A stretch of 64,000 nucleotides of DNA from an uncultured Alphaproteobacteria bacterium. Lineage in GTDB: Bacteria; Pseudomonadota; Alphaproteobacteria; Rs-D84. Shown piece by piece: positions 1 through 64,000 of the stretch. The position numbers were made by a program, and so were the translations under genes. The notes below the pieces were generated by a model, which worked only from the letters and a program-made list of their open reading frames with translations, was not told where the DNA came from and did no database searches. Location: the NCBI GenBank assembly GCA_905234185.1, contig CAJOGC010000002.1, forward strand, positions 103,949-167,948, given 5' to 3'. How positions within the stretch are numbered: the stretch's first letter is position 1; every line of letters begins with the position of its first letter.

Positions 1-1212
1 GTCCAGGGTGGCGATACAAATATGATTGTTTCTGGGAAATCTGGCAATCAATACATATTTTATTTGCGGGCCGAACCGACTAATTCGTCCGAAATCACCT
101 ATTCCCAGGTAGAGATTATAATGGACGGCAACGCAACTTTGCCTGGTGCGATTGGTACGACCCCGGCACCATCTGGCGGAATGTCATCTGTATTTAAGAA
201 GTCCAGATCTGCTTCCAACACAGTTGGTGTTGATGGTGAAGATTTTGGTTGGATAAAATCTATGAAAATCGACCCATCCGAATTCCGGTTTGATTTGGAT
301 ATATTTGTTCCGAACCCGGACGATTATGTAATTGCCCCGGAACGCGTGTGGCATGATCGCATATTCACATATATTGACTTTGGGGACAAAGTTATCGCGA
401 TGACCCAACGTCCGGTTGTTTCATTACTGGTCGAAGGTGGCGAATCCCCGGTCGGGTTCCGTACCGACGGCCAAGATGGACGTTTGCTGATTGTCGAGGC
501 GGTTGGTGACATGGTTTTGCGCAGTGGTCAACGCATCGTTTGCATTAAAAAACGTGAAAAACCGTTCCTTATCGCCGACACGAACAGTGTTATGGCCCTG
601 GCCGAGGCTAATGTCGCACAATCTATGATGTCGGGTCAATCATTAAACAATATGGCTTATGGCTATGATATGGCGGCGATAAACAGCGCGGGCATAAATT
701 ATACCGGAACGCCGGTTATGGTTGGCAATACAGCCAACACTGCAACCACTGGCTATTACATGCCGGCCGGCTTTATCGCAGGCCAGGCTTATCCACAACC
801 AACACAAAATGTTGGCACATCATCTGGCGCGGTGACAATGATGCCGACCGAACGCGTGACCGCTGGTTCGTATTTGCCCCAATCCAATATTCCAATTATT
901 TCCAGCAACCAAAGCGGTGTTGCCGTTGAATTGAAGTCCGATACTTCGGTAAAGGCGTTGGACGATTACTGGGTTGGATTATTAGCAAAATTTAGTGGTG
1001 AAAATGGCCAAGGATTATTAACCCCATACAAAGACAAAGTGTTCTTTGCGGTTGATGAACAAGGTGTAGGCGATTTGGGTTCCGGCGCAACAACGGCACG
1101 TCTGTATCGTTTGCGTATCGGGCCAATGGCTGATATTGATGCGGCACAAAAATTGTGCGACCAATTGTTAAAATTCAGTGGCGCCAGTTGCAATGTCGTC
1201 AGAATACAGTAA
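1..1212 (+). CDS. virB9: VirB9/TrbG-like type IV secretion core protein (5' end outside window) with C-terminal SPOR-like domain
   Basis: The frame is open from nt 1, with no stop before the ATG at 22. GNQYIFYLRAEP and PERVWHDRIFTYIDF...GRLLIVEAVGDMVLRSGQRIVCIKK fit the beta-rich VirB9/TrbG domains. A TrbI/VirB10-type gene follows directly. The last ~80 aa (YWVGLLAKF...ARLYRLRIGPMADIDAAQKLCDQL...CNVVRIQ) fit the SPOR pattern. Confidence 0.6.
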   Translation, partial: VQGGDTNMIVSGKSGNQYIFYLRAEPTNSSEITYSQVEIIMDGNATLPGAIGTTPAPSGGMSSVFKKSRSASNTVGVDGEDFGWIKSMKIDPSEFRFDLDIFVPNPDDYVIAPERVWHDRIFTYIDFGDKVIAMTQRPVVSLLVEGGESPVGFRTDGQDGRLLIVEAVGDMVLRSGQRIVCIKKREKPFLIADTNSVMALAEANVAQSMMSGQSLNNMAYGYDMAAINSAGINYTGTPVMVGNTANTATTGYYMPAGFIAGQAYPQPTQNVGTSSGAVTMMPTERVTAGSYLPQSNIPIISSNQSGVAVELKSDTSVKALDDYWVGLLAKFSGENGQGLLTPYKDKVFFAVDEQGVGDLGSGATTARLYRLRIGPMADIDAAQKLCDQLLKFSGASCNVVRIQ

Positions 1213-1233
1213 TTATTTTGGGTGCGGATTAAT

Positions 1234-3621
1234 ATGAGTAAACTTGGCGAACAATTTTCAGAACTGCGCAAATCAACACCAAAATATGTCCAGTGGTTAT
1301 TGCTGGCCGCGGCACTTGTTATCGTTTTAATTTTGTTGACTTTGCTTATGACGGGGCCAAAAAATAAAACGGCCCGGTCTGCCCAAAAATCTATGGACGA
1401 AACGCCTATCGAAGTTCGTATGATTACGATAAATGCCGACAACCAAGAAGTTTCTGTTGATAAAATCGATTGGGCCAATGTGATTGTCGGTGAGAAAAAG
1501 AGTACCACGATAACAATCAAAACAAATGCACCGACACGCGTATCTATGACCCAGAACAAGAATATTGTTGGGTTTTCTGCACAAACCACATGTACGGATG
1601 CGACCGTTATAAATGCAAAACTATCATGCAATATATATCTTAAATTCGAACCGACAACCGCCATGTCTCCGGAAACAGTGACATTGTCTGTTTATTGGCG
1701 CGCTGAAAACGACCCCGAAACAATGAATAACACGAAAAAGATTTCTGTCGTTTTGGGTGCCACCGCACCGGTCGTGCGACCTGAACCACAACCAATTGTC
1801 GAACCAGAACCGCTGTTTTCCGACGATTATGACGAACTTGACGATTATGATGAATATGATGACAATGTCGAACCACACCCAACAATTCGTGCGGAAATAG
1901 AATCAATTGCGCCGGCGTTGCCGTTCAATTCCGATATCGTGGAACCCGCACCCGTTGTGGAACGACCATCTGAATCTTGTTCTGATTTTGCCTTTCCGGG
2001 GTATGGTCCAAATGGAAATCAAATTGGCTGGATAAAACCCGAACGCGGCGGATATTATTTTCATCCTTTCTCGGACAAAGATTGTAAAAATGCAACGGGA
2101 ATCTATAACCCGGCAACCGGTGTTATTACCGATATCAGCGGCAATGGAACACGTATCGGAACCGATGCCGAACATATTGGGTATGCGGCCATAAATGATG
2201 GCGCATTGCCGGCACTAAATCCGGCCCCGCGTAGCGCAAGAACCGCATCTAATACCACGGTTTCTTCGACCAATGTTCCTATTGCTGGCATGGGCAAGGT
2301 TATTGTAAAGAAGGAACCAGATGTTGAATTTGCCTCCAGCGGCACAGACACCGTCACAAATACAGTTGCTTACGATCGCACCTTTATATTGCGTCAATAC
2401 AAACCTATTCCGGCGACAATCGTTTCCGATGTTCGTGCCGACCCATCGTTATACAAGCAGGGAAATACACTGCCTGTACGGGCGACGGTTGATCGCAATG
2501 TATATTCCGATAATGGACGCACTGTTATTATCCCGGCGGGGACAATGTTGTTGGGGTATCTGACCGGCACCATGCCCGGACCATATACGGCTATTGGTCG
2601 GATGGAGGTTAATTGGTATCAATTTGTTTTACCAAATGGTGTTGAGTTTAATTTCAGTGGTGCCAATGATCCGTTTTCTGGCGATGCCCAGGGGCGTGTC
2701 GGCGTTCCTGGTCGTGGCAGCACCGATTATTTGGAACAATTTGTTATGCCAATGTTAACGGCAATTGTGCCGGCGGCGGTGAATATGATTGCCCCGGTTG
2801 CCGACAAATTCGTTAATCAAATTGATTTGGACAATAATACAGTTGTACAAAGCGGAACAGTGCGATCGTCTGAATTGGCAAAGAACGAGATTATCACCGC
2901 ATGGAACCAAGTTGCCCAGAAATTATTGGTTGATATGATGGATAACACCGTGCCACCATTTACAATTCCGGCGGGGACCCGTATCACTGTTTATTCACCG
3001 GCTGATTTACAAGTCACGTGTGGCGCCCCAGGTACCAGTAATAAAAAGTGTGCCGTTGCTAAATACAGCGACGCAAAACGCCAATTGTGGAAAAATAGTG
3101 CCGAACCAGATTACTATGACGGTTCATGGGTGGGCCAGGCGCGTTCGTTCAATCTGGAACAATATTGCACAACAGACACTAATAATTTAAGGCGCGCATT
3201 ACCATACAGCGATGTTGGGGCTGAATTACAAAAACTTGGTTATTCATACAGCACGCTTGTTGCGTATTGCCAGGCAAGTAATTACCAGGCGATAAATAAT
3301 GCGCGTCAGGATGCCATTTATCAAAACCAACAAAACCCAAACAACAAAAACAGTGTTGCAAACGCCACCGCCCAGGGGACCAAAACATATAATGAACAGG
3401 TTCTTGGATTGAAATACAATGACGATGGTTCTATTAAGAATCCGTATCAGTCGGAAAAGAAACCAGAATCACAACAACCGACTAATGTCATCACATGTGA
3501 TGATGGTTTGGCACCGGACCAATACGGGTGTTGCACGGGTGAAATATACACAGATATGGGCGAACAGGGTTTCAATTGCTGTCCCCAATCTGGTGGCGAT
3601 TGTTTCCCGCCGATTTTGTGA
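1234..3621 (+). CDS. virB10: VirB10/TrbI-family type IV secretion protein with extra N-terminal Ig-like region and long Cys-rich C-terminal extension
   Basis: It has an N-terminal TM helix (WLLLAAALVIVLILLTLLM) and an acidic, Pro-rich linker (DDYDELDDYDEYDD, PVVRPEPQPIVEPEP). The TrbI/VirB10 core is present (YKPIPATIVSDV...IIPAGTMLLGYL...GRMEVNWYQFVLPNGVEF...DAQGRVGVPG...IPAGTRITVYSP). ATG 1234 is preferred over GTG 1222 from the ORF track. Confidence 0.75.
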   Translation: MSKLGEQFSELRKSTPKYVQWLLLAAALVIVLILLTLLMTGPKNKTARSAQKSMDETPIEVRMITINADNQEVSVDKIDWANVIVGEKKSTTITIKTNAPTRVSMTQNKNIVGFSAQTTCTDATVINAKLSCNIYLKFEPTTAMSPETVTLSVYWRAENDPETMNNTKKISVVLGATAPVVRPEPQPIVEPEPLFSDDYDELDDYDEYDDNVEPHPTIRAEIESIAPALPFNSDIVEPAPVVERPSESCSDFAFPGYGPNGNQIGWIKPERGGYYFHPFSDKDCKNATGIYNPATGVITDISGNGTRIGTDAEHIGYAAINDGALPALNPAPRSARTASNTTVSSTNVPIAGMGKVIVKKEPDVEFASSGTDTVTNTVAYDRTFILRQYKPIPATIVSDVRADPSLYKQGNTLPVRATVDRNVYSDNGRTVIIPAGTMLLGYLTGTMPGPYTAIGRMEVNWYQFVLPNGVEFNFSGANDPFSGDAQGRVGVPGRGSTDYLEQFVMPMLTAIVPAAVNMIAPVADKFVNQIDLDNNTVVQSGTVRSSELAKNEIITAWNQVAQKLLVDMMDNTVPPFTIPAGTRITVYSPADLQVTCGAPGTSNKKCAVAKYSDAKRQLWKNSAEPDYYDGSWVGQARSFNLEQYCTTDTNNLRRALPYSDVGAELQKLGYSYSTLVAYCQASNYQAINNARQDAIYQNQQNPNNKNSVANATAQGTKTYNEQVLGLKYNDDGSIKNPYQSEKKPESQQPTNVITCDDGLAPDQYGCCTGEIYTDMGEQGFNCCPQSGGDCFPPIL

Positions 3622-3644
3622 TATCACAAAAATTATAGAGACAT

Positions 3645-3671
3645 AAAAACCCACATGCGTGGGTTTTTTTT
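3645..3671 (+). terminator. Rho-independent terminator after virB10
   Basis: The hairpin ACCCAC-atgc-GTGGGT is followed by a T9 run, 24 nt after the virB10 stop. Confidence 0.7.
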
Positions 3672-3923
3672 ATCGGAAAAAGAGGTTGAAAATGAACACA
3701 TCTTGAACCATATATGTGTACAACAATACGTGCGTGCTTTTCATGCGCGCATTTTATTTATCGCAAAACAGCATGTTTTTGCGATTCGTACATCAAAAGA
3801 AAAATTATTAAAACGAATCGAAAAACCGATTCGCACTTCAATCAAAAGTTGTAGTGTTTAATATTATTCTTATTAAGCCCTATAACACAATTGTAACCAT
3901 TTTATAAAACAATGGAGAAATAA

Positions 3924-4268
3924 ATGACACAAACACAAACTGCATACACACCCGAAAAATTCCAGAACGCCGAACAACTATGGTTTTGGTTTCTATATTC
4001 TAAATCTGTTCAGAATGACTATACACGCCGGCGCGAAACCGCCACACGCCGAGTATGTGAATTACTTGATGTAGAAGCACTGATAACAAAACTATATCTG
4101 TGCGGCAAAATAACCGATGAACAATTGGTCGTTATGAAAAAGTTTGGCGATCGCCGGCGTGCCCCACATCAATATATCTGGGCTGAAAATCGTGCCGCCG
4201 CTTTATGGCGATGCGCAATGGAAACAATCGAATCAGCCGCACGCGATCGCGGTTGGATTAATAAATAA
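3924..4268 (+). CDS. hypothetical protein, 114 aa, basic and Trp-rich
   Basis: The ORF has an upstream GGAGA RBS (aatGGAGAaataaATG). I recognise no domain. Confidence 0.5.
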   Translation: MTQTQTAYTPEKFQNAEQLWFWFLYSKSVQNDYTRRRETATRRVCELLDVEALITKLYLCGKITDEQLVVMKKFGDRRRAPHQYIWAENRAAALWRCAMETIESAARDRGWINK

Positions 4269-4287
4269 AACAAGATAGAGGTAAAAA

Positions 4288-4629
4288 ATGATTATCATTG
4301 CATTTTCTGGTAAAACATCGAAATTATTACCACAAATATTCTGCAACCATTTTCGCCATTGTGCACCCATAGTACCCCACGGAAACAAATTGATCATGTA
4401 TCAATTTACCACCAGGAATAATATTGCAACAATCGAATTAAAGAATCGCGATATTGCAATATTGCGCGCACACGGTTGGCAATTTGTCTATATTCCGACC
4501 GATATACAACATGATTTCAATCCCGAGCGCGCATATTCATGTGTCGATTTATCAAAACGCGCCATTGGTATTAATAATCTATTTATACAAACACCATATA
4601 TGCTTTATAAATACATTGCACCACAATAA
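4288..4629 (+). CDS. hypothetical protein, possibly a permuted papain-like (YiiX/C92-type) amidase
   Basis: A GAGG RBS lies upstream. A His-containing block (FRHCAPIV) comes before a C-terminal Cys block (YSCVDLSKRAIGI), the order seen in permuted NlpC/P60-like enzymes. The assignment is weak. Confidence 0.4.
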   Translation: MIIIAFSGKTSKLLPQIFCNHFRHCAPIVPHGNKLIMYQFTTRNNIATIELKNRDIAILRAHGWQFVYIPTDIQHDFNPERAYSCVDLSKRAIGINNLFIQTPYMLYKYIAPQ

Positions 4630-4653
4630 AAAATGCCCGAACGGGCATTTTTT
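4628..4653. terminator. bidirectional terminator between the 4288 gene and yidC
   Basis: AAAAAATGCCCGaacGGGCATTTTTT: a perfect hairpin flanked by A and T runs. Confidence 0.7.
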
Positions 4654-6217
4654 ACTTTTCCATTTTATGTTTAATTATGTACATCTGGGCAATACCAAAC
4701 AGATTTGATACCGTCCAATAAAGTACTAACCCCGCCGGCATCCATGCAAACATAATTGTAAATATAATCGGCATCCAACGCATAGCACGTTGGGTCTGGG
4801 CGGCGACATCGTTTTTATCAGTGGATTTTGTTGCACCAGATTGCAAACGTTGTTGCAACCACATACTTGCCCCCATCAGTATTGGCAATATAAAATATGG
4901 GTCCATTACTGCCAAGTCGGAAATCCAAAGGAAGTGCGCATTACGCATCTGGACCGAAATCAATAATGCTTTATACAACGCAAAGAAAATCGGAATCTGA
5001 ATCAGCATCGGCAAACACCCAGACATAGGCGAAGTTTTATGCGTCTGGTACAGTTTCATTATTTCAATCTGCATACGTTGTTTATCATTCGCATAAAGTT
5101 TCTGTATGCGTTGCATTTCCGGCTGCATTTTCTGCATCGCCGCCATTGATGTGTATGATTTGCGCGTTAATGGCCACAGTGCAAGGCGCAACAAGATTGT
5201 CATTATAATGATCGCAACGCCATAATTCATAACAATCGAATTGATTGTATTTATCAGCCATAACATAGGCATTGCCAAGAACCAGAACCATCCATAATCA
5301 ACTGTTTTATCAATCCCTGGAATCTGGCTCGATGCAACTTTCAACACAGAACTGTCACGGGGACCGGCATACAGCAATGTCTTTATGTTTGCCTTTTCGC
5401 CCGCCACCACATTCACCGCGCGCGCATTAACATCAGATTGATACAAATCACCATATTTCTGGGCACGAATCGTTTGATCGGGCGCATCCACATCAACAAC
5501 CGTTTCCCAGTATTGGTCAACAAACCCCATAAAACCGTTTACCGTTGTATATGCACGCGGTTTCTTGGCCAACACGCGCCAGTCATCATGTTCAACATCA
5601 CCGTTGGCATATACAACCAAGCCGGTATAAACACCCGCGGACGACATTGTATTATTTTCACGTTGAATCCGTGCATATGGAGTAAATGAAAAGTCTTTTT
5701 TTGTATTATTTTTAATCTCGTCATCAATGGTTATAACATAATTATCAATCGCAACGGTTCTGTTGAAAATTACACCGTCCGCATTGCGCCAAGTATATTT
5801 ATCGCCATCGGCTTTCCATACCGTATCGGCGGTTGGCGCAGTTGTTCCAACACCAACGACACCTATTTCGGCATATGCATTTTCACCAGACAATAATTTG
5901 ACCGTTTCATTGCTATTGGAATTGGCCTTGAAATCACGCAAATCAATGTCCGATATACGCAATCCTTGGACATTGGCAGTCATTTTATCAGATGATATTT
6001 CATACGATGGAACATTTGATACATCAACGACCGCAACGGGTGCATCATCAACTGTGACCGTTTTAGTTTGCTTGCCAAACATCACACCAATTGCCCACCA
6101 AGCGGCCATAAACACAATGAACCACCACAAAAAACCACCAATACCACCACGTTTTTTAGTTTGATTCGCGTTCCACGCGGCAAACCCTGAATTATTATTG
6201 TCCAGATATTTAACCAT
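4652..6217 (-). CDS. yidC: membrane protein insertase YidC
   Basis: It has an N-terminal TM helix, a large periplasmic domain, and the conserved C-terminal core (MQKMQPEMQRIQKLY...SPMSGCLPMLIQIPIFFALY...DPYFILPILMG). Confidence 0.9.
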   Translation of the reverse strand: MVKYLDNNNSGFAAWNANQTKKRGGIGGFLWWFIVFMAAWWAIGVMFGKQTKTVTVDDAPVAVVDVSNVPSYEISSDKMTANVQGLRISDIDLRDFKANSNSNETVKLLSGENAYAEIGVVGVGTTAPTADTVWKADGDKYTWRNADGVIFNRTVAIDNYVITIDDEIKNNTKKDFSFTPYARIQRENNTMSSAGVYTGLVVYANGDVEHDDWRVLAKKPRAYTTVNGFMGFVDQYWETVVDVDAPDQTIRAQKYGDLYQSDVNARAVNVVAGEKANIKTLLYAGPRDSSVLKVASSQIPGIDKTVDYGWFWFLAMPMLWLINTINSIVMNYGVAIIIMTILLRLALWPLTRKSYTSMAAMQKMQPEMQRIQKLYANDKQRMQIEIMKLYQTHKTSPMSGCLPMLIQIPIFFALYKALLISVQMRNAHFLWISDLAVMDPYFILPILMGASMWLQQRLQSGATKSTDKNDVAAQTQRAMRWMPIIFTIMFAWMPAGLVLYWTVSNLFGIAQMYIIKHKMEK

Positions 6218-6225
6218 TTTTCATC

Positions 6226-6756
6226 CTATTGTTTATTTGCGCGCATACAACGACGACGCGCCAAAATCCAATTCAAAATATATAAACCAACACCGACACA
6301 AATAAATATGTCCGCAACATTAAATGCCGGCCAATGTGCCCCACCAATATGAAAGTCCAAAAAATCCACCACGGCGCCAAAACGCATACGGTCAATTAAA
6401 TTGCCCAATGCCCCACCAACAATGAACGCCAACGGCAATCGTTCATAACTTTGCGCACGATAAAACAAGTAATATGAAATTGCCCCGATTACAAATGCGG
6501 TCAAAACAATTATGATAATCGGCGCGGCTTCGCCCAATGCACGAAACAATGAAAACGAAGTTCCAGGATTCCAAGTAAACACAACATTAAAGAAATCTGT
6601 CACATGCGACATTAAATATGGTACCGGAATTAATTGCCACGCAGGTGCAAACATCGGAACACGACCCGTAATAAGGTTTATCAATACACCCTTGGTTAAC
6701 TGATCCAGCAATATGATTGCTAAAATAATCAACAGATATCTGAAAATCTTTTTCAT
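6226..6756 (-). CDS. lspA: lipoprotein signal peptidase II
   Basis: Motifs [20 protein letters not shown] and [10 protein letters not shown]...VVDFLDF...[11 protein letters not shown] are present. The start is moved to the internal ATG (MKKIFRYLL) at 6756. Confidence 0.9.
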
Positions 6757-6843
6757 TTGCGCCCTTTTCAATTCGATGATTTTCAATATAGCAATCTGGG
6801 CAATTAAAATCAAATAAAATGTCCCATCATCTGGGACATTTTA

Positions 6844-8562
6844 TTATTCAGATAATTTTACGGAATCATCCAAACATGCATAATCATTTTCACGTAATTC
6901 ATTTAACACACTGTGTATTTTTGTATCGGGCATTCCCATATGACGCAACGCCCGACAACCCAATACAGCGGCTGTTTCAATCGTTTCTGGTAATGCATTA
7001 CATGCACCGTACTTACGCAAAGTCTTGCAATCAGCCAGATTACGCGCACGTGCAAATATTTTGACACGCGGCGCAATAGATTTGACAGTCAACAATGCAT
7101 CTTTGGCGGTTTCCGCATTATCCAGCGCGACAATCACCGCCGCTGTTTTACGCGGATGCAAACCAAAATTGCGCAACACATCGGCATTTTTACAATTACC
7201 GAATACAACATTATAACCCTTTTCACGGCCACGCACGATTGCGTTTACATCCATATCAATCGCAACATATGGGACACAGTTTTGTTCCATTAATTTAGAA
7301 ACAATCTGACCGACACGTCCAAATCCCAATACAATAACTTTTGGTGCGATTTCCAAACCAGATCTGTCCAGACTACGTGGACGATATGCGGCAAAAATCC
7401 ACCCACGGCGGCGCAGGAAATCGTACATCGCCAACAACATTGGCGTTGTCATAATAGACAGTATTATGGTTGCCGTTAAAACTTCGGAACTGGTTGCCGG
7501 GATTGCGTTTATTCCCGCAGTTTTCATCGTCTGCAACATCAACAACCCAAATTCGCCCCCCTGGGACAGCATCAACGCCATAAACACCGCGTCCGGCACC
7601 AACATGCCACGCACGCGCGACACCATGAACAGCGCCATGAATTTTATAAATACCAAACCGCCCAAACCAACCAAGATATATTTCCATTTCATTAACAACA
7701 ACGGCACATTTAAGCCCATGCCAAGCGCGATAAAGAAAAATGCCAGGAATAACATCGAATACGGACTTATTTCCGCACTGATTTGATGGCGATAAATTGT
7801 TTCCGACATTAACATACCGGCCAAGAACGCGCCCAGGCCAACCGGCAACCCCATCATATCTAAAACCGTCGCCCAAATAACGATATTCAGCATAACGGTT
7901 AACAATAATGCTTCGCGACTTTTCAATTTCACAACACGTTTTAACAGCGGATTCAATATAAACCGACCAACAATTACAACCGATATAATCAACAGCAACG
8001 ATAACACCGCAACATCGATTGCCGTCGCACCAAAATTAAATGATTTGCCTGCAAACACCGGCAACATGGCTAAAATAGGAATCGACAATAAATCTTGGAA
8101 CAATAAAATAGAAAACGATTGATTTCCGACATTAGTATTTAATTCGTTTCTGTCTGACAATAATTGTAAATCTTCGGATGTACTGGACATCGCCAAAATC
8201 AGCGCAACCATAATACACCCCAACACCGACCAACGCGTAATACCAAACAATATCGGAAATAACATTACCGCAACGGTCAATACCTGGGACGCACCAAGCC
8301 CAAATATCGTTTTGCGCATAGACCACAGGCGGCTCATATTAATTTCCAAACCAATATTGAACCACAAAAACAAAATGCCCATATCACCCAGTAATTGCCA
8401 GGTTTGATTCATTTCAAAAAGGTTTAATCCAAACGGCCCCGACAAAATACCCGCTGCTAAAAACGCAACCAATGCCCCAATACGTGCGGCGCGCAGGAAG
8501 CATACCAACACAAACAAAATCCCAAAAAATATTAAAAACGATAATGGCATATCTCTCTCCAA
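6844..8562 (-). CDS. CPA2-family K+/H+ antiporter (Kef-type) with C-terminal TrkA-N/RCK domain
   Basis: The N-terminal part is polytopic. It is followed by a Rossmann motif (VIVLGFGRVGQIV) typical of KefB/KefC-like proteins. Confidence 0.85.
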   Translation of the reverse strand: MERDMPLSFLIFFGILFVLVCFLRAARIGALVAFLAAGILSGPFGLNLFEMNQTWQLLGDMGILFLWFNIGLEINMSRLWSMRKTIFGLGASQVLTVAVMLFPILFGITRWSVLGCIMVALILAMSSTSEDLQLLSDRNELNTNVGNQSFSILLFQDLLSIPILAMLPVFAGKSFNFGATAIDVAVLSLLLIISVVIVGRFILNPLLKRVVKLKSREALLLTVMLNIVIWATVLDMMGLPVGLGAFLAGMLMSETIYRHQISAEISPYSMLFLAFFFIALGMGLNVPLLLMKWKYILVGLGGLVFIKFMALFMVSRVRGMLVPDAVFMALMLSQGGEFGLLMLQTMKTAGINAIPATSSEVLTATIILSIMTTPMLLAMYDFLRRRGWIFAAYRPRSLDRSGLEIAPKVIVLGFGRVGQIVSKLMEQNCVPYVAIDMDVNAIVRGREKGYNVVFGNCKNADVLRNFGLHPRKTAAVIVALDNAETAKDALLTVKSIAPRVKIFARARNLADCKTLRKYGACNALPETIETAAVLGCRALRHMGMPDTKIHSVLNELRENDYACLDDSVKLSE

Positions 8563-8573
8563 TTATTGATTAA

Positions 8574-9416
8574 TTATACCACACTCTTGGCAATTTTTAC
8601 AAATGTTTCAGGTGTTAATTCCTGGGCTCGTTCGGTTCCCGACAACCCAAATTGCTTCCAATCCATACCCGGCATAATTCCGCGTATCATTTTGCGACGC
8701 TGGCCGAAAAGTTTTGCGGTTATATTTTCTATTTTTGATAAATCGCCAATCTGTTTCATCTTTTCCGCATTCGGAATAATTTGCACAACCGCACTTTCAA
8801 CCTTTGGTCGCGGGACAAAAGCGGTCGACGGCACACCAAACAATATTTTTGCATCCGCAATTAACGATGTTAACACCGACAAGCGACCATATTGCGCGTC
8901 ACCAGGCTTTGCAACAATGCGTTGTGCAACCTCGCGCTGGAACATTAGTGTCATAGAATTTATGATTTCTGATTTATGATTTCTGATTTGTTCATAGGAT
9001 AAGTGCAACCAATTTAATAATAATTCCGTCCCCACATTATATGGCAGGTTCGCGCAAATCGCATATTCCGTCACCCCCAGCGCACCAAAATCTACTTTCA
9101 GCGCATCATCATAAATTACTTCCAAGCGACCATTGGACGCATCAATAACCCGCGACAAAATTGGTGCGGTTGTTTTATCTTTTTCAATCGCAATAACACG
9201 TGGTGCACCCGCCAACAGCAATGCGCGGGTTAACCCCGCGGGGCCTGGTCCAACCTCTATCACTGGAATCTTTTTAATATTCGGCACGCTGCGTGCAATC
9301 CGTCCAGTCAGATTTAAATCAAACAAGAAATTCTGTCCGAATTGCTTTTTCGGTTCCAAACCACATTCGCGCATCATTTCGGATACGGGTGGCAAAGATT
9401 CTATTTTCATCGTCAT
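8574..9416 (-). CDS. rsmA: 16S rRNA (adenine1518/1519-N6)-dimethyltransferase RsmA/KsgA
   Basis: Motifs KKQFGQNFL, VIEVGPGPAGLTRAL, NLPYNVGT and MFQREVAQR are present. The start overlaps the recR stop (ATGA). Confidence 0.9.
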   Translation of the reverse strand: MTMKIESLPPVSEMMRECGLEPKKQFGQNFLFDLNLTGRIARSVPNIKKIPVIEVGPGPAGLTRALLLAGAPRVIAIEKDKTTAPILSRVIDASNGRLEVIYDDALKVDFGALGVTEYAICANLPYNVGTELLLNWLHLSYEQIRNHKSEIINSMTLMFQREVAQRIVAKPGDAQYGRLSVLTSLIADAKILFGVPSTAFVPRPKVESAVVQIIPNAEKMKQIGDLSKIENITAKLFGQRRKMIRGIMPGMDWKQFGLSGTERAQELTPETFVKIAKSVV

Positions 9417-10006
9417 AATGGCCGCCGCCCCCCAAATGCCAATGATAACGTTCCGTCATCGATATAGTCTAAATCACCGCCCAACGGCACACCGGATGCC
9501 AATTCGGAAAACCGAACACCACCACCAATCACCGACATAATATAGTGCTGGGTCGTTTTACCCTCTACCGTATTTGGTAATGCAAAAATAATTTCCGTAA
9601 TATTTTCTTTTTTTATACGGTCGGACAAATTTGCAATATTCAAATCGTCCGGCATTGTCCCCGCCGTTCCGGAAATCAGCCCGCCAATAATATGGTACCG
9701 CCCATGAAACACAGATGATTTTTCCAGTGTCCAAACATCGCCCATATCGCGCACGACACACAGCCCGCCATTGGCACGCGACGTGTCACGACAAAATTCA
9801 CACACACCCACACTTTTATCGGTTAAACAGCCACATATATTGCACGGAACAACATTTTCGGTCGCGTCCAGAATAGCCGCCGCCAGGTTTTCCGCCCGCC
9901 CATCACGCGTCTGTAACAATGACAACACAATTCGCACAGCCGCGCGATTTCCCACGCGCGGCAACTTTGCAAATTGTTTGATTAATTTTTCTATTTTTTG
10001 GTTCAT
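9413..10006 (-). CDS. recR: recombination protein RecR
   Basis: The N-terminal HhH region (LPRVGNRAAVR), the Cys4 zinc finger (CNICGCLTD...CEFC) and a Toprim region are present. Confidence 0.9.
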   Translation of the reverse strand: MNQKIEKLIKQFAKLPRVGNRAAVRIVLSLLQTRDGRAENLAAAILDATENVVPCNICGCLTDKSVGVCEFCRDTSRANGGLCVVRDMGDVWTLEKSSVFHGRYHIIGGLISGTAGTMPDDLNIANLSDRIKKENITEIIFALPNTVEGKTTQHYIMSVIGGGVRFSELASGVPLGGDLDYIDDGTLSLAFGGRRPL

Positions 10007-10016
10007 ACGCTATCCA

Positions 10017-11183
10017 TCAATGAAACACATAGCAATCGATTCCGTTCGCGGTCGCGGTCGCTTTTAACGACTGCGCCGCGCTTTCCGTCAGCCCATATGC
10101 ACGCACACGGAACAGTCCACTTGGCGCAGTTTCGATAATTGGTGTTGCGCCAGTCACACGTTGAACGGTCGCAATCATTTTTGATGCGGCATCGCGCGAT
10201 GAAAACGCCCCGAATTGAACCCCTGGACCACTGTGCGATGCGGTTGGCACATGATTTGTTGCCGCATGATATGCCCCCGCAAAAGTGTTCACCGCTGTTG
10301 CGCTTTCATAATTTTGATTCTGTTGTTGTGGTTTGCTTTCTACTGGTGTTGCCACTGGGGTTTCACGCACAACCATTGCCGGTGCCGGATTTTTTTCAAC
10401 CATTGCGAAACCACGATTCAGCAAATTTGTTGCCACCGCGGCACGTACATCTTTGTTTTCCGCCCCCAAAACAACCGCCATAAGATGTTTATCACCACGT
10501 CGCGCGGTTGCAACCAATGAATATTTTGATTTATTTGTGTATCCGGTTTTCATACCATCACAGCCCGGGAAAGATCCCAACAAACGATTTCCATTGGTAT
10601 ATGTTTTACCACCATACGTCCATGTTTTGATTCCAAAATACTTCCAATATTGCGGGAAATGTTTATACACCGCCATCGACACCAACGCAATATCACGCGC
10701 CGTTGATAAATGGTCATCATCCGGCAGGCCCGAACTGTTTTCAAAATTAGTCCGCGACAGCCCTATTTCGCGTGCGACACGCGTCATCAGGGACGCAAAA
10801 TTGCCCTCTTTGCCACCTTTCAGATTTTCCGCCAACACGCGTGCGATATCGTTCGCACTGTGCACCGCGACCGCCTTGATCGCATCTTCTACTGTAATTT
10901 TGGAACCCGCCGGAATACCAAGTTTTACCGGTTCCGCATTCGCCGCCGCATTGGACACAATCAGATAGTCATCCAAATGCAACCGCCCATGTTCCAACGC
11001 ATCAAACGTCAGATACAGCGTCATAATTTTTGTTAAACTTGCCGGATAGTTCAAATCAGTTGCGTTTTCCGAATACAGAACCCGCCCCGAATCCATATCG
11101 GCGACCATTGCCGCGCGGTAATTTGCCGCGTGTGCAATCGATGCTATAAACAGCATCGGTAAAATAAGAAATCTTCCCTTCAT
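10017..11183 (-). CDS. D-alanyl-D-alanine carboxypeptidase (S11, PBP5/6-like) with C-terminal SPOR domain
   Basis: It has a signal peptide and the SxxK (ASLTK), SxN (SANDIA) and KTG (KTGYT) motifs. The C-terminus (GVQFGAFSSRDAASKMI...LFRVRAYGLTESAAQSL...CYVFH) is SPOR-like. Confidence 0.85.
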   Translation of the reverse strand: MKGRFLILPMLFIASIAHAANYRAAMVADMDSGRVLYSENATDLNYPASLTKIMTLYLTFDALEHGRLHLDDYLIVSNAAANAEPVKLGIPAGSKITVEDAIKAVAVHSANDIARVLAENLKGGKEGNFASLMTRVAREIGLSRTNFENSSGLPDDDHLSTARDIALVSMAVYKHFPQYWKYFGIKTWTYGGKTYTNGNRLLGSFPGCDGMKTGYTNKSKYSLVATARRGDKHLMAVVLGAENKDVRAAVATNLLNRGFAMVEKNPAPAMVVRETPVATPVESKPQQQNQNYESATAVNTFAGAYHAATNHVPTASHSGPGVQFGAFSSRDAASKMIATVQRVTGATPIIETAPSGLFRVRAYGLTESAAQSLKATATANGIDCYVFH

Positions 11184-11278
11184 AGCAATTAAAGTTTAGT
11201 AAAATTTTAGTGCGTGGGTCAATAGAGAAATAGAAAACTTTATTTGATTATTATTGCACAATCCTTATAATTTATGCC

Positions 11279-12961
11279 ATGAAACAAAAGTCATACATTA
11301 TTGACGATAAACAACTGATGTCCGAATGGGACTGGGATGCCAATGTTGGTTTAGATCCGAAAACATTAACCCGTGGATCAAATAAAAAGGCATGGTGGGT
11401 ATGTTCGGTATGTGGGCATAAATGGTGTGCCGATATACATCATAGAGCCGTAAGAAAACAAGGTTGTTTAAACTGCCGATATGTATATAAAAAACAACTT
11501 GCTTCTATTTTGTCTGAAACACATCCAAAAGTCCTTAAATACTGGGATTTTTCAAAAAATAAATTGATAACCCCCGAAATTGTCAGCCAGAATTCGCGTA
11601 AAAGCGTTTGGTGGCATTGTCCAGATTGTGGCCATGAATGGGAAGAAAAAATAAAAAATCAGGTTAAAAAATTAGTTTGGTGCCCACATTGTAAGAAGGG
11701 AATTAAAGATTTGGCTTCTGTGGAACCAGAACTTGCAAAAGAATGGCATAAAACAAAAAATACTGATGCCCCAGAACATATTTCGTATGCTTCTAACAAA
11801 TATGCATGGTGGAAATGCCAAAAGTGTGGTTACGAATGGAAAGCCAGAATAGCCAACAGGTCAATATTGAAACGGGGGTGTCCTTGTTGTTCTGGTGGTG
11901 CGGTTGTCGTCGGAATAAACGATTTAAAAACAAAGTTTCCGCATATAGCAAAAGAATGGCACCCTACAAAAAACGGTGAACTTTTACCAGAACAAGTCAC
12001 TTCTGGTACAAGAAAGAAAGTTTGGTGGCAATGCCCACTGGGACACGAATACCAAGCAACGGTAGGACACAGGACATCACAAAATGGCACAGGGTGTCCA
12101 ATATGTTATTCAGGACGTCAAACATCATTCGCTGAACAGGCTGTATTCTTTTATGTAAAACAATTATATCCCGACGCACTAAGCAGGTATAAGGCAGACT
12201 TTTTGGGAAAATTTGAATTGGATATTTATATCCCATCAATCAAATATGCGATAGAATACGATGGTGAAGCATGGCATAAAGCGAATAAATTAGAACGCGA
12301 AAAACGAAAGTATCAATTGTGCAAACAGAACGGCATCACATTACTCAGATTACGAGAAAAGGAACCAGAACATGATGCTGAAGTGGCAGATGATATAATT
12401 TGTGTGAAAAATCTATACGAACACAGAAATCTTGAAATGGTATTAAGACGGTTATTGGTGAAATTGAACCCGCAATCGGTAATGCCTGACAACTTTGTTA
12501 ATTTGGCCAGGGATAATCATAAAATCTTGGAATATAAAAAATCGGCCATATCAGAATCATTGATGTCCGTCAGACCAGATATTGCGATGGAATGGCATCC
12601 AACAAAAAATGGTAACCTGTTACCAAGTATGTTTAAAGCAGGTTCTGAACATAAAGTATGGTGGATTTGTCCAAAGTGTGCCACCGAATATCAAACAAGT
12701 ATTGCTCATAGAACAGATAAAAAGGTTCCAACAGGATGCCCAAAGTGTGGCAAAGAGCGAAGTGACTTAGCGAAAAGTGTCGCTGTAAATATGTTAGATT
12801 TGAAAACGAAAAAAGTATTAAAAACATTCGTTTCTGTATCAGATGCATCAAGGCAAATGAAAATCAATTTATCTAACATATGTATGGCTTGCAAAGGCCA
12901 ACGCAACCAAGCTGGTGGGTACGGTTGGGAATATAATTTAAAAATATGCAAAAGAAAATAA
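11279..12961 (+). CDS. multi-zinc-ribbon protein with central DUF559/Vsr-like PD-(D/E)XK nuclease core and C-terminal NUMOD1-like HTH (homing-endonuclease-like)
   Basis: There are five repeats of [EW..KN...P + WW.C..CGH.W......R....CP.C]. The central block FELDIYIPSIKYAIEYDGEAWH...GITLLRLRE resembles the DUF559 core. The tail (FVSVSDASRQMKINLSNICMACKG..NQAGGYGWEY) resembles NUMOD1/IENR-type DNA-binding modules. Confidence 0.75.
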   Translation: MKQKSYIIDDKQLMSEWDWDANVGLDPKTLTRGSNKKAWWVCSVCGHKWCADIHHRAVRKQGCLNCRYVYKKQLASILSETHPKVLKYWDFSKNKLITPEIVSQNSRKSVWWHCPDCGHEWEEKIKNQVKKLVWCPHCKKGIKDLASVEPELAKEWHKTKNTDAPEHISYASNKYAWWKCQKCGYEWKARIANRSILKRGCPCCSGGAVVVGINDLKTKFPHIAKEWHPTKNGELLPEQVTSGTRKKVWWQCPLGHEYQATVGHRTSQNGTGCPICYSGRQTSFAEQAVFFYVKQLYPDALSRYKADFLGKFELDIYIPSIKYAIEYDGEAWHKANKLEREKRKYQLCKQNGITLLRLREKEPEHDAEVADDIICVKNLYEHRNLEMVLRRLLVKLNPQSVMPDNFVNLARDNHKILEYKKSAISESLMSVRPDIAMEWHPTKNGNLLPSMFKAGSEHKVWWICPKCATEYQTSIAHRTDKKVPTGCPKCGKERSDLAKSVAVNMLDLKTKKVLKTFVSVSDASRQMKINLSNICMACKGQRNQAGGYGWEYNLKICKRK

Positions 12962-13042
12962 AAAACACCGGTGTTCTTGTCTCGGCGTAGTCGCGGCATC
13001 GCTGTGCGATGACGGACGAAGACGGATGCCGGTGTTTTTTTT
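12961..13042. terminator. bidirectional terminator hairpin carrying a ~55-nt palindromic insert in its loop
   Basis: AAAAACACCGG...CCGGTGTTTTTTTT encloses TGTTCTTGTCTCGGCGTAGTCGCGGCATCGCTGTGCGATGACGGACGAAGACGGATG, which contains the inner hairpin CATCGC-tgt-GCGATG. Confidence 0.5.
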
Positions 13043-13056
13043 GTATTTTTTTACAC

Positions 13057-13467
13057 CTATTCTACCAAATGCGCATCCAGAAACATTGATTGCGACAGGG
13101 CGTTAAAGAAGTTCTGATATGCGGCTGGGGCGGTTATTTCATGCAAACCTGCCGATGCATTGGCACGAACCAACATTTGCTTTTTACCAGATGGACGAAC
13201 CGAAACAGTCATCTTGGAATTATTGGTGAATGATGTCCCGCTGACCGTCCCCAGTGTTTCATCTGCACGATCAATAATGAAACCCAAATCTTGCATTGTG
13301 GAAATCACACTGCGCAGCACCATTTTTTTATCCGATGTGTCAAACATACGCGATTGATAATTGCGCGTCGCCACCTGAGAATTAGCGGTTCCCAAAACAC
13401 TTTGACTGGTTGTCATACAACCGGTTAATAATGTTAACCCGAAAATCGCAATAAATATTTTCTTCAT
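13057..13467 (-). CDS. lipoprotein, paralog of the next gene
   Basis: A lipobox is present (LTLLTGC). The start is moved to MKKIFIAIF (ATG 13467, AGGGGG RBS). It shares the ...QDLGF.(I/L)D...LG... block with the 13478 gene. Confidence 0.7.
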   Translation of the reverse strand: MKKIFIAIFGLTLLTGCMTTSQSVLGTANSQVATRNYQSRMFDTSDKKMVLRSVISTMQDLGFIIDRADETLGTVSGTSFTNNSKMTVSVRPSGKKQMLVRANASAGLHEITAPAAYQNFFNALSQSMFLDAHLVE

Positions 13468-13477
13468 ATATAACCCC

Positions 13478-13993
13478 CTATATTTCATGCGCGGTCAAGA
13501 ATAACGACTGGCTTAACTTATCAAAGAATTCGCGATATGTTTTTTGATCTGTTATCTTTTCGTTACGCGTTTCATGCATATTATTTGTCACCGCGCGTGC
13601 GAAAGTTATGCGGACATTGTATCCTTTGGACTCTTTACTTTTTGTTGATACCAATGTTGTGTAAATCTTTTGTTCGGTATCGTAAACAGGTTGGGTATCA
13701 CTCATTGCCGCCAGCAATATTATTGCCGCCTTGGCACCGGTGGAACTGGCCTCGCGATTTTTATATGCAGTAATAAGGCCCAGTTTTGTTTCTGTTTCGT
13801 CCAGCGTAAAGCCTAAATCTTGCAATACACCGGCGGACGCGGCCAGAATTGTTTCTTCTTTATCCGTTTCAAACCGCATGGTTTCCATTTGACGACGGGC
13901 CAGATAGTCGCTGTCCAATTGATAATAGTTATCATACGACACACAACCAGACAAACCGAATACGCACAAAAAAATCGCGATTAGCCGTTTCAT
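13478..13993 (-). CDS. lipoprotein, paralog of the previous gene
   Basis: A lipobox is present (FGLSGC), and the block ILAASAGVLQDLGFTLDETETKLGLITAY is shared with the neighbouring gene. Confidence 0.7.
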   Translation of the reverse strand: MKRLIAIFLCVFGLSGCVSYDNYYQLDSDYLARRQMETMRFETDKEETILAASAGVLQDLGFTLDETETKLGLITAYKNREASSTGAKAAIILLAAMSDTQPVYDTEQKIYTTLVSTKSKESKGYNVRITFARAVTNNMHETRNEKITDQKTYREFFDKLSQSLFLTAHEI

Positions 13994-14003
13994 TTACGCC
14001 CTA

Positions 14004-14384
14004 TTAAAATGTTGATGTCCGATATGCAAAGTCGCGAACGCGATTGTCTTCGTCAAACTTTACAATAATGGTCAATGTGCGTTGGTTGCTTGATGCTTTG
14101 GCACTTTCCGCGCCCGCTATCAATAACCACACACCGGAACTGGATTTAGAAACATTGCTGGACACGCGGTCATACACCCATGTTTCGCGACGTTTATCGT
14201 CGGTTGTCACCATGTTTGGCGACCCCAGAACCTCAACCACTTCGGCGGATGTCATACCAACCTTTATTTCACGTTGTGCCTTTGCAACCGTCATTTGTTC
14301 TTCGCGAATCGGGTCCGTTCCCGTTGTGCACGCGGTTAATAGTGGTGTGGTTGCTAAACAAATTGCCAATAATACTTTTTTCAT
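14004..14384 (-). CDS. BamE/SmpA-OmlA-like lipoprotein
   Basis: A lipobox is present (LLTAC). IKVGMTSAEVVEVLGSPN...ETWVYD...RTLTIIVKFDEDNRV fits the SmpA/OmlA pattern. Confidence 0.55.
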   Translation of the reverse strand: MKKVLLAICLATTPLLTACTTGTDPIREEQMTVAKAQREIKVGMTSAEVVEVLGSPNMVTTDDKRRETWVYDRVSSNVSKSSSGVWLLIAGAESAKASSNQRTLTIIVKFDEDNRVRDFAYRTSTF

Positions 14385-14438
14385 ATATATCTCCTTTTGT
14401 GTTTTTGATTATATAATTTTAGATAAATAAAGCAAATG

Positions 14439-15824
14439 TTAATCCAGTGTTCTTAAACTTATTTTTTCATCATCGACAATCACCAGTTTACCGGTGTGAA
14501 TACCGAATCGGCGGGCGGAATTAAACCCGTCGCGCATACCAAATAACTGTGTATCAAACAACGATGAAACGCCACGCAATAAACATAATTGATTTGCAAC
14601 CATACTGTCATTACATACCGCGATGATTGGAATATCGGGCTTGCGACAAGAAATCTGAATCGTCGCATCTGTATCACGCGCAAAAACAACAATCGCCGAC
14701 GCATGATTTAAAAACGCCATTGACGACACCGAACGTGACCAATCGTTTTGCGGCACGTTATCAACACGCGACCAATCATATGGATTCGCAATTGTGTCGG
14801 AATCCGAAAAAGTCAAAATGCGCGCCATTGTTTCGACTGTATTAACCGGATTTACACCAACGGTTGTTTCTTCACTGGTCATTGCCGAATCGGCGCGCAG
14901 ATATGCCGTGTTCGCAACATCCGATATTTCCGCACGGGTTGGAAAATCACTTTCCACCATCGATGCCAGCATTTGCGTCGCGATTATTACCGGTTTATTC
15001 ATCATGCGACAAACACGAATTATTTTGCGAGTGATTGCCGGCACTTGCTCATACGGAACCTCTACCGCTAAATCGCCACGCGCAATCATAATACCGTCGG
15101 ACACCGACACAATTTCATCAATGCGTTCCACCGCATTTGGACGTTCAATCTTCGCAATAATTTTTATCGGGTATGCAGTGCGTCGCGCAATGAAGTCACG
15201 CACAAACGCAATGTCGGACGCCCGTTGCACAAACGATATTGCAACATAGTCCGGCCGTTTTGTGATTGCGTATTCTAAATCTTCCCGGTCCTTTGCGGTT
15301 AAAACAGATGTTGTAATTTCCGTATCCGGCAAATTAAATCCGCGTCGCGACCATATTTCCGTTCCACGAACGACGGTTGCAACGACTTTGTGTTTAGAAA
15401 CCGATTCCACACGCATTTCAATCTTGCCATCATTCAACAAAATGCGGTCATCAACATTAAGTGATTTTAGAACATCGTTGTCCGGCAAATAAACACGTTT
15501 TGAATTGCCCGGTGTTGGGTCATCATCAAATGTGAAACGCCCACCAACCTTTAATGGATAATGTTCATCAGTTTCAAAATCACCAATGCGATGTTTTGGT
15601 CCCTGAATATCAACGATTACACCAACTGGTTTTTGTAATTCAGTCGCAACATCACGAATTAAATCAATCTTGTGTCCCTGGACACGTCCGGTATCATGGC
15701 TAAAATTAATACGAAAAACATCGGCACCCGCCACAACCATATCGCGTATGGTTTTGCGTGTGTCGCTGTTTGGTCCAATAGACGCGACTATTTTAGTAAA
15801 ATTATACACTCCCTCAGACGACAT
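14439..15824 (-). CDS. pyk: pyruvate kinase
   Basis: Motifs TKIVASIGP, VFRINFSHD, IIAKIE, MIARGDL and ATQMLASM are present. The true start is ATG 15824 (MSSEGVYNF). The longer track ORF runs through the divergent DUF2312 gene. Confidence 0.9.
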   Translation of the reverse strand: MSSEGVYNFTKIVASIGPNSDTRKTIRDMVVAGADVFRINFSHDTGRVQGHKIDLIRDVATELQKPVGVIVDIQGPKHRIGDFETDEHYPLKVGGRFTFDDDPTPGNSKRVYLPDNDVLKSLNVDDRILLNDGKIEMRVESVSKHKVVATVVRGTEIWSRRGFNLPDTEITTSVLTAKDREDLEYAITKRPDYVAISFVQRASDIAFVRDFIARRTAYPIKIIAKIERPNAVERIDEIVSVSDGIMIARGDLAVEVPYEQVPAITRKIIRVCRMMNKPVIIATQMLASMVESDFPTRAEISDVANTAYLRADSAMTSEETTVGVNPVNTVETMARILTFSDSDTIANPYDWSRVDNVPQNDWSRSVSSMAFLNHASAIVVFARDTDATIQISCRKPDIPIIAVCNDSMVANQLCLLRGVSSLFDTQLFGMRDGFNSARRFGIHTGKLVIVDDEKISLRTLD

Positions 15825-15897
15825 TGATTTTTCTTTGTCTTGATTTTTCGATTTTATGATATAACATATTGCCATAACATAACAAGGGGAAAAATAC

Positions 15898-16146
15898 ATG
15901 AAAAACGCAAACCATGGTGCAATTGATAACGCACAGTTAATCAGCATTATCGAACGAATCGAAAAATTAAACGAAGAAACCGCCGCAATCGCCGCCGATA
16001 TCAAGGAAGTGTACAGCGAGGCCAAGTCCGCCGGTTTCGATCCAAAATATATTCGCCAAATGATACGTTTGCGTAAAATGGATCCAGACGAACTGGACGA
16101 AGCGGACGAATTAACACAAATGTATCGTTCTGCATTGGGGTTATAA
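15898..16146 (+). CDS. DUF2312/GapR-family nucleoid-associated protein
   Basis: QLISIIERIEKLNEE...IKEVYSEAKSAGFDPKYIRQMIRLRKMD is the characteristic DUF2312 sequence. Confidence 0.85.
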   Translation: MKNANHGAIDNAQLISIIERIEKLNEETAAIAADIKEVYSEAKSAGFDPKYIRQMIRLRKMDPDELDEADELTQMYRSALGL

Positions 16147-16460
16147 TGAAACGTTTTACAAAACGTGTTGAAGATTTTACATGCGCACATTGTGGCGCAA
16201 ATGTTTCGGGCAATGGATACACAAACCATTGCCCGAAATGCTTATATTCACGTCATGTTGATAATACACCGGGCGACCGCGCGTCGAATTGCGGTGGAAT
16301 GATGGCACCAATAAGTATTGAAAAGTCGGGAAACGATTTTATCATTACGCACCGCTGTGAAAAATGTGGCAAAACAATTCGCCAACACACCGCCGAAAAT
16401 GACGACATGGACACAATAATTTCCATTTCCACCAACGATTCGTTTGTGTTTGGAAAATAA
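16146..16460 (+). CDS. RNHCP domain-containing zinc-ribbon protein
   Basis: FTCAHCG...GYTNHCPKCLYSRHVD...NCGGMM...HRCEKCG is present. The start overlaps the stop of the DUF2312 gene by 1 nt. Confidence 0.8.
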   Translation: MKRFTKRVEDFTCAHCGANVSGNGYTNHCPKCLYSRHVDNTPGDRASNCGGMMAPISIEKSGNDFIITHRCEKCGKTIRQHTAENDDMDTIISISTNDSFVFGK

Positions 16461-16472
16461 GCACAATTTTCT

Positions 16473-16506
16473 AAAAAAAAACACCGGCAAACGCCGGTGT
16501 TTTTTT
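16473..16506. terminator. bidirectional terminator
   Basis: A9-CACCGGCaaaCGCCGGTG-T7. Confidence 0.7.
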
Positions 16507-16897
16507 ATTCCCAATAGTCATCATAATAATCCGTTTTGGTTGTTTTTTTCTTCATAACAGGGGTTGTTTTTTGTTTCGTTTTCTTCTTTTTTTCCGTATA
16601 TGCAAATTTCCATTGTTTATAACTTAATGGTGTTTTTCCTTGTTTATCACAATTTACTAAATATTTTCTGTATTTTTCTCGTTGATTTTTACGCTTTTTG
16701 TTTTCTTGTTTTCCATATTCTATACCAATAGATAGCATTGTTATTGCGAATATTACCGCAATATAACCAATAGATAATATTATCCAAAACAAAGAACGAA
16801 TGACAACATCATCTAAACTGGCAAAAGCAGGAAAAGAGCAAGTTAAAAATAAAGACACAAAAAAGATGATTTTTTTCATTTTCTTTTCCTCTTTCAT
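16505..16897 (-). CDS. small membrane protein with Lys-rich tail
   Basis: It has a signal-like N-terminus (MKKIIFFVSLFLTCSFPAFA), one further TM helix, and a strongly basic tail (KKRKNQREKYRK...KKKKTKQK...KKK). It overlaps the upstream gene by 4 nt. Confidence 0.55.
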   Translation of the reverse strand: MKEEKKMKKIIFFVSLFLTCSFPAFASLDDVVIRSLFWIILSIGYIAVIFAITMLSIGIEYGKQENKKRKNQREKYRKYLVNCDKQGKTPLSYKQWKFAYTEKKKKTKQKTTPVMKKKTTKTDYYDDYWE

Positions 16898-17169
16898 TCA
16901 TCTAATAGATCATTTAAAATCTCTATCGCCATTTTTCCGAATCTGGCGCCATTGAAAGAAACTTTATTACTTAATACATTTGCTTGCAGTTGATGTCTTA
17001 GAGCTCTGATACTGTCCTTGCTTGGGATAGTATTAAAATAATTGTTTATTATATAATTAAAGAATTCTTGACTTTGGGCATGTGTTATTTGGTTTGCCAC
17101 AAACCGTACGTTTGATTTACCGCCCATAGAAAAATAAATCCCTTTTACGATATCATCTAGTATGAACAT
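16894..17169 (-). CDS. hypothetical protein, 91 aa
   Basis: The start is moved to ATG 17169 (MFILDDIV), which has an AAGGGG RBS. The track start TTG 17214 lies inside the upstream terminator hairpin. Confidence 0.5.
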   Translation of the reverse strand: MFILDDIVKGIYFSMGGKSNVRFVANQITHAQSQEFFNYIINNYFNTIPSKDSIRALRHQLQANVLSNKVSFNGARFGKMAIEILNDLLDE

Positions 17170-17195
17170 TATCAGCCCCTTGGTGTATATTTTAT

Positions 17196-17403
17196 AAAAA
17201 ACAAAACCGCCCAAGAAAGAGCGGTCGGGGAGTTAGAAAATCAGTTAAGTATGACTCCGCGGTCTTTAGATATACACACGCGGCTCCCCAACCATAGGTC
17301 AGGGATGATTACGGTGCAAAAACACCGAAACATCATTTTAACGATGCTTTCGCACCGACTTAACAGGACTTTCTACAGCCCGAACCCAATCTCTTGGATT
17401 CAT
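17196..17403 (-). ncRNA. candidate structured leader/attenuator RNA, copy A (unclassified)
   Basis: It starts downstream of a TTGCAA-16-TATAAT promoter and ends in a hairpin plus U-run just 5' of the RBS of the 16894 gene. It shares ordered conserved blocks and covarying helices with copy B at 26766..26982. Confidence 0.55.
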
Positions 17404-17408
17404 TTCTT

Positions 17409-17436
17409 ATTATACCTTATTTATGCCTAATTGCAA
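17409..17436 (-). promoter_or_regulatory. sigma70-like promoter of leader RNA A
   Basis: On the minus strand: TTGCAA (17436..17431), a 16-nt spacer, then TATAAT (17414..17409). Confidence 0.6.
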
Positions 17437-17449
17437 ACAGATTGATTTA

Positions 17450-17483
17450 TCATTGCGAGGGAGCATAGCGACCGCGGCAATCC
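17450..17483. repeat. short palindromic repeat (CATTGCGA...CAATCC type)
   Basis: tCATTGCGAGGGAGCATAGCGACCGCGGCAATCC. A related unit lies at 24971..25002. Confidence 0.6.
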
Positions 17484-17489
17484 ATAAAA

Positions 17490-17616
17490 ACTACCCCGCC
17501 ACTTCGTGACACCCCTTCGCTCGCGAAGGGGATTTTACTTTCTGGAATCATAGCATAAATCCCCTTCACTGTGTGAAGGGGTGGATTGCGAACGTTAGTG
17601 AGAAAGACGGGGTAGT
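17490..17616 (+). repeat. PAL-A palindromic element, copy 1 (~127 bp)
   Basis: The terminal inverted repeats are CTACCCCG...CGGGGTAG. The internal hairpins are CCCCTTC..GAAGGGG x2 and a central CTGGAATCAT. Related copies lie at 25701..25835 and 27027..27100. Confidence 0.8.
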
Positions 17617-17618
17617 CC

Positions 17619-17686
17619 CCTGCCCCCTTGTGGGGCGGGATAGATTTATTTACGAACAAAGTGAGTTAATAAATCTTGGGTGGGGG
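17619..17686 (+). repeat. PAL-B element arm (CCTGCCCCC...CTTGGGTGGGGG)
   Basis: It has the same conserved ends as 39430..39501. It forms an inverted pair with 17707..17786 across a 20-nt spacer. Confidence 0.8.
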
Positions 17687-17706
17687 AATTATAGGCGTTC
17701 TGTTTG

Positions 17707-17786
17707 CCCCCACCCAAGAGTCGCTAGTTCACATACGTTCACAAGCCGACTCTGTCCCGCCCCGCACGCTTTGCGCGGGGGCAGGT
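17707..17786 (-). repeat. PAL-B element arm, inverted orientation
   Basis: CCCCCACCCAAGAGTCGC...GACTCTGTCCCGCCCC...GCGCGGGGGCAGG. Its reverse complement aligns along nearly its whole length with 39430..39501. It abuts the pyrG stop codon. Confidence 0.8.
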
Positions 17787-17789
17787 CAA

Positions 17790-19364
17790 TTAATGCTTGT
17801 GTTTCTTTGCTGCGGCGATGAATGCGTTAAACATCGGGTGGCCGGTGTATGGGCTGCTTTGGAACTCTGGATGGAATTGTCCGGCAATAAAGAACGGATG
17901 GTTTTTCAATTCCACTATTTCCGGCAGGCGTCCGTCGGGACTGCGTCCCGAAATTATCATGCCCGCGTCCGCGAATTGCTTTTCGTATTCTATATTCATC
18001 TCGTACCGATGACGGTGCCGTTCCGAAATATGTTCCGCGCCCCAAATACTGTGCGCCAGTGTCCCCGGCGTAATGTCGCACGGATACGCGCCCAATCGCA
18101 ATGTTCCCCCCATATTTTTCGAATCGTGATCTGCCATAATGCCAATCACTGGGGTGCAATTCTTGTTAAACTCGGTCGAATCGGCATCCGCAATGCCCAA
18201 AACATTACGCGCAAATTCAATGACGGCAACCTGCATCCCCAGGCATATACCCATATATGGCACGCCGTTTTCACGCGCATAACCCGCCGCGGCAATTTTA
18301 CCCGCGACCCCGCGCGAACCGAACCCGCCGGGCACCAAGATTCCGTCAACATCGCTACACGTTTCCGGTGTGAATTCTTCGGCATTTATCTTTTTAATCT
18401 TTACATGCACATTGTTTTGGATGCCGGCGTGAAACAGTGCCTCGTTCAGCGATTTATACGCATCCGGCACATGAAAGTATTTTCCCACCATGCCGATTGT
18501 GACCGTCGGCAAATCCGCATCCAGGTAATGTTCAATCCGCCGAAACCTGTCCATATTGCCCGCGGCGTTTGGCAAACCAAAATGGTCGGCAATTATATCA
18601 AAGACATGTTGTGCGTCATATGCCAATGGAATCTTGTAAATATTATCAACATCAATGCCACTAATTACATTCTGCGCCGGCAAATTACAGAACATACCGA
18701 TTTTTGCGCGTTCATCCGGTTCCAACATGCGCGGTGTTCGCACGATTAGCATATCTGCCTGAATCCCGTTTTCAAGTAAGTTCCGCACCGACATTTGTGT
18801 TGGTTTTGTCTTTAATTCGCCACTTTTTTCCAAATATGGTGCCAATGTTAAATGAATAAACATAACATTGCGGCGACCAACATCGTTCGCAAATTGACGG
18901 ATTGATTCCAAAAATATCTTGCCCTCGATATCGCCCACCGTTCCGCCGATTTCACAGACAACGAAATCAGTATCGGTTGGTGCGGAAATATATTCTTTTA
19001 TCTTATTACTGACGTGCGGAATCATTTGCACTGTCGCGCCCAGATAATCGCCGCGTCGTTCCGCATTTAGAACATCCCAATATATGCGCCCACCAGACAC
19101 AGAATCGGCGCGACCCAATTTTGCACCCAAAAACCGTTCGTAATATCCCAGATCCAAGTCCGTTTCAAAACCGTCGTTTGTCACATAAACCTCGCCATGC
19201 TGAAACGGGGACATTGTGCCCGGGTCTATATTCAAATAAGGGTCAAATTTTCGCGCATGAACGGTATATCCGCGCGATTGTAAAAGGGCGCCACAACTTG
19301 CCGCCGCGACGCCCTTGCCTAAACTGGAAACCACACCACCGGTAATGAATATATATTTCGCCAT
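17790..19364 (-). CDS. pyrG: CTP synthase
   Basis: MAKYIFITGGVVSSLGKG and a C-terminal glutamine amidotransferase domain (GICLGMQ, HRHRYE) are present. Confidence 0.95.
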   Translation of the reverse strand: MAKYIFITGGVVSSLGKGVAAASCGALLQSRGYTVHARKFDPYLNIDPGTMSPFQHGEVYVTNDGFETDLDLGYYERFLGAKLGRADSVSGGRIYWDVLNAERRGDYLGATVQMIPHVSNKIKEYISAPTDTDFVVCEIGGTVGDIEGKIFLESIRQFANDVGRRNVMFIHLTLAPYLEKSGELKTKPTQMSVRNLLENGIQADMLIVRTPRMLEPDERAKIGMFCNLPAQNVISGIDVDNIYKIPLAYDAQHVFDIIADHFGLPNAAGNMDRFRRIEHYLDADLPTVTIGMVGKYFHVPDAYKSLNEALFHAGIQNNVHVKIKKINAEEFTPETCSDVDGILVPGGFGSRGVAGKIAAAGYARENGVPYMGICLGMQVAVIEFARNVLGIADADSTEFNKNCTPVIGIMADHDSKNMGGTLRLGAYPCDITPGTLAHSIWGAEHISERHRHRYEMNIEYEKQFADAGMIISGRSPDGRLPEIVELKNHPFFIAGQFHPEFQSSPYTGHPMFNAFIAAAKKHKH

Positions 19365-19444
19365 AAGAACACCTTTCCTTATGGACTTTTATCATAGGAA
19401 AAATATCGTTGCGATGCAATCAAATAAAATCCTATACTGGAACT

Positions 19445-21376
19445 ATGAATGAAACATTGGAAAATCAACGGCCTAATCTGTTTTTGTGGGTGCCATTTGT
19501 AATGGCGGCGGGGGCGGCGTTATATTTTTCGTGTTCGCATGAACCGAAACTGCCGTTTTGTTGGTTGTTTGCTATTATTACATTTTGCGCCGCGGCGTTT
19601 TTGCGCACGCCAATCATTATTCGCGGAATATTACTTTTTGTTTTTGGTTTTTGTTATGCGAACGCTTACACAAATATGCTTGATACACCAATTATGCCAC
19701 GCGACATGCACGATATAAGTATTACTGGTCGCATTACGGCAATTGACCATACACCCGACAAAGCCAGAATTTTTATTCGTGTGCCAAACCCAGTCCTTAA
19801 TATAAAAGCGAATGGCGATTCAATTGTTCGTGTTTCTGTTGAACTGGATACTGTTCCGAAACCAGGCGACATAATATCAACAACCGCGACACTGTTCACG
19901 CCAACCCCACCAGACATATATGGCGGGTTCGACTTTGCACGATGGGCATATTTCAACGGAATTACCGCGACGGGATATGCGGACAATATAACAATATCAT
20001 CGAACGGCACAACAAATAATATTCGTGATTGGTTGCACAATAAATCAGATTCCATATTAGTGGACAGTTTAGTACTGGGGTATAAAAACACTTTACCAAA
20101 GGCGGAACGCGCAACTTGGGTGTCCGCCGGTGTCGGACACATTTGGTCAATAAGTGGTTTTCATATGACATTAATCGGTGGTTGGCTGTTTGCGATTTTC
20201 TATTTTATATTTCGTTGCATACCGTCCGTTGTTCGTCGCATACCGGCACGACACATTGCGGCAATATTCGCATGGATTGGCGTTATGATTTATTTATTCG
20301 TATCAGGCATGGGGGTTGCAACAATTCGCGCCTTTTTAATGGCAACGTTATTAATGGTCGCCGCGATTATGGGACGGTCCGCTTTTTCATTACGCAATGT
20401 ATGCTTGGTGTTTTGTTTAATATTTTTGATAAACCCATATTATGTGATGACCGCCGGTTTTCAATTATCGTTTTCCGCAATATTCGGATTGGTATGGTTT
20501 TGGACCGTGGTTAACCCAAAACTGCCTGAAAATAGAATATTGCGCACATTGTGCACCGCTGTTTTGACAGCGACAATCGCATCACTTTTTACTGCACCAT
20601 TTGTCGCATTGCATTTTTATTCGGTACCATTATACAGCATTATTGGCAACCTGGTCTTGTTACCAATATTTTCATTTGTAATAATGCCGCTGGTAATAAT
20701 TGGATCACTGCTTGCATTATTTAATGTTTATTTTCCATTACATATCGCGGATTATGCTTACCATTGGGCGCTGGACATTGCGAATCACATATCACATTTG
20801 CCGTTTGCAACAATGACACCGGCACATGTTTCCAACACTGCAATTTGTTTTATCGTTTTTGGCATGATGTGCATCGTTTTTGTTCGCCCGGTCCGGCTAA
20901 AGATTAATTATATTCTAGGTGCAATTTTTATCTTAATCGGCACAATTATTGTTGCCGCAACCCCACGACCTGTTTTCTTTGCGACACCGGATCACGAACT
21001 GGTTGGTGTTGTACAAAATGGTGAAATATTATTTAACAAATCACGCGCATCAAACCACTATTTTGCATTTGATATATGGAAACATTTAACCAACAGCGAT
21101 ATAAATACACAAAACAATCGTGCAAAACATAATCGCGGATTGTATATCTTTGAAACGCCGAAATATAAAATTGCATATATACAGAAATTCACAGCATTAC
21201 AAAATAACATCGCTAAACTTTGCGACGATGAAAATATAGATTTTATAGTTTCATATCTGGAAATAAATGGCGACCGTTGTGCAAACAAGATTTTGCATGG
21301 TGGTTTTACAATTTATGAAAACGGGAAAATTATTTATGTACCGACATCTCGTCGTTGGAATAATCTGCACCAATAA
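19445..21376 (+). CDS. comEC: ComEC/Rec2-family DNA internalization channel protein (no recognisable metallo-beta-lactamase motif)
   Basis: The protein is polytopic and has a competence-domain block (VGHIWSISGFHMTLIGG). ATG 19445 (MNETLENQRPNLFLW) is preferred over TTG 19409. I see no HxHxDH motif in the C-terminal part. Confidence 0.8.
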   Translation: MNETLENQRPNLFLWVPFVMAAGAALYFSCSHEPKLPFCWLFAIITFCAAAFLRTPIIIRGILLFVFGFCYANAYTNMLDTPIMPRDMHDISITGRITAIDHTPDKARIFIRVPNPVLNIKANGDSIVRVSVELDTVPKPGDIISTTATLFTPTPPDIYGGFDFARWAYFNGITATGYADNITISSNGTTNNIRDWLHNKSDSILVDSLVLGYKNTLPKAERATWVSAGVGHIWSISGFHMTLIGGWLFAIFYFIFRCIPSVVRRIPARHIAAIFAWIGVMIYLFVSGMGVATIRAFLMATLLMVAAIMGRSAFSLRNVCLVFCLIFLINPYYVMTAGFQLSFSAIFGLVWFWTVVNPKLPENRILRTLCTAVLTATIASLFTAPFVALHFYSVPLYSIIGNLVLLPIFSFVIMPLVIIGSLLALFNVYFPLHIADYAYHWALDIANHISHLPFATMTPAHVSNTAICFIVFGMMCIVFVRPVRLKINYILGAIFILIGTIIVAATPRPVFFATPDHELVGVVQNGEILFNKSRASNHYFAFDIWKHLTNSDINTQNNRAKHNRGLYIFETPKYKIAYIQKFTALQNNIAKLCDDENIDFIVSYLEINGDRCANKILHGGFTIYENGKIIYVPTSRRWNNLHQ

Positions 21377-22088
21377 AATACAGACCCGATGCCGGTGCGG
21401 TCGGTCCCGCCGCACTACGATTTTTCGCTTTCAGAACCTTTTCAATATCATATGGTTTACCAATACCAATTTCAACCAGTGTTCCAACCATATTACGAAC
21501 CATGTGATGCAAAAATGACCGCGCAGAAAATTCAAAAATAATTTCATCGCCACGACGCGTGATTTTACATTCGTCCAATGTTTTTATTGGGGACTTTGCC
21601 TGACACTCCGATGCGCGAAAACTTGAAAAATCATGTTTACCAATTAACTTTGCGCCCGCGCGTTTCATTGCCGCAACATTTAATTTACGTGGCACCCACC
21701 AAACACGATTTTTATCCAGCACCGGCATTGCCGAACGATTCAGCACGATATAAATGTAATGTCGTTTGATACAATCAAACCGTGCATTAAAATTGTTTGC
21801 AGCAACTTCACAATCCAAAACCGACACCGGCTTATTCACCAAGTAGAAGTTCAAAGCACGCATAACCGTATTCGCGTCCCGCTTACCTTTTAAATCAAAG
21901 TGCGCAACCATTGCAATCGCATGAACCCCTGCATCGGTCCGCCCCGCGCCAACAATATCGGGGCGTTCACCACAAAATGCAAAAATTGCATCGGACAGAA
22001 TTGATTGCACAGACGGCCCCTGGCGGTTTTCCTGCCACCCTATTAAATCTGTACCATCGTATTCCAAGATTACTTTATATCGTGTCAT
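21330..22088 (-). CDS. truA: tRNA pseudouridine(38-40) synthase TruA
   Basis: RYKVILEYDGTDLIGWQ and GAGRTDAGVHA are present. The 3' end overlaps the convergent comEC gene by 47 nt. Confidence 0.9.
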   Translation of the reverse strand: MTRYKVILEYDGTDLIGWQENRQGPSVQSILSDAIFAFCGERPDIVGAGRTDAGVHAIAMVAHFDLKGKRDANTVMRALNFYLVNKPVSVLDCEVAANNFNARFDCIKRHYIYIVLNRSAMPVLDKNRVWWVPRKLNVAAMKRAGAKLIGKHDFSSFRASECQAKSPIKTLDECKITRRGDEIIFEFSARSFLHHMVRNMVGTLVEIGIGKPYDIEKVLKAKNRSAAGPTAPASGLYFIGADYSNDEMSVHK

Positions 22089-22312
22089 CTTTGGCCATTA
22101 TAGTATTCGCATTTACTGCACCTCATTCGTTGCAGAAATTTTAGATCTATCTGATACTTAGCAGACAACTTGTATATATCACATGTTGAACATTTGTCGC
22201 CAAAACATGATAGACACGGACAAATAGCACCATTTGAACCATTTAATAAATTTGCGTATTCTTCCGCTGTTGCATTGCGACAAAACTGCAAACAATCAAA
22301 ACTTTTTGACAT
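22085..22312 (-). CDS. small Cys-rich protein, 75 aa
   Basis: It has ten Cys residues, including CPCLSCFGDKCSTC and CSKC. Its stop overlaps the truA start (ATGA). Confidence 0.5.
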   Translation of the reverse strand: MSKSFDCLQFCRNATAEEYANLLNGSNGAICPCLSCFGDKCSTCDIYKLSAKYQIDLKFLQRMRCSKCEYYNGQR

Positions 22313-22329
22313 TCTTAATTCCCGCGGCT

Positions 22330-22611
22330 TTATCTTAATTTACCATTCTTTTTATATTGCGCCATACATTTAACACACCTGTCGCCACCGCCATATATCA
22401 GCCAATCTGGGTAATCACAATTTTTACAAAGAATTTTACTTGTTGCACCACAAGTAAGACATTTACACGCACCCGTGCCATATGCGATATAGGCTTCCCC
22501 ATTTTGTGGTTCATGATAAAATGGTTTTAGTGGGTCACCATTAAATTCAGATTCACAGACCCATTTCCCTTGATACGCACACCAAAAATCACGTCCTATG
22601 TCCAAACTCAT
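22330..22611 (-). CDS. small Cys-rich protein, 93 aa
   Basis: CKCLTCG...CKNC...CVKC are zinc-ribbon-like Cys pairs. The gene starts 3 nt after the fmt stop. Confidence 0.55.
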   Translation of the reverse strand: MSLDIGRDFWCAYQGKWVCESEFNGDPLKPFYHEPQNGEAYIAYGTGACKCLTCGATSKILCKNCDYPDWLIYGGGDRCVKCMAQYKKNGKLR

Positions 22612-22614
22612 TTT

Positions 22615-23451
22615 TTATTCCCCTATCTTTACTTCTGCGCCATGCAGACCATTTACAAAACTTTTCCAATCCATCGGTTTTTTACCGGCTGGCTGGACGG
22701 TTAATATTCTCAACTCGCCATTATCTACTTTGGTTTCCAAAATCTTGGCATCGATGCCGTTTATCTTTGTCCGACCGGCCCCCAGTGCACGAATCTGGTT
22801 GTGAATTGCACGCGCGTCGCGCGACCAATCAATAATTTCATCGTCACCCGTAAATTTACGCGTAAATGTTGCATCGCCTGTCTGTGCCACTGGTTTATAT
22901 TTTTCCGGCGTGTCCAGGTATTCAACCAACATTTTTGCGCCGATTTCCGAAACGCGTTTTTCCACTGTTTCGTTGGTGTCGTTTTCATCGATTTCAAATG
23001 GGGTTCGCATAAGGATTGGTCCCGCATCCATTTCCGCGACCAGTTGCATTAAACACACCGCACTTTCCGTATCGCCATTATAAATCGCCGTGCGTATTGG
23101 TGACGGGCCACGATATTTTGGTAAATCACTTGGGTGAATATTAATAATTGGTGCGGAATTTAATACATTATCACAAAGAATCACGCCATAGGAAACAACC
23201 ACAACCATATCTATTTTTGATTTCTGATTTTCGATTTCTGATTGTAATTCATCATATTGTTTTATTGATGTAAAAACACGCAACCCATGTTCGTTTGCCC
23301 ATAAATGCACTGGCGACGGGGTTAATACCTGTTTGCGTCCAACTGGTTTTGGCGCGCGCGTAAATACCGCGACAATTTCATGCCCCGATAAACACACCGC
23401 TTCAAAGATTGGAACAACAAAATCATTTGTTCCCATTAATATCAGTTTCAT
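22615..23451 (-). CDS. fmt: methionyl-tRNA formyltransferase
   Basis: MKLILMGTNDFVVPIFE and NIHPSDLPKYRGPSPI are present. It overlaps the def stop. Confidence 0.9.
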   Translation of the reverse strand: MKLILMGTNDFVVPIFEAVCLSGHEIVAVFTRAPKPVGRKQVLTPSPVHLWANEHGLRVFTSIKQYDELQSEIENQKSKIDMVVVVSYGVILCDNVLNSAPIINIHPSDLPKYRGPSPIRTAIYNGDTESAVCLMQLVAEMDAGPILMRTPFEIDENDTNETVEKRVSEIGAKMLVEYLDTPEKYKPVAQTGDATFTRKFTGDDEIIDWSRDARAIHNQIRALGAGRTKINGIDAKILETKVDNGELRILTVQPAGKKPMDWKSFVNGLHGAEVKIGE

Positions 23452-23951
23452 TTTTTATGCTTCCGTACCTTGCGCATAACCATTTCGCGTTTTACCGGCG
23501 AAAGGTAATCTATAAATAGTATCCCGTCCAAATGATCCGTTTCATGTTGCACGATTCGTGCGGGCAACCCCGACATATGTGCCGCCATTTGTTTCCCATT
23601 TTCGTCCATCCATTCAACATCCACAGACGATGGTCGCGTCACATCGGCAAAGACCGGCAAATCATCGGGGCCCAATACCGACAGACACCCTTCCTCCATA
23701 GAAACGACATCATCACTTTTCATAACAATTTTTGGATTAATCATTTTGAATATTTCTTCGGTATCTGGGTTCATCATAACCAGGAATCTTTTTGTAATAT
23801 TAACCTGGGGCGCGGCAAGTCCAACGCCATTTTGTTCGCGCATCATTTGTACCATTTCGTCCATGGCACGCAAAATATCGGGGGTTATTTCACCCACGGG
23901 CGCGCATTTTTCACGCAGAACCAAATCGCCACAAAGTTTCATTTGCAACAT
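23448..23951 (-). CDS. def: peptide deformylase
   Basis: The GVGLAAPQ, EGCLSV and HETDHLDG motifs are present. Confidence 0.9.
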   Translation of the reverse strand: MLQMKLCGDLVLREKCAPVGEITPDILRAMDEMVQMMREQNGVGLAAPQVNITKRFLVMMNPDTEEIFKMINPKIVMKSDDVVSMEEGCLSVLGPDDLPVFADVTRPSSVDVEWMDENGKQMAAHMSGLPARIVQHETDHLDGILFIDYLSPVKREMVMRKVRKHKK

Positions 23952-23972
23952 TTATAAAACCTCTTATAATGA

Positions 23973-24863
23973 ATGATAGCAAAGGATTACCAAATGACAA
24001 CCTATATTTTAATATTGCTTGGATTAATTGTAATTATGCTGCTTATCCTGCTTTTTCGCCGTCCAACGGTGGATATTTCGGGTCTGCGCGAAGACAATGC
24101 CCGTCTGCGTGAACGCTTGGCGGAACGCCTGGGCGCACTGTCGCAAAACGCAATTGAATTAAAGAACATCAGTGCCGATATCGCGAATTTCAAAAATATA
24201 CTTATGGGCAACAAACAGGCGCGTGGAACATTTGGTGAACGTCAGTTGGCGGATATTGTGACCGACATTATGCCACCAGAAACCTATGATTTTCAGCACG
24301 TTTTGCCAACCGGCGTTCGTCCCGATTGCATTATTCGCCTGCCGTATCCGCCGGGGGATATGATTATTGACAGCAAGTTTCCACTGGAATCATACAACCG
24401 CATGGTCGCGGGCGATGACGGTGCCAAGAAGCAATTTGAATTAGATGTTCGTAAGCATATTGATGCAATTGGCGAAAAATACATTATTTCCGGCACAACT
24501 GCGGAATCGGCGATGATGTTTATTGCATCGGAATCTATATTTGAATCATTGCACCGCGATTTTCCGGCGACGATTGACTATGCCGCGCGTCGTAAAGTAT
24601 TCATTGTTTCGCCATCAACATTATGGGCGACATTGAACACAATTCGTGCGGTATTATCCGACATAAAAATCAAACGCGTTGCCGCCCAGATAAAAAAAGA
24701 ATTGGAATACTTGATTGCTGATCTGGACCGTCTGTCTAAACGCGCGGGGGCAATTGATCAACATTTCGCATCGGCGCAAAAAGACCTTGATGAATTACAA
24801 ACATCTATTGGAAAAATTGCACCGCGCGCCGAAAAGATTCGCGAACTTGATTTCGGGGAATAA
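23973..24863 (+). CDS. rmuC: DNA recombination protein RmuC (short form)
   Basis: It has an N-terminal TM helix and the conserved RmuC nuclease-like core (RPDCIIRLP...MIIDSKFPLESY...FIASESIF). Confidence 0.85.
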   Translation: MIAKDYQMTTYILILLGLIVIMLLILLFRRPTVDISGLREDNARLRERLAERLGALSQNAIELKNISADIANFKNILMGNKQARGTFGERQLADIVTDIMPPETYDFQHVLPTGVRPDCIIRLPYPPGDMIIDSKFPLESYNRMVAGDDGAKKQFELDVRKHIDAIGEKYIISGTTAESAMMFIASESIFESLHRDFPATIDYAARRKVFIVSPSTLWATLNTIRAVLSDIKIKRVAAQIKKELEYLIADLDRLSKRAGAIDQHFASAQKDLDELQTSIGKIAPRAEKIRELDFGE

Positions 24864-24871
24864 CCGCAATG

Positions 24872-25002
24872 TCATCCCCGCGCAGGCGGGGATCCACTGC
24901 GCCGCAGGCACTATAAATTTGTCACTGCGCGGCAATGGATACCGGCCTTCGCCGGTATGACCCAAAGAGTGGATTGTCATTGCGAACAATGCGAAACAAT
25001 CC
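24872..25002. repeat. cluster of short palindromic repeats
   Basis: Three hairpin units are present: GTCATCCCCGCGCAGGCGGGGATCC, ATACCGGCCTTCGCCGGTAT and GGATTGTCATTGCGAACAATGCGAAACAATCC. They are related to units at 17450 and 27105. Confidence 0.7.
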
Positions 25003-25009
25003 AGTATTT

Positions 25010-25621
25010 TTATTTCTCAATTCGACAACCAGTTTTTCGGTCAATCCACACCTGTTCACCGGCCAATTTCATTATCGGCATATCGGACGAACTGTCGGAA
25101 TAGGAACGCACCACAACCGGCGCAACTTTATTTTTCTGGGCCCATTTGTTTAATGCAACAACTTTATTTTTGTTATAGCACAGAAAATGATATTTCCATG
25201 GGTATTTCGCATACATTTCGGAACAAATAACATCGTCAAATTCCATGTCCGCCACCAATGGCCGCAACAGGTAATTTGGCGATGCCGAAATTAATAAAAC
25301 AATGTTTCCCGCCGCGCGTTCTGCGGCAACCCTTTCCGCCGCCCACCCAAAGCGATTTAATTTGTGTTGTTTGATGAAACCGGGGCCCAGGCGTTTAACC
25401 ATTTTTGCATTGATAAAACGACGTCCTATCTCTCGCCACCACTTTGCGTTTGGTGCAAAATGCCGAAACGACATTCCGAACGCGGTCAATGGCAAAAACA
25501 GCCACGCACGAAAACTGTGCCGAAAACAGTATTTACCAAATTCATAATTTGCATCGTGCGCCGACAACGTCCCATCAAAGTCAAAAATAACAACATTAAC
25601 TTTCTTTGCTTTACTTGGCAT
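25010..25621 (-). CDS. HAD-superfamily hydrolase (subfamily IB-like)
   Basis: The start is moved to ATG 25621 (MPSKAKKVNVVIFDFDGTLS). The DxDGT motif I and a late SDSSSD motif are present. Confidence 0.75.
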   Translation of the reverse strand: MPSKAKKVNVVIFDFDGTLSAHDANYEFGKYCFRHSFRAWLFLPLTAFGMSFRHFAPNAKWWREIGRRFINAKMVKRLGPGFIKQHKLNRFGWAAERVAAERAAGNIVLLISASPNYLLRPLVADMEFDDVICSEMYAKYPWKYHFLCYNKNKVVALNKWAQKNKVAPVVVRSYSDSSSDMPIMKLAGEQVWIDRKTGCRIEK

Positions 25622-25700
25622 TTCGTGCTCCTTTACTTCTACGATTATAACAATATTTCGCACAACAGCAAATCTAAAAAACACCGACGCCCGCCGTCAC

Positions 25701-25835
25701 CACTACCCCGCCTCGTTCCACTCGGCACCCTTTCACTGGAGTGAAGGGGAATTAAATTATCTGGAATCATATACCAGGTAATAAAAAATCCCCTTCATTG
25801 TATGAAGGGGTGGACGCGTAGCGGACGGGGTAGTG
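25701..25835 (+). repeat. PAL-A palindromic element, copy 2
   Basis: CACTACCCCG...CGGGGTAGTG termini with internal CCCTTTCACTGGAGTGAAGGGG and CCCCTTCATTGTATGAAGGGG hairpins. Confidence 0.8.
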
Positions 25836-25883
25836 ATGAACCAGAGTGTAGCATTCCCCCTTTAACGAATACAACAAATTGGA

Positions 25884-26747
25884 TTATTCATCCACACCGT
25901 AAATAAAATCGCCTGTGCCGGAATTACCATAAAACTTCTGTCCAACAACATCCCACATGCCATTTGCCGGAACCGTATAATTACCAATCACCATACCGGC
26001 GGGGACCGGAATAAAGTGTCCCAACAAAGTATCACCATTATATATCACAACATCATACCAATTCATCGTTCGTGACCAATATTCATCCCACCACGAACCA
26101 AAAACAATTGTATCTTCACCAGTTGCGACATAATTAATATCAAATGTTTGTTTAGTTCGTTCTTTGAATTGTGCACATGTTAAATCAGGAAAAACACGTA
26201 ATAATCTTGGGGCCCTATTATTCAACGACACTATACCACTGCTATAAGTTATGTAATTTGTCCCCAAAACGTTAGGGAAGGCACTACTACTGGCAAAAAA
26301 CATTGCGCGGTCTTCATAGCCTCTTGGTGGCGTTTCTATGTGTCTGTATCCAACTGTAAAAACGACCCTGCTGGAATCCAACCAATTTACACCTGTATCT
26401 ATATTATTTAAATACCCGTTTGTTACATCGTTTTGTATTTTCAAATACACATCGTCGTCCGCACCAACCAGACAATCACCAACAAACCAATGATGCCCCA
26501 CGTGTGTCTTGGTGCCAATGCATGCACTGTATACAGCATTATCATACATAACATGCAATGTATTTGTCAGATTTTTTCGAACCATTGGTATATGATAAAC
26601 ACTGCCGTTATCGGTCATTATATTAAAAGATGGCATTCCGAACTTTTCAGCATGTGCCGGTATGGACGCATTACCAATGCGCAATGCATAGCCCCAACAA
26701 ATTGTTGGTGCCAATATCAATAAAAATATTACTAATATTTTTCTCAA
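25884..26747 (-). CDS. secreted hypothetical protein (~287 aa)
   Basis: A signal peptide is present (RKILVIFLLILAPTICWGYA). The start is uncertain: TTG 26747 is preferred because TTG 26768 lies in the U-run of the upstream terminator. The C-terminus ...GQKFYGNSGTGDFIYGVDE recalls beta-sandwich tail-fibre or lectin-like proteins, but only weakly. Confidence 0.6.
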   Translation of the reverse strand: MRKILVIFLLILAPTICWGYALRIGNASIPAHAEKFGMPSFNIMTDNGSVYHIPMVRKNLTNTLHVMYDNAVYSACIGTKTHVGHHWFVGDCLVGADDDVYLKIQNDVTNGYLNNIDTGVNWLDSSRVVFTVGYRHIETPPRGYEDRAMFFASSSAFPNVLGTNYITYSSGIVSLNNRAPRLLRVFPDLTCAQFKERTKQTFDINYVATGEDTIVFGSWWDEYWSRTMNWYDVVIYNGDTLLGHFIPVPAGMVIGNYTVPANGMWDVVGQKFYGNSGTGDFIYGVDE

Positions 26748-26765
26748 CCCCGAATTCCCCAACCG

Positions 26766-26982
26766 CAAAAAATAACCGTCAATCTGTGGACTGACGGTCG
26801 GGGTGTTCGAAAATCATATACAACAATGACCCTGTGATTTTTACACCACAGCACCCCGACCTTTTATATCGGGGTTTGGTAACGACACAAATGCGTATGA
26901 TTTCTTAAGCGATTACGGACGCACTTGCACCGGTTGTATATGGGCTTTCGACGGCCCCGAACCTGTGCCACCACAGATTCAT
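26766..26982 (-). ncRNA. candidate structured leader/attenuator RNA, copy B (unclassified)
   Basis: It lies downstream of a TTGCAT-18-TATAAT promoter. It ends in CCGTCA-gtccacagat-TGACGG + TTATTTTTT immediately 5' of the 25884 gene. Its blocks are conserved and its helices covary with copy A. Confidence 0.55.
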
Positions 26983-26987
26983 TTCTT

Positions 26988-27017
26988 ATTATAAAACATT
27001 TGGTATATTTTATGCAA
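26988..27017 (-). promoter_or_regulatory. sigma70-like promoter of leader RNA B
   Basis: On the minus strand: TTGCAT (27017..27012), an 18-nt spacer, then TATAAT (26993..26988). The 18 nt from the -10 box onward (TATAATAAGAAATGAATC) are identical to copy A. Confidence 0.6.
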
Positions 27018-27026
27018 TATTAAAAA

Positions 27027-27100
27027 CACTACCCCGTCACTTCGTGACACCCCTTCGCACGGCAAAGGGGATTTTTAGTATCTGGAATATGATTCCATAG
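27027..27100 (+). repeat. PAL-A element, truncated copy 3 (left half)
   Basis: CACTACCCCGTCACTTCGTGACACCCCTTCGCACGGCAAAGGGGATTTTTAGTATCTGGAAT... matches the left half of copies 1 and 2. Confidence 0.7.
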
Positions 27101-27104
27101 AACT

Positions 27105-27129
27105 GTCATCCCTGCGATGGATGGGAATT
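27105..27129. repeat. short palindromic repeat (GTCATCCC...GGGAAT type)
   Basis: GTCATCCCTGCGATGGATGGGAATT, related to 24872..24896. Confidence 0.6.
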
Positions 27130-27130
27130 A

Positions 27131-27176
27131 TTACTTTTTCAATTTATCGGTTATTTTATTACGCAGGATTCCCCAT
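27131..27176 (-). repeat. relic copy of the 3' end of the RND pump gene
   Basis: The minus strand reads ATGGGGAATCCTGCGTAATAAAATAACCGATAAATTGAAAAAGTAA. The true RND 3' end (27750..27712) reads ATGGAAAACCTGCGTAATAAAATAACAGGAAAGAAATAA, with an identical 18-nt core. Confidence 0.65.
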
Positions 27177-27251
27177 ACTGTTTGATAGATCTTGTGTAAG
27201 AGTATATGATGAATAACCCCATAAAAAATACCAGCATTTGCCGGTATTTTT

Positions 27252-27710
27252 TTATTTTTGTAATTCACGGCGGATGGCCATCAGGGTTTTTCCGATTCTG
27301 TTTTCGCCACTGCCGATTCCAAACCCACATTTATAGCAAACTGGGCATGCTTTTATCAAAATCGCATCGCCGGTACTTTTTAACAATTCTGCCGCGTCTG
27401 CATTTTGTTGAAACTTTGCATGCAATGCGTTTTCCATAATTTCAAATTTACGTTTATCAAAGTCCGCGCGACGATTGACTTTATATTCCGGTGTTTTTGT
27501 TATCAGACGGGCATCATCGGCATTTTTCATATTCAAAATCACATCAAAACGCGGGTCCGATGCGTAAAACTTCATTGCCTGGTAATAATGTTCCGCGGAC
27601 GGAAATACAAAATCGCGTCCATCAACATTCATTTTTATTGGGAACGATGCCAACGGTGATAAAAACCAGTATTCGCCCACTGGCGCACAAAATCGTATTT
27701 CCGTTGCCAT
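27252..27710 (-). CDS. NADAR (DUF1768/YbiA-like) family protein
   Basis: YWFLSPLASFP...FPSAEHYYQAMKF...KFEIMENALHAKFQQN...LLKSTGDAILI...GFGIGSGENRIGKTLMAIR fits the NADAR pattern. It starts 1 nt after the RND stop. Confidence 0.8.
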   Translation of the reverse strand: MATEIRFCAPVGEYWFLSPLASFPIKMNVDGRDFVFPSAEHYYQAMKFYASDPRFDVILNMKNADDARLITKTPEYKVNRRADFDKRKFEIMENALHAKFQQNADAAELLKSTGDAILIKACPVCYKCGFGIGSGENRIGKTLMAIRRELQK

Positions 27711-27711
27711 A

Positions 27712-30700
27712 TTATTTCTTTCCTGTTATTTTATTACGCAGGTTTTCCATCACCACGAATAATGCCGGGGTTAATGTAAATGTCCAAACCATGGATGCCA
27801 ACATACCGCCAATCAAAACCGCCGCCATTGCGATTTTCATATCGTCACCACCGAACAACTGGGGTGCCATACCGGCCGCGACAGCGATTGATGTCATCAA
27901 AACCATATTCTTGCGTCCGGTTAATTCGGTCCACAGTGCTTCGGCAACCGACGCACCGGCACGAATACGATTAATCGCCGGTTCCAACACCAAAATACTG
28001 TTATTAACCACTAAACCCACCAACATAACAAACGCCAACATAGCCCCAACATTCATTGATGCGCCCGAAATAAACAACATTAAAAACACACCCGCAAAAC
28101 TGGTTATAATTGCCGTTGAAATGGTTAACGGATGAATCAGCGAATTTAAAATCGCCGCCAATAACATAAATGTTAATAGCGCAGCAAGTAAGAATGCCTG
28201 GCCTATTTCACTGGTCGAATCGCTTTGGGTTTCCGACATCCCGCCAAATTCATATGTGTACCCCGGTTGCCAATCCATATTTTTCAATACTTTTTCAATT
28301 TTTGCCTGGACCGGTCCCAAAGTGGATTTGCCAAGGTTAATATCGATTTCGGTAATTCTGTTTTTATCCAAACGACGAATATCCGGTGTTGCGGGTGCTA
28401 TTTCACGACGCCCCAGTTGCGACAGTGCAACCATACCTTTGTTTGAATTAACGTATACAACATCAAATAAATTTTGTGTTTTAAACGGTTTTGCAAATTC
28501 CAAAATTATCGGATATTCGTTCCCGTGTTCTTTATACTTATATGTATCATTTCCATACAGCGCATAACGCAACACGGTTCCTGCATACGAATTTTTTACG
28601 CCCCAAAAGTCCATTTTATCGGCATCGGGTATAAAACGAACCTCGTTTGCGGGTTTCTGTTGCGCAAGTACCGCCGATTGAATTTCCTCTATTTTATTTA
28701 TTTCCGCAATGATTTGATTTGCATAGTCTTCACGAATGTCATCGTTTTCACCATAGACATTTAATACAATATCGCTGGATATACTGGACATAGACATACC
28801 CGCACGAATTTGTATTTCCGCATCAACAATATCTTTCAGCATTGGCAACATTTCCTGGGCCAATTTTTTATCGGATTTGAAACGTTTTGATTTATCAATT
28901 AATTCGACACGCATGGTTATGTTCTGCAGCCCTTGGTCGCCAATTTTTGCGGTTAATGATTTTACCTCTGGCAAATCGGATAACCGTTGTTCAATCGCAT
29001 TTGTGATTTCCAGCGACTTTTCATATGTCGCCCCCATTGGGGCACGCGCGGTAATTGTAATTTCATTTACATCAGTTGCCGGCGAAAATTCGTTTCCAAC
29101 AAATCGCATCAAAAATGTCGATGCAATCAATACTAAAAACGCAAGTCCAACAACACGTCCCGCGTGCGCCATTTGATATTCAAACCACCGGCGCAACCAT
29201 GACGATTTTCGTTCTGTCTTTTTAGCGGCCGCTTCTTTGCGTGCAATTTCGCGTTTGTTTTCATCGGTTAATCGCAGGAATTTTGCAATCATCATTGGGG
29301 TTAATGTAAAACTAAATATCAACGACAGTACGGTTAAATACACAACTGTCAAACCAAACTGAATCATAAATTTACCAACAATACCGCCCATAAATGCCAA
29401 CGGTAAAAACACCACAACATTCGTCCCAACCCCAGCCAGAACGGATACAGCAACATTTTTCGTACCGTCGATTGCGGCAGTTTCTGAATCTTTGCCGGCA
29501 CGCATTTCTTGCAATGCGGATTCAATCAAAATAATGGCGTTTGATACCAGTGTCCCCAATGCCGACGAATATGCCAACAATGTCATCGCATTGATTGTAA
29601 AACCACTGGCATACATAAATTCAAACCCCGCAAACAATGATGCCGGAATTACAACACCCGCGATAACGGTGGAACGCCAATTTCGCGTAAACGCCAACAA
29701 CACCAAAATTGTGAATACAACACCAAGAATAATTCCGTTAATCGTGTCGTTTGTATCGTTTAAAATCTCGGTCGAGGCATCGGAAATAATTTCCATCTCT
29801 GCATTTTCATTTGGGAAATGCACCGCAAAATCCGCATTTAATTCCGGCAATTTTTTACGCAGTGCACGGGAAATTTTGATCGCATTACCATCATTCGCTT
29901 TTTCCACAGAAGCAATAACCACATCTGTATTATTATAGCGCGCGCCCTTTTCAATATCGCGCGCCGCATCGGTGACGGATGCAACATCTGACAATCTGAA
30001 ACGGATGCCTTCGTTTGTCGTTATTGGCAAATCTGCGATTTCATCAACAGATGAAAATTCACCGATAAAGCGCACATTTTGTGATGTCGCGCTGTATTCG
30101 ATTTTACCACCCGGCACATTTAAATTTTTATTCCCCAGCGCCGTTAAAACATCCATTATCGTGACACCATGCGCCGCCAACAAATCAGGATCCATCGCGA
30201 CACGAATTGCACGTTCACGACCACCAAATGTAGAAACCTTGGCCACACCATCAATCGCGGTAATTTTGTTCGCCAAAACATCATCAATGTATTGATTAAT
30301 ATCCGTCGCCGATGGGCCACGCAAAACTATATCAACCACCGCCTGTTGCAATGGGTTCATTTTTTCCACAACCGGCTGTTTCAAGTCATCTGGAAATTCA
30401 GACGCCAAAGCGTCTATTTTCGTTTTAACTTCGGCTGCTTTATCATTTGCATCAACCCCCAGGTTGAATTCGGTCATGATATAACCGCCGTTTTCAAAAA
30501 TACGCGAAGTAATATGTTTTATACCCGGCACTTCGGATATGGCATCTTCGGCGCGTTTAATAACCTGGGACTCTATTTCATCACTTGACGCACCGGGATA
30601 CACAAATGTTGCCGTAACCATCGGAAAATCCAGCGACGGCGTACGTTCAATGTTCATTTTAGGATATGCAACCACCCCCAGCAACACCCAAACCAAAACG

Positions 30701-30744
30701 AACATCAATGTGGTAATCGGACGACGAACAAAGAACTTTAACAT
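27712..30744 (-). CDS. RND-family efflux transporter, inner-membrane pump (AcrB-like)
   Basis: At 1010 aa it has the 12-TM architecture with two large periplasmic loops and a typical N-terminus (FFVRRPITTLMFVLVWVLLG). Confidence 0.9.
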   Translation of the reverse strand: MLKFFVRRPITTLMFVLVWVLLGVVAYPKMNIERTPSLDFPMVTATFVYPGASSDEIESQVIKRAEDAISEVPGIKHITSRIFENGGYIMTEFNLGVDANDKAAEVKTKIDALASEFPDDLKQPVVEKMNPLQQAVVDIVLRGPSATDINQYIDDVLANKITAIDGVAKVSTFGGRERAIRVAMDPDLLAAHGVTIMDVLTALGNKNLNVPGGKIEYSATSQNVRFIGEFSSVDEIADLPITTNEGIRFRLSDVASVTDAARDIEKGARYNNTDVVIASVEKANDGNAIKISRALRKKLPELNADFAVHFPNENAEMEIISDASTEILNDTNDTINGIILGVVFTILVLLAFTRNWRSTVIAGVVIPASLFAGFEFMYASGFTINAMTLLAYSSALGTLVSNAIILIESALQEMRAGKDSETAAIDGTKNVAVSVLAGVGTNVVVFLPLAFMGGIVGKFMIQFGLTVVYLTVLSLIFSFTLTPMMIAKFLRLTDENKREIARKEAAAKKTERKSSWLRRWFEYQMAHAGRVVGLAFLVLIASTFLMRFVGNEFSPATDVNEITITARAPMGATYEKSLEITNAIEQRLSDLPEVKSLTAKIGDQGLQNITMRVELIDKSKRFKSDKKLAQEMLPMLKDIVDAEIQIRAGMSMSSISSDIVLNVYGENDDIREDYANQIIAEINKIEEIQSAVLAQQKPANEVRFIPDADKMDFWGVKNSYAGTVLRYALYGNDTYKYKEHGNEYPIILEFAKPFKTQNLFDVVYVNSNKGMVALSQLGRREIAPATPDIRRLDKNRITEIDINLGKSTLGPVQAKIEKVLKNMDWQPGYTYEFGGMSETQSDSTSEIGQAFLLAALLTFMLLAAILNSLIHPLTISTAIITSFAGVFLMLFISGASMNVGAMLAFVMLVGLVVNNSILVLEPAINRIRAGASVAEALWTELTGRKNMVLMTSIAVAAGMAPQLFGGDDMKIAMAAVLIGGMLASMVWTFTLTPALFVVMENLRNKITGKK

Positions 30745-30753
30745 TTTTTACCC

Positions 30754-31371
30754 TTACTTTATAACCCTTACTAAATCACCATCGGCAATGTGCGATGTAA
30801 TAATAATGTCACCATCGGACACACCCGTTATCATTGTGTGTTCACCATCGCCGCGCACAATATCAATTGAAACAGCATGCGCCACCCCATCGCGCACAAC
30901 GAACACTGTCCCATTTTTAACCGCATCCGTCGGAATATAAAAACCATTTTCGCGAATCTCGACAGTATGCGCGCCATTTGTTGCACCACGTGTACGCACA
31001 ATATGCATACCCGTATCCAGATCCAGCGATGTCGACACAGATACTACTTCGCCGCCACCTGTAATTTTTTGGCCTGGTTTAAACCGTGCGACACGCATGC
31101 CGGAAACATAGCCCCGATTATCATTCACAAATAATGGTTCGTAAATAATACCATCTGACTTTTGGGCGCTCATAACACTTACCGGCACACCATGCAGTTC
31201 CGAATCGCGTGCCATATTGAATACGGATTTATAATGCTCTACGCCGAACGCAACGAAGCGATATATTACCAATATTATAAACATCGCGCCACCAATCTGC
31301 ATCACGATATGATTACGACGATGCGAGTCCATATTCTTAATTTTTACTATTAACTTTTTCATATTATTCAC
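30754..31371 (-). CDS. short periplasmic adaptor (MFP)-like protein of the efflux operon
   Basis: It has an N-terminal TM anchor followed by beta-barrel and membrane-proximal-like sequence. It sits between the OMF and RND genes. At 205 aa it lacks room for the usual lipoyl and coiled-coil hairpin. Confidence 0.6.
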   Translation of the reverse strand: MNNMKKLIVKIKNMDSHRRNHIVMQIGGAMFIILVIYRFVAFGVEHYKSVFNMARDSELHGVPVSVMSAQKSDGIIYEPLFVNDNRGYVSGMRVARFKPGQKITGGGEVVSVSTSLDLDTGMHIVRTRGATNGAHTVEIRENGFYIPTDAVKNGTVFVVRDGVAHAVSIDIVRGDGEHTMITGVSDGDIIITSHIADGDLVRVIK

Positions 31372-32707
31372 CCAATTTTTTCACGGATTCTGCCGCCATT
31401 AAAATTTGATATTTAGAGTTAAGCAATGCTATATCTAATTGATACAGACCGGACGAAGCTTCGGCTAATTCAATAGCGGATGTTTGACCGGCGATAAAAC
31501 GTTGACGCGAAAAATCGTATGCACGCGCCGCCAAATCACGCGCATTTTGCAATGTTGTCAAATTACTGCGCAAATGGTCATATTGTAAAACAGCAGTATT
31601 ATATTTTTCGGTTGTGATTTTTTTCGACTTGTCTAAATCTTGGCGCACAGCTTCGGCATTCATGGCATCGACCGTGGCGTTTGCCCGATTCAGCCCACCG
31701 GAAAAAATCGGAACCTGTAATGCCAGCCCCCAATACGCCGACTGATTACCCTTTTTATCAAACAATTCACTGCTGGCATTTCCAATACTGGTATAACTGT
31801 ACGATGCGGTGGCCGCCAGTGTCGGCAACGCACCATCGCGTTTAGACCGCGCAGATTTTTCATACATACGAATTTGCTGATTCAGAATGTCCCATTCGGG
31901 GGTATTTGTTAATGGTTTTGCATTTAAATTCGCGAAATCTTTTGGGAATTCCGTGGTAAGATTTATTTCCGCATCCGCATCGATTCCCGCCAAAATTTTA
32001 AGCATACGATACGCCGTATCACGATTGAATTGCGCATTTGACAGTTGTATTTCTTTGGTTGCAATATCAGATTCAATTTTTACCAAGTTTCCACGACTGG
32101 CGCGCCCCGCCGATGCCAAATTACGACGCGCATCACGTGCAGACTTTAAGTCTTGTTCGGAAATTTTCACAATTTCATCGGTCATTTTCGCGGTCCAATA
32201 CAGGTCAACCGCGCTATATTTAACCTCTCGACGGACCAATTCGCGGTTTGTTTCGGACATTTTAACGGCACTGCGAACAGATTCAACCGCGTTACCAATT
32301 TTACCGAATGTATAAATAGGCTGTGTTAATGTTAAACCCGCCATTAAAATATTATCGGGCATTTCAATTTGTGTGACCGGACCTTCTGCCTGCATCAATT
32401 GTCCAACCAACCCGCCCAATTGTGGGGGCAATTGCATATTCATAGAACCACTGAACGGATGCGCAACATCAACAAGGTTCATGTATGTCGCCGACCCCTC
32501 TAATGTAAACCAACGATTGGCATTCGCAGCATCCAACGAAGCCTGGGCTTTCTTAATATTTGCGTCGGCCTTTTTAACATCTTGGGATTCCGCCAAAATT
32601 TTAGCAACCACATCGTCCAACGACAATTCTGTTGCAAGGACCGGCGTTCCGGTCATAGCCAACAATACGGCAAATAAAACATGCGTAAATTTTCGCATTT
32701 TATGCAA
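31364..32707 (-). CDS. TolC-like outer-membrane efflux protein
   Basis: It has a signal peptide and the duplicated OEP repeat architecture with coiled-coil-rich sequence. Confidence 0.85.
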   Translation of the reverse strand: MHKMRKFTHVLFAVLLAMTGTPVLATELSLDDVVAKILAESQDVKKADANIKKAQASLDAANANRWFTLEGSATYMNLVDVAHPFSGSMNMQLPPQLGGLVGQLMQAEGPVTQIEMPDNILMAGLTLTQPIYTFGKIGNAVESVRSAVKMSETNRELVRREVKYSAVDLYWTAKMTDEIVKISEQDLKSARDARRNLASAGRASRGNLVKIESDIATKEIQLSNAQFNRDTAYRMLKILAGIDADAEINLTTEFPKDFANLNAKPLTNTPEWDILNQQIRMYEKSARSKRDGALPTLAATASYSYTSIGNASSELFDKKGNQSAYWGLALQVPIFSGGLNRANATVDAMNAEAVRQDLDKSKKITTEKYNTAVLQYDHLRSNLTTLQNARDLAARAYDFSRQRFIAGQTSAIELAEASSGLYQLDIALLNSKYQILMAAESVKKLGE

Positions 32708-33143
32708 CCTCCATATTCGATAAAACCTTGTTGATTGTCGTCATGGCATCGGTTAATTTCTTTTCGTCTTCGCGGGAAAGTTTTGCGAAAACCGTGCTGA
32801 TATTATTCTCGAAATCGGCAATCATATTACGCGCAACATCGGCACCAGCGGGGGTGACGCTGTACCAAGTATTGCGGCGATCTTTTGCATCCACCTCGCG
32901 CAGGACCAAACCTTTGGCCTCCAGGTTTTTGAATGTTGCACACAAATTTGGTGTGGTTGTAAATTCGCGATATGCAATATCTTTCAACAGTGCGCGTCCC
33001 CCAAGGTAAAGCCGCACCAAAACACTCATTTGCGAACGCGTATATTCCATATTTTTTATCATTTTGGACTTCATACGGTCCATCAACCGATCCATTATCG
33101 TCATATTTTCTTCGATTAAACGAATAAATTCTTTGCGCGCCAT
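32700..33143 (-). CDS. MarR-family transcriptional regulator
   Basis: The start is moved to ATG 33143 (MARKEFIRL). The winged HTH is present (MSVLVRLYLGG...LKDIAY...NLEAKGLVLREVDAKDRRNTWYSVTPAG). Confidence 0.8.
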   Translation of the reverse strand: MARKEFIRLIEENMTIMDRLMDRMKSKMIKNMEYTRSQMSVLVRLYLGGRALLKDIAYREFTTTPNLCATFKNLEAKGLVLREVDAKDRRNTWYSVTPAGADVARNMIADFENNISTVFAKLSREDEKKLTDAMTTINKVLSNMEVA

Positions 33144-33274
33144 TTTATCCCCCTTTTTATCAAAAAACACCGGTAAATGATTTAAATCGCCAATCATTAT
33201 ATGTTTTAACAAAATTATTTCAAGCCCTATTTTTGAAAAAATTCGCATTTTTTGAGCCGGACGGAAAAATATTA

Positions 33275-33302
33275 TTGCAAAACGAACAAAGAATATTATA
33301 AT
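33275..33302 (+). promoter_or_regulatory. sigma70-like promoter upstream of the tRNA-Gln unit
   Basis: TTGCAA (33275..33280), a 16-nt spacer, then TATAAT (33297..33302). It lies 13 nt upstream of the 11-nt tRNA 5' fragment, not of the intact tRNA. Confidence 0.55.
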
Positions 33303-33314
33303 TTGCAATACCTT

Positions 33315-33400
33315 TGGGGTGTCGTTCCGTTTCCTCGGCTAACGCCTCGCCCGGAATGACAACGACTATGTCATGTGGATATAGTTCGTTCCAAGTTCAC
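33315..33400 (+). repeat. copy of tRNA-Gln nt 1-11 followed by PAL-C palindromic element
   Basis: TGGGGTGTCGT is identical to the first 11 nt of the tRNA. It is followed by TCCGTTTCCTCGGCTAACGCCTCGCCCGGAATGACAACGAC and 34 nt of spacer. Confidence 0.75.
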
Positions 33401-33474
33401 TGGGGTGTCGTCTAATGGTAGGACAAGAGATTTTGGTTCTCTTTATCATGGTTCGAATCCGTGCGCCCCAACCA
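33401..33474 (+). tRNA. tRNA-Gln (anticodon TTG)
   Basis: Manual cloverleaf: acceptor TGGGGTG/CGCCCCA, D arm GTCT-AATGGTA-GGAC, anticodon arm AGAGA-TTTTGGT-TCTCT, T arm CATGG-TTCGAAT-CCGTG, and an encoded ACCA. Confidence 0.9.
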
Positions 33475-33697
33475 AAAATTCAACCGGCATTTTTGCCGGT
33501 TTAATTTTTGATCGCGCACGGATCGGTCAGAGTGCCAACGGCACGCATGACCAATACGAGAATACACAATTAGAAAAATCTTAAAAAATCGACGGATGGA
33601 GATTTTTTTGATTTTGATTATTGCGTATCGAGGCAGCGGCGCCCCAACCAAAAATTAAAACCGCCCATCTGGGCGGTTTATTTTATTGTGTCGACAA

Positions 33698-34261
33698 TTA
33701 TAACCATTCACCTGCCCAGGTTTTCAATTCTTCGACGGGTACATGAATATCGAAGCGAGCACCATTCACAACATTGGCATTCGGTATAATTTCATGAATA
33801 CTTGTTGCGGCTTCGTCGGTTGTTGGGGTGCTGCCCGATGTTGCGAACGGAACAATCGTTTTACCTGTGAAATCATAACTTTCCACGAATGTATCGATTA
33901 TGGACGGTTCACGACCCCACCAAATTGGAAAGCCCAGGAATATAACATCGTATTGTTCAATATTATCGATTGTGTTTGCGATTGCGGGACGGCTGCCGCG
34001 ATCAGCCATTTCAACAGATGCACGGCTTTCTTTGTTGCGATAATCCAAATCTGCTTCTGTATATACTGTTTCTGGTTCAATCGCGAACACATCGGCATTA
34101 ATCGCGTTTGCTAAACGGTCGGCAACCGCCGCGGTATTGCCAGTCGCACTGAAATACGCAACCAGTACTTTATTTTGTGTCGCGTTTGATTTTCCCGAAA
34201 ACACCCAGATTATCGCAAAAATCGCCACAACCGCCGATACTATATATAAAAGTTTTTTCAT
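33698..34261 (-). CDS. flavodoxin-family protein with N-terminal hydrophobic anchor/signal
   Basis: VLVAYFSATGNTAAVADRLA is the FMN-binding loop, and ...IFLGFPIWWG... is also present. The N-terminus is MKKLLYIVSAVVAIFAIIWVF. Confidence 0.8.
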   Translation of the reverse strand: MKKLLYIVSAVVAIFAIIWVFSGKSNATQNKVLVAYFSATGNTAAVADRLANAINADVFAIEPETVYTEADLDYRNKESRASVEMADRGSRPAIANTIDNIEQYDVIFLGFPIWWGREPSIIDTFVESYDFTGKTIVPFATSGSTPTTDEAATSIHEIIPNANVVNGARFDIHVPVEELKTWAGEWL

Positions 34262-34329
34262 TGTTTCTCCTTTTGTTTTTGTTCAATTTGTTTATAGCAA
34301 ATAAATCATAACCCATACAAGAAAAAACA

Positions 34330-34358
34330 TTGCAACCAGTAATAATTATGTCTAGAAT
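34330..34358 (+). promoter_or_regulatory. sigma70-like promoter upstream of the tRNA-Glu unit
   Basis: TTGCAA (34330..34335), a 17-nt spacer, then TAGAAT (34353..34358). The first 11-nt tRNA fragment begins 11 nt downstream. Confidence 0.55.
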
Positions 34359-34368
34359 ATTGCCACAC

Positions 34369-34498
34369 GGTCCCATCGTTCCGTTCCCTCGCTCCGCTCG
34401 CCCGGAATGACAACGACGACGGGACGATAGACGGTCCCATCGTTCCGTTCCCTCGCTCCGCTCGCCCGGAATGACAACGACGACGGGACGACATAGAC
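34369..34498 (+). repeat. tandem 64/66-bp units: tRNA-Glu nt 1-11 + PAL-C palindromic element, x2
   Basis: Each unit is GGTCCCATCGT + TCCGTTCCCTCGCTCCGCTCGCCCGGAATGACAACGACGACGGGACG(A/ACA)TAGAC, at 34369..34432 and 34433..34498. The intact tRNA follows directly. Confidence 0.85.
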
Positions 34499-34573
34499 GG
34501 TCCCATCGTCTAGCGGTTAGGACATCGGATTCTCATTCCGGTAACATGGGTTCGATTCCCATTGGGACTGCCA
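34499..34573 (+). tRNA. tRNA-Glu (anticodon CTC)
   Basis: Manual cloverleaf: acceptor GGTCCCA/TGGGACT (G1-U72 wobble), D arm GTCT-AGCGGTTA-GGAC, anticodon arm TCGGA-TTCTCAT-TCCGG, T arm ATGGG-TTCGATT-CCCAT, and an encoded GCCA. Confidence 0.9.
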
Positions 34574-34664
34574 AATTTTGTTATTATGCACAATTAAGAA
34601 ATTTGAATATCATATTTTTGTAATGTAATTTTTATAAAAAACACCGGTAAAAGCCGGCGTTTTT

Positions 34665-35228
34665 TTACCTTTTTGGCGTTACAAAATAAATATCCGCTAC
34701 ACGTGGCGGGATTTCGATATTTTTTGAATCATAAATATACTTTTCCCCGGCTTTTTTTATCGCTATTTCACCAATACCGACTCCGGTTTCATTTTTACCA
34801 CGACTATCGTTTTGATGTGGATAACGCGTACTGTCAATAACACGCATTTGAAAACTATCCATATCACAACGCATAATTTTATCAACAAACATACAGTGCC
34901 CATTACCATCGGGAAACACCACAACTAAAATACAATTTTCTGTGGGTTGATTGGTGAATTGCCAATACTTAAAATCATCTGCGTGTTCATGTATAAACGC
35001 AAAGTCTTTACAAAACAGGCGATTTATCTTTATAAAATTATGTTTTCGCAGAAACGCACGCACTTCGACCAATGCGCGTTTATACCCCGATTGTTCAAGA
35101 CACCAATAAACAAAACCACTGCAATCCATATAAAAAAATCGTCGATCATCAATCAAATCTATTCGATTATCATGACTGTATTCAGATTGAAAATCATTGG
35201 TCAAAAATTTTTTGATAAAATCGTTCAT
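34665..35228 (-). CDS. NlpC/P60-like cysteine peptidase-fold protein without signal peptide
   Basis: A catalytic-type block (FYMDCSGFVYWCLEQSG) and a later His block (GNGHCMFV) are present. The start is moved to ATG 35228 (MNDFIKKF) because the track N-terminus translates the flanking terminator hairpin. Confidence 0.6.
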   Translation of the reverse strand: MNDFIKKFLTNDFQSEYSHDNRIDLIDDRRFFYMDCSGFVYWCLEQSGYKRALVEVRAFLRKHNFIKINRLFCKDFAFIHEHADDFKYWQFTNQPTENCILVVVFPDGNGHCMFVDKIMRCDMDSFQMRVIDSTRYPHQNDSRGKNETGVGIGEIAIKKAGEKYIYDSKNIEIPPRVADIYFVTPKR

Positions 35229-35276
35229 TTTATATTCCCAAAAAAACACCGGTAAAAGCCGGCGTTTTTTCATTTA

Positions 35277-35663
35277 TTATTCCAGAATCGCTTTTGCCTG
35301 TTGCAAATAACTTATTGCGACCGCAATTGCGTCTGTATCGATATTGGCACCCGACCGTATTGGTTCCGCCGGTGCAACGGGCTTTGGTTTAACCGCGCGA
35401 ACTTCGGCACTTAATTCGCCGTCATGTATCATTTTTTTTACGCCATTGATTGTCATACCGCGGTCATACAATAGCGATTTTATTGTTTCCAACTTGGTAA
35501 CCGTTTCTGGCCGATAATAACGACGGCCACCCGCGCCCGTTGTTGGACGAATTGCGGTTGGAAATTGCTTTTCCCAATAGCGCAGGGTATGTGCCGGCAC
35601 AGACAGACGTTTTGCAACTTCATTTATCGAAACAAAATATTCTTTGTCCATGTCGGCCCCCAT
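35277..35663 (-). CDS. MerR-family transcriptional regulator
   Basis: The HTH is present (FVSINEVAKRLSVPAHTLRYWEKQF...GGRRYYRPETV). The alternative start is MDKEYF at 35651. Confidence 0.8.
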   Translation of the reverse strand: MGADMDKEYFVSINEVAKRLSVPAHTLRYWEKQFPTAIRPTTGAGGRRYYRPETVTKLETIKSLLYDRGMTINGVKKMIHDGELSAEVRAVKPKPVAPAEPIRSGANIDTDAIAVAISYLQQAKAILE

Positions 35664-35666
35664 ATG

Positions 35667-38414
35667 TTATTCTGCAACTGGTTCACTTGGTGCATCCGCT
35701 GTGGCTTCGTCTGTCGATTCTTCTTCGTGTTCGATTGAAATCGCAGACATAACCCGTTCATTTTCCGCCGTACGGAACAGTGTCACGCCCGCCGTTGCGC
35801 GGCCCGCAATACGAACATCCGCAACCGGGGTACGAATAATCTTGCCGCCGTCCGTCACCATGATTATGTCGTGATTATCGTCAACCGGGAACGAACCCGC
35901 CACCGCGGTATTTTTACCCCCCAGTTTAATGTTCGCAAATCCCGAACCGCCACGGTGCGTAATACGATATTCATATGACGATGTACGTTTTCCAAATCCA
36001 TTTTCAGAAATCGTCAAAATGAATTGTTCGTTTGCCGCCAGCTCGGCCATCTTGGCATCGTCCAGCACCAAATCTGTTGTCTCTTCTTCGGCATCTGCTT
36101 CTTCTTCGATACCGGTTGCGGCACGACGTGCGGCACGACTCTGTTTAATATATGCGGCACGCACTGCGGAATCTGTTTCACCATGGTTCAGCATTGCCAT
36201 ACCGATAATACGATCATCCTTGGCCAATGTTAATCCACGAACACCCGTTGAATTACGTCCCGCAAAGATACGAATTTCGTTCACCGGGAATCGAATGCAG
36301 CGCCCACGATATGTCGCCAAGAACACATCTTGGTCTTCGGTGCACGGCAGAACGGAAATCAAACTTTCGCCGTCGTCCAATTTCATTGCAATCTTTCCGT
36401 TTGCACGGATTGAATCAAAGTCCGACATACGATTACGACGCACCGTCCCGGACGAAGTCGCAAACATAAGGAAGTGCTCTTTACCGCTTTCGGCAACACG
36501 TTGCACTTCTTCTTCGGAAACAGGCAAAATTGCGGTAATTGTTTCGCCCGCCTCTAACGGCAACAGGTTCACCAACGGACGCCCCTTGGCCGCCGCCGCG
36601 GCTTCGGGTAATTTATATGTTTTCAATTTATAGCATAAGCCCTTGGAACTAAAGAACAACAACGGTGTGTGTGTATTTGCAACGAACACCTGGACCACAT
36701 AGTCGTCGTCCTTGGTCGTCATGGCATTGCGTCCCTTGCCCCCGCGTTTTTGTGCACGATATGTATCCAGCGCAACACGTTTGATATAGCCTGTATTCGA
36801 CACTGTCACAACCATATCTTCGCGTGCAATCAAATCTTCCATATCAATGTCGATTTCCGCATCAGAAATTTCGGTTCTGCGCTTTGATGACCAGTTATCA
36901 CGTTCGTCTATCGTCTCTTCGCGAATAATTTGAACGATACGCGCATGACTGCCCAAAATATCTAACAAATCTTTAATCTGGGCACCCAAGTCAACCAAGT
37001 CACTGTGAATCTTGTCGCGTTCCAAACCGGTCAAACGGTGTAATTGCAATTCCAGAATTGCGCGCGCCTGATCTTCGGACATGCGGAACATACCGTTTTC
37101 ATATTCGGTATTTGGATCATCAATTAACTTAATATAACTTTCGATATCCGCCGCGTGCCAAGTACGAGAAACCAACTGTTCACGGGCAACATCGGGATTT
37201 GGACTTGATTTAATAAGTTCGATAACTTCGTCCAGATTGCCAACCGCAACGGTTAAACCCAACAAAGTGTGTGCACGATTACGCGCCTTGTTCAAATCGA
37301 AAATAGTTCTACGACGAATAACCTCTATACGAAAATCAATGAACGCATCCAACACGCCACGAATATTGAACAACATCGGGCGACCACGATTCAACGCCAT
37401 TAAATTCACTGGGAAATTCGTCTGCATTTCAGTGTATTGGAACAACTGATTCAGCACGACATCCGGAATTGCGTCGCGTTTTAATTCGATAACAACACGC
37501 AGACCTTCCTTGGACGATTCATCACGAATTTCGGCAATACCCTCTATTCTTTTATCCTTGGCCAGTTCCGCAATTTTGATAATCATTTGCGATTTATTAA
37601 CCTGGTACGGAATTTCATCAACAACAATCGCCGGATGATCGTGGAAAGTTTCCATATGTGTTTTTGCACGAACGATAATTGATCCACGACCCGTTGTGTG
37701 CGCCTTGTACGCGCCGCTGCGCCCCATAATAACAGCACCAGTCGGGAAGTCCGGTCCTGGAATAATTTCAAACAATTCATCATCGGAAATATTCGAGTTA
37801 TCCAAAATTGCTAAAATACCATTACACAATTCGCCCAAATTGTATGTCGGAACATTTGTCGCCATACCAACGGCAATACCAGAACCACCGTTTACCAAGA
37901 AGTTTGGAAACTTGGTCGGCAAAACAACCGGTTCTTGTAAAGTGCCGTCAAAGTTCGGTTGCCAATCAACGGTATCTTTATCTAAATCGTCCATCATTGA
38001 CGCGCCAAGTTTTGACAGGCGCGCTTCGGTATAACGCATGGCCGCCGCTTTATCCCCGTCGCGCGAACCGAAATTACCCTGACCCTGGACCAGCATTTCA
38101 CCCATGGAAAAATCCTGACCCATACGGACCATAGCCTCGTATATAGAACTGTCGCCATGCGGGTGATATTTACCCATAACATCACCGACAATACGTGCCG
38201 ATTTAACCGTTGCACGTGTCGCCGGCGCAACATCATTCATAACATACAAAATGCGGCGATGCACCGGTTTACAGCCGTCGCGAACATCCGGCAACGCACG
38301 ATCAACAATAACCGACATTGCGTAATCCAGAAAACTTGTTCGCATTTCATGTTCCAATGAAGATTGTGGAACTTTTATTTCGTTTATTTCGTTTGTTTCG
38401 ATAATTTCAGACAT
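35667..38414 (-). CDS. gyrA: DNA gyrase subunit A
   Basis: [34 protein letters not shown], the active-site region [10 protein letters not shown], and C-terminal beta-pinwheel repeats are present. The start is moved to ATG 38414 (MSEIIETN). Confidence 0.95.
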
Positions 38415-38553
38415 CCTTAGATTCCCTTGTTTTTTAGCATATAAAGCATAGCAAAATTTTGTCGCACGGGTCAAGACATAAAGCCTAAAAATTACATTGA
38501 CAAACCACATTTTTGTAATACAATAAACCGCAGAATTCAGGGAAAAACATAAA

Positions 38554-38667
38554 ATGAATGCAACAAAAAGTTTATTTTTACCGTTGTGGCAGTTTTTTGC
38601 CGCGGTTTTTGTGTATTATTTAATACTGGAAGCGTTAAAGAAAGTTGGATTAATAAAATCTAAATAA
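38554..38667 (+). CDS. possible 37-aa small membrane protein
   Basis: It is not in the ORF track because it is under 60 aa. It reads [37 protein letters not shown] and is preceded by TTGACA-16-TACAAT and an AGGGAAAA RBS. This is speculative. Confidence 0.25.
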
Positions 38668-38723
38668 AAAGGTTGCGTTTTATAAAAACCTGTGATTAAA
38701 TAGGTGCGCAAAAGGATTTAGTT

Positions 38724-38876
38724 ATGGCAACAAAAAGAACATATCAACCGTCAAAAACACGCCGTGTAAAGACACACGGGTTCCGTGAAAAAATGGCAAC
38801 GAAAAGCGGCCGCGATGTTTTGAATCGTCGTCGGGCGAAGGGTCGCGCACGCATTGCCGTTTCCGCGGTTAACTAA
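38724..38876 (+). CDS. rpmH: 50S ribosomal protein L34
   Basis: It is not in the ORF track (50 aa). The translation [50 protein letters not shown] is the canonical L34 sequence. Confidence 0.9.
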
Positions 38877-38979
38877 TACGGTAAAACCCAAAACGGTTTT
38901 TATAAAAAATCCGGCAATCGCCGGTTTTTTATTTATAATAAAATCTTAAAATAAATGGGGCAAATGCCCCATTTCCAAT

Positions 38980-39309
38980 TTATTTCTGATTTTTCTCACC
39001 AGCCAACAAAGCCAGTGTTTTTTTATCTTGCGCACTCAGCTGTTTACTAACCTTGTTGCTTCCATCGCAGCGAACACGCAACGCTGTAGCGATTTCATCA
39101 AAATCTTTATCTCCCACCGCGATTTCTTCGCCACCAATTTTCAACCAACGTCCATAGCCACTGTCCCAATCATTAAAAATTTCTATCATAACACGGCCCG
39201 TCGGCGATGTCAGAGTCATCTCTTCATCCCCCATACGCGCGAATCTCTTGGGTGTGTTTTCCGGATTTTTTATTTCGGTAATAATCTGCCCTTTTACATA
39301 TGGATTCAT
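38980..39309 (-). CDS. hypothetical protein, 109 aa
   Basis: The start is moved to ATG 39309 (MNPYVKGQ), which has an AAAGGAG RBS. I recognise no domain. Confidence 0.5.
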   Translation of the reverse strand: MNPYVKGQIITEIKNPENTPKRFARMGDEEMTLTSPTGRVMIEIFNDWDSGYGRWLKIGGEEIAVGDKDFDEIATALRVRCDGSNKVSKQLSAQDKKTLALLAGEKNQK

Positions 39310-39429
39310 AATAAAACTCCTTTGATAATTCACTATATTTACGGAAATAATTGTATCACAAAAAACATAATAATCAAACAAAAACGGATAGGGTTGTTGG
39401 CAGGTATAAAAAAACGCGTAGCGTTTTCG

Positions 39430-39501
39430 CCTGCCCCCATTTTGTGGGGCGGGACAGAGTCGGCTTATGAACGCAGTGAATTAGCGACTCTTGGGTGGGG
39501 G
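39430..39501 (+). repeat. PAL-B element arm flanking the DUF559 gene (left)
   Basis: CCTGCCCCCATTTTGTGGGGCGGGACAGAGTCGGCTTATGAACGCAGTGAATTAGCGACTCTTGGGTGGGGG. It ends 2 nt before the DUF559 stop codon. Confidence 0.8.
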
Positions 39502-39503
39502 CA

Positions 39504-39890
39504 TTATTTTCCCCATCGCGACACAAAAAATTCATTAAAATCCAAATGTTCGTTTATACACATGTGCAATGTATCAACAACCGTTTTCATACCTTGTTTC
39601 GTTAATTCTGCATTTGCAACACGAATAACTTTATAGCCCTGTGATTCTATAAACTCTGTGCGCTTGTTGTCGTATTCAATATTTTCTGCGTGTTGGTTGC
39701 CATCAAGTTCAATAACCAATTTCAATTCATTACACACAAAATCAACATAATATGGACCAAACGGTTGTTGCCGGCGGAACTTTACCCCCAGTTTGTTATT
39801 ATTAATTTGATACCAGAATTTGCGTTCTGGGTCAGACATATTTTTACGCAGGTTTTTTGCACGAATAATGTTTGCTGGGTGATTTGTCAT
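39504..39890 (-). CDS. DUF559 (Vsr-like PD-(D/E)XK) endonuclease-domain protein
   Basis: AKNLRKNMSDPERKFWYQI...KFRRQQPFGPYYVDFVCNELKLVIELDGNQH...YDNKRTEFIESQGYKVIRV is the typical DUF559 sequence. Confidence 0.8.
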   Translation of the reverse strand: MTNHPANIIRAKNLRKNMSDPERKFWYQINNNKLGVKFRRQQPFGPYYVDFVCNELKLVIELDGNQHAENIEYDNKRTEFIESQGYKVIRVANAELTKQGMKTVVDTLHMCINEHLDFNEFFVSRWGK

Positions 39891-39902
39891 AATACAATTT
39901 TA

Positions 39903-39985
39903 CCCCCACCCAAGATTTTCATCAACATTAAAAATGTTGTGAAAATCTGTCCCGCCCCACACGCACAATGTGCGCGGGGGCAGGT
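39903..39985 (-). repeat. PAL-B element arm flanking the DUF559 gene (right, inverted)
   Basis: CCCCCACCCAAGATTTTCATCAACATTAAAAATGTTGTGAAAATCTGTCCCGCCCCACACGCACAATGTGCGCGGGGGCAGG. It starts 12 nt upstream of the DUF559 ATG. On the minus strand it supplies TTGATG-17-TAAAAT. Confidence 0.8.
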
Positions 39986-40010
39986 GAAAAATGCACCAAA
40001 CGGCGCATTT

Positions 40011-40742
40011 TTATTCCCTTTTTGCCCAACGACAAATTACAATCGCGTGGTCGGCGGAATCGGTGCGGATTTTGTGATAAGATGTATTGCCGTCTATTTT
40101 AACATCAACAAATACTTCCGGGGTTTCTGGATTTATTTCTTTCTTATAGTTTAATTCAATACCACACAATTTATGTTCATTGCGATATACATACCCAACA
40201 CTTTCCGTTGCCCATACCGCATAAACCGCATTGTTAATATGCTGATTCACATCGATATCATCGAAACGGCATTTCATAATATGTGTCTTTTCCGCATCAA
40301 AATCGGGAAACTTATCAAATGTCCGATTAAACGCGCGTTCGTTCACCAAAATATCCGCCGGCAATTTATCTTCCAATAACACAGGACGCCGACGTTCCAT
40401 ATCAATCAAAACCCACTGGGACGTCGCGCGAACCATTAACCGATTATCAGACCCACGAATTTCAAAATCGCGCACCGTACGCAAAGCGTCCGATATCGAC
40501 GGCCATGTGGTAAATTGTAATTCCTCGTTCTCGTGTGGCAATTCAACGATATCCACCAAATAATGCGTCACCACCCACGCCAAATTGTTTTCCAACAAGA
40601 ATGTGCGCCCAACGCCTAACAATTCCGCATGCGTGTCCGCCATTGATTGCAATTCGTTCATCAAAATAAGTGGACGAACATTGCCATAGCGGTCACATTG
40701 ATACGCCTGCAACTTTCTAATCTCGGTGTATTTGTCCGCCAT
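40011..40742 (-). CDS. acyl-ACP thioesterase-family protein
   Basis: It shows a double hot-dog pattern (RYGNVRPLILMNELQSMADTHAELLGVG...LAWVVTHY and ...DIDVNQHINNAVY). It overlaps the valS stop by 1 nt. Confidence 0.7.
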   Translation of the reverse strand: MADKYTEIRKLQAYQCDRYGNVRPLILMNELQSMADTHAELLGVGRTFLLENNLAWVVTHYLVDIVELPHENEELQFTTWPSISDALRTVRDFEIRGSDNRLMVRATSQWVLIDMERRRPVLLEDKLPADILVNERAFNRTFDKFPDFDAEKTHIMKCRFDDIDVNQHINNAVYAVWATESVGYVYRNEHKLCGIELNYKKEINPETPEVFVDVKIDGNTSYHKIRTDSADHAIVICRWAKRE

Positions 40743-43147
40743 TATTTTTCCCCGTTATTTTCGGCAACAACAAAATCAACAGAATCGCCCAAAACAATTT
40801 CATTCGCACGCGCGGCGGATTTAATTACACCATGCAAGACAGACGGCGTGTCACTTGGAATCGTCAATGTTTCCAACTTTGCACCGTTACCAACCTTGCG
40901 TTCTGTGCGCAGGCCACGCACCGTTTTCAGAATATCCAGTGCAATCTGCATTTCAGAAACGTCCGTTTCACGTGCCGCGTCCACTTCCGGATACGCGGTT
41001 AAGTGTAATGTTTCGCCACCTTCGACATCTTTGTAAATTTTTTGCCATAATTCCTCGGTAATGAACGGTATGAACGGTGCATACAAACCAATTATGCTGC
41101 GCAACACTTCCCACAATGTCCACTGTGCTGCTAATTTCGATTCCGCACTGTATTTTTCCGGCGACCAAAATCTATCTTTGATAAACTCCAGATACTGATC
41201 ACAGAATATATCCCAGAAGAATGTATCAATCGCCACCCGGGAATTATAGTTATCATATTTATCAAGATTCCGACGCGTTTCCACAATCGTCTTATTCAAT
41301 TCAGACAACACCCAACGATCTTCAACGAAACGATTTTCAATTTCGATTTTCTGTGACGCACGCGGATCAAAATCTTCCAAATTCATCAAAACATAGCGCG
41401 ACGCATTCCACAACTTGGTTAACAATTTAGAACCACGTTTTACTTCATCATCACTGTATCTTAAATCGGTTCCAATTGGCGCGGTTGCAACCCAATAACG
41501 CAACGCATCAGTTCCGAATTTTTCAACCGTCGTTAATGGGTCAACACCGTTGCCCTTGGTCTTGGACATCTTTTGTCCCTTGGAATCACGAACAAGCCCA
41601 TGAAAATTCACTGTTTTGAACGGCACATCGCCCATAACATAGATACCCATCATAATCATACGCGCAACCCAAAAGAAAATAATATCGGCCGCGGTGTACA
41701 ATAAATCGGTTGGATAATATTTCTTTAATTCGGGTGTCACATCTGGCCAACCCAATGTTGAAAATGGCCACAGTCCAGACGAAAACCATGTATCCAAAAC
41801 ATCTGGATCGCGGTTCAGTTTTTTACCGCCTGATTGTTTAATCGCCTCTTCTTCGGTTTCGGCGACATACACATTACCATCCGCATCATACCAGGCCGGT
41901 ATATGGTGTCCCCACCACAATTGCCGCGATATTGCCCATGGACGAATTTCACGCATCCATGCCATAAACAGGTTGTAACGATGTTCTGGCATAAACTTTA
42001 TCTTGCCCTCTTCTACCGCTTTGATAGCAGGCTTGGCTAACTTTTCTGCATCAACGAACCATTGATCCGACAACCACGGTTCAACAACCACCCCGCCACG
42101 TTCGGAATATGGTGTTGGAATAATTTTATCTTCGACCTTGACCAACAATCCAGCCGCTTCAATATCCGCCATAACCGCCGCGCGCGCATCGTATCTATCC
42201 ATACCCCAATATTTTTCGGGGACCGGCGCGCTTGACACCATTTTCGCGGTTGGTGTTAAAATACAAACCGGGGTCAAATTGTGACGCAGGCCAACCTCAT
42301 AGTCATCAAAGTCGTGCGCCGGTGTAATTTTCACCGCACCGGTTCCTTTTTCCGGGTCGGCATGAACATCACCGATAATCGGAATTTCTATATCGGTCAG
42401 CGGAATAATCGCCCGCTTCCCGATTAAATGTTTCAATTTTTCATTTTCTGGATGAACCGCAATTGCCTGATCACCAAAAAGTGTTTCCGGGCGCGTTGTT
42501 GCAATTTCAACAAAGCCACCGTCAACCAATGGATAGTTGAAATAATAAAACTTGCCGTGTTCTTCGCGCGTTTCAACCTCTAAATCAGAAACCGATGTTT
42601 GTTGTTTCGGGCACCAATTCACCATGCGTTTTGCACGATAAATTAACCCCTCAGAATACATTTGGACGAACAGTTTTGTGACCGCACGCGACAACCCATC
42701 GTCCATTGTAAACCGTTCGCGTTTCCACACCGGCGTCACACCCAAAATATGCAACTGATTTATAATCTGGCCACCCTTGTCATTTTTCCATTTCCACGCA
42801 ATATCTAATTTTTCATCGACCGATAAACTGTGTGGGTTAATGCCGCGCTTGGACAAATCGCGTTCCACCAATAACTGTGTTGCAATTGATGCATGGTCGG
42901 TTCCGGGTTGCCATAAAACATCATATCCGCACATACGTTTATAGCGGCAAACTATATCGCTCAAAACATTATCCAGCGCATGCCCCATATGCAGATTTCC
43001 CGTCACATTTGGTGGCGGCATCATCATACAGAACGACTTTTTAGCCGATTTCACATCATTTGCCCAAAAATCGTTGCTATCCCAGAATTCCTGGATTCTG
43101 GTTTCAATTTCGCGCGGACTGATATTTTTACCCAATTCTATTTTCAT
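40742..43147 (-). CDS. valS: valyl-tRNA synthetase (short, 801 aa)
   Basis: The HIGH-type motif (PPPNVTGNLHMGHA), the KMSKS motif (KMSKTKGN) and the editing-domain region are present. No long C-terminal coiled coil is visible. Confidence 0.95.
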   Translation of the reverse strand: MKIELGKNISPREIETRIQEFWDSNDFWANDVKSAKKSFCMMMPPPNVTGNLHMGHALDNVLSDIVCRYKRMCGYDVLWQPGTDHASIATQLLVERDLSKRGINPHSLSVDEKLDIAWKWKNDKGGQIINQLHILGVTPVWKRERFTMDDGLSRAVTKLFVQMYSEGLIYRAKRMVNWCPKQQTSVSDLEVETREEHGKFYYFNYPLVDGGFVEIATTRPETLFGDQAIAVHPENEKLKHLIGKRAIIPLTDIEIPIIGDVHADPEKGTGAVKITPAHDFDDYEVGLRHNLTPVCILTPTAKMVSSAPVPEKYWGMDRYDARAAVMADIEAAGLLVKVEDKIIPTPYSERGGVVVEPWLSDQWFVDAEKLAKPAIKAVEEGKIKFMPEHRYNLFMAWMREIRPWAISRQLWWGHHIPAWYDADGNVYVAETEEEAIKQSGGKKLNRDPDVLDTWFSSGLWPFSTLGWPDVTPELKKYYPTDLLYTAADIIFFWVARMIMMGIYVMGDVPFKTVNFHGLVRDSKGQKMSKTKGNGVDPLTTVEKFGTDALRYWVATAPIGTDLRYSDDEVKRGSKLLTKLWNASRYVLMNLEDFDPRASQKIEIENRFVEDRWVLSELNKTIVETRRNLDKYDNYNSRVAIDTFFWDIFCDQYLEFIKDRFWSPEKYSAESKLAAQWTLWEVLRSIIGLYAPFIPFITEELWQKIYKDVEGGETLHLTAYPEVDAARETDVSEMQIALDILKTVRGLRTERKVGNGAKLETLTIPSDTPSVLHGVIKSAARANEIVLGDSVDFVVAENNGEK

Positions 43148-43276
43148 GTTTTGACCCCGATATTGCGATACACTTAACCGCCCAATCTTAGCATATTAAA
43201 ATCAGATTTCAAGCATACAAAATACGCCCCAAACAAACCATTGACAAAGTATAATTATGTGTCAAAATTGCTTTTA

Positions 43277-43693
43277 ATGACATCGAATGATATTATTTTG
43301 CTAAAATATTTTGCGACAACGGAAAACATTTCCGTGCATTATTTTGATGGTGGCAAGTATTATGAAATTCCTGTGGCCGCCTGTTTGTTTGATGACGGGG
43401 ATAATCCATCGGATGACTTTGACGACTGTATTGATATGATTGTTGCTTGTTGGTATGTAATGCAAATGGGAATACCCTTTATTCGTTGTGAAATAGGATC
43501 CAAAACATCTAATTCAACCATAGAGCAAATTTACATTCCATTGGATCCGGCCCGTCGTGATAAACATCAACGCGAAATAATGTCATTGTTAAACGCATGT
43601 TCTAAACGCGTCATAGCGATGGAAATGGCACGTAATAAATACGCAATTACAACCGCATTGGAATCTGCAAACGCAAACAAACAATACAGCTAG
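43277..43693 (+). CDS. hypothetical protein, paralog of the 44146 gene
   Basis: The start is uncertain. The track start TTG 43241 is part of a TTGACA hexamer, and ATG 43277 gives MTSNDIILL. The C-terminal block LLNACSKRVIAMEMARNKY parallels LMRKCSDKIIAQEQAAQKY in the third gene. Confidence 0.5.
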   Translation: MTSNDIILLKYFATTENISVHYFDGGKYYEIPVAACLFDDGDNPSDDFDDCIDMIVACWYVMQMGIPFIRCEIGSKTSNSTIEQIYIPLDPARRDKHQREIMSLLNACSKRVIAMEMARNKYAITTALESANANKQYS

Positions 43694-43706
43694 AAAAGGT
43701 CCCCGA

Positions 43707-44129
43707 ATGAGAAAAATTGTATATCAAAACATTATGAAACTTATCAAAGAAAACCATTCGTCTGCTAGACAAACGCTACATGGTACAAGATATGTATTGC
43801 GTGGCGAATATGGCACCACGATTCTTAGTTTATATCGCGACCCCTATAAAATTAAATTATTTATAAATGATGTTTTATTTGCATCTGAATCATTGAAAAA
43901 GCGCGTAATGCCGTTTGATCAAACATATGAGCATCTTCAACAACTATACAAAATTGAACGTGCATTAAAAGGTGAACCAACACAATATGCGATTGCACCC
44001 AACTTTTCTGCCAAATGTCGTGCTCGTTGTGGTGCGACCCCAAAACAAACCGGTGAATTACACCTTGCATGGTCTAAATCATGCAAAATAAACTATGTAA
44101 TGTATGACGCACTGGGCAACAGCCGTTAA
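43707..44129 (+). CDS. hypothetical protein, 140 aa
   Basis: The ORF lies between the two paralogs. I recognise no domain. Confidence 0.5.
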   Translation: MRKIVYQNIMKLIKENHSSARQTLHGTRYVLRGEYGTTILSLYRDPYKIKLFINDVLFASESLKKRVMPFDQTYEHLQQLYKIERALKGEPTQYAIAPNFSAKCRARCGATPKQTGELHLAWSKSCKINYVMYDALGNSR

Positions 44130-44145
44130 TAAAAAAGCATCCGTT

Positions 44146-44652
44146 ATGAACAAACCATTAAAAAACTATTTACAAAGAATAATAAAAAACGAATATGTTT
44201 CTGTATATCATGACTATGATGGTCAAAAAACTACATATTCTATTCCATATAACGCATCGCTTGCACCACGATCGGTAAGGTTGACATTGATTCGCGCGCT
44301 GGGGTTGGACTATGACGATGATTTTGATGAAAACAATCCGCAAGACATAGACAAAATGTCATACAACCTGATTGCGGACGAAACCCCATTGTTTTCGTTA
44401 ACATCCGATCATTATATAAACAATCGTGGCACTCTTATGACCCACTATATTTTGGACTTTGATGGTCAGGTACTTACCGAAAAATCCTATAAGTCGGATA
44501 AATTAAGCGGGAAAAATCCGCTAATCCAATTAATGCGCAAATGTTCCGACAAAATAATAGCCCAGGAACAGGCCGCCCAAAAATACAAAATGGAAAAAAT
44601 GTTTGTATCAACAAATATATTTACACAGAATGTGCAACACGACAGAATGTGA
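44146..44652 (+). CDS. hypothetical protein, paralog of the 43277 gene
   Basis: The start is moved to ATG 44146 (MNKPLKNYL) to avoid overlap with the previous gene. It shares an acidic DDDFD(E/D) patch and the C-terminal helix with the first gene. Its 3' end overlaps the convergent comF gene by 32 nt. Confidence 0.5.
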   Translation: MNKPLKNYLQRIIKNEYVSVYHDYDGQKTTYSIPYNASLAPRSVRLTLIRALGLDYDDDFDENNPQDIDKMSYNLIADETPLFSLTSDHYINNRGTLMTHYILDFDGQVLTEKSYKSDKLSGKNPLIQLMRKCSDKIIAQEQAAQKYKMEKMFVSTNIFTQNVQHDRM

Positions 44653-45352
44653 CCCCATATACCGCAACTGCGCCCGCATCCACCAACACACGTCGCAATT
44701 CGTTAAATGTCGCACCCGTTGTCATAACATCATCAACCAATAAAATTTTCTTGCCCTGGATTTTATCGGGTTTACACACGGTAAAAACATTACGAATATT
44801 TCGTGCGCGTTGGGCACTGGTTTTATGTCCCATATTTTCACGATATTCGCGCGACACAGAATCTAAATCCATTTTTACACCAAACACATGTGCAATTGGG
44901 CGCGCCAGTAATGTCGCCTGGTTATATCCACGTTGGAACAATCTGCGCCGTGCAAGTGGAACCGGCATAACTATATCAGGTTCTATATCGACATCACGCA
45001 ACGCCCAAATCATCGCACGCGACATAAAACGTGCATACTGAATGTGTCCCGCATGTTTATATGGCAACATCGCCGCACGTGATGCATCATCATATACACA
45101 TGCCGACCGAATTAAATCCAATTCACATTTTCCAGACGCGCATGTTGGACACATCATATTTGGCCCCATATCAAAACTGGACGCAAACGGGAAACCACAA
45201 TGAATACATTTTGCACCATCAATCCAATTAAACGATGCCCAACAATCAACACATAATTCACCATGCGTTTCGACATGCGCATTACACAACGGACACGATG
45301 GTGGAAAAATAAAATCTATTAAATCCTGCAAATACCGGCGCCCAGATTTCAT
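44621..45352 (-). CDS. comF: ComF-family phosphoribosyltransferase-domain protein
   Basis: The N-terminal Cys clusters (PPSCPLCNA...CVDCW...CIHCG...CPTC) and the PRTase loop (ILLVDDVMTTGAT) are present. The start is moved to ATG 45352. Confidence 0.8.
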   Translation of the reverse strand: MKSGRRYLQDLIDFIFPPSCPLCNAHVETHGELCVDCWASFNWIDGAKCIHCGFPFASSFDMGPNMMCPTCASGKCELDLIRSACVYDDASRAAMLPYKHAGHIQYARFMSRAMIWALRDVDIEPDIVMPVPLARRRLFQRGYNQATLLARPIAHVFGVKMDLDSVSREYRENMGHKTSAQRARNIRNVFTVCKPDKIQGKKILLVDDVMTTGATFNELRRVLVDAGAVAVYGVTFCRVAHSV

Positions 45353-45359
45353 CGCGCAA

Positions 45360-46661
45360 TCACCAAGACATATTTTTATATGTTTTTCTGTTAACACTGT
45401 CGCCGAACATATTGCGTTGCTGTTGTGTCATTGATTCAAACTGCTCATTCGAAATAATCCGCAATACAAACGCATCTTCACTGCGTGACGACAACACCGG
45501 CAGCACCCGATGTTCTGCGACACCCGTATCGCGTAATACTTGTTCGATAATTGCCAATCTGCGTGCCGCCAACTTGCGGGCATCGGCATTGTTTGTCACA
45601 CTTTCTGGAATTGCAACCTGAATTGCGCGTTTCGGATTACTGACCACAATGGATGCATATTCGGTTAACAAAGTATAATTATCGCGTGACAACGCAGAGT
45701 CTTCATTACGGAAATGTATTTTTATTTCCAACGGACGAATACCACCCGATTCAGACAAATCACGAACGGCGGTAAATCCTTCTATATTTCTGGACATGTC
45801 ACTTGCCACATCGAAACGATCATCTATTTGGAAAGTTGAAAGATGTTTGTTTTCCGACAAAAATGTCTTACGAAATGCGCGACGCAATTCGGATGGTGAC
45901 ATTTTTGTCATATCATTACGAACCGAACTTATCGTCGGCGAAGTGTTTTTTTCGACGCTGCGCACAATAACATCGTTATTGTCCATCGGCACAACCAGGC
46001 GCGACAACTTTACCGGTGTACTCTGTACATTTTCTTTGCGCGATTCTTGGGCAATCGTATTATCATTTACAACCGGCATCATGGGTTCGGCAACAATCTG
46101 GGACGGACGCGCAATGATACTTTCATCGGCCCTGCGTTGTAATTCGGCAATCCGTGCAATTTGATTATCAAATTCACTTAAATTCCCATGCACAGCACCA
46201 GATTCATCATCACGCACCGCAACGGTGCGAACCGACATATTCATATCAAGGTTTTCTTCGGGTAAATCAAATTCTGGTGTTAACACCGAAAACTCTTCGG
46301 GGCTTGGCATACGCAACGGCATATCACTTTTTACCCACAAATCAGAACTGGGGCGATGCGGAATCAACACATCGGCAACATTTGCGATTTTTTCGCCCGC
46401 ATCAACAGATGGGCGCGTTGTACTTGCCGTGCGTGACGCAATATTTCGTGTATTTGTTTTTTGTGACGCCACGGCGGTCCGCCTTGTCACGGGGGCAACA
46501 GTGACGTTTGGCGCAACAGAAACGGGACCGTATCCCGATTCCCCAAACGCAGCACGTGCCGACACAGCAGTCGAAGCAACATTAACAACCGGTAAACGGG
46601 CATCCCCCCATGCGGGAATTACCACAAAAACCGCCAACAAAGACGCAGTAATTCGATGCAT
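45360..46661 (-). CDS. secreted hypothetical protein with degenerate OmpA/MotB-like C-terminal region
   Basis: A signal peptide is present (LLAVFVVIPAWG). The C-terminus (IKIHFRNEDSALSRDNYTLL...LAARRLAIIEQVLRDTGV) loosely fits the OmpA_C pattern. Confidence 0.55.
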   Translation of the reverse strand: MHRITASLLAVFVVIPAWGDARLPVVNVASTAVSARAAFGESGYGPVSVAPNVTVAPVTRRTAVASQKTNTRNIASRTASTTRPSVDAGEKIANVADVLIPHRPSSDLWVKSDMPLRMPSPEEFSVLTPEFDLPEENLDMNMSVRTVAVRDDESGAVHGNLSEFDNQIARIAELQRRADESIIARPSQIVAEPMMPVVNDNTIAQESRKENVQSTPVKLSRLVVPMDNNDVIVRSVEKNTSPTISSVRNDMTKMSPSELRRAFRKTFLSENKHLSTFQIDDRFDVASDMSRNIEGFTAVRDLSESGGIRPLEIKIHFRNEDSALSRDNYTLLTEYASIVVSNPKRAIQVAIPESVTNNADARKLAARRLAIIEQVLRDTGVAEHRVLPVLSSRSEDAFVLRIISNEQFESMTQQQRNMFGDSVNRKTYKNMSW

Positions 46662-46733
46662 ATTCCTTTCCTTCCGATAATATCATAGAACAAATGACGA
46701 ATCGGGGGCAAGCACAAAATGCATCACTTTAAT

Positions 46734-47780
46734 TTATTTTTCGACCGCATCCGAAATTAATTCAACGGCCATGTTTTCCACACGCGATTTTTCCGCCATT
46801 TTCTTTAACCGTGACGGATTATCAAATAATTCGTCTAATGTGGCCGTTAACCATTTCTGCGTAAACTTGGACTGTTCTATTGCGAAACCACCGCCCAGGC
46901 GCGCGTATGACGCGGCATTTGCGGCCTGGTCCGGATTAATTCCCAATGGAACAATTATCGCCGGACGACCAATTGTTTCCAATTCAATAACGGTGCTGGC
47001 GCCACCACGCGAAATTACTAAATCAGAATCCGTGATTACACCCGCCATATCACGAATAAAAGACAAAACATTTGCGTGAATTTTATGTTTGGCATAAAAC
47101 ATCTGTAATTTTTCAACGTTTTCTGGCCGCGTCTGGTGCGTGACAAAAACCTTTTTATTTTTCATTGCGGCAACCGCGATTGGCACCACTTCATCTAATA
47201 TTTGTGCACCCAGCGAACCGCCGGTCACCAACAAATGCGACTTACCTGGCAATTTTGCGCCTGCACGTTCAATAAAATCACGGCGGACCGGCAAACCGGT
47301 ATAAATTATTTTTGCCGATGATTTTTTCGGCATACCGTCAACGGTCGGAAAACTGGTCATCAATGTTTTAACCCAACGCATAGTAAACTTATTCGCGCGA
47401 CCGATTGCCGCATTCTGTTCATGCAAAAATGTCGGAATATGCCAAACATGTGCGGCAAACACCGCCGGCACAGATGCATACCCACCGAACGCAACAACGC
47501 GACTGGGGCGCGAAAATATAAAACGCAATGTTAATGCAAATGCCGACACCGCGATTTTAAACAAAGCGAACATCTGTTGTGCTTTACTTTTTGCGCCAAC
47601 ACCCGATGCCCAGATATGAATTTTTTTTGCACCCGCCGGCATACCTTCACGCACCATTTTATCAACACGACCATCACACGAAATCGCAATTTTATGTCCA
47701 CGCGATGCTAATTCGCTGGCAACCGCTAACGCTGGATACACATGTCCACCCGTTCCACCCGTTGCAATAAGTATTTTCAT
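46734..47780 (-). CDS. murG: UDP-N-acetylglucosamine--N-acetylmuramyl-(pentapeptide) pyrophosphoryl-undecaprenol GlcNAc transferase
   Basis: MKILIATGGTGGHVYPALAVA and ...GGSLGA... are present. The gene sits in a dcw context. Confidence 0.9.
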   Translation of the reverse strand: MKILIATGGTGGHVYPALAVASELASRGHKIAISCDGRVDKMVREGMPAGAKKIHIWASGVGAKSKAQQMFALFKIAVSAFALTLRFIFSRPSRVVAFGGYASVPAVFAAHVWHIPTFLHEQNAAIGRANKFTMRWVKTLMTSFPTVDGMPKKSSAKIIYTGLPVRRDFIERAGAKLPGKSHLLVTGGSLGAQILDEVVPIAVAAMKNKKVFVTHQTRPENVEKLQMFYAKHKIHANVLSFIRDMAGVITDSDLVISRGGASTVIELETIGRPAIIVPLGINPDQAANAASYARLGGGFAIEQSKFTQKWLTATLDELFDNPSRLKKMAEKSRVENMAVELISDAVEK

Positions 47781-47798
47781 ATTCGTCTCCTGATATAT

Positions 47799-48968
47799 CT
47801 ATTTCCATTTATCTTCACGAATCAATGCCATCACCATACCAAACAGTAAACAATATGCAACAAACGAACTGCCCCCGTGTGATATGAATGGCAAAGTCAT
47901 CCCCTTGGCCGGCATAATACGCAAAGTCGATGCCAGGTTGATGCACACTTGGATACCAAACATCGCGGCCGTTCCAACAATTGCATTGGTGGTAAAATCG
48001 TCATGCGAATATTTCGATTGATGCAAAAGTCGCCAAAACACAAACCACAACAGAACAATAAGCCCGCAAGACAAAATTGCACCAAAGTTCTCGCATATTA
48101 CGGACAAAACAAAATCGCTTTCTGCCATCGGCAGATTTTCGACCACATGAGCCTTGTCCCCTGCGCCGGTCAGACCCCCATTACGAATCGCCCGCAACGC
48201 AAAACCTATTTGGCTGTGCGGATCAACCGGCGCAAAAAGTGCAAAGGTTCTTGACCGAACGTGTGGCAAAAACGCAACGCCCAATGCAAACAGTCCGCCA
48301 CCAATACCAATCATCGACGCAATCCATTTTCCGGGCAACCCCGCCAGAATTAACATCACAAATACCGTCCCCAGATAAAGCACCAGTGTACCAAAATCCG
48401 GATGCCAGAATTGAATTGCTAATATTACAATCAGTGGTGCTAAATACCATGCCCACGACCATGTTTTTACCTGGAACAATGTGCGCTTCAAGTTGAACAT
48501 GTCGCCCTTATACACCGAACGCATTTTTGCAATGAACCATGCGGTTATCATAACAAAACCGGGTTTCATTAAATCAGATGGCATAATATGTTGTGGCACA
48601 CCGGGCAACACAAACCAACGATAAGAATTATTTAGTTTATGCGGGAATAAAACAGTTCCTATTAACAATACAAAGAATACTATCAAATCCCCCCACGCCC
48701 ATCGCATAACATTTTTTTTATTGGTCATACTTATACCGATCATCATTGTAATGCCGACCAGATAATACGGAATCATACGAACAAAAAATTCATACCACTT
48801 TACTTTATGCGTCATATTTATTGTTCTTACGAACATCGCAGAACCACTGGATATAGCCATAATCATTGCGACCAATATCAATCCAAAAACCATAATCAGT
48901 AATTTACGGTCTATTTCGAAATACCAACTGGTTAATTTGCTTTCTTCGGTTCTGTTTATTCTGAACAT
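47799..48968 (-). CDS. ftsW: SEDS-family peptidoglycan polymerase FtsW
   Basis: It is a polytopic FtsW/RodA/SpoVE-type protein (PESHTDF-like ...MAESDFVLSVICE..., GMTLPFISHGGSS) located between mraY and murG. Confidence 0.85.
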   Translation of the reverse strand: MFRINRTEESKLTSWYFEIDRKLLIMVFGLILVAMIMAISSGSAMFVRTINMTHKVKWYEFFVRMIPYYLVGITMMIGISMTNKKNVMRWAWGDLIVFFVLLIGTVLFPHKLNNSYRWFVLPGVPQHIMPSDLMKPGFVMITAWFIAKMRSVYKGDMFNLKRTLFQVKTWSWAWYLAPLIVILAIQFWHPDFGTLVLYLGTVFVMLILAGLPGKWIASMIGIGGGLFALGVAFLPHVRSRTFALFAPVDPHSQIGFALRAIRNGGLTGAGDKAHVVENLPMAESDFVLSVICENFGAILSCGLIVLLWFVFWRLLHQSKYSHDDFTTNAIVGTAAMFGIQVCINLASTLRIMPAKGMTLPFISHGGSSFVAYCLLFGMVMALIREDKWK

Positions 48969-48987
48969 AACATTGTCCCATTATGAT

Positions 48988-50076
48988 TTATGCGAATTTC
49001 AATATTACCAACGCCAGACCAGCGAACATCACAGACAGGATAAAAAACCTGTCTACAATTTTTGTTTCGGTCCAACCCAGTTCTTCGAAATGGTGATGCA
49101 ATGGCGCACGACGAAATACCCGGCGCCCGGTTCCCGTGGCGATACGCGTTGCCTTGAACACCATAGTTTGTATAAACGATGACAGCAATATTAAAACCAT
49201 CATTCCCGCAGCAACCCCCATGATGATTTCAGATTTCAATAACATGGCGACCGTCCCCATAAAACCACCCAGGGCAAGCGAACCAACATCGCCCATGAAT
49301 ATAGACGCGGGTTTTGCATTAAACCACAAAAATCCCAAAACCGCGCCAAAGGTTGCCCCCAAGACAGCATACAAACCACTTGCTTCGGGCAAGAATATTA
49401 CCGTATCCATAAATCCGATTCGTGTTGCACCATATAACGCGACAACCAGAACAATTAATACCGGCATATAGAGTTTTGACAACATTCCATCCAACCCGTC
49501 GGTAATATTTGTTGCATTTGCGGAACCACAGATCACAAAATATGCGAACACATAATAAAGCAAACCCAACGGCCACGCAATCCACGAACCAAACGTCAAT
49601 GATAAATCGGGAACATATGCCGGCATCGTTTTATTTATAAGATACGCCAATATCACAACAAACACACCTTCGACAAACAATCGTGTCGATGGTTTAAGGC
49701 CATTTGCGGCCTTTACCGATTGCGAAGTGACCTTTTTATAATCATCGATAAAACCCAATGTTGCGAACATCACCAACGCCAACAATGCAACCCACCCAGT
49801 AGGATTATTCATGGGCATAAAAAGCACACTTGCAACTACTATTGCCAGCACGATTAGAATTCCGCCCATTGTCGGGGTTCCCGCCTTGGCCCGATGAGAT
49901 TCTGGGACATTTTCACTTATTGGCTGACCTTTCTTTTGCCATGTATGCATTGTGCGTATAAACGGGCGTCCGAACAACAACAATATCAAAAACGCCAGCC
50001 CAAAACCGCATGCAAATTGGGTCCAACCACTGGCAAAAAACATTGCGCCCCGCGCCAGAAAAAAATCAGTCAGCAT
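48988..50076 (-). CDS. mraY: phospho-N-acetylmuramoyl-pentapeptide transferase
   Basis: KAGTPTMGG, NATNITDGLDG, GDVGSLALGG and APLHHHFE are present. The start is moved to ATG 50076, which has an AAGGAG RBS. Confidence 0.9.
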   Translation of the reverse strand: MLTDFFLARGAMFFASGWTQFACGFGLAFLILLLFGRPFIRTMHTWQKKGQPISENVPESHRAKAGTPTMGGILIVLAIVVASVLFMPMNNPTGWVALLALVMFATLGFIDDYKKVTSQSVKAANGLKPSTRLFVEGVFVVILAYLINKTMPAYVPDLSLTFGSWIAWPLGLLYYVFAYFVICGSANATNITDGLDGMLSKLYMPVLIVLVVALYGATRIGFMDTVIFLPEASGLYAVLGATFGAVLGFLWFNAKPASIFMGDVGSLALGGFMGTVAMLLKSEIIMGVAAGMMVLILLSSFIQTMVFKATRIATGTGRRVFRRAPLHHHFEELGWTETKIVDRFFILSVMFAGLALVILKFA

Positions 50077-50130
50077 AAAAATCTCCTTTCTATGCTGACA
50101 TTTTATCACAAAGTTTGTGGAAAATAAATC

Positions 50131-50430
50131 TTATTTACCACTACATTCGATAATTGTGTCATCGTCCAGAATCAGAGTCCAGTTTTCACCACGATTCCAC
50201 AAAACGACCACTGTATCATTTAATATTCCAGCAAATTTAGCACCAGACGCCGCAACAACATTGGATAATTCCAATTCATCACCGTTTATATTGGCCGTCA
50301 TCGTGTCACCATTTTCAGAAAACTGCATTTTAACATCGTATCCACCACACGTTTGGTGTTCGTCGCCGTTTCCACGATTGCATGCAACCAACATAAATGC
50401 ACACATGACACAAATTAGTATTTTTTTCAT
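50131..50430 (-). CDS. MliC-like lipoprotein (lysozyme-inhibitor family)
   Basis: A lipobox is present (FMLVAC). ...AASGAKFAG...VVLWNRGENWTL....IIEC resembles the MliC pattern. The start is moved to ATG 50430. Confidence 0.55.
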   Translation of the reverse strand: MKKILICVMCAFMLVACNRGNGDEHQTCGGYDVKMQFSENGDTMTANINGDELELSNVVAASGAKFAGILNDTVVVLWNRGENWTLILDDDTIIECSGK

Positions 50431-50489
50431 AAAACCACCCCTTGAATCACTTTCTGGGGTATTATAGCACATTTTTTTGGAATATTAAA

Positions 50490-52529
50490 TTAAAATACAC
50501 CACCGACAACGGGACTGGTATCCATGGTGCCGCGATTTGGGGCCGGGTTTGGTTTCTGGCCGACTTTGAACGCTTCGGTAATGATGGTTCCATCTGGGTC
50601 AACGGATGCAGATGCCCCACTGCGTCGATTAACACGAACAAAACTTAATCCATCCGGCACAGGGAACGGCTGATTTTTTTCGTTTTCCAGCGCAACCCGC
50701 ATAAAGTCCGCGAACACACGTGCGGCCATATGGCTGCCAGCCCCCTTACCCAGCGGGGTTGGTGTATCATATCCCAGGTAAACCCCGGCAATCATGTTTT
50801 TGGAAAAACCGATAAACCATACATCTTTGACTTCGTTGGTGGTTCCGGTTTTGCCGGCAATAGTATGACCTTCGACACGCGCCTGGCGACCCGTTCCCCG
50901 TTCGACCGCGCCCTGTAATATTGAAACAATTTGATAAAGACTCTGGGCATCCGCCAATGGTTCAGATTCCGTATCGGTCTCTGGGGGCAACAAATCTGGC
51001 GACCATTCGACAATTTCGGTTTTGGTTCCATCAACGGTGCGCCCGTACCTGTCTTGGATATAATCCACCATTTGTGGCTTTATTTGATGTCCACCATTTA
51101 CAAATGCCGCATATCCCAGAACAAGTTTTTCCAGCGTTGTTTCGCCCGCGCCCAATGCCATTGCGATATTTACATTTTTCATGTTTTGTGGATAAACGCC
51201 GAATCGCTGGGCCATTTCGATGGCGTTTTCCGGACCAATTTGCTGGGCCAGACGCACAGTCGGTACATTACGCGATGTTTCCAACGACAACCGCAATGGA
51301 ATATCCCCAAGAAATTTCTTGTCATAATTTTCGGGTTTCCATTCCATACCACTTTCACGAATTCCTACAATTGGCGCGTCCAACAATAATGCTTCGGGCG
51401 ACATACCGCGCTCCAACGCGGCCAGATATACAAATGGTTTAATAGTACTGCCTATTTGGCGATACGCCTGGGTTGCACGATTAAATGAACTTTCGGCAAA
51501 GTTGCGGCCACCAGTCATGGCCAAGACGCGCCCTGTGTGTGGATTCATCGCTATAATAGCCCCCTGGATTTTATCGGTGCGTCCGGCATTATAAGCATCC
51601 AGTTCTTTGTTCAGTGCTTCGGCTGCGGCGCGTTGTAGTTTTGGGTCGATTGTTGTTTTTATGTATAATCCCTGGTTATACAGCACTTCACGCCCCAATT
51701 TATTTAACAATTGTCGCCGCACATCTTCGGCAAAATACTGGAATTCTGGGGCCATTTGTTCGGTAAACCCACTATTAATATTTAACTCTTCGGCAATGGC
51801 GGCATCGGCCTGGGGCTGGGTAATATATCCCTCCTCCAGCATACGGCGGATAACATAATTCCGGCGTTCAACCGCACGGTTGCGATCATTTGGTGCCTTT
51901 GGCAAAGATGCCAAAAACGCGCATTCCGCCAGCGATAATTCCGCCACCGGCTTGTTGAAATACATTAACGCCGCCGAACCGACACCATATGCGCGCGCGC
52001 CAAGGAATATTTCATTCATATACAATGTCAAAATATGTTTTTTGGAAAAAGTGCGTTCCAAACGTAATGCTAATATCGCCTCTTTTATTTTACGCGACAA
52101 ACTGCGTTCCGAAGTCAGGAAGAAATTTTTTGCCACCTGTTGCGTAATGGTTGATGCGCCCGAGAAATTCGTATTAAATCCCAACATGCGCGCCCCATTA
52201 TTAACGATCGCGCGGATTATCCCCTGGGCATCGATACCGGGGTGGGTCCAGAAATTCTGATCTTCGGCCGCGACAAACGCATTGACCAATTGAGACGGCA
52301 TATCATCAAAATCGATGAACACACGACGTTCTTCGGCATATTCTATTAACAACGAACCATCGGCCGCATAAAGCCGTGTTGCCACCGGTGGCGCATATGT
52401 CGCCAATTTGCGATAATCCGGCAAATCATTTCCATAAACAAATATCAGTGCTGCCAACGCAGCGATTCCAGCCGTAAAAGACCAAAATACAACATGCAAT
52501 AAAATACGCAGAATTTTTCTGAATTTCAT
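50490..52529 (-). CDS. mrcA: class A penicillin-binding protein (PBP1A-type transglycosylase/transpeptidase)
   Basis: The GT51 motifs (AAEDQNFWTHPGID, RKIKEAILALRLE) and the transpeptidase motifs STIKP, SRN and KTGTT are present. Confidence 0.9.
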   Translation of the reverse strand: MKFRKILRILLHVVFWSFTAGIAALAALIFVYGNDLPDYRKLATYAPPVATRLYAADGSLLIEYAEERRVFIDFDDMPSQLVNAFVAAEDQNFWTHPGIDAQGIIRAIVNNGARMLGFNTNFSGASTITQQVAKNFFLTSERSLSRKIKEAILALRLERTFSKKHILTLYMNEIFLGARAYGVGSAALMYFNKPVAELSLAECAFLASLPKAPNDRNRAVERRNYVIRRMLEEGYITQPQADAAIAEELNINSGFTEQMAPEFQYFAEDVRRQLLNKLGREVLYNQGLYIKTTIDPKLQRAAAEALNKELDAYNAGRTDKIQGAIIAMNPHTGRVLAMTGGRNFAESSFNRATQAYRQIGSTIKPFVYLAALERGMSPEALLLDAPIVGIRESGMEWKPENYDKKFLGDIPLRLSLETSRNVPTVRLAQQIGPENAIEMAQRFGVYPQNMKNVNIAMALGAGETTLEKLVLGYAAFVNGGHQIKPQMVDYIQDRYGRTVDGTKTEIVEWSPDLLPPETDTESEPLADAQSLYQIVSILQGAVERGTGRQARVEGHTIAGKTGTTNEVKDVWFIGFSKNMIAGVYLGYDTPTPLGKGAGSHMAARVFADFMRVALENEKNQPFPVPDGLSFVRVNRRSGASASVDPDGTIITEAFKVGQKPNPAPNRGTMDTSPVVGGVF

Positions 52530-52574
52530 AACGAAATAATTTTAATACAACTAATTATGTATTGCAAATAAAAA

Positions 52575-52601
52575 CAAAAAAACGCCCAAACGGGCGATTT
52601 T
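52575..52601 (-). terminator. Rho-independent terminator after the IMPase-like gene
   Basis: The minus strand reads AAAATCGCCCGtttGGGCGTTTTTTT. Confidence 0.65.
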
Positions 52602-52625
52602 ACAAGCCACTTCAATAACAACAGC

Positions 52626-53342
52626 CTATAATTCAAAACGACCGTTCGTCGCGATTAAATCCGCACCCATTTCTATTTTACCGCCCGCTTCATGCACCAT
52701 TAACTCACCGGCGGCGATTTCCGCAAAATCCAGCGGTTCAGACACAAAACCATCAAACTTGCCCGATGCAACCCACGCCAAATCTAATGCCGGGCATCCC
52801 GTCCGACGAACATCACCAACCGTTTTGCGGTTATCGGTCGTGTTATACGCGACCGTCAAATCCGATTCGTCTGCAATATTTGACACACGAACACGCGATG
52901 AATGAAACGCCGAAAACGCATACGCACCATGGCCGCGTTCGGCATAATACAGCCGTTCATCTATTGGTGAATAAATCAATGCAATCTGGGTTTCGTCATT
53001 TGTCCGCAACGCCAAAGAGATTGCAAAATGTGGATTTGCACGAACAAAATTCGCCGCACCAGACAAAGCCAAAACAAATTCGTCACGACCATCACCGGCA
53101 TGCGACACATTAGGGGTAAGCAAACCCGCACTTGGGCGAACCAACATCAAATCAGACAAGATACTTTCTTCGATTCGCGCTTCTGCCTTGGCCACAAAAT
53201 CACGCGCCCCGCGCAACGATTGTTGCAAATTTTCCACTTCGCCAAAATCATGGCGCAAACCGGTTGCCGTGCGTTGCAACGCCATAAACATTTTGTTTAA
53301 TTCCGTTGAACCCTTAATCAGCAATTCCATTTGCGCCCCCAT
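52626..53342 (-). CDS. inositol monophosphatase/SuhB-family protein with degenerate metal-binding motifs
   Basis: Family blocks NFVRANPHFAISLAL, ALIYSPIDERLYYAERGHGAY, CPALDLAWVASGKFDGF and AAGELMVHEAGG are present. The position of the DPxDGT motif reads LALSGA. Confidence 0.7.
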   Translation of the reverse strand: MGAQMELLIKGSTELNKMFMALQRTATGLRHDFGEVENLQQSLRGARDFVAKAEARIEESILSDLMLVRPSAGLLTPNVSHAGDGRDEFVLALSGAANFVRANPHFAISLALRTNDETQIALIYSPIDERLYYAERGHGAYAFSAFHSSRVRVSNIADESDLTVAYNTTDNRKTVGDVRRTGCPALDLAWVASGKFDGFVSEPLDFAEIAAGELMVHEAGGKIEMGADLIATNGRFEL

Positions 53343-53353
53343 AACCGGTTGGT

Positions 53354-53566
53354 TTAGAAATTAAATCCGGCAAATTTGCTCTTGAATTCCGCCGCGCGCT
53401 GACCCTTATCCCCGGCATTTGCACGTTGTCCGGTCCACGCAGAATGGTTCAAGTTATCGGTTGACAAAACCAAATCCTTCTTAACCGAAGAATACATTTT
53501 AACCGTTTTACCATCAGTCATTGTGACATTGATTTCATGGTATTCTGGATGAATTCCTTTTTTCAT
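53354..53566 (-). CDS. rpmE: 50S ribosomal protein L31
   Basis: MKKGIHPEYHEINVTMTDG... Confidence 0.9.
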   Translation of the reverse strand: MKKGIHPEYHEINVTMTDGKTVKMYSSVKKDLVLSTDNLNHSAWTGQRANAGDKGQRAAEFKSKFAGFNF

Positions 53567-53639
53567 ATTATAACCCTTTTGATTTTTTAGCCCCGTGATT
53601 ATACAAGGATTTTTCGATAAATCAAGCGATATTCGCTAA

Positions 53640-54149
53640 TTAATAGCGTCCGATACACCCTAAATAAGAATTACCGGTCGATTCGAGAATATTTATAAAC
53701 TGATTCTGATTTTTACCGGAAAACAGTGCCAAAATAGTTCCGGCATCTGTGGCCAGCATATCCGCCACCGTTGCGATGGACGAATTCATTTTCTTGAAAA
53801 ATCCACTGGCTGGGTATATTTCCGCGGCAAACAATTGATGACCACCACGCGTATTTGCGGAATTTTCCGCGCGGATAACCATCAGTTGACATTCCGGTGA
53901 AATAATAACTTTGTCCGTCACGACGGCACCGCCACCAAGCAATTCGCCCCACCAGCCCGTCGATTCGCAAAACACGGGATAGTACACGATCGCATCTGGG
54001 TTTGATTCGAATATAGAAGGCAAATCCAAATCCGTTGATATAACATCCGGCATTTCGCCCGTTGCGGTATTTATAACCTTGCGTGCCAACTGATATGTTG
54101 CATCACCATTTGTTTTGCGTGGCCAATAAAGAATCGGAAACTGCTTCAT
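53640..54149 (-). CDS. hypothetical protein, 169 aa, no signal peptide
   Basis: The ORF lies 68 nt downstream of the divergent VirB6-like gene on the same strand. I recognise no domain. Confidence 0.5.
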   Translation of the reverse strand: MKQFPILYWPRKTNGDATYQLARKVINTATGEMPDVISTDLDLPSIFESNPDAIVYYPVFCESTGWWGELLGGGAVVTDKVIISPECQLMVIRAENSANTRGGHQLFAAEIYPASGFFKKMNSSIATVADMLATDAGTILALFSGKNQNQFINILESTGNSYLGCIGRY

Positions 54150-54217
54150 TGATGTGAATTATATCAGATTCGGAACACATAAAAAAGGGGCATATGTAAA
54201 ATAAAGCACTTGATTTT

Positions 54218-55504
54218 TTATTTTTTTATAACTTTCCAGAGTTTCTGCAGGTTTGCCCACGTCACTTCCAGGTTCTTTTTTGTCGTCTGATAGAATTTAT
54301 CCGATATTTTTACATTGAACAATGTTTCGATAAGTGCGGGAATAGATGTCATAAACATAGCGATAAATATCCCCATAAGGATGATTGTCACAATGCTGTC
54401 ATTACGCATCATCAATCCATCCATAAGAATTGTCGAATCGTTCTGTGCAAGTGCCGTCACTAATGCATTCGCCCCGCCCCAATCACCAAACATCGCGTCC
54501 AAGAACATTATTGCAAATGTCACAAATATACCAGTCAATGCCAGTCCCAATGTCCCCTTGACCACATCATCGATAATCGATTCGATATTTTTTCCACCAC
54601 CCGGCAATATTTTCCACCCATTAAATATCCATGCCAATAAGTTTAATGGCAACATTATCAAATCCAGTGATAAATTTATGAATATTTCCAAGAAAAAGAT
54701 GGGTATCGGCAATAATGCCGCAAAAAACAAAACCAGTATTAGTAATCCGCTAAAAAATATTAATACATTCGGGAAAATCGGAATATCCAGAATAATTTTG
54801 TGCATATACTTTTCATTAAATGCCATATTCAGCATCGTCCATCCCACCGCCATCCCAAGCCCGGTCATTTGATGAACAACCCCTAATTCACATGCCAGAT
54901 TATGACGCAACTTTGGTGAAAATGCCCCGCGCGACGCCGCATCCACAGACACAGATGCCGGATCCGCAATTGCGGTCGCAATGATACAATTATTAAATTC
55001 ATCATCGCCAACAACGATATGATTCATTGACATGCCTACATTAAATATCGGTTCTATTGCTATATCATTTATCATTCGTGGCAATGGCGCGACCAATAGC
55101 CCACAAACAACCGCTAATTTTATAACACGCACGCCAAAATCACCGGACAATGACCATGGTTCAATATTTTTTGCATTCATATAATTTGAAAGTAATTGCC
55201 ACGCAAACCAAATTGCCAAAAATGCCGCTGCAAACGGGATAATTACCGCACCAATCGCACTGTACACCCCCGGCAAAATATCAGACATCGTTCCAATTAC
55301 ATCCGAAAACATCTGGCACGACCAACATGTCGAAAAGAAATTAAGCGCGTCACTCATGTTAACCGGAACGGCCGTACGGTATATTGCAAACCCGGCTAAA
55401 ACGCCAACCCCTGCGATTGCGCCGACGACCCATGGTGCCACCGCCCCCGCCGCAAATGGCAAGAACGATAAAAACACTATCCAAAACTTTCTAAACCTAT
55501 TCAT
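54218..55504 (-). CDS. VirB6/TrbL-like polytopic membrane protein, paralog 1 (divergent)
   Basis: It has multiple TM helices and an N-terminal CWSCQMF motif. The central loop carries a Cys pair. The late block IMLPLNLLAWIFNGW resembles the VirB6/TrbL ...PL....Y.F....W region. The tail is Lys-rich. Confidence 0.5.
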   Translation of the reverse strand: MNRFRKFWIVFLSFLPFAAGAVAPWVVGAIAGVGVLAGFAIYRTAVPVNMSDALNFFSTCWSCQMFSDVIGTMSDILPGVYSAIGAVIIPFAAAFLAIWFAWQLLSNYMNAKNIEPWSLSGDFGVRVIKLAVVCGLLVAPLPRMINDIAIEPIFNVGMSMNHIVVGDDEFNNCIIATAIADPASVSVDAASRGAFSPKLRHNLACELGVVHQMTGLGMAVGWTMLNMAFNEKYMHKIILDIPIFPNVLIFFSGLLILVLFFAALLPIPIFFLEIFINLSLDLIMLPLNLLAWIFNGWKILPGGGKNIESIIDDVVKGTLGLALTGIFVTFAIMFLDAMFGDWGGANALVTALAQNDSTILMDGLMMRNDSIVTIILMGIFIAMFMTSIPALIETLFNVKISDKFYQTTKKNLEVTWANLQKLWKVIKK

Positions 55505-55515
55505 ATCATAATAAG

Positions 55516-55545
55516 TATATCACATTTTGTCCCAAATGTGATATA
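55516..55545. promoter_or_regulatory. perfect 12-6-12 palindrome in divergent promoter region (putative operator)
   Basis: TATATCACATTT-tgtccc-AAATGTGATATA. The right arm overlaps a TATAAT hexamer (55542..55547). The left arm overlaps TATACT on the opposite strand. Confidence 0.5.
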
Positions 55546-55578
55546 ATTGAAAAGATAAAAATGTAAACACGAGAGAGA

Positions 55579-56817
55579 ATGAATATCATCCGGCGGATTT
55601 TACCGTGCATATTTTTGGCGGCAATGTTTGTTGTGCCCATGCCTGCATTGGCCGAATGGGGTGTTGTTGACCGATTAAATCTTGCGCCGTTTATACCACT
55701 GGTATTGGACGCAATGATGGCAATTGCATCCGGCGGATATGAATTCTTTGTTGGGAATGGCGACGGTATTATTTATCTTTTGGTATGGGGATTTTTAGCG
55801 ATAACGATTGCATTATACCTTGTAAAATTATATTTACCAAAAAATTGGTCGGGAATATTTGGTTTTTCTGGTGGTGGCGAAATGGCGGACGGAAAAATCG
55901 GGGTCCAAACCATCATTTACAATGTCCTTAAGCCATGTATGCGTGGAATAATCGCGGCCGCAATTCTATTACAAATTCGCCCGGTTATGTTGACCGAAGT
56001 GCTTGTTAACCCGTTTTTACAGTTTGGCGCACTGTATACCCATGCCATTACGGAAACCATTAATGACACCGGTGTTAATACGCAAAAAATCAAATGTCCT
56101 GAATCCATAGTGCAAAAAGAATGGATTTCGGAATCTTCGTGCAATTTTCTGATTCAATCAGTATCTGATTTGTCGGCGGCAAACAATACCATTATTAAGC
56201 GCGGCTTCGAATACATTACATCTGGATTTGCCGGATTAATGACAATATTTCCGCGTGGCGAACACGCATTTCTGAATATTATTACCGGTGTAATTTTAGT
56301 TGCGACTTTTTTCAGCAGCAATCTTTTCATGGCATTGCTGATTATAGAGGCAATATTTAGATTTGGTATGGCATTGGTGTTATATCCATTTCATGTTTTA
56401 TCATATGTTGCAAAGCCTAATGATAAATGGCTGGACATATGGCCTGCATTCGCCGGTATTACCAAAGAATTGCAAAGACTGGTTATCACAATGATTATGT
56501 GTTCATTTATGCTGTGCATAAACATTGCAATTATACGGGCACTGTTCACATGGAACACATCCATATTTACGGTTGCGTCCGATGGTGTCGTACCCGGCGG
56601 ATTCGGATCACATTCTATATTGTGGCTGTCATCGATATTAACATTTTATCTGATGTTCAAATTATTTAACATGACACAAAGACAACTGGAAACATATGTC
56701 GGTGGTCGCGGTGAATTGTATGACCAAGTGATTGGCGACACAAAAACACTTTGGTCACGAATCAAAGATACAACAAAAACAATCGGCATGTCCGCTGGAT
56801 GGATTAAAAAGAAATGA
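55579..56817 (+). CDS. VirB6/TrbL-like polytopic membrane protein, paralog 2
   Basis: It has a signal peptide (FVVPMPALA), multiple TM helices, a central-loop Cys pair (KCPES...SSCNF), the block LVLYPFHVLSYVAKPNDKW, and a KKK tail. Confidence 0.5.
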   Translation: MNIIRRILPCIFLAAMFVVPMPALAEWGVVDRLNLAPFIPLVLDAMMAIASGGYEFFVGNGDGIIYLLVWGFLAITIALYLVKLYLPKNWSGIFGFSGGGEMADGKIGVQTIIYNVLKPCMRGIIAAAILLQIRPVMLTEVLVNPFLQFGALYTHAITETINDTGVNTQKIKCPESIVQKEWISESSCNFLIQSVSDLSAANNTIIKRGFEYITSGFAGLMTIFPRGEHAFLNIITGVILVATFFSSNLFMALLIIEAIFRFGMALVLYPFHVLSYVAKPNDKWLDIWPAFAGITKELQRLVITMIMCSFMLCINIAIIRALFTWNTSIFTVASDGVVPGGFGSHSILWLSSILTFYLMFKLFNMTQRQLETYVGGRGELYDQVIGDTKTLWSRIKDTTKTIGMSAGWIKKK

Positions 56818-58025
56818 ACAATATCGCAGGCAATTTTATCGATGGCGTTGTGCAGTGCTATGGCTGTCCGATATTTGATCGGCTTTTCCAGATTGTATCC
56901 AGCGCCGCCGCCGCGGTTTATAATAAAATGGCATTTTTGGCCACATTGATATTCTGTGTATTGTTTGCATTTTTTGTAGTCAATGCGGTGTGGCAAAACA
57001 TTAAAAAAGATATTCCCGATCCGTGGTACCAAAAATCCGTACGACCGGTTATAATTAACTCTTTGGTGGCGCTGACATTTTTATGGATGGGTGTCGGATT
57101 GCCACGGCTTATCACCACAGCAACATTTGAACCCGTCGCCCAGATATCATTAATCTATACACAAAGCATGCTTAATATCGACGAAAAAATTGTTAATGAG
57201 CGCGTCACATATCAACCCATCCAGATGAATGACGATGGTTTTTTCACAGTCGGTTTACGCGACAAAGTAATTATGCTTATGAAAACAACAATAACGCAAT
57301 TCCAGTCTTATATGAAACTGGGCATCGCGGTTATGGATACCGCATTCTCTTGGCGCGCATTGCTGGGGGTTGGTGCATTAATTAAGCATATAATTTTGTT
57401 CTTTATCGGATTGTATATTTTTTGGGCATTTTTTAGATTGTTTTTCAGATTCTGTTGTTATTTTGCAGATATAATTGTCGCGATGGCCATGTTTGCATTT
57501 TTCTTTCCTTTATCATTAGTGCTTATCGCGTTTCGTGGCGCAGATAGTGTTCCGTCTTGGATATCGGGGTTGGGCAAAGATGTTGGTCTAAATCAATTGA
57601 AAAATCTTGTTAATGCAATCATCGCATTATCTGCCGCGGTTATAACATATACGGTTGTCATGGTAATCATCGCAAAGTTTTTTGCATCCCCAGATGCGTC
57701 CGTCAACGATATTATGAATGCAATTACAACGGGGAATATATTCGACCTGGATTTATCGGATGACAACCTGGCAATGCTTAGTGTTACGGGAACGCTTGTG
57801 CTGGTTTATGTTGTGAATTTTATAACAAGCAAAAAACAAATATCCGAAGTCACTAAAATGATATTATCTGCATTTAATGTAAGCACCAAAAATGATGTTA
57901 GCGAACAATTAGCAAATGATGCAATGCAATTAACATCGGCGGCATTAAAAACCGCGAAACAAATTGGCACAACCATCATATCCGGTGGTGATAAAAAGGA
58001 TGACAAAGCACCAGATAAAAAATGA
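56814..58025 (+). CDS. VirB6/TrbL-like polytopic membrane protein, paralog 3
   Basis: The start overlaps the previous stop (ATGA). It has an N-terminal CYGCPIF motif, the block FFFPLSLVLIAFRG, and a Lys/Asp-rich tail. Confidence 0.5.
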   Translation: MNNIAGNFIDGVVQCYGCPIFDRLFQIVSSAAAAVYNKMAFLATLIFCVLFAFFVVNAVWQNIKKDIPDPWYQKSVRPVIINSLVALTFLWMGVGLPRLITTATFEPVAQISLIYTQSMLNIDEKIVNERVTYQPIQMNDDGFFTVGLRDKVIMLMKTTITQFQSYMKLGIAVMDTAFSWRALLGVGALIKHIILFFIGLYIFWAFFRLFFRFCCYFADIIVAMAMFAFFFPLSLVLIAFRGADSVPSWISGLGKDVGLNQLKNLVNAIIALSAAVITYTVVMVIIAKFFASPDASVNDIMNAITTGNIFDLDLSDDNLAMLSVTGTLVLVYVVNFITSKKQISEVTKMILSAFNVSTKNDVSEQLANDAMQLTSAALKTAKQIGTTIISGGDKKDDKAPDKK

Positions 58026-59458
58026 AAGCACAGGTAATATTAATTCTTGTTCGTTTTATTATGGGCGCAATCGCGTTGGGACTGGGCATTTGGTATCTGT
58101 CGTCATCCATTAGCGGTGATTCGATAACATACACCAGTATGGACAACTTTCTGAATGCTATTGGTGCAGGTGACGATATTGCCAACGCAAACGGTTGCTT
58201 TATGTGCAAATACATTACCGAATTATTTGGGGTATTGGGACGTGCAACGGAATTATTCTGGAATGCGATTGTGGGTCATCTTTGGTTATTAATGGCATTG
58301 GGATTTGGTGTGTTTTTGGTTGTATACACGGGACGCTATATTTTCGATGCGGCCAAAAAGACTGCGACATTGGACACATCTGAAAAGAAAATAGAAATCA
58401 TGACATGGTTCAACCGTGTATGGCGCCAAGGTGTACGTGTTTTAATTGCCGGCGCGTTTCTTGGCGTATTTGGCATGGGTGGCACAACCGCACTAAAATA
58501 TGTGACAAAAATCACCGTGACTCCGGTGATGTTTGTCGGGGCTGAATTAGGGATGGTGGCATCCGGCGTATCAAGTGCAACCCAGTGTGGCGCAATGGGA
58601 ACCGTTGCTGATTCGGATGATATACTTAATCCTGTATTACAGCCGTTTATGTGTTCGATTGGAAACCTGAATGCCGTGATGCTTGCGGGTGCCGGTGGCG
58701 GTTTTTCATTAATGAATTATGCGTGGTTGGGTATGGGCGGCGGTGCGATTACCTGGGTCGCGGGGCTTGCACTGGTCATTATGTTTTTGATTATCGGATT
58801 TGATTTATTTTTTCAGGTATTAAGTATCGTTATGAAATTAATATTCATTATTATATTCATGCCGTTATTTATCGCGGCATATGCGTTTGAACCCGTATGG
58901 AAAGCCATGTCAAATTTGACATCCCGTGCATTAGACATGCTGGTATCATCCGCTGTAAAAATTGTCGGCATATCATTAAAGGTCGTGATTTTATATGCAA
59001 CCGTATCATATTCTGCTGATGCGTTTTTCCCGGGACCCGTTGATGGGTTTAGTACTATTTTACCGCCAATGATGGGTCAAACGGTTGAAAATCCAGATGC
59101 ACAAACACTTTCTGTAATAAATACATTCCGTGAATGCGAACATGTTGCATTGGTTAATGGTGAAATGGATAAAGATTTATTCAAAAATTGCTTTACTGCG
59201 CACCGCGCAACCGTAGAGCGCAAATATCCCGGTGCTTTTGACTTTATGGGCGACGGGTGGGGATTTATGATGCTGATGATTGGTCTGTTTGCGTTGTATT
59301 ATTGGGTCGTTTCGCCAAAAATCGATGCTATACTAACACCCACAAAGGGAACAGAATCATTCGATTTCGGCACTAATATAAAGCAACTTGGTAAAAACAT
59401 TTGGAAATCTCCCATCCAAATAACGGAAAAAATAATATCTGTATTCGGCAAAAAATGA
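58022..59458 (+). CDS. VirB6/TrbL-like polytopic membrane protein, paralog 4
   Basis: The start overlaps the previous stop (ATGA). It has a CFMCKYI motif, a loop Cys pair (QCGAM...FMCSIG), and IIFMPLFIAAYAFEPVWKAM, which is close to the VirB6 ...GPLILTGYIFDRT...W pattern. Confidence 0.55.
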   Translation: MKAQVILILVRFIMGAIALGLGIWYLSSSISGDSITYTSMDNFLNAIGAGDDIANANGCFMCKYITELFGVLGRATELFWNAIVGHLWLLMALGFGVFLVVYTGRYIFDAAKKTATLDTSEKKIEIMTWFNRVWRQGVRVLIAGAFLGVFGMGGTTALKYVTKITVTPVMFVGAELGMVASGVSSATQCGAMGTVADSDDILNPVLQPFMCSIGNLNAVMLAGAGGGFSLMNYAWLGMGGGAITWVAGLALVIMFLIIGFDLFFQVLSIVMKLIFIIIFMPLFIAAYAFEPVWKAMSNLTSRALDMLVSSAVKIVGISLKVVILYATVSYSADAFFPGPVDGFSTILPPMMGQTVENPDAQTLSVINTFRECEHVALVNGEMDKDLFKNCFTAHRATVERKYPGAFDFMGDGWGFMMLMIGLFALYYWVVSPKIDAILTPTKGTESFDFGTNIKQLGKNIWKSPIQITEKIISVFGKK

Positions 59459-60765
59459 TGAAATATATTAAACAATTTTTATCAAAAATGCTTATCGCGA
59501 TTATGTGCATATCGCTGTCGTTTTCTGCGATTGCTGCATCGGATACACCATCTGGGGACATGGGCGAACACGAAACATTCGTGACCGAACACAGCATAAC
59601 AATGTTTAATAGTTCATTGACCGATGACGTCACGCAATTCCAAGACGGTTTCCAGAAACAACTTGTTCGTGATTATGTCCCAATCGAAGCACGTGTTGGC
59701 ATCGCCATGATGAATGGGTTAACACATGTTGCAAAAATATTGGATACTTCTCTTGTCCATTTTATGGTTATTTTCATAATCGTAATGTATCTGTTCTGGA
59801 TAATGTTCGAAGGATACAATTTTGTCCAAAAAGGCGATGGTAATATTAAAAAGTTAATTATGGACATCGGTAAAAAAGCAATATGGATTATCATTTGGGT
59901 TTCTGTTCTTGAATTCGGACCAGCACGTTTATTCATGTGGGCGATGGGTCCAATTGTTTCGATTGGAACAGCATTGTCGGATTTTATACTAAACGCGGTT
60001 GCATCTGTATCTGGTGCAATTTTACCGGACACATGTGGGGCAATTCGCGAATATGCCGTGGCAAACACGGCCCCGGACATGCTTATTGACGCAACCGCCG
60101 CGGCCGATTTAATGTGTGTTCCATCGCGCTTATCTGGATTCTTTACAACTGGTATTGTTGCGGGTTGGAAATGGATGATTGCCGGTATTGGCCACAGCGC
60201 ATTTAGTTTTACCATGGGCGCAATATTTATAATAGTCTTTGCATGGAACGCATGGAAATTCGCATTAATGGCACTGGGGGTTATAATGGATTTGTTTTTA
60301 GGGGTATTGTTGCTGCCATTTACGGCGTTTGCTGAAACAATAACCCCGACATCGTACAAGGGGCTGGCCGGGAATATATTTAATGGATTTCTTAAACTAT
60401 TTAATCCAGGATCGGTTAAATTGGACGCGCAAATAAATCGTTTTATAAATGCAGCGATTTATTTTGTATCATTGTCGATTGTAATCGCTGTTTGTGCGGC
60501 GTTGCTTTATGGCGTAATTGGGTCAGATTTATCGGCCACGGTTCCAACGCTTGAAAACGATGGTTTTATTCCGACATTGCTTACCGGGTTATTAGTCGGA
60601 TATTTTGCAAATATGGCCGGCGACATTGCCAAGAATGTTGGCGGTGGTGCGTCTGTTGACGCCACATTTGGCAACAATTTTGGCGAAGATGTAAAAACAT
60701 TAGCAAAAGATACATATAAAGTCGCCAAAGACTGGGCCAAAGCCATCGCAGAAAGCAAGAAATAA
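59455..60765 (+). CDS. VirB6/TrbL-like polytopic membrane protein, paralog 5
   Basis: The start is moved to ATG 59455 (MMKYIKQF..., signal peptide SFSAIAA), overlapping the previous stop. It has a loop Cys pair (DTCGAI...LMCVPS), the block LLLPFTAFAE, and a Lys-rich tail. Confidence 0.5.
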   Translation: MMKYIKQFLSKMLIAIMCISLSFSAIAASDTPSGDMGEHETFVTEHSITMFNSSLTDDVTQFQDGFQKQLVRDYVPIEARVGIAMMNGLTHVAKILDTSLVHFMVIFIIVMYLFWIMFEGYNFVQKGDGNIKKLIMDIGKKAIWIIIWVSVLEFGPARLFMWAMGPIVSIGTALSDFILNAVASVSGAILPDTCGAIREYAVANTAPDMLIDATAAADLMCVPSRLSGFFTTGIVAGWKWMIAGIGHSAFSFTMGAIFIIVFAWNAWKFALMALGVIMDLFLGVLLLPFTAFAETITPTSYKGLAGNIFNGFLKLFNPGSVKLDAQINRFINAAIYFVSLSIVIAVCAALLYGVIGSDLSATVPTLENDGFIPTLLTGLLVGYFANMAGDIAKNVGGGASVDATFGNNFGEDVKTLAKDTYKVAKDWAKAIAESKK

Positions 60766-60767
60766 TT

Positions 60768-62831
60768 TTATAAAACCGTTACGAAAGATTTCATAACATT
60801 TTTCATACCGTGTCGTCCAAATGCAACGGTCAACACATCGCCGTTTTCGGCAATTACCGTTCCATGCCCCAACTCTTTATGTTCCACCAACTTACCAACC
60901 ATTGTTGTCGGCATGACACGCGGTGTGACACTACGTGGCATCGATGCATACGAAGTACGCGTTGGACGGGCACCACCCTGGAAATCCAGATATCGTCCGT
61001 CCATTTCCGCAATAAACCGCGAAGGAGAATTATATTGACGCGACCCAAAAACCATTCGCGACATGGCATTCGAAATCACCGCACGTCGACGTGCGCGCGT
61101 AATCGCAACATATGCCAACCGGCGTTCTTCTTCCAATCCACCTTCGTCTATGGACTTTTCATTTGGGAATGCCCCCTCTTCCCACGCGGGCAAAAATACA
61201 GAATCAAACTCTAGCCCTTTGGCCGCGTGTATAGTCATAATACTGACAGCGTTTTTATCGGCCATGATTTTATCGTCTTCGTCATCATCGGTCGTCATTA
61301 ATGCCGCCTGCTCTAAAAACTCTGGCAAAGTGTCATATTTTGCAATTACATCTGTGATAAGTTCACGCACATTGTCCAAACGTTCGGCACTATCAGAATC
61401 CTTGGAATCGCGCCACATTTGTAAATATCCAGATTTTTCCAAAATATTCTGGGCGGCGTCACGCGGGGACATATCCATCCAGTCGAAATTAAATGCATCT
61501 AGAAAAGCGTCTGCATTTTCGCGTTGTTTAGCACTAAGTTGCGCAATCCTTAATGCCGCCATTAAATTTGGACCCGCCACCCGCAATTTATCGATTGCGG
61601 ATGCACCGAATCCGCGTCGTGGTTTTCCGATAACGCGTTGAAACGAAATATCATCAAATGGGTATACCAACAAACGCAGATATGCAATCGCATCACGTAT
61701 TTCCATCCGGTCATAGAATTTAGTCGCCCCGATTAAACGGTATGGAATGCCACGACGCGTAAATTCTTCTTCAAAAAGACGGCTAAAGCTACCTGCGCGA
61801 ATTAATATTGCATTTCTGGAAAAATCCCCTTCGCGCATAATTGCATCTGCAATAACACGCACTTCATCTAAATCTGATGGCACGGTTAAAACATATACCG
61901 GTTCACCCGATACATCTGAATGGACACTGCGTAAATCTTTGCCCAAACGCCCATTATTGTGACGAATTAAAGAGTTTGCCGCCCCAAGAATATTTTGTGT
62001 GCTGCGATAATTTGTTTCCAGTCGAATAATTTTGGCCTTTGGATAAGACTTATCAAATTCAAGAATATTTTTTATCTCGGCCCCGCGCCAAGAGTATATC
62101 GATTGGTCATCATCACCGACACAGCAAATATTCGGACTATCTGTCCCCCGGGTTAACATTTTCAGCAATTGCATTTGCGCGGCATTGGTATCTTGGAACT
62201 CATCGACCAAGATATACCTAAATTGATGTTCATAACGCGCCAAAATTTCGGGCTGGGCGTTAAAAAGTTGCAACACGCGCAAGATTATATCACCGAAATC
62301 AATCGCCCCCAAACGAGCCAATTCTGCATTATATGCAACAAACATCTTGTCAGTATTATCAAGCGCGCCCAATCCCCGGTCTTTAATAGCCGAGAATTGT
62401 TCGACATAGTCAGCGGGTGTTTTGGTTGTCTTTCCCATGTCCACCAAAAGCGACTTTACGACCGCCTTTTGATCATCTTCACCAAAGATAATAAAATCCT
62501 GACGCAGTCCAGCGGCGGCGGCATTGGCACGCAAAATGCGCAAGCATATCGAGTGAAATGTTCCGCACCATAAATCGCGCGCATTCCACCCCGCACCACT
62601 TTCCGCCAGCGCGACAATACGATTTTTCATTTCATTTGCGGCCTTGTTGGTAAAAGTTAACGCCAACACCTGCCATGGTTTGGCCAGACCACTGTTCAGA
62701 ATGTATGCAACGCGTGTTGTTAAAACGCGTGTTTTTCCAGTTCCGGCCCCAGACAGCACTAAAACCGGTCCTTCGGTCGTTGTGACCGCATCTAATTGCT
62801 CTGCATTAAGATTTGCTAGCATTGATTCCAT
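60768..62831 (-). CDS. uvrD: UvrD/Rep-family ATP-dependent DNA helicase
   Basis: Walker A (GAGTGKT), DEFQDTN, the YRS.Q.I block, and the C-terminal ...VAITRARR... are present. Confidence 0.9.
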   Translation of the reverse strand: MESMLANLNAEQLDAVTTTEGPVLVLSGAGTGKTRVLTTRVAYILNSGLAKPWQVLALTFTNKAANEMKNRIVALAESGAGWNARDLWCGTFHSICLRILRANAAAAGLRQDFIIFGEDDQKAVVKSLLVDMGKTTKTPADYVEQFSAIKDRGLGALDNTDKMFVAYNAELARLGAIDFGDIILRVLQLFNAQPEILARYEHQFRYILVDEFQDTNAAQMQLLKMLTRGTDSPNICCVGDDDQSIYSWRGAEIKNILEFDKSYPKAKIIRLETNYRSTQNILGAANSLIRHNNGRLGKDLRSVHSDVSGEPVYVLTVPSDLDEVRVIADAIMREGDFSRNAILIRAGSFSRLFEEEFTRRGIPYRLIGATKFYDRMEIRDAIAYLRLLVYPFDDISFQRVIGKPRRGFGASAIDKLRVAGPNLMAALRIAQLSAKQRENADAFLDAFNFDWMDMSPRDAAQNILEKSGYLQMWRDSKDSDSAERLDNVRELITDVIAKYDTLPEFLEQAALMTTDDDEDDKIMADKNAVSIMTIHAAKGLEFDSVFLPAWEEGAFPNEKSIDEGGLEEERRLAYVAITRARRRAVISNAMSRMVFGSRQYNSPSRFIAEMDGRYLDFQGGARPTRTSYASMPRSVTPRVMPTTMVGKLVEHKELGHGTVIAENGDVLTVAFGRHGMKNVMKSFVTVL

Positions 62832-62896
62832 CTTTTATTTATAATAGACTAAACTTTACGGAAAGACAATTCAACACATCTTTTTATGAGCGGATT

Positions 62897-63574
62897 ATGA
62901 AAAGAATCATTTGTTTTGATATTGAAACAACAGGGCTGGAATACATGCGCGGCGACCGCTGCATTGAAATTGGCGCGGTTGAAATTGCGGACGGAAAAAT
63001 TACAGAAAACACTTTCCATGAATATATAAATCCAGACGGGAAAATTATTCCACCCGATTCGTACATGGTTCATAAAATTTCTAATGCGTTTCTAGAAGAC
63101 AAACCAAAAATGTCGGTAATCGCACCGCGATTTCTTGAATTTATTGGTGACGCGCCGATTGTCGCACATAACGGATTGGATTTTGACTTTAAATTTATGA
63201 ATCATGAACTGGAAATGCTTGGGTTGCCAATAATCCCACGACAACAACAACTAGATTCCATTGTAATCGCGCGCAATCGTGTATTTGGCCCCAAAAGTTA
63301 TTCGCTGGACGCCCTTGCGAAATGGTATGGGATTTCACTAACTGCCCGCGCAGATGCGCACGGCGCCCTTATTGATGCCGAAATTTTAGCCAAGGTGTTT
63401 TTGGAACTTGAAAACACCGCCCCCGCACCGGATATAAACGATATAATTGCGGACCAGCATGCGGCTTTTTTATCGCACCCTAAAATAGGTGCTGATTTCC
63501 CACGTCGCACATTTGCCGTTCACGATGAAGAAATGGCTAACCACAACGCACTTATGGCAAAAATAGCTGGCTAA
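62897..63574 (+). CDS. dnaQ: DNA polymerase III subunit epsilon (3'-5' exonuclease)
   Basis: Exo I (ICFDIETTGL), Exo II (VAHNGLDFDFKF) and Exo III (HGALIDAEILA) are present. The start is moved to ATG 62897. Confidence 0.9.
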   Translation: MKRIICFDIETTGLEYMRGDRCIEIGAVEIADGKITENTFHEYINPDGKIIPPDSYMVHKISNAFLEDKPKMSVIAPRFLEFIGDAPIVAHNGLDFDFKFMNHELEMLGLPIIPRQQQLDSIVIARNRVFGPKSYSLDALAKWYGISLTARADAHGALIDAEILAKVFLELENTAPAPDINDIIADQHAAFLSHPKIGADFPRRTFAVHDEEMANHNALMAKIAG

Positions 63575-63584
63575 ATAAGTTCAA

Positions 63585-63610
63585 TAAAAAATCCCGCGTT
63601 TGCGGGATTT
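63585..63610. terminator. bidirectional terminator between dnaQ and rpmA
   Basis: AAAAAATCCCGCgtttGCGGGATTT. Confidence 0.7.
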
Positions 63611-63612
63611 AA

Positions 63613-63879
63613 TTATTTAGATTCCTGTTCCGGTTCAACCGATACAGTTTTTCGATCGCCCAGACCGCGTTTGAACTTCACAATTCCCGCGATTTTCGCG
63701 AAAATGGTGTGATCTTTACCCATACCAACATTCAACCCCGGGTGCACCGCGGTACCGCGTTGACGAATGATGATATTACCTGGGATAACGTGGCTGCCGC
63801 CAGACTTCTTAATACCAAGTCTGCGTCCGGCTGAATCGCGTCCGTTACTGGTTGACGTACCTGCTTTCTTATGTGCCAT
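63613..63879 (-). CDS. rpmA: 50S ribosomal protein L27
   Basis: [25 protein letters not shown]... Confidence 0.95.
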
Positions 63880-63891
63880 AGTTCAAACTCC

Positions 63892-64000
63892 TTAGCCCTT
63901 GATATCCGTTATTTTCAGAACAGTAATGAACTGACGATGCCCCCGTGTCCGACGATAGTTTTGACGACGTTTTTTCTTGAACACCAAAACCTTATCAGCG
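63892..64000 (-). CDS. rplU: 50S ribosomal protein L21 (3' part; 5' end outside window)
   Basis: Manual translation of the minus strand gives ...[35 protein letters not shown]. This is a typical L21 C-terminus, and the gene lies upstream of rpmA. Confidence 0.85.

Follow-up and report, generated by a model that had tools for sequence, protein, structure and literature searches.

Within the 64-kb stretch of DNA from an uncultured gut alphaproteobacterium analysed here (the window), an intact tRNA-Gln(UUG) gene with an encoded CCA end occupies positions 33401-33474 of the forward strand (ARAGORN and Rfam, 57.7 bits), and its sequence does not differ among all of the relatives compared. Upstream on the same strand is a predicted, sigma-70-like promoter (TTGCAA-16-TATAAT, 33275-33302; 10/12 match), which ends 12 nt 5′ of a direct copy of nt 1-11 of the tRNA (TGGGGTGTCGT, 33315-33325, 100% identical to 33401-33411). 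The copy is followed, again on the forward strand, by a 41 nt hairpin core (33326-33366, PAL-C in the preliminary description) with the predicted stem TGTCGTTCCG/CGGAATGACA, and by a 34 nt tail (33367-33400) that contains a small second hairpin and a second TCGTTCC (33386-33392). A 14-mer within the core (GGAATGACAACGAC, 33353-33366, forward strand) is the same in all units, and on the antisense strand the core reads GTCGTTGTCATTCCGG...CGGAAC, similar to the NTS repeats discussed below. An inverted copy of the tRNA-Gln sequence is absent from this unit, where the target duplication is a clean 11 nt, and a 17 nt remnant in one relative (L016) resembles the end of the tail. The order originally proposed for 33275-33474, an exact copy of nt 1-11, a palindromic element and 34 nt in front of the tRNA with the promoter upstream, was confirmed. 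A promoter-like site inside the unit (ATGACA-18-TATAGT, 33356-33385, forward strand), whose -10-like TATAGT falls in the 34 nt tail, was rejected as the main route of expression, the -10 being TATGGT in L010.

The intact tRNA-Glu(CUC) gene 1.1 kb away (34499-34573, forward strand, CCA encoded; ARAGORN and Rfam, 61.7 bits) has the same design, as had been noted, but with two tandem units and an additional inverted copy. A promoter-like site (TTGCAA-17-TAGAAT, 34330-34358, forward strand) lies 10 nt 5′ of the first tRNA fragment, and two identical tandem copies of 61 nt follow (34367-34427 and 34431-34491), each opening with nt 1-11 of tRNA-Glu (GGTCCCATCGT). Unit 1 (34369-34432, forward strand) consists of the nt 1-11 copy (34369-34379), the core (34380-34417), an inverted copy of tRNA-Glu nt 1-12 (GACGACGGGAC, 34415-34425, 10/11 matching) and the spacer GATAGAC; unit 2 (34433-34498, forward strand) differs from it by its spacer alone (GACATAGAC). 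As the inverted copy is present in each tRNA-Glu unit, the 11-mer at this locus is the left arm of a long palindrome. Both junctions fall where they had been placed, after the common TCGT at tRNA positions 8-11, that is between nt 11 and 12. The claim that both duplications start exactly at +1 holds for tRNA-Gln but not for tRNA-Glu, where the repeat reaches further 5′: the AC at -2/-1 is repeated in the window, and 3-4 nt in relatives, with the repeated nucleotides just 5′ of +1 differing between lineages. The duplication is exactly 11 nt at tRNA-Gln, and 11 nt plus 0-4 further nt, depending on the lineage, at tRNA-Glu. Units are 58-86 nt long and contain no ORF. Formally, it makes no difference whether the structure is described as an insertion inside the tRNA gene at 11|12 or as a copy plus hairpin inserted immediately 5′ of +1.

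Among 42 tRNA gene calls in all of the DNA examined, a number that includes one locus recovered repeatedly from several assemblies, exact 11-nt 5′ copies were found at tRNA-Glu and tRNA-Gln alone, and these are also the only sampled tRNAs with TCGT at positions 8-11. The tRNA-Gln unit carries the Gln 11-mer and the tRNA-Glu units the Glu 11-mer around the same core, so that the 11-mer derives from the target and is not part of an element consensus.

Comparison with orthologous tRNA loci, which had been suggested as a check, revealed empty sites. The tRNA-Glu site is empty in L011-13, L014-15 and L055-61, and the tRNA-Gln site in L014, L050, L052, L055 and L059; overall, the element is absent from at least six lineages at tRNA-Glu and from most at tRNA-Gln. 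In the empty tRNA-Gln relatives the same promoter plus 12 nt directly abuts tRNA +1, and in L011, L055 and L057 the same -10 plus 10 nt directly abuts +1 of tRNA-Glu, so the spacing from -10 to +1 (10 nt at Glu, 12 nt at Gln) is common to empty and filled sites. This shared promoter geometry indicates that the structure is a genuine insertion, and the empty orthologous sites lack both the element and one repeat copy, as is expected of MITE-type insertions. The idea of an element that inserts at a set position of tRNA genes is upheld to this extent, although not its assignment to a multi-copy PAL family.

There is insertion/deletion polymorphism at the tRNA 5′ sites. One relative (L010) has a single tRNA-Glu unit where the window has two, while the flavodoxin and MerR genes are 96% and 100% identical; another (L039) has two tandem units with unlike cores. 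L049 has both 64-nt units as in the window, except for a 2-nt indel in the tRNA-proximal spacer, yet its adjacent flavodoxin gene is only 63-66% identical and its 3′ flank unalignable, whereas closer relatives (flavodoxin 76-78%) carry an empty site. The occurrence of near-identical units in divergent genomes, with closer ones empty, argues for spread over simple descent. Conserved promoter and tRNA sequence flanks the tract of identity shared by the window and L049, and the near-identical units could instead reflect allele transfer by homologous recombination. The closest matches of the tRNA-Gln core are variants from other genomes (L039-B, L050) and not the tRNA-Glu core of its own genome.

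The 19-mer CGCCCGGAATGACAACGAC occurs three times in the 64-kb window compared to 0.01 expected by chance, and searches of the window with the 19-mer (up to 3 mismatches) and a 13-mer (up to 2 mismatches) yielded just the three known copies. A scan of 185,579 GTDB species genomes gave one real match (L006, a single copy at tRNA-Glu), the other eight of nine being chance matches in unrelated high-GC genomes. JGI metagenomes gave four real matches (L039, L049, L050 and L052), all at tRNA-Glu, while 27 of 31 loci were chance matches. No copy of the core, either as the 19-mer or as a gapped core pattern, was found away from the 5′ side of tRNA-Glu(CUC) or tRNA-Gln(UUG) in the window, the GTDB species genomes or the JGI metagenomes, nor were there PAL-C copies unlinked to tRNA 5′ fragments in these scans; a dispersed PAL family was rejected, as the core lies solely 5′ of these two tRNAs in everything searched. 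Sampled genomes carry between one and three copies. The 14-mer is invariant in 8/8 distinct units and is kept across lineages in which other intergenic DNA is unalignable, and the arms of the units are well kept, while loops, spacers and length vary freely. A phage origin was also rejected: scanning viral contigs with a gapped core gave seven chance matches in coding DNA.

Folding predictions differ between the two loci. The tRNA-Gln leader folds better than shuffled sequences (z = -3.1), whereas the stability of the tRNA-Glu unit hairpin is unexceptional (z = -1.1). In minimum-free-energy folds of the whole precursors, the upstream copy, and not the true 5′ end, pairs with the 3′ strand of the acceptor stem. 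Differences within the arms are single, uncompensated mismatches (A.C, C.A, U.G), and the stems of the long-core units are invariant; MAFFT placed the short-core units wrongly, so that its alignment was unsuited to formal counting of pairs. Rfam returned nothing beyond the tRNAs at the gathering threshold or at E ≤ 1.

The core resembles a hairpin known from Neisseria. According to Chenal et al. 2025 (PMC11893778), the NTS/dRS3 hairpin is the recognition site of the Ssn GIY-YIG single-stranded DNA nucleases (stand-alone, single-domain proteins, family cd10448), has the consensus CGTCATTCCCGCGMAVGCGGGAATCYRG and a palindrome of the type ATTCCC-N-GGGAAT. Using the NTS sequence given in PMC11893778, the short-core units at the tRNA-Glu site of relatives, read antisense, match 21/23 of positions 2-24 of the N. 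meningitidis NTS, while ten shuffles of the 64-kb window gave no matches at up to 5 mismatches. The window's own units share with NTS just GTCATTCC...GGAAC, with 8-10 mismatches of 23 in ungapped comparison. On the antisense strand of every unit, GTCATTCC lies within the invariant 14-mer and GGAA is followed by C, so that the oriented 5′ flank (GTC plus A/T) and the C after the palindrome are seen in all units. Strict membership of the SRM group was rejected, as 0/8 units match the published pattern HGTCWYN(0-2)YYVSBRHN(0-5)WNVSBRGN(0-2)RNCYNB on either strand. The sole match to this pattern in the window is at 24870-24897, away from the tRNA units.

Like the NTS/dRS3/SRM repeats, the units are oriented, intergenic hairpins with GTCA on the 5′ side and a C after a TTCC(C)...(G)GGAA palindrome. 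In L052/L063, a small GIY-YIG gene adjoins the same tRNA. The units differ in that tRNA-derived sequence stands in place of the NTS 3′ flank, that the window units carry about 20 nt of extra loop, and that they are always flanked by duplicated tRNA 5′ sequence. NTS repeats number hundreds of copies, in contrast to the one to three per sampled genome seen for the units, and the many clustered intergenic copies typical of NTS were not found in the 64-kb window, which has the core at two tRNAs only. Neither target duplication nor tRNA association of NTS was found in the parts of PMC11893778 drawn on, and the word 'tRNA' occurs 0 times in its main text.

Small GIY-YIG genes are themselves associated with tRNAs in this lineage. 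A gene for a 79-aa GIY-YIG protein (Pfam PF01541, E = 1.7e-14; nearest solved relatives UPF0213 and SLX1) is found in three unrelated contexts of the same lineage, immediately 3′ of tRNA-Glu, of tRNA-Lys and of tRNA-Ser. In L052/L063 (4070-4309 in L063) it starts about 120 nt 3′ of a tRNA-Glu whose leader holds a unit, and at tRNA-Ser a 13-nt direct copy of the 3′ end of the tRNA delimits the element; cassettes with such 3′-end repeats are roughly 390 bp long. No GIY-YIG gene was found in the 64-kb window by tblastn or motif search. A 164-nt insertion lies directly 3′ of tRNA-Gln (33475-33638, forward strand); it is not present in L014, in which the tRNA runs straight into the second terminator. 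Within the insertion are a terminator of its own (33482-33501), tRNA gene positions 57-66 in inverted copy (GCGCACGGAT, 33514-33523) and, at 33617-33633, the right-end motif ATTATTGCGTATCGAGG, which is also found in the GIY-YIG element at tRNA-Ser of L068. The insertion is followed by a direct repeat of the 3′-terminal 12 nt of tRNA-Gln plus AAAATT (33639-33656, forward strand) and then by the second, original terminator (33658-33679). It represents a derivative of the GIY-YIG mini-elements inserted at tRNA 3′ ends in this lineage. Among viral contigs, the right-end motif of the GIY element had one unrelated match and the left end none.

Links between the 5′ units and this element are partial. 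In the distal unit of L039 (L039-A), 26 nt form an inverted copy (23/26) of the left end of the GIY element (p < 0.003), and the right end of unit 2 in the window gave p ~ 0.007 against the element in local alignments compared with shuffles. Homology between the left half of the long core and the left end of the GIY element, suggestive by eye, was rejected, as local alignment against shuffles was not significant. With regard to an autonomous element with matching ends, these partial sequence links to the GIY-YIG element are the only ones.

The explanation we favour, at about even confidence, is a small non-coding hairpin module with an NTS-type core that lodges in the 5′ end of tRNA genes, duplicates its target and spreads. 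Such a module would enter the first 11-12 nt of tRNA genes reading TCGTC at positions 8-12, here tRNA-Glu(CUC) and tRNA-Gln(UUG), with its core, an NTS/dRS3 ('Ssn-related motif') type hairpin, antisense to the tRNA and, at tRNA-Glu, forming part of a longer palindrome with the tRNA 5′ end as one arm and the complement of that end as the other. Insertion duplicates the first 11 nt of the tRNA plus 0-4 nt upstream and leaves a dead 11-nt stub beside the original promoter and an intact tRNA downstream; this tRNA could plausibly be made by read-through from the old promoter with removal of the 70-135-nt leader by RNase P. Horizontal spread may proceed by hairpin- or ssDNA-based insertion, or by recombination between alleles with the conserved promoter and tRNA as arms, and expansion and precise loss by recombination between the direct repeats. 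The likeliest catalyst would be a hairpin-specific ssDNA nuclease, with a small, Ssn-like GIY-YIG enzyme as the candidate, together with host repair; genes of this type sit in the tRNA 3′-end insertions of this lineage. More specifically, an Ssn-type GIY-YIG enzyme might cut 3 nt upstream of the hairpin, whereupon repair would paste the hairpin into tRNA genes that read TCGTC from position 8 to 12 and duplicate their end. We infer that a cut 3 nt 5′ of a 28-nt NTS would coincide with the tRNA-like nt 11|12 junction, antisense, in every unit, but regard this cut-and-paste route as unlikely. No master or dispersed copies were found that would support ordinary MITE-like transposition, and the variable duplication length at tRNA-Glu is unlike that of a fixed-stagger transposase. 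Points against the favoured explanation are also the short stretches over which the window's own cores match NTS, the failure of all units to fit the SRM pattern, the lack of a GIY-YIG gene in the 64-kb window and the unexceptional hairpin stability of the tRNA-Glu unit. With only two known target loci, one event between loci would strictly be enough.

The inverted tRNA copy at tRNA-Glu is not explained by simple insertion or staggered-cut duplication, and a local rearrangement, which we consider somewhat unlikely, offers another origin for it. A replication template switch or fold-back (quasipalindrome-type) at the tRNA-Glu 5′ end around a pre-existing hairpin would give a direct-inverted-direct triplication, interspecies spread would follow by homologous recombination within the conserved promoter and tRNA, and the tRNA-Gln copy would arise a single time from the Glu leader by template switching at TCGT microhomology. 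This would fit the order of direct copy, hairpin, inverted copy and tRNA with arms bounded by the tRNA end, as well as the lineage-specific repetition just 5′ of +1, the end points of the identity tract shared with L049, the absence of cores elsewhere and the analogous inverted and direct tRNA pieces 3′ of tRNAs. However, the tRNA-Gln copy, with its clean 11-nt duplication and no inverted Gln copy, would need several template switches, and its core is nearest to L039-B and L050, not to the Glu core beside it; the unlike tandem cores of L039 and the invariance of the 14-mer amid unalignable intergenic DNA also tell against a purely local origin.

That same invariance, and the well-kept arms, could alternatively reflect selection for a functional leader, acting in tRNA maturation control, as the source of a small RNA, or as an Ssn-type binding site limiting replacement by transforming DNA. 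For maturation, the upstream acceptor-strand copy can, if it is not sequestered, compete for the 3′ strand of the acceptor stem, consistent with the predicted precursor folds and the z-score of the Gln leader; for the binding site, NTS repeats modulate transformation in Neisseria (PMC11893778). Against a function stand the lineages that lack the leader at either tRNA, copy numbers that differ between genomes near-identical at the locus, the freely varying loops, spacers and length without compensatory changes, the absence of an Rfam family match, and the fact that SsnA does not bind RNA, which together make a selected leader improbable. Direct tRNA repeats around foreign DNA are a hallmark of tRNA-integrating islands, and 3′-end repeats are common in the lineage, so the units might be attL/attR remnants in the 5′ part of the tRNA of an island later almost wholly deleted. 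This is very improbable: no integrase was seen in any locus, the unit is just 58-86 nt, its repeat is tRNA nt 1-11, a 5′ end not targeted by known integrases, and one and the same small unit is found both in tandem and across divergent genomes.

The favoured hairpin module can be compared with several known systems. Islands, phages and cis-mobilisable elements integrate into tRNA genes at tyrosine-integrase att sites and regenerate the gene; to our knowledge, all of them use the 3′ half (anticodon loop, T loop or 3′ end) and either carry an integrase gene or rely on such an enzyme. The units share with these islands the tRNA target, the preservation of the gene by a duplicated piece and tandem accretion at one tRNA, but differ in their position at nt 11|12 of the 5′ end, their length of 58-86 nt, the lack of a gene and a promoter that stays 5′ of the stub. 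Rickettsia palindromic elements and bacterial MITEs are multi-copy and dispersed, and can be tolerated inside transcribed RNA or protein genes; some of them have filled and empty sites in related genomes. Here too the insertions are small, non-coding and palindromic, with filled and empty sites, and the lineage is alphaproteobacterial and host-associated; in contrast, the units occur at two tRNA genes only and the duplication, of at least 11 nt, is anchored at the tRNA start. Neisseria intergenic mosaic elements are arrays of dRS3 hairpins with variable segments between them, and REP/BIME arrays are associated with RAYT transposases. The units are similarly tandem hairpin arrays of variable copy number with exchangeable inner segments, such as the GIY-element end nested in L039-A, but the segment between hairpins is the adjacent tRNA 5′ end and every array is closed by an intact tRNA. 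Neither a RAYT gene nor a GTAG motif of the REP type was seen. A search of the literature found nothing relevant on tRNA-linked hairpin insertions or tRNA-targeting GIY-YIG cassettes.

The insertions show that in bacterial tRNA genes the 5′ end, and not just the 3′ half, can be a tolerated landing site, where the leader grows from a few nt to 70-135 nt and an acceptor-strand decoy is placed in it. The discussion of PMC11893778 poses as an open question by what means NTS/dRS3 repeats multiply and whether the GIY-YIG proteins paired with them serve as enzymes of mobile elements. Here, an NTS-type hairpin has been caught with clean before and after sites, a duplication anchored at a defined tRNA nucleotide, copy-number variation among near-identical genomes and near-identical copies in divergent ones, which makes the chemistry of insertion directly testable. 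If Ssn-type cut-and-paste were true, the units together with the GIY-YIG cassettes would define a family of mini-elements that target tRNA ends, and would represent a previously undescribed route by which NTS-class hairpins move and the first evidence of mobile 'NTS-ssnA-NTS' modules.

The genes for tRNA-Gln(UUG) (33401–33474, + strand) and tRNA-Glu(CUC) (34499–34573, + strand) were called in agreement by ARAGORN and Rfam, and are surrounded by an RND efflux operon and genes for MarR, a flavodoxin-like protein, MerR and GyrA (window G+C about 43%). Upstream of tRNA-Gln, a promoter-like site (TTGCAA-16-TATAAT, 33275–33302) is followed after 12 nt by a stub, TGGGGTGTCGT (33315–33325), identical to nt 1–11 of the tRNA, then by a 41 nt hairpin core (33326–33366), 34 nt and the intact gene, the order given in the preliminary description. 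The same architecture had been described at tRNA-Glu, and the 11 nt copies and the core are indeed shared (CTCGCCCGGAATGACAACGAC is common to the Glu units and the Gln copy, and the window has three occurrences of the 19-mer core where 0.01 would be expected), but the Glu side carries two identical 61 nt copies in tandem, and each unit there consists of GGTCCCATCGT (tRNA-Glu nt 1–11), the core, GACGACGGGAC and a 7–9 nt spacer. As GACGACGGGAC is an inverted copy of tRNA-Glu nt 1–12 (10/11 matching), the 11 nt fragment at Glu serves as the left arm in a long palindrome. A duplication starting exactly at +1 in both genes holds for Gln, where nt 1–11 are copied, but not for Glu, where AC at −2/−1 also lies inside the repeat.

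Syntenic loci (L-numbers) were collected via flavodoxin homologues, which came from gut-metagenome alphaproteobacterial MAGs, and by scanning metagenomes once with a gapped pattern of the core. At tRNA-Glu, one or two units with a long core are present in the window, L010, L049, L006, L039 and L050, a short-core unit is found in L052/L063 and L016, and the site is empty in L011–13, L014–15, L055–56, L057–58, L059–60 and L061. The tRNA-Gln site is filled in the window and L010, holds a remnant (TGGGGT plus 17 nt) in L016, and is empty in L014, L050, L052, L055 and L059. In empty sites the −10 box is separated from tRNA +1 by 10 nt at Glu and by 12 nt at Gln; filled sites have the same box, with the stub at the identical distance, and therefore the unit plus one repeat copy is extra DNA. 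By this comparison, the units are an insertion/deletion polymorphism. The insertion, with target duplication, lies between nt 11 and 12 of two tRNA genes sharing TCGTC at positions 8–12, and is reversible and expandable.

Among 185,579 GTDB species genomes, the sole real core match is at the orthologous flavodoxin–tRNA-Glu locus of a Candidatus Enterousia MAG (L006), and all four real matches in JGI metagenomes lie 5′ of tRNA-Glu(CUC). The L006 match and the gut MAG origin of the flavodoxin homologues assign the window to an Enterousia-like uncultured alphaproteobacterium of the gut. Nowhere in the window, GTDB species genomes, JGI metagenomes or viral contigs did a core turn up outside these two tRNA loci, and a dispersed repeat was rejected on this ground. 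The proposed association with tRNA 5′ ends is upheld by the lack of tRNA-free copies in these collections, and by the 11-mer being specific to its target (Gln or Glu) rather than part of an element consensus.

Both 64 nt units of L049 are identical to those of the window except for a 2 nt indel in the tRNA-proximal spacer, whereas elsewhere the flavodoxins are 63–66% identical, coding DNA is about 70% identical and the tRNA 3′ flank is unalignable. L011, L055 and L057 are empty though closer to the window (flavodoxin identity 76–78%). L010 has one Glu unit against two in the window (flavodoxin 96% and MerR 100% identical), L039 carries a tandem pair with different cores (L039-A and L039-B), and the Gln core is nearer to the L039-B and L050 variants than to the core at Glu in the same genome. 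Vertical descent alone is a poor fit to the filled L049 beside closer, empty loci, to the L010 copy number, to the L039 cores and to the Gln core. The module appears to pass from genome to genome, to have changed locus at least once, and to expand and contract. Transfer between genomes could be either element-driven or allele replacement via the conserved promoter and tRNA arms.

Read antisense to the tRNA, all units have the sequence GTCGTT-GTCATTCC...GGAAC, and a + strand 14-mer, GGAATGACAACGAC, is invariant in 8/8 distinct units, while loops and spacers differ. The short-core variants GTCATTCCCGAGCAGGCGGGAAC (L016) and GTCATTCCCGCGCAGGCAGGAAC (L052) each match 21/23 positions of the core of the Neisseria hairpin repeat NTS, the consensus of which, CGTCATTCCCGCGMAVGCGGGAATCYRG, is a longer form of dRS3 according to PMC11893778. 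NTS-core sites with five or fewer mismatches were absent from ten shuffles of the window. The same paper states that SsnA, a 94 aa stand-alone GIY-YIG nuclease, binds NTS-type hairpins (Ssn-related motifs, SRM) as ssDNA and makes its cut a few nucleotides 5′ of the hairpin, and that SRM are also known in alphaproteobacteria, e.g., Wolbachia and Rhizorhabdus wittichii (PMC11893778). The core appears to be a hairpin of the NTS type, but with only partial membership: none of the units fits the degenerate SRM pattern as published, mainly because tRNA-derived sequence replaces the NTS 3′ flank, the long cores of the window have about 20 extra loop nucleotides, and the copy number is tiny. A canonical SRM, TGTCATCCCCGCGCAGGCGGGGATCCAC (24870–24897, + strand), the sole strict match to the published pattern in the window, indicates that the lineage has such motifs; it is faced by a second NTS-like hairpin, GTCATACCGGCGAAGGCCGGTAT (24939–24961, − strand), between convergent genes. 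A further GTCATCCCTGCGATGGATGGGAAT lies near 27104.

The window also contains clusters of G+C-rich hairpin repeats (17440–17800, 25700–25830, 26980–27130, 39430–39510 and 39900–39990; e.g., CACCCCTTCGC..GCGAAGGGGAT, CCCGCCCCGCAC..GCGCGGGGGCAGG and TTGGGTGGGGG), which are mosaic intergenic arrays unrelated to the tRNA units. A 128 aa DUF559 ORF with a Vsr-like endonuclease fold (39504–39890, − strand; Pfam E = 3e-34) is bracketed on both sides by hairpin repeats also present at 17600–17790, and this repeat-bracketed small nuclease gene is reminiscent of the NTS-ssnA-NTS layout.

As we interpret the substrate description in PMC11893778, the 37 nt SsnA substrate would comprise 6 nt before the cut, 3 nt after it and then the 28 nt NTS. 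If this provisional offset, a cut 3 nt 5′ of the NTS, is right, the cut predicted for each unit, on its antisense strand (GGTCCCATCGT^CGT|TGTCATTCC), lies precisely at the boundary of tRNA-like nt 11 and 12, and would coincide with the insertion junction. No complete cut-and-repair scheme giving the direct-hairpin-inverted-direct order could be derived.

The old promoter probably still transcribes the intact tRNA, because no equally good promoter lies in between; the internal promoter-like site of the Gln unit is ATGACA-18-TATAGT, and its −10 is TATGGT in L010. RNase P would take off the 70–135 nt leader, and recombination between the 11–15 nt direct repeats would give precise loss and copy-number change. 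Folding gave a mixed picture: the Gln leader forms a 10 bp stem (TGTCGTTCCG/CGGAATGACA; z = −3.1 against shuffles); in the Glu unit the stem between stub and inverted copy forms, but the fold is unexceptional against shuffles (z = −1.1). In minimum-energy folds of the whole precursors (33312–33474 and 34366–34573), the acceptor 3′ strand pairs with the upstream stub and not the true 5′ end, so the stub could be a folding decoy, which at Glu the inverted copy would sequester.

An origin by template switching or fold-back, followed by allelic spread, would account for the inverted copy and for the absence of dispersed copies, but is hard to reconcile with the clean Gln duplication, with tandem cores that are heterologous and with a Gln core not derived from the resident Glu core, and we regard it as rather doubtful. 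That the unit is kept for a selected leader function seems quite improbable, as many lineages are empty, copy number varies, mismatches (A.C, C.A and U.G) are uncompensated and no RNA family match was obtained. The position and size of the units, and the lack of any recombinase, make an integrase scar unlikely.

Alphaproteobacterial MAGs from the gut commonly encode homologues of a 79 aa GIY-YIG protein (113 clusters). Its gene sits directly downstream of tRNA-Glu(CUC), tRNA-Lys(UUU) and tRNA-Ser(CGA), in the same orientation, in three unrelated contexts (L052/L063, L065/L066 and L068); in L052/L063 the ORF (Pfam E = 1.7e-14) is about 120 nt from the unit-bearing tRNA-Glu(CUC). In L068 (2792–3290; also L069–L071), a cassette of about 390 bp with the 79 aa GIY-YIG gene as its sole gene immediately follows the encoded CCA of tRNA-Ser(CGA) and ends with ATTATTGTGTATCGAGG, 7 nt and a 13 nt direct copy of the tRNA-Ser 3′ end; it looks like a minimal GIY-YIG element targeting tRNA 3′ ends. 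The tRNA-Gln of the window is followed by a 164 nt insertion (33475–33638) that carries a terminator of its own and, in inverted copy, tRNA-Gln gene positions 57–66, and that ends with ATTATTGCGTATCGAGG, the same motif as at the L068 cassette end, plus 5 nt. Next come the last 12 nt of tRNA-Gln, copied in direct orientation, and the original terminator (through 33679); L014 is the empty state. L055 has units of this kind in tandem, and L011 has lost the tRNA-Gln gene but retains the 3′ unit and 3′ fragments.

A second type of 3′ unit, 100–200 nt long, occurs in L006 (5733–5850), L055 (tRNA-Glu), L065 (2632–2870) and L059 (tRNA-Gln), with the layout GGTTCGA...CAAGTAGATTT...GAAATCGTYACGG...GCAGGCA...GCCRAGGGA and then a tRNA 3′-end copy. 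The copy is 17–19 nt, from T loop to CCA, in L006, L055 and L065, and only partial (GTGCGCCCCAA) in L059; an inverted T-arm copy precedes the unit in L006 and L055. In L066 (60–110), the 5′ end of the tRNA-Lys(UUU) adjoining the GIY-YIG cassette is aberrant and may have been rearranged: it reads GGGAACATAGC with GGGGTCCAT before it, in place of the GGGGCTATAGC of L065, and a hairpin lies upstream.

Among 42 tRNA gene calls in the DNA examined, 3′-end copies were found at Gln, Glu, Lys and Ser, and exact 11 nt 5′ copies at Glu and Gln only. Two sequence matches connect the 5′ units with the GIY cassette: unit L039-A contains a 26 nt inverted copy (23/26) of the left end of the cassette (p < 0.003), and ACGACATAGACGG, the right end of the second unit of the window, matches the leader of the cassette at its inner end (p ~ 0.007). 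The lineage thus has several small insertions that target tRNA gene ends and regenerate them, and because of this an element that inserts into tRNA genes and restores their ends, as first suggested, is more credible in general terms.

Neither the NTS/dRS3/SRM hairpin class nor, in general terms, insertion into tRNA genes is new. The literature searched yielded no NTS-like hairpin between nt 11 and 12 of a tRNA gene with duplication of the tRNA 5′ end, no palindromic incorporation of a tRNA end by such a hairpin, and no co-occurrence of a tRNA 5′ hairpin of this kind with GIY-YIG cassettes at tRNA 3′ ends. The locus is a tractable natural example of NTS-type hairpin acquisition.

Follow-up and report, generated by a model that had tools for sequence, protein, structure and literature searches.

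The tandem units that precede the tRNA-Glu gene described here are most plausibly REP-like palindromic elements that inserted within the motif CGTC (between CGT and C) near the 5' end of the gene, duplicated their target, and have since altered in copy number by recombination or slippage, mostly as tolerated passengers. We give this reading a probability of about one half. Duplicated target sequence brackets the insert at two tRNA genes, relatives carry both filled and empty sites, the core of the insert resembles a published class of repeat, its hairpin is conserved, and strains of a single species differ in the number of units.

Only two tRNA genes, tRNA-Gln(TTG) and tRNA-Glu(CTC), were found by ARAGORN and Rfam in the window, the whole 64-kb stretch of DNA that was analysed; they are located about 1 kb apart, and all features described here lie on the plus strand. 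The intact tRNA-Glu(CTC) occupies positions 34499-34573 (ARAGORN and Rfam, 61.7 bits) and is followed on its 3' side by a terminator-like hairpin with a T run (34644-34667). Upstream of the tRNA, the promoter-like site TTGCAA-17-TAGAAT is present at 34330-34358 (TTGCAA at 34330-34335, TAGAAT at 34353-34358), as an earlier note on this DNA had stated, and a 10-nt leader (34359-34368) separates the TAGAAT box from the first unit. Unit 1 (34369-34432; 64 nt, read directly from the letters) opens with a direct duplicate of tRNA-Glu nt 1-11, GGTCCCATCGT (34369-34379). It continues with a REP-like core (34380-34417) that runs from TCCG to CCCGGAATGACAACGAC and contains the inner stem TTCCG/CGGAA, then with an inverted copy of tRNA-Glu nt 2-12, GACGACGGGAC (34415-34425; one mismatch), which overlaps the final 3 nt of the core, and it ends in a spacer, GATAGAC (34426-34432), that differs among lineages. 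Unit 2 (34433-34498; 66 nt) has the same construction, with the duplicate of nt 1-11 at 34433-34443, the core at 34444-34481, the inverted arm at 34479-34489, and the spacer GACATAGAC at 34490-34498. The core of the tRNA-Glu units is TCCGTTCCCTCGCTCCGCTCGCCCGGAATGACAACGAC, and the two units differ solely at their final bases (GATAGAC vs GACATAGAC).

The arrangement reported in the earlier note, two tandem units of 64 and 66 nt that each begin with tRNA nt 1-11 and are followed by the intact tRNA, was thus confirmed from the letters, by Tandem Repeats Finder (an array of 64-nt period at 34367-34509, with 2.2 copies and 97% matches), and by ARAGORN. A repeat search also recovered a perfect direct repeat of 61 nt, with a spacing of 64, across the tRNA-Glu units, and the 19-mer CGCCCGGAATGACAACGAC occurred three times in the window (vs 0.01 expected), always upstream of the two tRNAs. 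The insertion point in tRNA-Glu lies between T11 and C12, within CGTC (nt 9-12). The units had been described as a mimic of the tRNA 5' strand; their first 11 nt are instead an exact duplicate of the target.

At tRNA-Gln a single related unit (33315-33400) begins with that tRNA's own nt 1-11. A promoter-like site, TTGCAA-16-TATAAT (33275-33302), lies upstream and is kept before the empty tRNA-Gln sites of four relatives (L146, L152, L154, and L157). The unit comprises the duplicate of tRNA-Gln nt 1-11, TGGGGTGTCGT (33315-33325), a REP-like core shared with the tRNA-Glu units, TCCGTTTCCTCGGCTAACGCCTCGCCCGGAATGACAACGAC (33326-33366), and a right flank (33367-33400) in which a further small hairpin (CTATGTC/GGATATAG) and another TCGTTCC occur; it is followed by the intact tRNA-Gln(TTG) (33401-33474; ARAGORN and Rfam). 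By local alignment, the right flank showed no significant similarity to tRNA-Glu or tRNA-Gln. The two tRNAs have TCGTCTA in common at nt 8-14, and the insertion point falls within CGTC in both. A tRNA pseudogene in direct orientation was considered (a T-loop-like GTTCGTTCC in the Gln unit, with TGGGAC as the acceptor 3' strand) and rejected, the alignments being no better than those of shuffled sequences (p 0.2-0.9). The locus also carries a duplication of the tRNA 3' end (33463-33508 vs 33639-33684), and a similar one was observed in L149.

From these two cases a palindromic family targeted to tRNAs had been proposed. Part of this proposal stands: one core follows nt 11 of two different tRNAs, bracketed in each by that tRNA's own nt 1-11. 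Its wider scope does not, as the targets are just two neighbouring tRNAs that share TCGTCTA, no further copy of the core was found beyond them in 149 kb of DNA from the clade (ten loci), and the Bradyrhizobium-type repeats described below do not adjoin tRNAs.

Assemblies of the same species were obtained by exact-protein look-ups of two flanking genes; relatives came from a scan of genomes, a scan of metagenomes, and look-ups anchored on MerR in the conserved neighbourhood gyrA-merR-x-tRNA-Glu. Among named genomes the nearest was a Candidatus Enterousia MAG (L091), from an alphaproteobacterium of the gut. Two units at tRNA-Glu were observed in ENA assemblies ERZ28573687 and ERZ1667847 and in a JGI contig of another species (L145), and the window and loci L001-L004 carry two. 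A single unit was observed in ERZ28613750, ERZ27280243, ERZ1029112, and ERZ1039166; the one-unit assemblies are 97-98.7% identical to the window and thus belong to the same species. Loci L005-L008 (97-98.7% to the window) have one unit at tRNA-Glu, and L005 has one at tRNA-Gln (not covered in L006-L008). The comparison of copy number between strains that the earlier note had suggested therefore gave a difference, one unit vs two, within a species. The same note had allowed that the tandem might be an assembly artefact that collapses on re-sequencing; this objection fails, since independent assemblies carry one or two units, and at least seven of them, from differing samples and assemblers, agree.

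Filled, decayed, and empty sites were all found among the more divergent relatives (identities in parentheses). One contig, represented by L145 and L138 (83-85%), has two identical units at tRNA-Glu and one unit at tRNA-Gln. Two units with differing cores precede tRNA-Glu in L140 (tRNA-Gln not covered) and in L150 (82%); the tRNA-Gln of L150 retains a 22-nt remnant, TGGGGT plus TCCAAAATGCCTTTAC (16 nt), which is a decay product. L146 (85%) and L154 (78.5%) combine one unit at tRNA-Glu with an empty tRNA-Gln, and L091 (78.5%) has one unit at tRNA-Glu (tRNA-Gln not covered). Both sites are empty in L152 (79%) and L157 (80%), and tRNA-Glu is empty in L160 (73%; tRNA-Gln not covered). The four empty tRNA-Gln sites (L146, L152, L154, and L157) read from TATAAT through GCTATGCTTT directly into TGGGGTGTCGTCTAATGG, with about 12 nt between TATAAT and the tRNA, and the filled sites (L138 and the window) share this upstream sequence, which there leads into TGGGGTGTCGT, the unit, and TGGGGTGTCGTCTAATGG. 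At the empty tRNA-Glu of L152, the TAGAAT box directly precedes the tRNA. In L154, L140, and L146 the duplicate may reach upstream into the leader, and the L154 spacer resembles its own leader.

Because bracketing duplicates can recombine with each other, an empty site is either primary or the product of precise loss. Precise loss could equally well have given the empty sites, and the change may have been a gain or a loss. Divergence does not cleanly separate filled from empty sites, so several gains or losses took place.

The relationship of the core to REPs emerged from the genome scan. About 40 of 116 matches to the 17-mer CCCGGAATGACAACGAC were hairpins in Bradyrhizobium, Pseudolabrys, Tardiphaga, Reyranella, and related MAGs, each composed of GGATTCCGGG, a GC-rich stem-loop, and then CCCGGAATGAC. 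These hairpins are the published Br-REP2, CGAGATTCCGGGTTCGGCTCTT-CGAGCCGCCCCGGAATGA, copies of which lie in 50 or more intergenic regions of the B. japonicum genome (Hahn et al. 2016, PMC5082802). The tail AACGAC was found in none of 49 unselected Bradyrhizobium copies, so that this part of the 17-mer match was selected by the search word. Aligned with one Pseudolabrys copy (L135), the window core nevertheless agrees at 33 of 34 positions, and at 22 of 23 once the searched 17-mer is set aside; for this reason the core was taken to be a true relative of the REP class. Compared with the Br-REP2 consensus, CGAGATTCCGGGTTCGGCTCTTCGAGCCGCCCCGGAATGA, the core has 10-17 nt of local identity (p 0.001-0.009); its right arm, CCCGGAATGA, is identical to the consensus, and its left arm is shortened (TTCCG vs ATTCCGGG). 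Read on the minus strand, the core consists of TGTC and ATTCCGG...CCGGAA(C), a tag and then a stem beginning with AT. REPs of the CGTC class, which predominate in Alphaproteobacteria, are defined by an unpaired tag (CGTC, TGTC, or CCTC) and stems starting with A-T; they are present as many dispersed intergenic copies, often as head-to-head dimers, have variable loops in Bradyrhizobium, and are accompanied by no dedicated transposase or known mobilising enzyme (Di Nocera et al. 2013, PMC3733652). Judged by its sequence, the core is closely similar to these CGTC/TGTC-tagged REPs, such as Br-REP2, and a relative of them; the element family proposed in the earlier note is accordingly not a new one but related to a described class.

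No transposase, integrase, or HUH enzyme was detected by a Pfam scan of 50 of the 57 ORFs of at least 90 aa in the 64-kb window, and precomputed Pfam marks on the remaining seven included no recombinase. A viral origin was considered and dismissed, as all 12 viral-contig matches to CCGGAATGACAACGAC lay in unrelated coding sequence and were attributed to chance. A literature search by sequence string returned primer sequences only.

Each tRNA-Glu unit can pair GTCCCATCGT with ACGACGGGAC (one A.C mismatch) and TTCCG with CGGAA, both of them stems that had been proposed from the letters, and the resulting hairpin has a predicted energy of -22.4 kcal/mol. Folded together, unit and tRNA are predicted to form the hairpin and to retain the cloverleaf; the leader arm could also pair with the true tRNA 5' strand (predicted -16.7 kcal/mol). 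Unpaired GACA on the plus strand corresponds to the TGTC tag on the minus strand, directly before ATTCC, and is invariant across all 11 aligned units. Also invariant in 11 of 11 are the blocks TCGTTCC (tRNA nt 8-11 plus TCC) and GAATGACAACG/G(A)ATGACAACG, unpaired stretch included. The loop between these blocks is highly variable, ranging from the short form CGCCTGCGCG (L154 and unit 1 of L150; a 7-bp stem with a 4-nt loop) to forms of 20-45 nt, and the inner stem of the core measures 5-7 bp. The hairpin is kept across the 11 units, with 91.6-93% of cells paired (vs 30-60% in slid controls). At the innermost scored stem pair, seven units have G-C, and C-G, U-A, and U.G each occur once. Uncompensated mismatches were observed in the outer stem (A.C in the window, C.A in L091, and a G to C change in the distal duplicate of L150), and a comparison of wobbles with mismatches by strand, as a guide to selection on RNA vs DNA, had a mixed outcome.

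One promoter-like site was found at tRNA-Glu, upstream of the first unit, and none was found within the Glu units; the units would therefore form part of a 5' leader. Searches of the units with Rfam 15 covariance models yielded nothing at the gathering threshold, which the two tRNAs alone passed, and no credible match even at E values up to 10. A Thr-rich mini-ORF in unit 1 (ATGACAACGACGACGGGACGATAG) was rejected as a coding sequence, having no ribosome-binding spacing and losing its frame and stop in L146 and in unit 2.

The units are more strongly conserved (85-100%) than the neighbouring intergenic DNA (45-80%), with the tRNA itself at 95-97%, and the window unit is identical at 64 of 64 positions to that of L145, a species at about 83% genome identity. 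The cores fall into several types (CTCGCTCCGCTCG, CTCGGC-N3-4-GCCTCG, and the short CGCCTGCGCG), the distribution of which is incongruent with genome identity: one type is common to the window, L145, and L091, and another to L146, unit 2 of L140, and the Gln units. In L150 and L140 the tandem partners have different cores with identical arms and spacers, and only the tRNA-proximal duplicate of an array retains an intact CGTC target. High conservation, incongruent core types, and unlike tandem cores fit a mobile element that was active recently or repeatedly, repeats that homogenised one another, or a leader RNA under selection.

The reconstructed order of events under the REP reading is as follows: a REP-like hairpin element would have come to lie between promoter and tRNA body, at CGT/C (nt 11/12), and the duplicate of nt 1-11 would have arisen as a target duplication upon its entry. 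As tRNA nt 1-11 are present on both sides of the insert, a complete tRNA gene stays downstream, and the original promoter would read through. Slipped-strand events or unequal recombination between direct repeats of 11-13 nt may then have produced the second tandem unit and the difference of one vs two units between strains; unequal recombination had already been named as a source of the tandem, and the variation in copy number makes it plausible. This step would account for the identical tandem units of the window and L145 and for the contig breaks at tRNA-Glu, and recombination between the same repeats could also remove units exactly, leaving an empty site once more. Transcription from the one promoter upstream would yield the units as a 64-130-nt 5' leader that folds into independent hairpins, and RNase P would cut at the last copy of nt 1 to release a normal tRNA. 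With the leader folded apart and removed in this way, the insert would be mostly a tolerated passenger.

Several observations sit uneasily with this reading. Terminal inverted repeats belonging to the insert itself are absent, and the core of the insert was found at only two tRNAs in 149 kb, whereas a REP family would be dispersed. Simple insertion does not account for the inverted arm of nt 2-12 in the Glu unit, slippage does not predict the dissimilar tandem cores of L150 and L140, and neither the excess conservation of the units over their flanks nor the failure of core type to track genome divergence follows from it. To our knowledge, REPs do not produce target duplications.

The inverted arm is the strength of an explanation in which the unit was made from tRNA-Glu itself by replication template switching, as a direct-inverted-direct micro-triplication. 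The tRNA 5' part would be followed by an inverted, internally deleted copy of the 5' half and then by the tRNA again, with the hairpin as a by-product, and the core would later have been copied to tRNA-Gln through the TCGTCTA microhomology. The Glu arm of L140, L146, and L150, GACGATGGGAC, reproduces tRNA-Glu nt 2-12 in reverse complement without a mismatch. Before it, in collinear order, stands CCGGAATGACAA, which agrees in 11 of 12 positions with nt 32-43 (anticodon loop and 3' stem) read as the reverse complement (shuffle p about 0.006). Template switching would also explain why neither other copies nor a transposase were found and why the tRNA-Gln unit has a Glu-like core rather than a Gln-derived one, and the resemblance of the L154 spacer to its leader hints at a duplicate that extends upstream of nt 1. 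We nevertheless think it unlikely and rank it below a REP origin because no similarity to the tRNA extends to the left half or the loop, and an outside REP copy matches far better. It would need two separate deletions, a second complex event for the Gln-specific 11-nt duplicate, and a coincidence to give both the near-identity to a Pseudolabrys REP and the architecture of a tag plus an AT stem. The strong conservation of the units has a different possible cause, that they are a selected pre-tRNA leader RNA, whether tuning RNase P cleavage or stability, serving as a decoy strand against mispairing of arm and tRNA, or being released as a small hairpin RNA. Conservation above that of the flanks, identity with L145, the invariant TCGTTCC and GAATGACAACG (unpaired stretch included), and a compensatory change in the stem all agree with such a role, as does the -16.7 kcal/mol pairing that the arm could otherwise make with the tRNA 5' strand. 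Relatives at 79-80% identity, however, have empty sites, copy number varies within the species, only a decayed remnant is left at tRNA-Gln of L150, the outer-stem mismatches of the window, L091, and L150 are uncompensated, and no Rfam family matches; homogenisation between repeats or recent spread could give the same conservation. We regard selection on the leader as an improbable explanation of the units.

The tandem arrays themselves might be the outcome of repeated insertion, in which different REP variants entered one CGT/C target independently, and not of duplication of a unit. L150 and L140, each with two clearly different cores, suggest this, and the retention of an intact CGTC by the tRNA-proximal duplicate alone and the incongruence of core types with genome identity are in keeping with it. 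In the window and in L145, however, the paired units are identical or nearly so, as duplication predicts; no source copies were seen elsewhere in the 149 kb of clade DNA, and an identical tRNA-specific arm and spacer would have to be regenerated each time. We consider repeated insertion quite unlikely as the origin of the arrays. Genes for tRNAs are common integration sites, and the duplicated 11 nt might alternatively be the attL/attR scars of an integrase element with a deleted interior, or the tandem units an artefact of assembly. Duplications of the tRNA 3' end, typical of such scars, are present at these loci in the window and L149, and three contigs (L148, L149, and L159) break inside tRNA-Glu. 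The duplicates, however, are specific to each tRNA (GGTCCCA... vs TGGGGTG...) around one shared core, and are therefore derived from the target rather than from a single attP. The duplicated part is moreover the 5' end, the insert is merely 53-75 nt long, and the agreement of the independent assemblies speaks against an artefact, so that both versions are very improbable.

The wider importance of the units as REP-like insertions lies in what they would allow to be observed. CGTC REPs are abundant in Alphaproteobacteria, yet neither how they spread nor whether copies are still being gained has been explained (Di Nocera et al. 2013, PMC3733652). Two defined targets with empty and filled sites, a clean duplicate, sequence variants, and a copy number that differs between strains amount to a rare natural experiment on insertion, loss, and amplification. 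A bolder interpretation is that the units are footprints of a still-active hairpin element of the CGTC-REP class that recognises CGTC at nt 9-12, enters at CGT/C, and duplicates its target, or else a selected pre-tRNA leader RNA that governs maturation of tRNA-Glu and tRNA-Gln; we hold this to be unlikely. If the first half were true, the footprints would give the first evidence from insertion sites on the way CGTC REPs move, and if the conservation reflects function, the units would be an undescribed type of pre-tRNA leader element. The loci further show that 64-143 structured bases added between the promoter and the tRNA are tolerable in a bacterial tRNA gene. In practice, the arrays break metagenome contigs at tRNA-Glu and could serve as strain markers.

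Several known systems share features with these loci. Integrases of genomic islands and prophages duplicate the 3' part of a tRNA from a fixed attP and keep the gene intact. A tRNA target and a duplicated tRNA segment that keeps the gene intact are found here too, but it is the 5' part that is duplicated, the duplicate is derived from each target (GGTCCCATCGT vs TGGGGTGTCGT), and the insert measures tens of bases. MITEs such as Correia and Nezha are small non-autonomous inserts flanked by a direct target duplicate. The 11-nt direct duplicate at both tRNAs and the empty sites of L146, L152, L154, L157, and L160 recall them; unlike those of MITEs, the insert ends (TCCGTT... vs ...GATAGAC, ...GTTCAC, and ...GCAAC) do not form inverted repeats, and the duplicate starts exactly at tRNA nt 1 at both targets. 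Within the 64-kb window no parent IS was seen. Inverted micro-triplications formed by template switching (quasi-palindrome correction, FoSTeS/MMBIR) import no foreign sequence. The direct-inverted-direct order of tRNA-Glu nt 1-11, 12-2, and 1-11 around the hairpin is like theirs, but the central core here has a relative outside the locus.

Rickettsia palindromic elements are found in reduced alphaproteobacterial genomes, where they are 100-150 bp long, present in many copies, and often in frame within protein genes, the function of which is preserved. By description the units are like them in being palindromic alphaproteobacterial repeats tolerated inside genes; we know of no duplication of a tRNA 5' end described for the Rickettsia elements. 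They have been classed with the CGTC repeats (Di Nocera et al. 2013, PMC3733652). It is to CGTC REPs and Br-REP2 that the units show the closest likeness: a short hairpin, an unpaired TGTC tag, a stem starting with AT, an alphaproteobacterial host, no associated transposase (in the 64-kb window), and a loop and arms nearly identical to those of one Pseudolabrys copy. They depart from that class in lying at two tRNA 5' ends only (in 149 kb), inside a predicted transcribed tRNA leader, in being bracketed by an 11-nt target duplicate and, at tRNA-Glu, by an inverted copy of the target, and in forming polymorphic tandem arrays. The palindromic insert in these tRNA leaders represents a variant of an already known class of repeat and is a curiosity, not a new system.

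A promoter-like site (ATGACA-18-TATAGT; 10 of 12 matches) lies at 33356-33385, within the unit inserted between the promoter and tRNA-Gln(TTG), a REP-like hairpin beginning with a duplicate of tRNA nucleotides 1-11. The ATGACA that serves as the -35 box of this site is conserved and belongs to the core, the hairpin part of the unit; the TATAGT is also retained in L138, one of the loci from related genomes compared with the window. Judged from sequence, tRNA-Gln could be driven from inside the insert. At tRNA-Glu(CTC), which is preceded by two tandem units, a 10-bp hairpin followed by a T-rich run was observed on the minus strand at 34416-34443. This hairpin is made of the inverted arm (an inverted copy of tRNA-Glu nucleotides 2-12), the spacer, and the next copy of nucleotides 1-11, and has a terminator-like score for antisense transcription. 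A terminator hairpin of the form AAAAAACACCGGTAAA..GCCGG(T)GTTTTTT was found in similar copies 3' of several genes, at 33155-33177 and 34629-34651 in the window and also in L140 and L148; these recurring hairpins may be repeated bidirectional terminators that form a small family.

The orientation of tRNA-Gln relative to the MarR/efflux operon differed among loci: in the window the gene is directed away from the operon, whereas in L152, L154, and L157 it faces the operon (compared at window 33401-33474, L152 12057-12130, and L154 2853-2926). The tRNA-Gln segment was therefore inverted in the window lineage. Elsewhere in the window, CagX-like and TrbI-like conjugation or type IV secretion proteins were encoded at its start (22-3621), and a 560-aa protein with five DUF4379 treble-clef zinc-finger repeats and a DUF2726 region at 11279-12961. 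None of four consecutive plus-strand ORFs of 403-478 aa (55579-60765) matched a Pfam family at E up to 1e-5.

Three independent contigs from related species (L148, L149, and L159) all end within tRNA-Glu, as expected if upstream tandem units or strain variation break the assembly. In the last ~290 nt of L149, at the contig end adjoining tRNA-Glu, the tRNA 3' end and trailer (TTCCCGTTGGGACTGCCAAAAAATAAAGCGCAC) are present twice, separated by an insert of ~150 nt. In the window, the last 12 nt of tRNA-Gln and its terminator-like hairpin (33463-33508) have a second copy 176 nt downstream (33639-33684), with 74% identity across 46 nt. This duplication looks like the attL/attR remains of an element, either small or deleted, that was integrated at the 3' end of the tRNA. 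The repeat in L149 adds another 3'-end duplication scar, this one from a different species and at tRNA-Glu rather than tRNA-Gln.

Follow-up and report, generated by a model that had tools for sequence, protein, structure and literature searches.

The window (the whole 64,000-nt stretch of DNA analysed here) carries on its minus strand, at 39504-39890, a gene for a 128-aa putative endonuclease of the DUF559 family (YcjD-like; Vsr-superfamily PD-(D/E)xK). The DUF559 family is very large in bacteria, and we know of no function assigned to its small stand-alone members. The window protein matches the PF04480 profile over residues 10-107 with an E-value of 3e-34 (Pfam; 117.6 bits versus a cutoff of 20.6), its remaining Pfam match being a weak one to MTES_1575, and its homology to the solved DUF559 structure PDB 3HRL was detected with an E-value of 1e-20, and of 3e-26 from the family profile. 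The same family profile matched the nuclease domain of PvuRts1I (E 1.8e-4) and, weakly, the Vsr-like intron homing endonuclease I-Bth0305I (3R3P; E 0.026). As the protein scores 81.5 bits against PRK09767, the NCBIfam equivalog for YcjD, under the cutoff of 218, it belongs to the same family as E. coli YcjD but is not its orthologue. Residues D50, E61, D63, and H67 are invariant in 8/8 family members (43-91% identity) and are, by analogy, candidate catalytic residues. Comparison with the genes at loci L071 and L090 gave dN/dS values of 0.065 and 0.116, respectively, at a dS of ~0.87, which points to purifying selection acting on the gene.

The neighbouring genes encode an acyl-ACP thioesterase and a 109-aa protein without a family match. 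None of the neighbouring genes checked encodes a cytosine-5 methyltransferase adjoining 39504-39890, and Pfam returned no match to Vsr (PF03852) in the window protein at E ≤ 0.01; on these two grounds a Vsr very-short-patch repair system was rejected. No transposase domain, including HUH Y1, was found in the protein using Pfam. Membership of a defence system was rejected on PADLOC matches that were marginal (E ~1e-3), as was a phage origin, the DUF559 family matching 2 of 50,697 phage records.

An earlier note on this DNA had placed the gene between inverted arms, named PAL-B, with gaps of 2 nt to the stop codon and 12 nt to the start codon at their inner ends, and this proved correct to the base (39502-39503 and 39891-39902, respectively). 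Comparison of the arms delimited an upstream unit at 39903-39985 (minus strand) and a downstream unit at 39430-39501 (plus strand). Read on the gene strand, the upstream unit runs from the pyrimidine arm CCTGCCCC (39984-39977) through an 18-nt loop or mini-hairpin (39976-39959), the purine arm GGGGCGGG (39958-39951), and a variable second hairpin (hairpin 2; 39945-39916) to the G-rich tail GGGTGGGGG, which ends at 39903. The downstream unit consists, on the plus strand, of CCTGCCCC (39430-39437), a loop (39438-39445), GGGGCGGG (39446-39453), ACAGA, hairpin 2 (39459-39488), TCT, and TGGGTGGGGG (39492-39501), and the inverted repeat reaches further outward on this side, to 39424. Both arms share the conserved blocks CCTGCCCC(C), GGGGCGGGACAGA, and TCTTGGGTGGGGG, and differ in the segments between them. 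The GGGGCGGGACAGA block has 5 matches at ≤2 mismatches versus 0.65 expected, a number that 0/100 shuffles reached, and the 12-mer CTTGGGTGGGGG occurs in 4 exact copies. The upstream unit folds with a z-score of -6.0 in a tool that models hairpins only, and 65 nt of it are identical in the window and at L071, L090, L024, and L061. No known RNA family covers the units: a scan of the window at Rfam gathering thresholds returned two tRNAs only, and ARAGORN found the same two.

The earlier note had further proposed that the repeat supplies the promoter of the gene. The promoter-like sequence TTGATG-17-TAAAAT is present at 39897-39925 (minus strand; 9/12 consensus match), with the -35 hexamer in hairpin 2 and the -10 hexamer between the G-rich tail and the ATG. 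As the -10 ends 6 nt before the ATG, a leaderless mRNA is predicted. Both hexamers belong to the 65 nt that are identical in 5 loci of the window subfamily despite a dS of ~0.87, and their spacing is likewise invariant, so that the proposal gains comparative support there; it does not extend to other DUF559 subfamilies, in which the hexamers are not conserved and which lack the -35, placed as it is in the variable hairpin. A simple scan found no terminator-like site in 39300-40100, and the hairpin plus T-run terminators of both neighbouring genes and of the cassette fall outside the units; a terminator role for the units was therefore rejected.

Repeat units and their doublets in related genomes

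A second pair of units, without an ORF, lies at 17619-17786, as the earlier note had also stated. Block matches define a left unit (17619-17686, plus strand) and a right unit (17707-17786, minus strand) on either side of a 20-nt spacer (17687-17706), which stands where the gene-bearing pair has its DUF559 ORF. The right unit is located 4 nt from the stop codon of a CTP synthase gene (17790-19364, minus strand).

Across a clade of gut alphaproteobacterial MAGs the units recur as a dispersed repeat family, of which our census counted 157 units in 84 loci. Fifty-two convergent unit pairs have spacers of 15-56 nt, while six independent pairs have spacers of 397-423 nt, and a DUF559 ORF, with nothing else, lies inside 6/6 of the latter. 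The proteins encoded by these ~400-nt pairs are 43-91% identical and occur in different genomic contexts, with the window's neighbouring genes found at none of the other gene-bearing loci. Spacing within the gene-bearing pairs is tight, the ATG following the upstream unit by 7-30 nt and the stop codon preceding the downstream unit by 0-10 nt. In a protein-first metagenome sample, 11/11 close relatives adjoin these units; at L016, L055, L092, and L094 the gene sits beside a complete pair rather than inside it. The architecture of a nuclease gene nested in inverted repeats is thus conserved and no one-off, and the nesting persists even where protein identity falls to 43% and the gene has other surroundings. 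Units far exceed DUF559 genes in number, with at least 76 versus 1, at least 23 versus 2, and at least 20 versus 1 in three MAGs.

The spacers of the ORF-less doublets fall into genome-specific families. One family, of 47 nt, corresponds to leader plus tail of the L010 cassette, which belongs to the same MAG. When 8 full-length copies from the 27-nt-spacer family were aligned, the element proved to extend ~30 nt further out (GCAGAGC...GCTCTGC), and no target-site duplication flanked these copies. A MITE or IS element was rejected, as inverted arms are present but neither a target-site duplication nor a transposase domain accompanies them. The suggestion in the earlier note that DUF559 genes may be the autonomous form of a small mobile or homing element with MITE-like derivatives is supported in part: ORF-less doublets far outnumber gene-bearing ones. 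A 284-nt spacer at L004 was considered as the site of a decayed gene; this was rejected, as the spacer holds other small palindromes and no DUF559 relic.

Occupancy differs between related genomes, the comparison by which the earlier note had proposed that its reading be judged. The window genes at 44621-45397 and 45360-46661 are contiguous at an unoccupied site (45353-45360), and their orthologues in EPI_MAG_00286 (L008) are ~1 kb apart with a DUF559 cassette between them, although this filled site carries an extra HTH gene besides the cassette. At a second unoccupied site (63575-63610), a plain terminator hairpin follows the window gene at 62813-63574. The end of the same gene bears a DUF559 cassette in RUG13292 (L059) and an ORF-less doublet in Gx481_bin12 (L038), giving three states across the window, L059, and L038. 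No precise empty site was found. The filled and empty sites between strains that had also been suggested did not appear within the window's own population, where contigs with an identical thioesterase all carry the cassette or break there; contigs with an identical CTP synthase all keep the ORF-less pair.

Comparison of the unit with the intrastrand-triplex motif

Catalogues of BoxC/PIT/TM motifs, begun in 1992, span hundreds of genomes. Each unit joins a pyrimidine arm and a purine arm to a G-rich tail in mirror image, and its linker contains a hairpin that covaries. Positions 1-6 of hairpin 2 are 82-99% paired in 145 distinct sequences versus 41-78% in shuffles, with 2-4 pair types per position, and a T.T mismatch occupies position 7 in 114/145. 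CCTGCCCC, the source of a T.G in hairpin 1, is found in 136/149 units. The tail GGGTGGGG is the mirror of GGGGCGGG, and the succession CCTGCCCC / GGGGCGGG / GGGTGGGG follows the three-block rule in 4/4 window units, with a T opposite the C:G inversion; a T.C:G triplet of this kind would be tolerated in a triplex. As a control for the third strand, asymmetric motifs favoured the mirror over the direct rule by 13:2, 15:4, 15:10, and 14:5, a control that is only partly discriminating because common motifs such as GGGAGAGGG are mirror-symmetric.

The first loop of the units measures 5-18 nt and the second linker, which holds a hairpin, 38-40 nt, versus loop definitions for the triplex motif of 1-6 nt in ITxF and 0-10 nt in Hoyne et al. 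(PMC4666352). As the units exceed these short loops we call them a long-linker variant; their multi-copy occurrence and inverted doublets, with 157 units and 52 short-spacer convergent pairs, are those of the BoxC/PIT/TM class. Judged by sequence pattern, the unit is thus a variant of the BoxC/PIT/TM intrastrand-triplex motif, and the PAL-B arms are units of this type (PMC4666352), predicted to fold, instead of the simple terminal inverted repeats for which they had been taken. The CD and NMR work on triplex formation concerns the E. coli motif only, and in vivo triplex formation of that motif was not detected (PMC4666352).

DUF559 genes and triplex-type motifs across phyla

The association was then followed to more distant DUF559 genes. 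Using a triplex finder that builds in the mirror rule by construction, we located a triplex-type motif beside 58/69 distant DUF559 genes versus 3/80 other genes from the same loci (p = 4e-26). Motif density was 2.29 per kb near DUF559 genes and 0.057 per kb elsewhere, and 43/52 clusters at 90% identity had an adjacent motif. Two peptide patterns served to draw this distant sample, whose coverage is therefore limited to a single DUF559 subfamily. The pairing of gene and motif was also found in Sinorhizobium meliloti, Deinococcus, and Azospirillum, with the motif tails pointing outward in the latter two, while the flanking motifs in PCC 7002 are direct repeats and Neisseria has a motif-like element upstream of its DUF559 gene. 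E. coli ycjD represents a partial case: its stop codon is overlapped by a degenerate motif and lies 168 nt from TM_ECO no. 9. This analysis shows that the small YcjD-like DUF559 subfamily is flanked across phyla by predicted triplex-type motifs, and within that subfamily the generalisation to other DUF559 genes was strikingly well borne out. Our search of the open literature found no earlier description of a link between DUF559 and these repeats, and as far as searched the link to BoxC/PIT/TM-type repeats is new.

Published work on either partner provides further context. The DUF559 annotation is 14-fold enriched among predicted programmed-inversion targets (PMC9881135). Loci of E. coli that carry TM motifs are unstable and vary more than intergenic control sites do; five inverted doublets occur among the motifs, for which neither a function nor a partner gene is known (PMC4666352). 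PIT elements showed neither promoter nor terminator activity, and BoxC/PIT/TM motifs have been reported without a link to mobile elements (PMC4666352).

Among 5426 E. coli genomes, 3378 have ycjD and 2048 (38%) lack it. Extra TM matches were found at 1-5 places in ycjD-less genomes versus 2-5, which are similar numbers, and the repeats therefore persist without ycjD, at least over that timescale. E. coli ycjD was rejected as a clean filled/empty case: ycjD-less strains have the whole interval replaced, and as it is taken by the eef efflux island, ycjD is no simple insertion polymorphism.

A proposed repeat-associated nuclease and its alternatives

Several known systems resemble the locus in part. 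In the REP/REPIN and RAYT system (TnpA-REP; 'REPtron'), a low-copy nuclease gene likewise lies between inverted short folded repeats, the same repeat is dispersed as many ORF-less inverted doublets with short spacers (REPINs), the gene is under purifying selection, and the REP stems have conserved imperfections. The nuclease there is an HUH Y1 transposase, whereas here it is a putative Vsr-like PD-(D/E)xK nuclease of the DUF559 family. REPs are also 20-40-nt palindromes with a GTAG/CGTC tag, in contrast to a 70-90-nt unit with two hairpins and a G-rich mirror tail, and window-type units begin with (T-rich)CCTGCCCC, without GTAG/CGTC. The BoxC/PIT/TM_ECO motifs (Bergler 1992; Hoyne & Maher 2000, 2002; Holder et al. 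2015, PMC4666352) share with our units the three-block plan, a conserved mismatch within the stem, and intergenic, multi-copy occurrence, often as inverted doublets whose tails point toward one another. They differ in the second linker (38-40 nt with a covarying hairpin here, versus 1-6 nt in ITxF) and in the purine arm, which here has a C matched by a T in the tail, and published work describes no associated gene (PMC4666352), unlike the DUF559 gene here. Vsr-fold homing endonucleases such as I-Bth0305I, and free-standing homing endonuclease genes (HEGs), resemble the locus in offering a small nuclease of the same superfamily, its gene placed centrally in a sequence of which gene-less versions exist, with an occupancy that appears to differ between genomes. 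However, the DUF559 gene is neither in an intron or intein nor beside a conserved single-copy target gene, its 'target' would be a dispersed repeat, and the family is almost absent from phages (2/50,697). YcjD, the N. gonorrhoeae protein 3HRL, and Caulobacter VsrA have the same Pfam family and fold as the window protein, although the methyltransferase link of VsrA in Caulobacter is absent at the window locus.

The reading we favour, and hold at about even confidence, is that inverted doublets of a folded G/C-rich repeat form a family, of which this locus is a member that bears the gene, and that DUF559 is the cognate structure-recognising nuclease of a REP/RAYT-like module built from an unrelated enzyme and an unrelated repeat. 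By the mechanism we infer for such a module, a unit would fold when single-stranded, during replication or transcription, into hairpin 1 with its conserved T.G and hairpin 2 with its conserved T.T, and the G-rich tail would lie on the purine arm. The nuclease would bind the folded unit and nick in or beside the fold, and the break could then be repaired from another copy, with the ~70-nt arms serving as homology. Such repair may homogenise spacers and shuffle hairpin modules, and may copy the ORF into doublets or remove it from them. As a PD-(D/E)xK nuclease cannot by itself perform transposition, the mechanism does not provide for the spread of doublets to new sites. Speaking for this reading are the conserved nesting, the dispersed ORF-less doublets, the covarying unit, purifying selection, the differing occupancy between related genomes, and the pairing across phyla. 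Speaking against it are the persistence of the repeats in E. coli genomes that lack ycjD, the varied arrangement of gene and motifs, the extra HTH gene at L008, and the failure to find a target-site duplication or presence/absence variation among strains of the window's own population.

Among the alternatives, DUF559 could be a homing-endonuclease parasite of pre-existing doublets that are themselves spread by another process. It would target the centre of a doublet, cut empty ones, and enter them when repair copies it from a filled doublet, so that only the gene moves. The central position of the ORF, the homology supplied by the arms, and the equivalence of the 47-nt spacer to the leader plus tail of the L010 cassette would all suit this reading, as would the weak matches of the family profile to I-Bth0305I (3R3P, E 0.026) and to a PHROG 'homing endonuclease' family, the persistence of repeats in E. 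coli genomes without ycjD, and a DUF559 gene in Synechocystis B12 that appears to split a DUF1156 gene. We nonetheless consider it unlikely, as efficient homing should fill many sites and each MAG has 1-2 filled sites versus dozens of empty doublets; long-term purifying selection (dN/dS 0.07-0.12, dS 0.87) is unlike the usual HEG decay cycle; the gene is also found beside complete pairs and not only inside them; and an association across phyla with differing motif sequences would require repeated co-divergence of enzyme and target. Strong purifying selection would be expected of a host housekeeping nuclease that removes or nicks hairpin or triplex obstacles, or mismatches, without a role in spreading the repeats, its location being explained by repeats that regulate the gene or by recombination-prone loci. 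In Caulobacter, the DUF559 protein VsrA acts like a Vsr endonuclease and has ties with cytosine methylation and with the SOS response (PMC12907096), the conserved T.G and T.T of the units are the kind of feature read by Vsr-type enzymes, and the upstream unit is perfectly conserved, with promoter-like hexamers, in the window subfamily. Yet the gene is dispensable and patchy (missing from 38% of E. coli genomes), its genomic context shifts between close relatives, and no cytosine methyltransferase adjoins 39504-39890, while regulation would leave unexplained both the motif on either flank and the doublets that mirror the cassette ends, and E. coli PIT elements have no promoter or terminator activity (PMC4666352); we therefore give a housekeeping role a low probability.

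That last observation bears equally on the notion that the units are expression signals only, namely a promoter or 5' element and a terminator or stabiliser, with the ORF-less copies being ordinary terminator-like repeats. The invariance of TTGATG-17-TAAAAT in the upstream unit of 5 loci and the position of the ORF-less pair at 17619-17786 just past a stop codon agree with it, but our scan found no terminator-like site, the neighbouring genes and the cassette have separate hairpin plus T-run signals outside the units, the -35 sits in a hairpin that varies and other subfamilies lack it, and a promoter needs neither covariation, conserved mismatches, nor a mirror tail, leaving this reading highly improbable. 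We give almost no credence to coincidence, by which the doublets would be fragile sites open to any foreign DNA and DUF559 a frequent passenger. Although variability at the TM loci of E. coli exceeds that of control intergenic sites (PMC4666352) and the 284-nt spacer at L004 holds other small repeats and not DUF559, DUF559 is the sole content of all ~400-nt filled pairs, adjoining motifs accompany 11/11 close and 58/69 distant relatives versus 3/80 controls, and the tight and constant spacing to start and stop codons argues against random capture.

Extending the preferred REP/RAYT-like reading beyond this clade, we tentatively suggest, with less than even confidence, that small YcjD-like DUF559 proteins may be widespread structure-guided nucleases with the folded BoxC/PIT/TM repeat, as a hairpin or triplex with conserved mismatches, for their natural substrate, gene and repeat together forming a new selfish or domesticated replicator, a triplex-motif counterpart of REPIN/RAYT. 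If true, this would explain both how the repeats became disseminated and why instability of the genome has been reported near them. Should the REP/RAYT analogy hold, bacterial chromosomes would harbour in this pairing a second replicator made of a repeat and a nuclease, evolved independently and with a different chemistry, and possibly a natural protein reader of non-B DNA. The phylum-spanning pairing gives a candidate partner to each side, the uncharacterised DUF559 proteins and repeats whose origin has gone unexplained since the 1990s, and both questions become testable at the bench, with E. coli YcjD and one TM_ECO oligonucleotide sufficing for a first test.

Elsewhere in the window, the earlier note had described a second DUF559-type core in the ORF at 11279-12961. 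No repeat units flank this gene and its DUF559 match falls below threshold (E 0.035), but the protein does carry a domain of the same Vsr-like clade, DUF2726, at 29.4 bits and above its cutoff, and is a DUF2726/NUMOD zinc-finger protein.

A DUF559 gene enclosed by folded repeat units

The sequence of the window is as the earlier note claimed in placing a DUF559 gene, a member of the Vsr-like PD-(D/E)xK nuclease family, between two closely spaced inverted arms. On this 183-kb metagenomic scaffold, a 128-aa ORF at 39504-39890 (-) (Pfam DUF559, E 3e-34) lies between a unit of the PAL-B repeat at 39430-39501 (+), whose inner end CTTGGGTGGGGG leaves a gap of 2 nt to the stop codon, and a second unit at 39903-39985 (-), whose inner end CCCCCACCCAAG leaves one of 12 nt to the start codon. 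The ORF-less version of this arm pair was likewise present: its units, at 17619-17686 (+) and 17707-17786 (-), stand 20 nt apart, and the window contains no unit copies beyond the four of these two pairs. The 13-mer block gave five matches in the window versus 0.65 expected, a number reached in 0 of 100 shuffles. Downstream of the cassette, a 109-aa gene at 38980-39309 (-) has no Pfam or PADLOC match.

Comparison of the window protein with those of loci L071 (dN/dS 0.065, dS 0.86) and L090 (dN/dS 0.116, dS 0.90) reveals that it is under strong purifying selection. Over the same divergence, five loci are identical at 65 consecutive positions of the upstream unit. The invariant stretch begins at GGGGCGGGA, takes in the tail and runs as far as TAAAATT; it includes TTGATG-17-TAAAAT, which always lies 6 nt before the ATG. 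The proposal that the repeat supplies a promoter for a nearly leaderless transcript gains comparative support from this identity, but only within the window's subfamily; the -35 element lies in the hairpin that varies elsewhere.

To define the anatomy of the unit, 157 units from related genomes were analyzed, yielding the layout 5'-CCTGCCCC, loop, GGGGCGGGA, YAGA, variable hairpin, TCT, TGGGTGGGG(G)-3', with near-invariant blocks GGGGCGGGATAGA and TCTTGGGTGGGG in 124 and 138 units, respectively. CCTGCCCC, found in 136 of the 149 units with a locatable arm, pairs with the purine arm GGGGCGGG via a conserved T.G (hairpin 1); the G-rich tail GGGTGGGG mirrors the sequence of that purine arm, with T facing the C. 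The arms are not simple terminal inverted repeats; each comprises a pyrimidine arm, a purine arm, a variable hairpin and a mirrored G-rich tail. The variable hairpin (hairpin 2) occurs as 145 distinct sequences, in which the outer six positions are paired in 82-99%, using 2-4 pair types per position, versus only 41-78% in partner shuffles, and a T.T mismatch is conserved at position 7 (114/145). This covariation, together with the conserved mismatches, suggests that constraint acts on the folded single strand, beyond mere duplex sequence.

The pyrimidine arm, purine arm and mirrored G-rich block of the unit are also the three blocks that define BoxC/PIT/TM, an intrastrand-triplex motif first noted in the Escherichia coli envM (fabI) sequence (reference 46 of PMC4666352). 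As single-stranded DNA the E. coli motif folds into a stable triplex in vitro. K-12 has 23 copies of it, five of them as inverted doublets; it has no assigned function, and neither a pattern of flanking genes nor a link to mobile elements nor any promoter or terminator activity was found for it (PMC4666352). While the published definition has a second linker of 1-6 nt, that of the window unit spans 38-40 nt and bears the covarying hairpin, and because this exceeds the loop-length criterion we term the unit a long-linker variant. Another triplex-type repeat (CCCCTTCR, loop, YGAAGGGG, mirror tail GGGGTAGT) occurs in the window at 17490-17531 (-), 17561-17616 (+) and 25790-25834 (+); the first two copies adjoin the ORF-less pair, making 17490-17786 a four-motif cluster, and the linker of one copy is similar to the hairpin 2 loop.

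Cassettes and ORF-less doublets in related genomes

Scanning species-representative genomes with the two conserved blocks as a pattern identified 84 loci, nearly all from about 12 gut-associated alphaproteobacterial MAGs (termite gut, rumen, human gut) labelled Rickettsiales, Alphaproteobacteria or Candidatus Enterousia. The great majority of units sit in convergent pairs with facing tails, and spacer lengths are bimodal: 52 independent pairs have spacers of 15-56 nt without an ORF, one has a 284-nt spacer containing other small repeats, and six have spacers of 397-423 nt, all containing a DUF559 ORF. The latter proteins are 43-91% identical to that of the window; between the upstream unit and the ATG there are 7-30 nt, between the stop and the downstream unit 0-10 nt, and the window's neighbouring genes (thioesterase, ValS, L34, GyrA) are found at none of these loci. 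To avoid repeat-search bias, metagenome contigs were also searched protein-first; units abut the gene in 11 of 11 close relatives (44-83% identity), which mostly lie within a pair and, in a few cases, have a complete pair just upstream with or without a downstream unit. The gene within inverted repeats is a recurring architecture.

The short spacers group into sequence families particular to each genome, of 21, 27 and 49 nt in one MAG and of 20 and 47 nt in a second, and the reappearance of the same hairpin modules in different arms indicates that the copies are mosaics. In the sequence covered, three MAGs have at least 76, 23 and 20 units and one, two and one DUF559 genes, respectively. As the 47-nt spacer family matches the leader plus tail of its MAG's own cassette, an ORF-less doublet corresponds to a cassette minus its ORF or, equivalently, a cassette to a doublet with the ORF in its A/T-rich centre. 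The nuclease gene and the folded repeats form a conserved, co-diverging module with many ORF-less derivatives.

On the matter of empty versus filled sites, raised in the earlier note, occupancy differs between related genomes; in the window's own population no cassette or doublet polymorphism was found. The window genes at 44621-45397 and 45360-46661 adjoin each other, whereas in EPI_MAG_00286 (L008) about 1 kb, bearing an HTH gene together with a DUF559 cassette, separates their orthologues. Three states are seen past the 3' end of window gene 62813-63574 and its orthologues: a plain terminator in the window, a DUF559 cassette 55 nt off in RUG13292, and an ORF-less doublet 370 nt off in Gx481_bin12. 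The HTH gene of L008 (1222-1527 (-), 101 aa, XRE-like) directly adjoins the cassette, in the segment missing at the window's orthologous site.

Several further features of these loci were observed. Cassette proteins fall into two subgroups, GFQFRRQ (L010, L016, L055, L070, L008, L097, L099) and GVKFRRQ (window, L071, L030, L090-L096); the former tends toward a hairpin 1 stem lengthened by a C-G pair with 7-8-nt c...g loops, the latter mostly has 5-6-nt hairpin 1 loops such as cttgt, and both occur within one MAG (L010 and L016), a pattern that hints at protein-repeat co-variation. The 27-nt-spacer family of Gx485_bin8 (L005, L013, L026, L028, L035, L045, L062, L064) has inverted symmetry extending ~30 nt past the units (GCAGAGC...GCTCCCTCC / unit), giving elements of ~220 bp with a third variable outer segment. 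Other small palindromic repeats, e.g. GTCATCCCGTGGCTTGACCACGGGA and the tandem-like gatttcagatttacggatttaagatttgg, lie in or next to doublets (L004 450-740; L038 3840-4180), and these intergenic sites gather several repeat families. Lone units in a Bacteroidia bin (MS495-25, L006 3957-4016) and a Spirochaetaceae bin (Kf353_bin19, L086 ~7400) reflect either binning contamination or transfer.

Triplex-type motifs beside distant DUF559 genes

The protein-first scan also returned 69 more distant DUF559 genes (40-55% identity) from soils, sediments and waters, which sample the small YcjD-like subfamily reachable by two peptide patterns rather than all of DUF559. These genes are without the window's particular repeat. 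Inverted repeats around DUF559 genes in other genomes, which the earlier note had suggested looking for, flank 33 of the 60 testable genes versus about 1 in 120 neighbouring genes. Their arms are BoxC-like, e.g. CCCTCTCCCGCAAGCGGGAGAGGG...GGGTGAGGG, and in some the linker bears a second, covarying hairpin, just as in the window unit. Using a strict motif finder (8-nt arms, perfect hairpin, perfect mirror tail), we detected 2.29 matches per kb near DUF559 genes versus 0.057 elsewhere, with a motif in the flanking interval of 58/69 DUF559 genes versus 3/80 other genes (p = 4e-26), and adjacent to 43 of 52 clusters once redundancy was removed at 90% identity. The commonest orientation is tails toward the gene, as in the window. 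Across motif types the tail follows the purine arm (GGAGAAGG with GGATGAGG, GGGGAAGG with GGATGGGG, GGGAGGGG with GGGGTGGG), and asymmetric motifs favour a mirror rule over a direct-repeat rule by 13:2, 15:4, 15:10 and 14:5. The DUF559-repeat pairing is general within the small YcjD-like subfamily sampled.

Cultured organisms carry the pairing too: the Sinorhizobium meliloti DUF559 gene lies between inverted arms of ~100 nt containing the motif, those of Deinococcus proteolyticus and Azospirillum lipoferum have flanking motifs with tails outward, that of Neisseria gonorrhoeae has a motif-like element upstream, and that of Picosynechococcus PCC 7002 is bracketed by direct repeats. E. coli K-12 ycjD, of which the window gene is not an orthologue, carries a degenerate motif hairpin across the stop codon; downstream come a relic of a ycjD-like gene, comprising its 3'-terminal ~50 nt, and then the E. 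coli motif copy TM_ECO no. 9, 168 nt from ycjD (NC_000913 1351204-1351760, L170; L171). Of 5426 complete E. coli genomes, 2048 lack ycjD and have the sapF-fabI interval filled by the eef RND-efflux island, with the breakpoint ~50 nt from the motif. 'DUF559 domain-containing protein' is enriched 14-fold among predicted programmed-inversion targets, i.e. genes bracketed by inverted repeats (PMC9881135). On a Synechocystis sp. B12 plasmid (L173 1358-2054), a DUF559 gene whose annotated CDS extends into DUF1156-like sequence lies between two pieces of an apparent single DUF1156 gene, and the DUF559 gene on PCC 7002 pAQ6 (L176) also adjoins a DUF1156 gene; an insertion into a conserved gene may be involved.

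A possible role for the nuclease

We hypothesize that the DUF559 protein recognises the folded unit on transiently single-stranded DNA. Vsr is a T:G-mismatch endonuclease, and the conserved T.G and T.T mismatches would be plausible recognition features for a relative of it. Purine-motif triplexes form in DNA and not RNA (PMC4666352, introduction), which fits a DNA nuclease acting on such a substrate. Nicks that were repaired using a different copy as template would account for the within-genome homogeneity of spacers, the mosaic arms, and the gain or loss of the ORF. By analogy, gene and repeat may follow the logic of the REP/REPIN/RAYT system of repeat, doublet and cognate transposase gene with different parts, the reading that we favour over its rivals and hold to be about as likely as not. 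The window protein passes every sequence test of DUF559 membership, and the system lacks RAYT's defining enzyme and REP's tag features. Against this reading, a PD-(D/E)xK nuclease acting alone offers no way to reach new sites, target-site duplications were looked for and not seen, and the E. coli genomes without ycjD retain motif matches in similar numbers.

We think it unlikely that the gene encodes a homing endonuclease living as a mere parasite of doublets that already existed, and we give no greater credence to a host repair or structure-processing nuclease. That the repeats are expression signals only is very improbable, and coincidence at an insertion hotspot more improbable still. Our literature search found no paper tying DUF559 or ycjD to BoxC/PIT/TM-type repeats, and as far as it went the link is new. 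It joins two long-standing unknowns, and one protein and one oligonucleotide would be enough to test it.

The second DUF559-type core noted in a zinc-ribbon protein of the window belongs to the 560-aa product of 11279-12961 (+), whose gene has no flanking triplex-type repeats. DUF559 itself matches there only at E 0.035, but the nuclease domain (DUF2726) is of the same Vsr-like clade, and it is accompanied by five DUF4379 treble-clef zinc fingers and by NUMOD1/I-HmuI-like motifs, which are typical of homing endonucleases.
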